Positions 1 to 17,664 of a DNA stretch of 17,664 nt are shown piece after piece. The DNA lies in assembly GCA_963665275.2 (NCBI GenBank), contig CAXXIN010000011.1:1-17664 (forward strand), given 5' to 3'. The position numbers were made by a program, and so were the translations under genes. Origin of the DNA: Negativicutes bacterium (GTDB taxonomy: Bacteria > Bacillota > Negativicutes > UBA1444). Within the stretch, counting starts at the first letter, position 1, and each line of letters begins with the position of its first letter. Below the pieces are notes generated by a model that was not told the DNA's origin, did not search any database, and saw nothing but the letters and a program-made list of their open reading frames with translations.

Positions 1-432
1 GGTTATATGGCTGATATGACCCGTACCTATTGTATCGGTTGTTTGCCAAGTCATATGGAACATGCCTATGATACTGCCGTGGCGATTCAGGAACTGCTCA
101 AAATGGAAGCTCGCGAAGGCGCTGTATGTAGCGATCTGTGGACGGCGGTACGCCAACTGGTTCGGACTAATGGATTATGCGAACACTTTATGGGCATGGC
201 GCGCAGGGTTCCTTTTATTGCTCATGGAGTCGGCATTGAAATTGACGAGTTGCCTGTTGTGGCGCCAAAAAATGAGCTGGTTTTACAAGCCAATATGGTT
301 ATTGCCGTCGAGCCTAAATTTGTTTTTCCGGATGGCGCGGTGGGATTGGAAAACACTTTTGTTGTCGGAACGAAAGGTTTGATTTCACTGGCCGAAAGTC
401 AGGATGCAGTGTATTACATTCATGAACATTGA
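1..432 (+). CDS. Xaa-Pro peptidase / M24 family metallopeptidase, C-terminal part (5' end outside window)
   Basis: Frame is open from base 1 (GYMADMTRT). M24 metal-site motifs are present: ADMTRT, AHGVGIEIDELP, AVEPK, GLENTF. Stop TGA at 430-432. Confidence 0.85.
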   Translation, partial: GYMADMTRTYCIGCLPSHMEHAYDTAVAIQELLKMEAREGAVCSDLWTAVRQLVRTNGLCEHFMGMARRVPFIAHGVGIEIDELPVVAPKNELVLQANMVIAVEPKFVFPDGAVGLENTFVVGTKGLISLAESQDAVYYIHEH

Positions 433-459
433 GTGAAGCTTAAAAAACGGTCATAGGAG

Positions 460-1035
460 GTGCTGGATTTGGAATTGCTGCAGGCAATCAAAGAACGACG
501 GACGATCCGCAAATTCAAGTCGGATCCGGTTCCACGGGAACTATTGGAAAAGCTTATTCAGGAGGCCATGTGGGCTCCCTCGGCGATGAACGAACAACCT
601 TGGAAATTTTATGTACTGGCCGGGGCGGCAAAAGAAGGCTTGGTTAATATTGCTGAAGGTTGCATTGATAAGTTGGATTTGCGAATGCAAAAACTTTTCA
701 ATGACAAAATGCGGACACTGGTGCGTGGATATTTCAAAAATTTTGGCGGTGCGCCTGTTGTTGTTGCGGTTGTTACAAAGATGCCGGAAGAAAGAGTCTA
801 CCAACGAGGAAGCGAATACGGTTCAAGCGCTGCCATGCAAAATTTTTTGCTGTTGGCGCACGAAGCTGGATTGGGAGCTTGTTGGATGACCGGTCCATTA
901 TGGGTGGAAGAGGCCGTGCTGGAATATTTGGGTTGCCCGGGCTGGGGGCTGATAAGCCTAACCCCGGTTGGTTGGCCGGATCAATCGCCACCAACGCCGC
1001 CACGCAAACATCTAACAATTGAATGGCTAGGGTGA
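460..1035 (+). CDS. Nitroreductase family flavoprotein
   Basis: Motifs IKERRTIRKF, AMWAPSAMNEQPWKF and AMQNFLLLAHEAGLGACW. AGGAGG at 455-460 suggests the true start may be the in-frame TTG at 469. Confidence 0.9.
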   Translation: MLDLELLQAIKERRTIRKFKSDPVPRELLEKLIQEAMWAPSAMNEQPWKFYVLAGAAKEGLVNIAEGCIDKLDLRMQKLFNDKMRTLVRGYFKNFGGAPVVVAVVTKMPEERVYQRGSEYGSSAAMQNFLLLAHEAGLGACWMTGPLWVEEAVLEYLGCPGWGLISLTPVGWPDQSPPTPPRKHLTIEWLG

Positions 1036-1070
1036 TGCAAAATAGCATCGAGGTCTGCAGAAGCGCATCG
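1029..1070. promoter_or_regulatory. Candidate tandem enhancer (UAS) sites TGC-N6-GCATCG for a sigma54 activator
   Basis: GATGC-aaaata-GCATCG (1034-1050) and CTGC-agaagc-GCATCG (1055-1070) lie 20 bp apart. A third copy, GATGC-gaatgg-GCATCG, is at 1151-1167. All are upstream of the sigma54 promoter. Function is inferred. Confidence 0.45.
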
Positions 1071-1141
1071 CGAACAGAAAAACCGAATGGTTGGCGAAGG
1101 ATAAGCTTCTATGAGTGAAACGGTTAAGGGAAAAAAACCTG

Positions 1142-1185
1142 CAAGAGGGTGATGCGAATGGGCATCGCCCTCTTGTTTTGTTTTT
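1142..1185 (+). terminator. Intrinsic terminator after nitroreductase
   Basis: 14-bp stem CAAGAGGGTGATGC / GCATCGCCCTCTTG (one G-U pair), 6-nt loop, followed by TTTTGTTTTT. Confidence 0.8.
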
Positions 1186-1219
1186 AGGTCAAATCTTTAA
1201 AAAAGGCGATTTAATAGGA

Positions 1220-1236
1220 TTGGCATGGTAATTGCA
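1220..1236 (+). promoter_or_regulatory. Sigma54 (-24/-12) promoter
   Basis: TTGGCATGGTAATTGCA matches TGGCAC-N5-TTGCW with exact GG-N10-GC spacing (GG 1222-1223, GC 1234-1235). It is intergenic, about 100 bp upstream of the CoA-transferase start. Confidence 0.85.
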
Positions 1237-1267
1237 ATATAAAGATGATGAAAAAGCATAGTTGAGT

Positions 1268-1285
1268 TTGTGATGGTTTTCACAG
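1268..1285. promoter_or_regulatory. Rex-like or Crp/Fnr-like operator
   Basis: TTGTGATGGTTTTCACAG contains a perfect TGTGA-N6-TCACA and matches 12 of 14 defined positions of the Rex box TTGTGAA-N4-TTCACAA. It lies downstream of the predicted transcription start. Confidence 0.55.
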
Positions 1286-1338
1286 AGAAGCCAAGCGGAT
1301 TATCCGGGTTTTCTTTAAAAAACAGGAGGTGGAGTTCG

Positions 1339-2926
1339 TTGAAAAATAAGATCATGACGGCGGAAGAAGCTGTAAAACTCATCAAACCGGGCGCGACGGT
1401 GGCTGTGAGCGGCTTCATCGGCATGGGGCATCCCGAAGAAATCTCCAAGGCGGTGGAAGAGAGTTTTTTGAAAACCGGAACCCCCAACAATCTGACGCTG
1501 ACCTACGGCGCCTCCCAGAATGACGGCAAATCGAACTGGGGACTCAATCGCTGGTGCAAAGAAGGGACTAATCAGTAAGATCATCGCCGGCCATTTCAAT
1601 TTGCAGCCGGACATGGTCAAGATGATCAACGCCGAACAGTGTGAAGCCTACGCAATTCCCCAGGGCGTCATGATGCATTTGTACCGGGCCATTGGCGGCA
1701 AAAAACCGGGCGTCATCACCCATGTCGGGCTGAAAACTTTTGCTGACCCCCGCGAAACCGGCGGCCGCCTGAACAAGCGCTCGACCGGCGAAGTGGTCAA
1801 ACTCATTGAGCTCGAAGGCCAAGAATACCTCTGGTACAAGTCGTTTCCCGTTGATGTGGCGATTATTCGCGGCACGACTGCCGATGAATTTGGCAACGTC
1901 AGCATCGAGAAGGAACCGATTCGTCTGGAGTTTTATGTACAAGCTCTGGCTGCCAAAAATTCTGGTGGCAAAGTTATCGTTCAGGTCGAACGAATTACCC
2001 AGACAGGTTCAATCGATCCTCGAAATGTTGTTGTGCCAGGAACCTTGGTTGATGCAATTGTAGTCGCTAAGCCGGAAAATCATCCGCAAGCCATGGGAAT
2101 GGCGGCTGGAGAATATGATGGTTCCCTAACCGGTGATGTCCGGATGCCGATGTCGGCATTCAAACCGATTCCTCTGGATGATCGAAAAATCATTTGCCGT
2201 CGCGCAGCCATGGAATTGGCTCCCGAAGCAGTAATTAATCTCGGTATTGGCATGCCGGAGGGAGTATCGTCTGTTGCAGCCGAAGAAGGAGTTATCGACC
2301 TGTTGACGGCGACAGTGGAACCAGGGTTGATCGGCGGAATCCCTTGCGGCGGTTTGCGTTTTGGCTGCGCAATCAATCCGTTGGCGATCATTGATCATCC
2401 CAGTCAGTTCGATTTCTATGACGGCGGCGGCCTCGACTTTGCTTGTTTGGGCATGGCGGAATTGGACGAGATAGGCAATGTAAACGTGTCAAAATTTGGT
2501 CCGCGTATTGCTGGTCCCGGCGGATTTGTTAATATCACTCAAAATGCCAAGAGTGTGGTATTTTGTGGTACATTGACTGCTTCGGGATTGGAAGTCGCTA
2601 TCGAAGATGGAAAATTGAAAATTATCACTGAAGGTAAAGCGAAAAAAATGGTGCCCAAAGTCGGCCACGTCACATTTTCCGGCGAATATGCCAGGGAAAA
2701 AGGCCAGAAGGTTCTCTATGTCACCGAACGCGCCGTATTTGAAATGCGTCATGAAGGGTTGACCCTGATCGAGATCGCGCCGGGAATGGACCTGGAGAAA
2801 GACATTATTGCCCAGATGGATTTCAAACCGCACATTGCCAAAGACCTTAAGTTGATGGATGCCCGGATATTCCAAGCAGGGCCGATGGGAATCAAAGATG
2901 AGATCCTGGCTAAAAACGGCAAGTAA
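1339..2926 (+). CDS. pct: Family I acyl-CoA:acetate/propionate CoA-transferase (Pct/YdiF type), about 528 aa; apparent +1 frameshift at 1564-1566
   Basis: TTG start at 1339 after AGGAGGT. Removing one G at 1564-1566 joins ORFs 1270..1578 and 1520..2926 (KEGLISKIIAGH). Motifs: GLKTFADPR, IIRGTTADEFGN, NLGIGMPEGV, catalytic VEPG, FDFYDGGGLD, GPGGFVNITQ, YVTERAVF. Substrate unknown. Confidence 0.85.
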
Positions 2927-3002
2927 TTAACGAGAAACCCATAATCTATTTCAGGGACTATTGTGGCACGGCCACACAAAATAAAAAGGGGGAAAAACAA
3001 CC

Positions 3003-4469
3003 ATGATGATGAATGGAAAACAGTACATCGAGAGTCTCAAAAAAATGCGGCCCAATATTTACAAGTGGGGAAAACTGATCGAAGATGTTACCACCAATCC
3101 GGCCACTGCGCTGCATGTCAAATCAGTCGCCCGCTCCTATGACCTATCGTTTGATCCGGAGAAAGCACCGATTTACACCACCAAGTCGACCATCTCCGGC
3201 GAAACTATCCATCGCTGGAATTCTTTCCAGGGCGATATGGAAGCGCAGATCGGCAATGCAACGATGAAACGCGACCAATACCACCAGTCTGGAACCTGCC
3301 AGGGCGCGACTTGCGCCGGCTGGACCGGCCTCAACACTCTTTGGGATGCCAGCTTCGAATGTGACAAAGAGCTGGGAACCAACTATCATGAGCGTGTTAA
3401 AAAATTCATGAAGTTCTGCGAAGACAATGCTCTGGCTTTGGCCGGCGCCATCACCGACGCCAAAGGCGATCGTTCCAAGAAAGCTTCTCAGCAGGCTAAC
3501 AAAGACGTTACTCTACATGTTAAAGAAATTCGTCCTGATGGAATCATCGTTCGCGGTTACAAGATCCAGATCTGTGGCGTGGCCGCTTGTCATTACATCG
3601 TTGCGATGCCGGGCACCGGTTACGGCGAAGTGGACAAAGACTTCGCAGTAGCTTTTGCAGTTCCCCGAGATGAAAAAGGAATTACCATCGTCGAGACTCG
3701 TCGCCCCAGCGATTGCCGTGATGAAGAAGAAGGTTTCGACGCGCCGAAGGCCGGCAACATTACCCAAGCATATATTCTGTTTGATGATGTATTCATCCCG
3801 AACGAGCGCGTATTCATGTGTGGCGAGTTCAAGTACAGCGGTCGCAATATCGGCAATTTTGCCGCTATCTACCGGGCAGCCATCGGTTCCTGCGTAGCTG
3901 GGCAAGGCGATATCATGATCGGCGCCGCCATGGGCATGGCTCGTGCGAACGGCCTTTCCGTCAAGCCCTTCCAAGCCACATTGAATGAGATGGCTATCAA
4001 CAATGAAATTACAGCCGGCCTCGGTATCGGCGCCATGGCGGTTGGCAAGAAGCAAAAATCCGGGTTGTTTGTGCCGAATGCCCTGTTGGCCCACACCAAT
4101 AAGACGCAAGTTGCCAAATTGCCATACCTGAACAAAGTTATGGCTCAGGACATCAGCGGCGGCATTGCCGAAACCGGCTGCATGCCGTCCTACAAAGATC
4201 TGCAAAGCCCAATCTATGGCAAAAAATTGATTGACGCTCTCACTGCCGGCGCTGATGGCGCGAGCCGCGCCAAGATGGCTCGTCTGGTCGAGTGGTTAAC
4301 TGTCGGCGGCGGCATCCCGGGCTGCATGCATGGCGGCGGGTCGCCTGACGGCGCGAAAATGGTCGTCAAAGCGTTTACCAAGTGGGAAGACTATTTTGAA
4401 ATGGCCAAGAAAATCATGGATGTGCCGGTTGATGCGATCAAAGAACCCGAAGCACCTGTGAAAAAATAA
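3003..4469 (+). CDS. 4-hydroxybutyryl-CoA dehydratase (AbfD) / 4-hydroxyphenylacetate 3-hydroxylase family protein, divergent active site
   Basis: 488 aa. Family motifs YIESLKKM, GAITDAKGDRSK, DGIIVRGYK, FDDVFIPNERVFMCGE, QDISGG, MHGGGSP. Three AbfD-type cysteines (C99, C104, C297) are retained. Confidence 0.85.
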   Translation: MMMNGKQYIESLKKMRPNIYKWGKLIEDVTTNPATALHVKSVARSYDLSFDPEKAPIYTTKSTISGETIHRWNSFQGDMEAQIGNATMKRDQYHQSGTCQGATCAGWTGLNTLWDASFECDKELGTNYHERVKKFMKFCEDNALALAGAITDAKGDRSKKASQQANKDVTLHVKEIRPDGIIVRGYKIQICGVAACHYIVAMPGTGYGEVDKDFAVAFAVPRDEKGITIVETRRPSDCRDEEEGFDAPKAGNITQAYILFDDVFIPNERVFMCGEFKYSGRNIGNFAAIYRAAIGSCVAGQGDIMIGAAMGMARANGLSVKPFQATLNEMAINNEITAGLGIGAMAVGKKQKSGLFVPNALLAHTNKTQVAKLPYLNKVMAQDISGGIAETGCMPSYKDLQSPIYGKKLIDALTAGADGASRAKMARLVEWLTVGGGIPGCMHGGGSPDGAKMVVKAFTKWEDYFEMAKKIMDVPVDAIKEPEAPVKK

Positions 4470-4486
4470 TATCTCTCCGATTCGGA

Positions 4487-4547
4487 CCACGTCGCCTGGA
4501 GCACTGCACCCGCTTAGGGCGGGGCGGAGACTCCGGGCGATGCGTGG
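4487..4547 (+). other. Long GC-rich stem-loop downstream of the AbfD-like gene
   Basis: CCACG/CGTGG, TCGCCTGGAG/CTCCGGGCGA and CCCGC/GCGGG nest into one 61-nt hairpin. There is no U-tract, so it may be an mRNA stabiliser, processing site or repeat. Confidence 0.55.
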
Positions 4548-4765
4548 CCGGGATAAAAATTCGGTGATTTTTGGCCGAATATGTGAAAAAAAGCACAAAA
4601 ACTCCGTGGGCAATTTGTGAACATGGGGAACAGAAAGAAAACTTGATTCCGATGAAGTTCCCCAAAAGTTCAGCTCCGAATTTCGGTGAAAATCCGAATT
4701 AGAGACTTTGTGCAGCAAAACCGAAATTAAATTGTATAAAATTAAAAAAATGGAGGAAGATTAGA

Positions 4766-5917
4766 ATGCAATTTTTTCAATTCAGCGAAGAACAGGAAAT
4801 GCTGCGCAAAGCAGTACGGGAGTTCGTAGAAGCGGAAGTGGCGCCCAAAGCCAAAGAGTGGGACGAGAATGACGTCTGCCCGGTAGAACTGTTCCCGATG
4901 ATGGGCGAACTGGGAATCTCCGGCGTGTTTGTGCCGGAAGAATACGGCGGCGCCGGCCTCGGCCATGTCGAACGCGCCATCGTTCTCGAAGAAATCTCCC
5001 GGCATTCGGCCGGTCTCGGTATAGCCCTGATGACCCATCACCTGGGCATCGCCGCCATCCTCTACTATGGCAACGAAGAACAAAAGAAACGCTATCTGCC
5101 GGACCTGTGCTCAGGCAAAAAAATCGGCGGCCTCTCGGTCACCGAACCGGGCGGCGGCTCCGACTTCATGGGCCAGAAATCCACCGGCGAACTCAAAGAC
5201 GGCAAATGGGTTTTGAACGGCCGCAAATGCTTCATCACCAACTCCCATATTTCCAACGTCGACGTCTGGACCGTCATCACCGGCCAGGACGAAAAAGGCC
5301 GCCCGGTCATGACCGCCTTCATCATCGACGGCGACGCCGCAGGCCACGCCCCCGGCCGCAAAGAACACAAACTCGGCCTGCGCGGCTCGGTCACCGGTGA
5401 CGTCGTCTGCAACAACGTAGTGGTCGGACCCGAACAAATGCTGCAAAAACTCGGTTCCGGCGCCAAGATTGCCATGACCACCATTCAGGAAGTCGGCCGG
5501 GCCGGCATGTCCGCCATCTGCGTCGGCATCCTGCGCGGTTGCATCGAAGAAGCCGTCAAATTCTCCAGCGAACGGATTCTTTATGGCAAGCCGCTCAATA
5601 AAATTCAAGCGATCCAGATGATGATCGCCGAAAACCGGGTCGAGTACGAAGCAGCCCTGCTGCTGACCTACCGCGCAGCCGGCATGAAAGACGCGGGTCT
5701 GCCCTGCGCCACCGAATTCGCCATCGCCAAATACTACGCCACCGAAGCCTCCGTACGCTCAGCCAAGCGGACCATGGACTCCATGGGGGGTTACGGCATC
5801 GTCAACGAATATCCGGTCGGCCGGTTCCTGCGCGACGGCCTGGCCTCGATCCCCTCCGGCGGAACCTCCCAGGTCCAGCTGCTAATCACCGCCGGCGCCA
5901 CCCTCAGCGGGAAGTGA
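4766..5917 (+). CDS. Acyl-CoA dehydrogenase family flavoprotein (lacks canonical catalytic Glu)
   Basis: GGAGG RBS. Motifs VPEEYGGAG, SVTEPGGGSD, LNGRKCFITN, KLGLRGS, MGGYG. C-terminal IPSGGTSQ where IYEGT is typical. Confidence 0.92.
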   Translation: MQFFQFSEEQEMLRKAVREFVEAEVAPKAKEWDENDVCPVELFPMMGELGISGVFVPEEYGGAGLGHVERAIVLEEISRHSAGLGIALMTHHLGIAAILYYGNEEQKKRYLPDLCSGKKIGGLSVTEPGGGSDFMGQKSTGELKDGKWVLNGRKCFITNSHISNVDVWTVITGQDEKGRPVMTAFIIDGDAAGHAPGRKEHKLGLRGSVTGDVVCNNVVVGPEQMLQKLGSGAKIAMTTIQEVGRAGMSAICVGILRGCIEEAVKFSSERILYGKPLNKIQAIQMMIAENRVEYEAALLLTYRAAGMKDAGLPCATEFAIAKYYATEASVRSAKRTMDSMGGYGIVNEYPVGRFLRDGLASIPSGGTSQVQLLITAGATLSGK

Positions 5918-5923
5918 TCTGAA

Positions 5924-6763
5924 ATGGGACTCTCCATCGCTGTATGCATCAAACCGGTGCCGGACCCCAAACACTATGACAAAATCAAAATCGATCCGGT
6001 CAAGAAAACCGTAGTCCGGGAAGGAATTCCCACCATCCTCAACCCCTGCGACAAACACGCGCTGGAGGCGGCCCTGCAATTGCGGGGCCCCGAAGGCACA
6101 GTCACCGTCATCGCCATGGCCCCGCCAAACGCCGAAGAAACCCTGCGCGAGGCTCTCGCCATGGGCGCCGACGCGGCCGTTCTTCTCACCGACCGCGCCT
6201 TTGCCGGCGCCGACACCTGGGCCACCTCCCATACCCTTGCCGCCGGCCTGAAAAAAGCCGGCAGCTTCGATATCATCTTCACCGGAACCGAAAGCGCCGA
6301 CGGCGCCACCACCCAGGTTCCGGCCCAACTGGCCGAATGGCTGGATTGGCCCCATCTGTGGAACGTAGTGAAACTCGAGCAAATCGACGAACAGCACCTG
6401 AAAGTCAAAACCAAAGCCGAAAGCGAATGGTCCGACTACCAGGTAACCCTGCCCTGCCTGCTGGCCATGTCGCGGGAGGCGAACAAACCAAGACTGACCA
6501 GCCTGATGGGGGTCATGAAAGCAAAAAAGAAACCGCTCACCGTCTGGTGCAGACCGGACCTTGACGTCGAAGACGCCGCTCTCGGCATGAAAGGGTCGCC
6601 GACCCAGCCGGGGGCGATCTTTGAACCGGAGATGGGACGCAAAGGCATCCTGATCGGCGGCGACAGCGAAGAAATCGCCGTCCAGCTGATCGAAAAACTG
6701 AGAACCGCAGGCATAGCGATAGAAACCGGCGACATCTGCGCACCGGGAGGGGGAGGACGATGA
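5924..6763 (+). CDS. etfB: Electron transfer flavoprotein beta subunit (FixA family)
   Basis: IAVCIKPVPD, NPCDKHALEAA, ALAMGAD, DRAFAGADTWATS, DGATTQV and GSPT motifs. Confidence 0.92.
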   Translation: MGLSIAVCIKPVPDPKHYDKIKIDPVKKTVVREGIPTILNPCDKHALEAALQLRGPEGTVTVIAMAPPNAEETLREALAMGADAAVLLTDRAFAGADTWATSHTLAAGLKKAGSFDIIFTGTESADGATTQVPAQLAEWLDWPHLWNVVKLEQIDEQHLKVKTKAESEWSDYQVTLPCLLAMSREANKPRLTSLMGVMKAKKKPLTVWCRPDLDVEDAALGMKGSPTQPGAIFEPEMGRKGILIGGDSEEIAVQLIEKLRTAGIAIETGDICAPGGGGR

Positions 6764-7800
6764 AAACGACAACTCCCGCCGACTGGAAAGGCATCCTGGT
6801 CGTCGGCGAACTAAGCAACTGCCGGGTCCAGCCGGTCAGCCTCGAACTGATCGGCAAAGCCCGTGAACTAAAAACAACCTGCCCGGCCGTCGGCGACGTC
6901 GCCGTCGCGCTGATCGGCAGCGGCCTGGACGGCGCTTGCGCCGAACTGGCAGCCACCGGCGTCGATGAAATCGTCGTTGTGGACCAGGCGAACCTCGCCC
7001 TATTCCACAACGACCTGTACGCCAAGATCCTGCAACAAATCATCGAGACGCGAAAACCCTCGGTCGTGCTGTTCCCGGCCAGCGCCCGCTACCAGGACCT
7101 GGCCTCGATGCTGGGCATCCGGGTCGATACCGGCGTCGCCGCCCACTGCGTCGATATCCGGATCAATGAGCGGGGCGAAATCCTGGCGGTAGTACCGGCC
7201 TTTGGCGGCAAAGTGCTGGGCGACATCCTGTGTCCGGCCCACCGGCCGCAGATGGCCACCGTCAAGCCGGGGATCTTCCGGCAAGGCGAGCCGGTTAGCG
7301 GCCACCAACCGAAGATAAGTCCGTTTGACGCCGGCGCAATCATTGCTGGTGCAATGAAGACCACCCGGATGGTGGCGCTGGAGGCGTCAAGCTGCGCGGC
7401 GCCGGAAGGAATTCCGCTGGAAGCGGCCCAGGTCGTGGTTTGCGGCGGCTGGGGGATGGGGTCGAAGGAAAACTGGGCTCTGCTCGGTGAACTGGCGAGT
7501 CTCCTCGGCGGCGCGGTCGGCTGCACAAGGCCGGCGATCGACGAAGGCTGGATGCCGGACGAGAGCTATATGATCGGCACCAGCGGCAAGGTCATTCGGC
7601 CGAAGGTGTACATCGGGGCGGCGCTGTCGGGCTCTTCGCACCATGTGTGCGGGATGAAGGATTCGGATTTGGTCATCAGCATCAATAACGATCCGCAGGC
7701 GGCGATCTTTGACGTTTCCGACCTCCGGGTCGTCGGCGACGCCAAACAGATTCTCACCGGGTTGATCGCAAAAATCCGGGAAGTGCGTAGCGCAAAGTAA
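6760..7800 (+). CDS. etfA: Electron transfer flavoprotein alpha subunit (FixB family)
   Basis: ATGA overlap with etfB and a GGGAGG RBS. Motifs PAFGG, RPQMATV, VVVCGGWG, LGGAVGCTRPAID, INNDPQAAIFDVSD. Confidence 0.92.
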   Translation: MKTTTPADWKGILVVGELSNCRVQPVSLELIGKARELKTTCPAVGDVAVALIGSGLDGACAELAATGVDEIVVVDQANLALFHNDLYAKILQQIIETRKPSVVLFPASARYQDLASMLGIRVDTGVAAHCVDIRINERGEILAVVPAFGGKVLGDILCPAHRPQMATVKPGIFRQGEPVSGHQPKISPFDAGAIIAGAMKTTRMVALEASSCAAPEGIPLEAAQVVVCGGWGMGSKENWALLGELASLLGGAVGCTRPAIDEGWMPDESYMIGTSGKVIRPKVYIGAALSGSSHHVCGMKDSDLVISINNDPQAAIFDVSDLRVVGDAKQILTGLIAKIREVRSAK

Positions 7801-7846
7801 CCAAGTCATAAAATGAATATGGGAAAACTCAATCATAATTGAGAAC

Positions 7847-7880
7847 GGTGAAGAGGGTTCTGCAGGGGACCCTCTTCACT
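7847..7880 (+). other. Stable intergenic hairpin between etfA and the PAS-MCP gene
   Basis: 14-bp stem GGTGAAGAGGGTTC / GGACCCTCTTCACT with G-U pairs. No poly-U follows, so read-through into the MCP gene is plausible. Confidence 0.55.
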
Positions 7881-7910
7881 GCGAATCCAACAATAAGGGA
7901 GGATTCAACC

Positions 7911-9144
7911 ATGTTTGGACTTTTTGGCGGTAATGACAAGAAGCCGCACTCCCCAGGAATCGCCGGCGAAGCGAAAAATCGGCAGGAAGTTGAACGGATG
8001 CGGCAAGAAAACGCTATTTTGAAGGGCATACAGAGCGCGATGCCAGACCCGTATTATGTGCGGGATATGGACTACAACATCATTCTCTGGCCCAAAGCGA
8101 TTGAGCAGTTGACTGGATACACCGCCGAAGAAGCTGCAAAAACGAAATGCTTTGACTTGTTTAGGGCGGCTGTCTGTCCGCCAAAGAGCGAGTGCCCGAC
8201 GCAGGACTGTGTGGAAAAGAAAAAATTCTTCAAGGATGCCAAAGTGAAAATCTATGTCAAGGATGGTAGCGTTCGAGCCACCCTGGTGTCGAACGCCGGT
8301 GTATATGATGAACAGGGGCGGACCATTGGGGCGGTGGAGATATTCAAAGACGTGACCCAGCTGGATGCCCTGATGAAAGCGATCAATGTTAACTCGGAAC
8401 AACTAAGCGCCGTGTCCGAGGAACTGGCTGCTTCCGCCGAAGAGGTCTCCGCGTTGTCCGGGGAACTGAATCGTCAGGCCGCTCAATCCCATGAATTGAC
8501 CAAGCAGGGCATGAATGCTTCGCAGACAGTCCGGCAAAAATCAGATGACTCAAGCAAGCAAGCCGTCGAAGTAAAGCAAAGCGTAGAAAAGCTGACCGGA
8601 TCGATGTCCGGCAGCATGAAGAATGTGGAACTACTAAAGACCAAATCGGAAAGTATCATTGGCATCGTTGACTCGATTCAGGGGATTGCGTCGCAGACCA
8701 ATCTGTTGGCGCTTAACGCGTCGATCGAAGCAGCCAGGGCTGGTGAAGCGGGGCGGGGGCTTTGCCGTTGTGGCTGATGAAATCCGTAAACTGGCCGAAA
8801 GTTCCAACAATTTTGCCCGCGATATCAAGAAAACGATTGATGAAATTATCGAGGTCATGCACCAGACCACTGATATGATGACAACAACTTATCAAGATTT
8901 GAAAGTTGGTGACGCAGCGGTGCAAAAACTGATTGCGGCAATCGCAGAGATTCGGCAGGCCTCTGAATTGTTGGCGACAGTGGTGCAGAAGCTCGAAGGG
9001 GCGGCGGCGGAAACCGCAAACATCAGTGACCGTCAGAACAATTCAATGACGGAAGTCGCCAAAGTCGGACAGGATCTGGCGGGGATTGCCCAGGAACTTC
9101 AGGAGCGATTCCAAAAAATGCGAAAAACTTCAACGGCGGAATAG
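7911..9144 (+). CDS. Soluble PAS-domain methyl-accepting chemotaxis protein, about 410 aa; apparent +1 frameshift at 8755-8759
   Basis: ATG at 7911 after GGGAGG. PAS region (MPDPYYVRD...GAVEIFKDVT). Signalling hairpin IASQTNLLALNASIEAARAGEAGRG|FAVVADEIRKLAE is restored by deleting one G. No transmembrane segment seen. Confidence 0.88.
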
Positions 9145-9168
9145 AAAACGGCCGATACAAAAAAACGG

Positions 9169-9213
9169 TTCCCGCATTGCTTGCCGCGAACAACGGCCAA
9201 TGCGGGAATTTTT
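9169..9213 (+). terminator. Intrinsic terminator after PAS-MCP
   Basis: TTCCCGCATTG / CAATGCGGGAA stem with inner GCCG/CGGC, followed by TTTTT. Confidence 0.75.
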
Positions 9214-9305
9214 GTCCGCCGGTAAAGATGACGAGCGGCAAGGAGGAGAAGCGGCTCTGCCTCGCGAAATTCTTGCTAGGATATAATTAGACAGAGAGGT
9301 GTGCC

Positions 9306-10049
9306 ATGAAGCGGATATGGCTGATGCTGGCAGTCTGCCTATTGCTTGTAAATCTGTTGCCGACTGCGACCACGGCAACGCCGGCTTCGTTTTTGCTGCA
9401 GGCAGGAACGCGCTGGGAAACGGTCGGCTGTGTTGTCGATTCGGGCGTGGCGGGTCCGACGGCGCTAATTTTAGGCGGCGTTCACGGCAATGAGCCGGCC
9501 GGGGCGCTTGCTGCGGAGCAAGTCTGCAATTTCTCACCGCTGCGCGGTAAACTGGTGGTTGTACCTCGGGTTAATCCTCTGGGGTTGGAAAAGGGAGTGC
9601 GTTTCTTGTCAGAAATGGGTGATTTGAATCGGGTTTATCCACCTGTCGGCACAGGGAGTCCGGCCGAACTGATGGGAGCCGAGATCATCGGCTTGATGAA
9701 ACAGCATAAAATTGGAATGTTGCTTGACTTGCACGAGGCACGGACATTTCACCGAATCGACCGGACCTCTCTGGGGCAGACGCTGTTGTTTGCCGATAAT
9801 TCGATCAGCACAGCGTTGGCGATGGACACAGTTGAGGCGGTAAATCGAAAAATAAACGATGCGGTTAAGAATTTCTCACTGGTTGGGCATCCGATTCGAA
9901 CCAGCGCGGCTTGGTATGCGGGCAAATATCTTGATATTGCTTCTTTCACAGTGGAGACCAGCACCCGTCAGCCGCTGGCAGAAAGGGTGGAACAACAGCT
10001 GCTGATTGTCTGTGAGCTTTTAACCGCGGGAGGTTGGTTGCCACGGTGA
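9306..10049 (+). CDS. Secreted succinylglutamate desuccinylase/aspartoacylase (M14-like Zn carboxypeptidase) family protein
   Basis: GAGAGGT RBS. Signal-peptide-like N-terminus (MKRIWLMLAVCLLLV...). Zn and catalytic motifs GGVHGNE, DLNR, LDLHE, FTVET. Confidence 0.85.
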   Translation: MKRIWLMLAVCLLLVNLLPTATTATPASFLLQAGTRWETVGCVVDSGVAGPTALILGGVHGNEPAGALAAEQVCNFSPLRGKLVVVPRVNPLGLEKGVRFLSEMGDLNRVYPPVGTGSPAELMGAEIIGLMKQHKIGMLLDLHEARTFHRIDRTSLGQTLLFADNSISTALAMDTVEAVNRKINDAVKNFSLVGHPIRTSAAWYAGKYLDIASFTVETSTRQPLAERVEQQLLIVCELLTAGGWLPR

Positions 10050-11293
10050 GTTGGCCATTGAACGCAGGGCAGTTGTCTTTCTTTTTTTGTCTGATTCTCT
10101 GGGTAGGCTGGCTCAGTTGGCTGGAATGGGAGAGCCGGCAACACCGGCGCAACTTGGAGCGGGTTCAGCTGCGGATTCATGTCAATGGGACCCGCGGGAA
10201 GTCGGGAGTGACCCGCCTGGTTGCCGCCGGGCTTCGCGCCGGCGGTTTTCGTGTGTTGGCGAAAGTGACGGGGACCGAGGCCTGTTGGATTGATCCGGAG
10301 GGAGAAGAGCGACTGGTTCGTCGCCGCGGGTTGCCAAACATTAAGGAAATGATCCGGGCGACAACGGAAGCTGCCCGTTGCGGGGCCAATGTTTTGGTCT
10401 GCGAATGTATGGCGTTGCAACCAGAACTACAGGAGTTTTGCGAGCGGCGGCTGATGCAGTCACATGTTGGCGTCATCACCAACATCCGGCATGACCATGA
10501 GGAAATCATGGGTCCGGATTTATTGTCGATTGCCGCTTCTCTCGGCAGGACGATTCCAGAGCAAGGCGTGCTGGTAGTTACAACGGAGACCGCCAAGTTG
10601 TTGGCGGAAGCAGGGTGTCCGATTGAAAAAACAAAACAGGACGGATTGCGAAAAGGCAGAGAAATAGTACGGGAAATTGGTACCCAAGGGTTGCCTGCCA
10701 TATTACCGGTAACGACAGGGGAATTGGCGGGGTTTCCTTTCGAGGTCGAGGCGGAGAATGTGGCACTGGCTTTGAAGGTGTGCGAATTGGCCGGGGTGGA
10801 GCGTGTACAGGCGTTGGCGGCGATGCAGTCGTCCCGGCCGGATGCGGGCAACCTGACGGTGAAGCAATTGTCTGTGGATGGAGTTGGAATTTTGCGGCTG
10901 ATTGATGCTATGGCTGCGAACGACCCGGACTCGACCCGGATTCTCTGGCAGCGATATATCGAGAACTCGGCGATAGAAGACAACATAACCACGGCGGTAC
11001 TACTGCACAGCAGAGCAGACCGACGCCTGCGGACGCTAACCTTGTGCAAATTATTGACAGGCTTGAATCACGGATGCTTTTATCTGACAGGCGACATTTT
11101 CTTTGCCGAACGCTGTCTCCGGCGAATGGGCGTGGGTTCGGATCGGATTATTTCTGTCGGCGAGCCTTCTTTATGCGCCGTGCTTCAAGCAGTCCAGCCA
11201 ACAGCAAAAAACACTCAGATTACAGAAGGAACGCCCGCAGGTTACTGCTTCATCTTATTCGCGGCTGGTAACAGGAAAGGATTCGTGGCTTAG
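10046..11293 (+). CDS. pgsB: Poly-gamma-glutamate synthase PgsB/CapB (Mur ligase-like)
   Basis: N-terminal membrane anchor, then RIHVNGTRGKS, AKVTGT, ECMALQPELQ, ITNIRHDHEEIMGP and AANDPDST. Start is uncertain (10034, 10046 or 10058); GTG at 10046 overlaps the upstream stop (GTGA). Confidence 0.88.
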   Translation: MSWPLNAGQLSFFFCLILWVGWLSWLEWESRQHRRNLERVQLRIHVNGTRGKSGVTRLVAAGLRAGGFRVLAKVTGTEACWIDPEGEERLVRRRGLPNIKEMIRATTEAARCGANVLVCECMALQPELQEFCERRLMQSHVGVITNIRHDHEEIMGPDLLSIAASLGRTIPEQGVLVVTTETAKLLAEAGCPIEKTKQDGLRKGREIVREIGTQGLPAILPVTTGELAGFPFEVEAENVALALKVCELAGVERVQALAAMQSSRPDAGNLTVKQLSVDGVGILRLIDAMAANDPDSTRILWQRYIENSAIEDNITTAVLLHSRADRRLRTLTLCKLLTGLNHGCFYLTGDIFFAERCLRRMGVGSDRIISVGEPSLCAVLQAVQPTAKNTQITEGTPAGYCFILFAAGNRKGFVA

Positions 11294-11298
11294 CGTCG

Positions 11299-11733
11299 AT
11301 GCATTTTTTATTTATTGGCATTCTCGTCTCACTTTTTATTACAGAAACAACAGGATTCTCGCCCGGCGGAATTGTTGCAGCCGGTTATTTGGCGCTATTT
11401 GCACTGCAACCGGCTTGGTTGGGGGGGACGCTAACTGTTGCGCTGCTCTGCTGGGGCATCGTCCGTCTGCTTGGCAGGAGGCTTCTGCTCTATGGACGGC
11501 GTCTGTTTGCGATGCACCTGCTTGTCGGAATGTTATTGGGGCAGGCGGTGATGTTGTTCGGGCGGAATCTGTCGCAAGAGGATTGGAGTTTGACAGTGAT
11601 TGGCTGGATTATTCCCGGCCTGTTGTCGCGCGACTTTGATCGACAGGGCTTTCTGCCTACGATGGTAGCGACGGGACTTGCAGTAGCATTGACCCGGCTG
11701 ATCACCATGTTGGGCGATGGTCTATTATGGTGA
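11299..11733 (+). CDS. pgsC: Poly-gamma-glutamate biosynthesis membrane protein PgsC/CapC
   Basis: 144 aa, highly hydrophobic. Motifs ETTGFSPGGIVAAGY, LLYGRRLFA, IGWIIPGLL, RQG. Confidence 0.9.
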   Translation: MHFLFIGILVSLFITETTGFSPGGIVAAGYLALFALQPAWLGGTLTVALLCWGIVRLLGRRLLLYGRRLFAMHLLVGMLLGQAVMLFGRNLSQEDWSLTVIGWIIPGLLSRDFDRQGFLPTMVATGLAVALTRLITMLGDGLLW

Positions 11734-11737
11734 GCGT

Positions 11738-12738
11738 ATGTTGAAACGCTTGTTTTTGGTGCTGTTGGTAACTTTAGCCGTGCTGGCTCTCTGTCGGTCT
11801 TTCCTCATCATAGAGCTTCCACTGCCGTACATTGCGGAGAAAAAGGCTGCAGTGGAACTGGCCCTGCGTGCTCAGGCGGTGATCGGTTCCCGGTTGATCG
11901 GGCCGGAATATACGCCGATCACAACCACATTGGCGCCGCAACGGGTCAAAAAAATGTCCTTGCATCCAGATTTTGCTGCGATAACTGTTGAATGGTTAAA
12001 AAAAGCCGGTGTGAAGTCGGGAAACCGGGTGGCGGTGAACTTGTCCGGTTCTTTTCCGGCGTTGAATATTGCGGTGTTGTCAGCGATCCAAAGTGTTGGC
12101 GCGGAACCGATTATCACCAGTTCGGTCGGTTCATCAACCTGGGGTGCTAATGATCCTGATTTTACTTGGCTGGACATGGAGGCTGAATTGCAGAGGTCGG
12201 GGGTCTGGACATGGGCTTCGATTGCTGCTTCGCAAGGGGGAGTAGGCGATCGGGGCGGTGGATTGACAGCGGAAGGCAAAAAGTTGACTCGGGCCGCCGC
12301 CCAACGAAACGCGATCCCCCTTATCGACTCCGCAAATTTGCGGCAATCAATCGAACGGAGGCTTGAGTTGTATCGGGGCCGTGCGGGAGAGTTTCCATCC
12401 GTTCTTGTGAATGTCGGGGGTAGTCATGTAATCTTTGGCGAAGCCGGACATCGCGCGCCGTTGCCCCAGGGGCTGAATATTGGCTATCATCCTCTGCTGG
12501 TGACGCAGGATGGGCTGACCGCTGTTTTTTTTGCAGTCAAATCGGCCGGTGATCCATTTTATCAATATCAGCCAGATTGCTGCTCAATACGGCATTTCCA
12601 GTGAAACCCCGCCGCAAGGGCAGCAAAGCGTTTCGATCACCGAAGTTGCCGGGGTTGATCCGTTTGTTGGCTGGGATTTGGCTGGTTGGGGTCGTGTTTG
12701 TTCTGTGGAAAAATCGACCGTTGTTGCCCAGACTATAA
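11738..12738 (+). CDS. pgsW: Poly-gamma-glutamate system protein PgsW; apparent +1 frameshifts at 12525-12532 and 12618-12620
   Basis: Motifs LIGPEYTPITTTL, VAVNLSGSFPALNIA, SSVGSSTWGANDP, TWLDME, NVGG. Removing one T restores PVIHFINISQIAAQYGI. Removing one G gives a C-terminal TM tail (LIRLLAGIWLVGVVFVLWK) ending TAA 12736-12738. Alternative start at 11717. Confidence 0.8.
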
Positions 12739-12899
12739 AAGAACTTTTTTTCGCGACAGGATTTTGATGATTACGGTCAAATACATATAACTAGAAATAC
12801 ATTACCATGTTATGAATCAAAGCCAATCATGAAAAGAACCATTTGTGGGCGAAAGGCAAAAAAGTGCAAACTGTTTGCGTCGCTGAACAGGGGGACAGT

Positions 12900-13429
12900 A
12901 TGAAAAAATTGGCAATATTGTTGTTCGCGACCTTGTTTGATGTTCGTATCCACAGAAAACACACTGGCTGCGACTAAACCGACCCGGCTGTTGGAAGTGT
13001 TTCGAAAGCCGGGCGTCAACTTCAGTCAATTCAAATCGATTGGCGATGAAATTATAGTCAGCATCCGACCGGTGGGGGCTTCTTTCTTTGATAACAGCGA
13101 CCCATTCTTGCGTCAGCGGATCAAGGAAATGACGATTCAGGCGGCCAAACGGCAAGGTTGGGCGCCGACCGACAACTCCAGCGCCGATGTCCGACTCTCG
13201 GTCAAAATTACTGAATGGGGCCGGTTTCGCAATAATTATGATCAGAATCTGATGGAATTCTTGGCCATTGAAGTCAAGGCATATTCGCGGGGAAAGCGGC
13301 GATATGGTGATGTGCGCGGGAGGACGTTACAGTCGGGTTGATCCAGCGGAAGAATCAATGGGTGCAATGAACGCCGAGTTCATTTCGCTCATGGCCGAAA
13401 TATTGATGGCGTTGAAGACCAATGACTAA
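12900..13429 (+). CDS. Secreted hypothetical protein, about 175 aa; apparent +1 frameshifts at 12936-12938 and 13289-13292
   Basis: ATG at 12900 after AGGGGGA. Deleting one T gives signal peptide MKKLAILLFATLLMFVSTENTLA joined to ORF 12937..13341. Deleting one G extends the frame to TAA at 13427-13429. The 3' end is less certain. Confidence 0.6.
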
Positions 13430-13472
13430 CCGGTTGTAGCTTCAGCATAGGGTTTGAACGGGAGGAGACAAC

Positions 13473-14487
13473 ATGATGGAAAAGCGCAGACTGGGCCGGA
13501 CTGAGCTGGAAGTTGGCTGCATCGGATTTGGCGCATTGCCGATCCAGCGTTGCACGATGGATGAAGCCGGTGTGGTTTTGAATGCCGCCCTTGACAGCGG
13601 GATTAATTTTGTCGACACAGCCAGGGGCTATTCTGACAGTGAAGAAAAAAATCGGCCACCACATTTCCGGACGGCGTAGCGAGTATATACTGGCGACCAA
13701 GAGCTTCGCCCGGACCAAGGCAGCCATGGCTCAGGATATAGATACCAGCTTGAAACTGCTGCGGACAGAGGTTATCGACCTTTACCAGGTCCCACAATAT
13801 CAAGAAAAGGCCGGAGTTGGAGGTTGTGCTCGGGCCGGGCGGTGCGCTGGAAGCGCTGAAAGAAGCAAAACAGGCCGGAAAAATAAAACATATTGGGATC
13901 ACCGGACATGACTATGATCTTTTGGTTGAAGGAATCCAGACTAATGAGTTCAGCACGGTGCAGGCTCCTTTCAACGCAGTCGAACTCAAGGCGCTGGAGC
14001 GACTGTTCCCTTTGGCCCGCGAGATGGATATAGGGCGTATTGTGATGAAGCCGTTGGGTGGTGGGCAGATCGAGAGTAAAATTAACGCGTTGCGGTTTAT
14101 TCTTGGCAATGACATCACTGTGGCAATTCCGGGCATGGACGAAGTCGGGCATGTTCGGGAAAACCTTTCGGCAGCCGACCCGTTTGTGCCGTTGTCCATT
14201 GGCGAAAAAACCGTTTTTAGATCGGGAAGTGGCCGAACTCGGCAAAAACTTCTGCCGTCGTTGTGGCTATTGCATGCCTTGCGTTCAGGGGATCGAAATA
14301 CCGCTGTTGTTTATCTTTCATTTGCAATATGAACGCTATGGAATGCAGCAAGTGATCCCGCAAAAATATGCTGCTTTGCCAGCCAAGGCGTCGGACTGTA
14401 TCGAGTGCGGCGTCTGTGAGACTCGCTGTCCTTACGATATTTCCCATACGGGAGCGAATGAAGCAAATTGCTAAAGATTTGGGATAA
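13473..14487 (+). CDS. Aldo/keto reductase with C-terminal 4Fe-4S dicluster domain, about 336 aa; four apparent +1 frameshifts
   Basis: GGGAGGAG RBS. Motifs GINFVDTARGY.DSEEKIG, ILATKS, IDLYQVHN, GKIKHIGITGH, MKPLGGG, CRRCGYCMPC and CIECGVCETRCP. Extra bases in runs at 13645-13651, 13791-13793, 14214-14218 and 14440-14442. Confidence 0.85.
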
Positions 14488-14500
14488 GGAGGAATTTTTT

Positions 14501-15366
14501 ATGGCAGACCAACTTTTTGACATTGCTGTTATTGGCGCAGGGCCGGCCGGCCTTTCGGCGGCACTGACGGCGCGGGTCCGTAATAAAGCAGTTGCTTTGT
14601 TTGAACACATGGATTTTAGCCCCCAAAACTGCAAAAGGCTCATGCAATCAACAATTACCCCGGCTTGCCGATGACCGCAGGTAAAGACTTGATGAAGCAA
14701 ATGGCCGACCACTGTCTATCGACAGGGCCGACTTTAATCAAGGAAAAAGTGACTAATATCTATTCCGGTGATACCTTCACCCTGCTGACGCCGAATAATA
14801 CTTTTGAGGCCAGGGCGCTGGTGTTGGCTATCGGTGTTAGTAACTCGGCCATGCTTGTCGGCGAAAAGGAGCTGGTCGGCAAGGGGGTTTGTTATTGTGC
14901 GACCTGCGACGGCATGCTGTATCGGGACAAGCCGGTGGCCGTCATAGCCTATACTGAAGAAGGGGAGCACGAAGCCGATTTTCTCGGCGAGATCTGCCCG
15001 GTGGTATATTTCATTCCCCAGTACAAAACTGAATTTGTACCTAAGCAACCAACGGTGCAAATTATGAAAGCCCGTCCCCAGGCTGTGCTGGGCAGCGATG
15101 AAGTGACCGGTTTGCAGACCGATGCCGGGGAATTGAAGGTCGATGGCATCTTTATCCTGCGGCAGTCCGACCCAGCCGAAACGTTGCTGCCGGAACTGGA
15201 GATGGACGGACTGTTCGTGAAAGTGAACAGGGATCAGGCAACCAATGTTCCCGGCGTATACGCAGCCGGTGACTGCACCGGAAAACCTTGGCAGATTGCC
15301 CGGGCTGCCGGCGAAGGTTTGGTGGCGGCGCTGAATGCTATCAGTTTTATCGACAGCAAGAAATAG
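14501..15366 (+). CDS. Thioredoxin reductase-like FAD oxidoreductase (possibly ferredoxin-dependent); frameshift at 14620-14628
   Basis: TAAGGAGG RBS. Motifs IGAGPAGLSAA, NYPG, GVCYCATCDG, TNVPGVYAAGDC. CCCCCAAAA run appears two bases too long (SPKLQKAH is restored by removing them). Confidence 0.85.
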
Positions 15367-15373
15367 CTGACGT

Positions 15374-15406
15374 AAAAAGTGGGGTTGAAAGCCTTTCAAT
15401 CAGCCC
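15374..15406 (-). terminator. Probable terminator between convergent genes
   Basis: GGTTGAAA-gcc-TTTCAATC hairpin. On the minus strand it is followed by TTTTT (A-run 15374-15378). Confidence 0.45.
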
Positions 15407-15425
15407 GATGAACAGCTTTCTGACC

Positions 15426-16280
15426 TCACTCGATATTTGCGATCAGATTCTCCGCCATGCCATTCAGTTCGACAGCCATCTCGTTTAGTGCCTGGGTGGC
15501 CTCGGAGACTTGAACCGTAGCAAGGGATACTTGGGCAATCATCGTAGCGATATGCGACATTTGTGCATGGTTGCTTTGATTGTCAGCCTGGATGGCGCGA
15601 ATAATTCCCTCGATATTTTTTATTGAATCAGCCGTAACTCCGGCGAGTTTGCGAATTTCCTCAGCGACTACGCCAAAGCCTCTTCCCTGTTCGCCCACGC
15701 GAGCAGATTCAATGGCTGCGTTCAGCCCCAGAAGATTGGTTTGTCCAGCGATCATTTTAATTAAACCCATCACTTGATCAGTATCTTTTACGAGGTTTTG
15801 CGACTTTTCCAACGTTGATTTCATGGCTTGTCCGGCTGCGGCCATTTCCTCGGTTTGGGCCGAAATTTCTTCTGAAGTGCTGGCAATGGTCTGAATGCTT
15901 TTTCCCATACGGGTGGAGGATTCCTTTAGCGACTCATAACGATGAGTTGACTCGGAAATAGTGACGGCCCCGATTACTTCACCTTTTTCATTCAAAATGG
16001 GAGTTCCTATGCCGACATAGGGAACTCCATATAAAGATGCATCCATCTTCACCGTGACCCGGCGTTTTTCTTGCATCGCACGGTGTAAGGCGCTACCAGG
16101 CTTGATAGTATCACCGGTCTTCACCTTCAAATCCAAGGTGCGAGCCGGACGATAAAAAACTGCCTGTTCCAAATTGCAGACACATACGCCGACATCTGCG
16201 ACCTGCATTTCATTTAATCGAGACAAGGCGTAGATATAGTGGGCAATAATTTGTTCATTGGTTTCCAGACCTTCCGGCAT
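15426..16280 (-). CDS. Soluble methyl-accepting chemotaxis protein (YfmS-like architecture)
   Basis: [47 protein letters not shown] signalling motif, small N-terminal sensor domain ([12 protein letters not shown]...GEVIGAV), no TM segment. Confidence 0.9.
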
Positions 16281-16462
16281 AAGTGCACCTCCCGAATTAA
16301 GTTGCTCGCTGACGCTTTGTAATATTCAAAATAATTCTACATCGCCGAAGGTTCTCCTGCTGACAGAATGAATGAGCAGGATTTTGCATTCCAGATGCAG
16401 AATATATATTCAGGCTATTCAAAAAGTTTTGGCAACTAAAGTGTGGGGAGGAGAACGTCGGA

Positions 16463-16750
16463 ATGGGCAGTGTGGTCGAAGAGCGGTTTGGTTTTAATAT
16501 TGCGTTGGAGAAACTTGAGTCCGGGCAACGACTCCAAAGGGTGGGGTGGCAAAATTTGGGGGAGTTTATCTTTTTGATTCCGCCTTCGACGGAAAAAGTG
16601 ATTGCCGGGGAGTATTTGGCAACCGCTTTTAAAGAAGGCGCAAAGATTGAGATGAACCCATTTATTATGCGATGCCTTCCTCCCAATAAATGTATGCCTT
16701 GGAATGCCACGCACACGGATCTGTTATCCAAAGATTGGCGGGTTCTGTAG
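16463..16750 (+). CDS. DUF2829 / Thoeris anti-defence 2 (Tad2)-like protein
   Basis: GGAGGAG RBS 9 nt upstream. 95 aa with the family pattern F..AL..L..G....R.GW...G.FI.L ... P.I ... PW.A...DLL..DW. Confidence 0.8.
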   Translation: MGSVVEERFGFNIALEKLESGQRLQRVGWQNLGEFIFLIPPSTEKVIAGEYLATAFKEGAKIEMNPFIMRCLPPNKCMPWNATHTDLLSKDWRVL

Positions 16751-16780
16751 AAAAAACCTCTGAATATTTGAGTGAAGACA

Positions 16781-16842
16781 TTATTGAATATAAAAGCTTG
16801 CATCAGGCCAAACGGCAAGGTGCAAGCTTTTATATTCAATAA
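16781..16842. terminator. 22-bp perfect inverted repeat, probable bidirectional terminator
   Basis: TTATTGAATATAAAAGCTTGCA (16781-16802) is the exact reverse complement of 16821-16842. It sits between convergent stop codons at 16750 and 16852. Confidence 0.75.
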
Positions 16843-16851
16843 AAATTGTGG

Positions 16852-17664
16852 TTATAGATGGAATGCAGCAGTCCCATATTTTTCGTTCACGATTGATATA
16901 AAAAGTTTTGCCGCTTTGGAAATATAAGCGCTTTTTTGAACGGCAACACAGAGTGCCCAGCAAGCTGAATACTTTTCGTCGACAAAGAAATAGGCTGGGA
17001 AATAACTGCCGGGGAATATTTTTAAATATTGCAGAGGGACAAAGGTTACGCCTATCCCTTCACAAGCGAGGCGTCTTGCGGTCTCAAAGCTTTTGGTAGT
17101 CAAGGTGATCAACGGGTTGATGTGGGCCTTTTGCAGAATTAGGTCAGTAACTTGTCTGATTTTTTGCTCCTTGTTCACCATGATAAATGGCTCATCGGCA
17201 AACAAGGTGAGGTCGATTTTTGGATACTCCAAACCGCTAATAGATTCAGCGGATCGGCTTAGCGGGTGCTCTTTTTTTGTAACCAGCACCAACGGATCGC
17301 GGAAGAGAGGATATATGTCGGTATTTGTCGGGCTGGCGCTTTCAGATAGAGGAAACGCATGCATGATGGCAAAGTCGATTTCACCTGAAGCCAGAGCTTT
17401 GTCCAGTTCGGTTGAATTTCGCTCGATGATGGATAATTCGATATGAGGGCATTTTTCTTGAAATACAGGTAAGATAACCGGCAACATGTAAGTAGCCAGA
17501 TAAACCGTGATCCCCACGGTGACCCGCCCTTTTTTCAAGTTGTTGATGTCGCTGACCTCAATCTCAAAATCATTGTATATTTTCAAAATGTCGGTGGCAA
17601 TCTGATAATACCGTTCTCCGGCAAATGTTGGCAGAAGGCCGGTGCTGGTTCTTTTGAACAACTT
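16852..17664 (-). CDS. LysR family transcriptional regulator (N-terminus outside window)
   Basis: Frame is open to the window end. End of HTH region KLFKRT...PTFAGE, then substrate-binding domain (GRVTVG, LPVFQEKCP, GEIDFAI, FIM, GIGVTFVP). Confidence 0.9.
   Translation of the reverse strand, partial: KLFKRTSTGLLPTFAGERYYQIATDILKIYNDFEIEVSDINNLKKGRVTVGITVYLATYMLPVILPVFQEKCPHIELSIIERNSTELDKALASGEIDFAIMHAFPLSESASPTNTDIYPLFRDPLVLVTKKEHPLSRSAESISGLEYPKIDLTLFADEPFIMVNKEQKIRQVTDLILQKAHINPLITLTTKSFETARRLACEGIGVTFVPLQYLKIFPGSYFPAYFFVDEKYSACWALCVAVQKSAYISKAAKLFISIVNEKYGTAAFHL

Follow-up and report, generated by a model that had tools for sequence, protein, structure and literature searches.

An AbfD-fold protein of a separate clade beside a Glu-less acyl-CoA dehydrogenase and an altered EtfAB in a candidate organic-acid island of a Negativicutes bacterium

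AbfD, the 4-hydroxybutyryl-CoA dehydratase / vinylacetyl-CoA isomerase with structures from Clostridium aminobutyricum (PDB 1U8V) and Nitrosopumilus maritimus (PDB 6VJR), is one described system against which the locus analysed here can be compared. We take its [4Fe-4S] ligands to be Cys99, Cys103, Cys299 and His292, and its active site to comprise Glu257, Glu455 and Tyr296, together with Lys300 and Thr190. Proteins of the acyl-CoA dehydrogenase (ACAD) fold that lack a catalytic base include 3-sulfinopropanoyl-CoA desulfinase and the base-less subunits of heteromeric mycobacterial ACADs, and we know of no base-less ACAD of those kinds alongside a bifurcating-type Etf. The caffeate-reduction (Car) operon also contains a CoA-transferase, like the cluster described below. 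At the level of regulation, passages of PMC6615313 describe predicted sigma54/EBP acyl-CoA operons of Clostridia, for example XanR with abfD and LeuR with hadAIBC-acdB-etfBA; none of the regulons given in those passages matches the module reported here.

The window, by which we mean the whole stretch of 17,664 nucleotides, is an entire contig (17.7 kb) from a Negativicutes genome (G000; 3.97 Mb, 92.6% complete), and its start falls inside an island. On the + strand it carries, in order, a promoter, a CoA-transferase, the AbfD-fold protein AbfDl, a Glu-less ACAD, EtfB, EtfA and a soluble PAS chemoreceptor. Every part of this cluster named in a first-pass annotation is present on that strand as an open reading frame, domain or promoter. 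Its view that the substrate is not readable from the sequence also stands, as does its contention that this is not the canonical 4-hydroxybutyrate route, AbfDl falling in a separate clade with key AbfD residues lost. None of the cluster proteins reached a curated family cut-off in the NCBIfam profile comparison, and our literature searches found no paper describing the module. We are probably dealing with an unusual enzyme set that acts on a CoA-activated organic acid by a chemistry so far undescribed. With somewhat better than even confidence, we read the window as the right-hand part of a small-organic-acid island of a strictly anaerobic Negativicutes, under sigma54 and PAS-type EBP control, jointly with the full mechanism proposed below. 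The islands of sister genomes additionally encode a canonical ACAD, an enoyl-CoA hydratase, a 3-hydroxyacyl-CoA dehydrogenase, an MFS transporter and an EBP.

Residues and relationships of AbfDl

AbfDl (3003..4469, + strand) is a predicted AbfD-fold protein of the FAD/[4Fe-4S] type with HpaB_N and HpaB domains. It matches PDB 1u8v at E 2e-75 with 32% identity (32-35% to characterised AbfD), and its AF2 model (pLDDT 92.8) superposes on that structure with a TM score of 0.94 and an rmsd of 1.7 Å. The clade signature is C99, C104, C191, Q255, Y290, I294, C297, V298, C393 and C441. Compared with AbfD, His292 is replaced by Tyr290, Glu257 by Gln255, Tyr296 by Ile294, Lys300 by Val298 and Thr190 by Cys191. 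Across 44 clade sequences (the window, 13 loci and 30 among the 120 homologues listed), Q255, Y290, I294, C297, V298, a four-residue gap at the place of Glu455 and a Cys following the gap are present without exception, and C99 is present in 43. Alignment A1 (32 sequences) shows C99, C104, C297 and C393 to be invariant, with C191 and C441 in at least 90%. Only part of the AbfD cluster-ligand set is found: three cysteines are kept and the position of His292 is Tyr290 in 44/44. Three new conserved cysteines are gained relative to AbfD.

On the tree, a long branch next to canonical AbfD holds the AbfDl clade on its own. Bit scores fall from 442 for the clade to 265 for everything else, and the two canonical AbfD copies of the same genome retain all canonical residues. 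Judged by sequence, AbfDl is a member of a distinct, tight and widespread clade that does not group with characterised AbfD; clustering with the characterised enzymes, the outcome named beforehand as one that would overturn the first reading, gave way to a branch of its own. Thousands of these proteins stand in databases as "4-hydroxybutyryl-CoA dehydratase", a name on which predictions for anaerobes and sediments draw, both of butyrate production and of the 4-hydroxybutyrate cycles of CO2 fixation. For this clade it is almost certainly wrong.

It has to be considered whether AbfDl is still a radical dehydratase/isomerase for another gamma-substituted acyl-CoA, with Tyr290 or the new cysteines standing in for His292, Glu257 and Glu455 and the ACAD/Etf pair reducing the enoyl-CoA as Bcd/Etf does. 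The conserved fold, the three retained cluster cysteines and a gene order like that of the 4-hydroxybutyrate route would all suit such an enzyme, as would its neighbours elsewhere: a canonical ACAD adjoins AbfDl in at least 9 of 41 loci, enoyl-CoA hydratase genes occur in 11 of the 41, and 3-hydroxyacyl-CoA dehydrogenase genes lie near AbfDl in several. We regard this reading as rather unlikely, however, as the proposed acid/base and hydroxyl-binding residues are gone in all 44 sequences. The same clade-wide replacement or deletion tells against the radical elimination/isomerisation originally proposed for AbfDl.

The Glu-less ACAD, EtfAB and their linkage to AbfDl

ACAD#2 (4766..5917, + strand) is an acyl-CoA dehydrogenase-fold flavoprotein with three ACAD domains and no catalytic Glu. 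It reads SGG at 364-366 where solved butyryl-CoA dehydrogenases have YEG. At the alternative catalytic position on helix G, which we take to hold the Glu in isovaleryl-CoA dehydrogenase, ACAD#2 has Gly, directly before the Arg of QEVGR. Because there is no base at either known position, it would be a poor enoyl-CoA reductase, which is a further point against a dehydratase that hands an enoyl-CoA to this protein. In NCBIfam it scores highest with AcrC, at 306 bits where the family cut-off lies at 640.

EtfB (5924..6763, + strand) is of the bifurcating type, with CarD as its best solved match (E 1e-60), and is followed by an EtfA of the AbfDl-fused clade (6760..7800, + strand) that best matches C. 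difficile EtfA (E 7e-64). By these comparisons the pair is closest to the solved bifurcating Etfs CarDE and C. difficile EtfAB. EtfB has a three-residue insertion (PDPKHYDKI) and reads DGATTQVPA against the b-FAD motif DGDTAQVGP. The latter is the definition for bifurcating EtfB given in a passage of PMC9232219; the window agrees with it at 5 of 9 positions, the fusion loci described below (DGSTAQVGP) at 8 of 9. In EtfA, MIGTSGK replaces QVGQTGK and SGSSHH replaces SGAIQH. With the replacements in AbfDl, SGG for YEG and these altered flavin motifs, the first-pass claim of departures at key residues in AbfD, ACAD and Etf alike is borne out.

By their Pfam domains, P0122 (825 aa) and P0144 each join EtfA to AbfDl in one protein (EtfA::AbfDl), and both show the AbfDl clade signature. 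One ORF of ~2.5 kb was found in all eight long metagenome loci examined, and 11 metagenome loci hold all four parts as ACAD-EtfB-EtfA::AbfDl. The ACADs of fusion loci have AGG or SGG at the YEG position (13/13), and the distinctive motifs of the fusion EtfA are common to the window EtfA. Unfused Glu-less ACAD and EtfBA adjoin AbfDl in L027, L029 and L032, titled as Aquificota, Anaerolineales and Dehalococcoidales MAGs. The recurrent fusions suggest an Etf-coupled redox role for AbfDl instead of elimination or isomerisation and, since AbfDl is fused to EtfA behind the same Glu-less ACAD and EtfB, we take all four proteins to work together as a single Etf-dependent redox machine. A dehydratase would sit uneasily with a fusion that couples Etf to AbfDl itself, and also with Peptococcaceae loci that hold Etf and AbfDl and no ACAD; L007, L012, L018 and L023 bring together Etf, an FeS/CCG oxidoreductase, an EBP, a Cat2-like CoA-transferase and AbfDl, with no ACAD.

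Of 41 relatives, 7 have AbfDl in their genome, 5 have an ACAD#2 orthologue and 4 have both. The three AbfDl-bearing relatives without an ACAD#2 orthologue (G007, G014, G025) indicate that the Etf triad is not obligatory for AbfDl. Within the flanking DNA examined, 34 of 41 AbfDl loci have no Etf gene; among five genomes with such Etf-free loci, four EtfA matches from three genomes are of the canonical type, and those of the other two gave no fit to the motif search. An alternative would be that two unrelated neighbours lie side by side by chance, a CoA-transferase and AbfDl pathway and a separately acquired, higher-GC block of Glu-less ACAD, EtfBA and chemoreceptor. GC rises to 0.60-0.62 in the ACAD-Etf part against 0.49-0.52 elsewhere, a 296-base structured spacer separates AbfDl from ACAD#2, sister genomes have at this place an extra canonical ACAD that the window lacks, in G020 the triad and AbfDl are far apart, and G022 has the triad but no AbfDl of the clade. 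Such a chance arrangement is nonetheless improbable in our view: the three distant MAGs, whose titles place them in different phyla, have the same type of triad next to AbfDl, no fewer than 11 metagenome loci carry it in fused form with AbfDl, and the window EtfA has the fusion-type motifs. The linear scheme put forward earlier, in which activation is followed by dehydration and then by Bcd/Etf reduction, passes over both the canonical ACAD of sister genomes and the separateness of the higher-GC ACAD#2-EtfBA module, which just 4 of the 7 genomes with AbfDl possess.

Integrity and regulation of the cluster

The first gene encodes a fused family-I CoA-transferase of YdiF/Pct/FadX-like type (1339..2926, + strand), assigned from Pfam CoA_trans, NCBIfam and motifs. 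Its CoA_trans domains are fused in one chain with EPG and GPGGF, corresponding to what we take to be the family-I signatures EXG and GXGGF, and FadX is its best NCBIfam match (413 bits, below the cut-off of 750), in agreement with the YdiF/Pct-like type first assigned. A CoA-transferase of some type is present in 17 of 41 AbfDl genome loci. At the far end lies a soluble PAS-domain methyl-accepting chemotaxis protein (7911..9144, + strand; ATG at 7911). Both reading frames are split as assembled. In the CoA-transferase, one G too many in the GGG run at 1564-1566 leaves two pieces, 1339-1578 and 1520-2926; in the chemoreceptor the surplus G belongs to the GGGGG run at 8755-8759.

These two breaks might be taken as signs that the cluster is decaying in this strain and encodes nothing functional, the more so as the canonical ACAD is missing relative to L001 and G010, with the junction confirmed by the X1 and X9 contigs, and the cognate EBP (HTH segment type VNQSTIVRKM) was not found in the assembly. 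Nucleotide similarity to L001, L002 and L038 ends at ~4537-4601, and 4600-4738 stands for 1.3 kb of L001; the strongly structured part of the spacer, a long hairpin and a second hairpin (4482..4580, + strand), has an RNA fold of -63.9 kcal/mol (z -5.3). We nevertheless consider decay very unlikely. Each break comes from one surplus G within a G-run. The G at 8755 is missing from the public contig X1, which agrees with the window everywhere else over 8184-9200; X3 lacks both (1564, 8755), and the L038 orthologue of the CoA-transferase is intact (539 aa, 91-96% identity). The five other genes are unbroken and 84-93% identical to their orthologues. The genome has a completeness of 92.6%, and the contig begins inside the island.

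Upstream of the CoA-transferase lies a sigma54-type -24/-12 promoter with the exact consensus, TGGCATGGTAATTGCA (1221..1236, + strand). At one mismatch or fewer the pattern has 2 matches against 1.75 expected, which is within chance, so it is not this count that supports the call but conservation in related loci: the position is the same in L002 and L038, and L035 and L037 have a different, equally good site before the CoA-transferase. Furthermore, the unstranded palindrome GATGC-N6-GCATC occurs twice in the window, against 0.05 expected, and 10 times across the 3.97-Mb genome. The distal copy (1034..1049) is a candidate enhancer (UAS) site, and the proximal copy (1151..1166), ~60 bases before the -24 element, sits within a terminator-like hairpin (1141-1176) of the nitroreductase gene. 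The palindrome is also found upstream of the AbfDl operons of L002, L038, L035, L037, L039, L007, L012, L021 and L023. A PAS-type EBP adjoins AbfDl in 10 of 41 loci, lies ~12 kb upstream in G007 and G010, and is on a separate contig in G011. On this comparative evidence the sigma54 control claimed from the window is real and conserved across genomes, with the palindrome and a PAS-type EBP as its probable activating elements. Promoter, operator and activator together provide a handle on the inducing substrate.

Proposed mechanism and comparison with described systems

We propose that the CoA-transferase makes an acyl-CoA from an organic acid, on which AbfDl, EtfAB and the Glu-less ACAD would act as one Etf-dependent redox complex. 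AbfDl would be an acyl-CoA oxidoreductase or redox partner, not a dehydratase. Electrons would pass one at a time between it and the Etf a-FAD, by way of the FAD of AbfDl and an all-cysteine [4Fe-4S] cluster whose fourth ligand would be another of its cysteines. NAD(H) would react at the Etf b-FAD, the Glu-less ACAD may serve as a second flavin partner or electron relay, and the product would feed a beta-oxidation-like route. The PAS chemoreceptor may give taxis tied to this metabolism. As a separate observation, the enoyl-CoA hydratase genes (11/41 loci) fit a dehydratase-type, enoyl-CoA-forming reaction equally well.

A bolder and doubtful extension is a new kind of flavin-based bifurcating or confurcating complex made up of AbfDl, the altered EtfAB and the Glu-less ACAD, in which the all-cysteine [4Fe-4S] cluster of AbfDl replaces ferredoxin as the low-potential arm and the low-potential electron of the Etf b-FAD passes directly into an acyl-CoA substrate radical. 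If true, NADH alone would power a reduction or elimination for which an ATP-driven activator is otherwise required. Etf fused to an iron-sulfur flavoprotein of the AbfD fold defines a four-protein unit that is directly expressible and assayable. Its study may bring to light an Etf-dependent reaction of acyl-CoAs not seen before, or electron bifurcation in a new arrangement.

With the Clostridia operons in the passages of PMC6615313, the AbfDl module as seen across genomes shares the -24/-12 promoter, the upstream palindrome, a PAS-AAA+-HTH activator and CoA-ester fermentation genes, and it differs from them in its operator (GATGC-N6-GCATC), the HTH segment of its EBP (VNQSTIVRKM) and its target genes. 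Like the desulfinase and the mycobacterial base-less ACADs, ACAD#2 keeps the fold and FAD motifs and lacks the Glu, although against the 3-sulfinopropanoyl-CoA desulfinase family it scores 182 bits for an NCBIfam cut-off of 600. With Bcd-EtfAB and CarCDE (PDB 5OL2, 6FAH) the cluster has in common an ACAD-fold protein and bifurcating-type EtfB/EtfA, but its ACAD has no Glu, its b-FAD and a-FAD motifs are changed, and the module has a fourth partner, AbfDl, that is fused to EtfA in some lineages. Finally, AbfDl resembles AbfD in fold, in its two Pfam domains, in three of four cluster-ligand positions and in its association with a CoA-transferase, whereas it differs in the CX4C in place of CX3C spacing of its cluster cysteines, in the loss of Glu455 by deletion, in its new and conserved Cys393 and Cys441, and in being linked or fused to Etf.

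Organisation of the cluster and its sister loci

The window is one entire contig (17,664 bases) of a 3.97 Mb assembly (G000; 20 contigs, 92.6% complete), and its nearest syntenic loci are found in MAGs titled Sporomusaceae, Veillonellaceae and Negativicutes. On the forward strand it opens with the 3' part of an M24 peptidase gene, followed by a nitroreductase gene, a terminator-like hairpin and an exact-consensus sigma54 -24/-12 promoter (1221-1236). Downstream, on the same strand, lie genes for a CoA-transferase (1339-2926), the AbfD-fold protein AbfDl (3003-4469) and, after a 296-base spacer, an acyl-CoA dehydrogenase (ACAD) without the expected catalytic Glu (4766-5917), EtfB (5924-6763) and EtfA (6760-7800). 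A hairpin then separates EtfA from a soluble PAS chemoreceptor (7911-9144), behind which poly-gamma-glutamate genes follow, likewise on the forward strand. None of the five cluster enzymes attained its NCBIfam cut-off, and a search of the window against Rfam returned zero matches.

Two of these genes are interrupted, each by a single extra G: the CoA-transferase in the G-run at 1564-1566 and the chemoreceptor in that at 8755-8759. In one public contig set (X1) the G at 8755 is missing from a contig otherwise identical across 8184-9200. Both extra Gs (1564 and 8755) are missing from the contigs of another set (X3), the sole run covering 1564, which represents a strain differing by ~3-7 per 100 bases in the stretches compared. 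Three paralogous CoA-transferases elsewhere in G000 are unbroken. Both breaks are probably, if not provably, homopolymer errors or polymorphisms.

The sister locus L001 and genome G010 share a longer gene order: CoA-transferase, AbfDl, a canonical ACAD with the YEG motif, the Glu-less ACAD and EtfBA. Where L001 has 1.3 kb holding the canonical ACAD, the window has 139 bases (4600-4738). Because contigs of two public sets (X1 and X9) span the junction lacking this gene, its absence from the locus in the present strain is real; a 79% identical copy is located elsewhere in G000 (C18:48775). The spacer contains a long hairpin and a second hairpin (4482-4580; -63.9 kcal/mol, z -5.3), and its first part is conserved as DNA in L001, L002 and L038. 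Attenuation, processing and stabilisation are possible roles for this element, which may instead be a repeat. The CoA-transferase and AbfDl (1339-4469) share 85-95% protein and ~78% DNA identity with loci L035, L037 and L039 from MAGs titled Smithella or delta proteobacterium. Compared more narrowly between Negativicutes and Smithella/deltaproteobacterial MAGs, the pair gives 85-89% protein identity. These values suggest that this two-gene module was recently transferred between phyla.

Several further features of the contig deserve mention. The chemoreceptor has no membrane segment, and its PAS domain bears a cysteine-rich stretch (CPPKSECPTQDC) that might bind a metal or redox cofactor. Between 12600 and 15400 the ORFs are fragmentary only: 13817-14332 encodes a piece of an aldo/keto reductase, and 14665-15366 a C-terminal portion of a pyridine-nucleotide disulfide oxidoreductase. 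These are either pseudogenes or more frame errors in a small contig. On the reverse strand (15426-16280), one protein joins an IclR_C-like ligand-binding domain to an MCP signalling domain, an unusual soluble chemoreceptor architecture.

Promoter elements and candidate activators

The position of the sigma54 promoter is kept in L002 and L038, and L035 and L037 have a site of equal quality ahead of the CoA-transferase. Upstream of the promoter the palindrome GATGC-N6-GCATC occurs twice (1034 and 1151) against 0.05 copies expected, with 10 copies across the entire genome. Nine further loci, belonging to Negativicutes, Smithella and Peptococcaceae, have this palindrome ahead of their AbfDl operons. 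L038 has two more copies (14754-14860) immediately before AstE-like/CapBC genes, a position at which the window has none; in L038, one regulator may govern both the AbfDl operon and this neighbouring operon. A second, perfect palindrome, TGTGA-N6-TCACA (1269-1284), follows the -12 element by ~33 bases, and L002 and L038 keep slightly altered versions of it. This palindrome resembles a CRP/FNR-type site or may form a small 5'-UTR hairpin.

Activators of PAS-AAA+-HTH architecture adjoin AbfDl in 10 of 41 loci and have the HTH segment VNQSTIVRKM in common. An activator of this type is encoded ~12 kb upstream of AbfDl in the related genomes G007 and G010, and on a separate contig in G011. The G007 island begins with the enhancer-binding protein (EBP), an MFS transporter, an ACAD, a FabD-like acyltransferase, a 3-hydroxyacyl-CoA dehydrogenase and an enoyl-CoA hydratase. 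It continues with an isochorismatase-like hydrolase, two CoA-transferase subunits, the M24 peptidase, nitroreductase, CoA-transferase, AbfDl and ACAD. NCBIfam names for the peptidase, nitroreductase and isochorismatase-like genes of the sister islands gave no substrate clue. A search across G000 did not find the cognate EBP, the nearest protein (C16:43294-44649) sharing 47% identity and having QSSIVRK in its HTH. Since the left part of a G007-type island is absent from the G000 assembly, and the contig begins within the peptidase gene, the missing activator is probably an assembly gap. More widely, exact TGGCAY-N5-TTGCW sites number 46 in G000, where sigma54 activators are numerous; among these are paralogous EBP-CoA-transferase-ACAD-hydratase clusters on contig C13 and, on C16, a canonical abfD region that has an activator and a palindrome of its own.

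The AbfDl clade and canonical AbfD

AbfDl aligns with the solved 4-hydroxybutyryl-CoA dehydratase AbfD (PDB 1u8v) at E 2e-75 and 32% identity, and its AF2 model (pLDDT 92.8) superposes on that structure with a TM of 0.94. Within this shared fold, the CX3C motif of AbfD becomes CX4C, Glu257 becomes Gln, His292 Tyr, Tyr296 Ile and Lys300 Val, and Glu455 is lost through a four-residue deletion. The AbfD literature assigns roles to these residues. The changes are all present in 44/44 clade sequences examined, a sample made up of the window, 13 loci and one in four of the 120 listed homologues, and Cys99 is present in 43 of them. The two canonical AbfD copies of G000 itself (C16 and C18) keep every canonical residue. 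Across an alignment of 32 sequences C99, C104, C297 and C393 are invariant, while C191, at the position of AbfD Thr190, and C441 are found in at least 90%. We conclude that AbfDl has lost the dehydratase machinery.

Among the matches from a search of 1.8 billion representatives, just three full-length clusters (50% level) fall within the clade, with bit scores dropping from 442 to 265 past its edge. In a tree, the clade sits next to canonical AbfD on a long branch of its own and does not group with characterised AbfD; many other unstudied branches surround it. Its distribution is broad, and the full signature occurs in 39 of 41 genome loci, the remaining two being one truncated and one not assessable. 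Titles of AbfDl-bearing sequences span Negativicutes, Syntrophales/Smithella, Acidobacteriota, Peptococcaceae, Desulfarculales, Ignavibacteria, Zixibacteria, Dehalococcoidia, Anaerolineales and Aquificota. The ESM Atlas returned generic AbfD/HpaB names only. An apparent 640-aa AbfDl partner or fusion in Syntrophaceae loci ("cluster 20") was rejected as out-of-frame ORFs of GC-rich DNA.

The superfamily tree (P0128-P0263) contains many more deep branches, each with its own active-site signature (e.g. CCSTHGCK, CCSEHKCK and cysteine-free EH.YK types); to our knowledge none has been characterised. One of these further branches (L074-L077) adjoins aldehyde oxidoreductase and CoA-transferase genes.

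A proposed Etf-dependent redox module

The ACAD and Etf proteins are also altered. The ACAD has SGG at the YEG position of solved Bcd-type enzymes and Gly at the alternative base position. Orthologues in G011, G010, G020 and G022 (93-64% identity) have SGG or AGG, each followed by EtfB and then EtfA orthologues. The Glu of QEVGR was considered as a relocated base and rejected: in ordinary ACADs a conserved Asp occupies this site, which differs from the position used by isovaleryl-CoA dehydrogenase, and the residue changes to Arg in L027 and to Asp in L029. EtfB has a three-residue insertion and carries DGATTQVPA at the b-FAD motif site, for which DGDTAQVGP is given for bifurcating Etfs (PMC9232219). 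In EtfA, MIGTSGK replaces QVGQTGK and SGSSHH replaces SGAIQH. The first-pass annotation's proposal that the AbfD-like, ACAD and Etf proteins all deviate at key residues is thus upheld by the alignments.

EtfA and AbfDl are fused (EtfA::AbfDl) in two homologues, P0122 (825 aa) and P0144, which combine the AbfDl signature with an EtfA half bearing MIG.SGK and SG..HH motifs, as in the window. A metagenome scan with P0122 yielded 25 loci, 11 of which encode ACAD-EtfB-EtfA::AbfDl, with two more missing the upstream end alone. The fusion is a single ~2.5-kb ORF in 8/8 long loci, and the ACADs read AGG or SGG in 13/13. The flanking genes are unrelated and include no CoA-transferase, so the operon looks self-contained. 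GC content is 0.60-0.62 in the window's ACAD-Etf block against 0.49-0.52 elsewhere and reaches 0.66-0.69 in the fusion loci, which fits acquisition of the block from a GC-rich donor.

Unfused Glu-less ACAD and EtfBA genes adjoin AbfDl in L027, L029 and L032. Furthermore, four Peptococcaceae/Clostridia loci (L007, L012, L018 and L023) cluster another Etf type with AbfDl in the absence of an ACAD, together with an FeS/CCG oxidoreductase, an EBP, a Cat2-like CoA-transferase, a transporter and an aldehyde oxidoreductase. Taken together, the fusions, unfused neighbours and ACAD-free loci connect Etf with AbfDl itself. Several counts speak against the link being obligatory. The available sequence around 34 of 41 AbfDl genome loci contains no Etf gene. 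In five genomes with such loci, four EtfA matches from three genomes are canonical, and those of the other two could not be typed by the motif search. Among 41 relatives, AbfDl is present in seven, an orthologue of the Glu-less ACAD in five and both in four.

We conclude that the cluster combines CoA activation of an acid with an Etf-dependent redox module around an AbfD-fold, predicted iron-sulfur flavoprotein. The scheme originally drawn from the gene order, in which CoA activation is followed by radical dehydration or isomerisation and Bcd/Etf-type reduction of a different substituted acid, is less probable in view of the AbfD residue losses in AbfDl and the EtfA::AbfDl fusions. Curated libraries contain no description of the module, and searches of open-access papers and bioRxiv found none of the clade or module, although a subscription journal may carry one.

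In the redox module that we favour, electrons would pass between the Etf a-FAD and AbfDl, whose cluster would be held by four cysteine ligands. NAD(H) would be the partner at b-FAD, and the Glu-less ACAD may serve as a relay. Among solved proteins, the top matches for the window's EtfB and EtfA alike are bifurcating Etfs.
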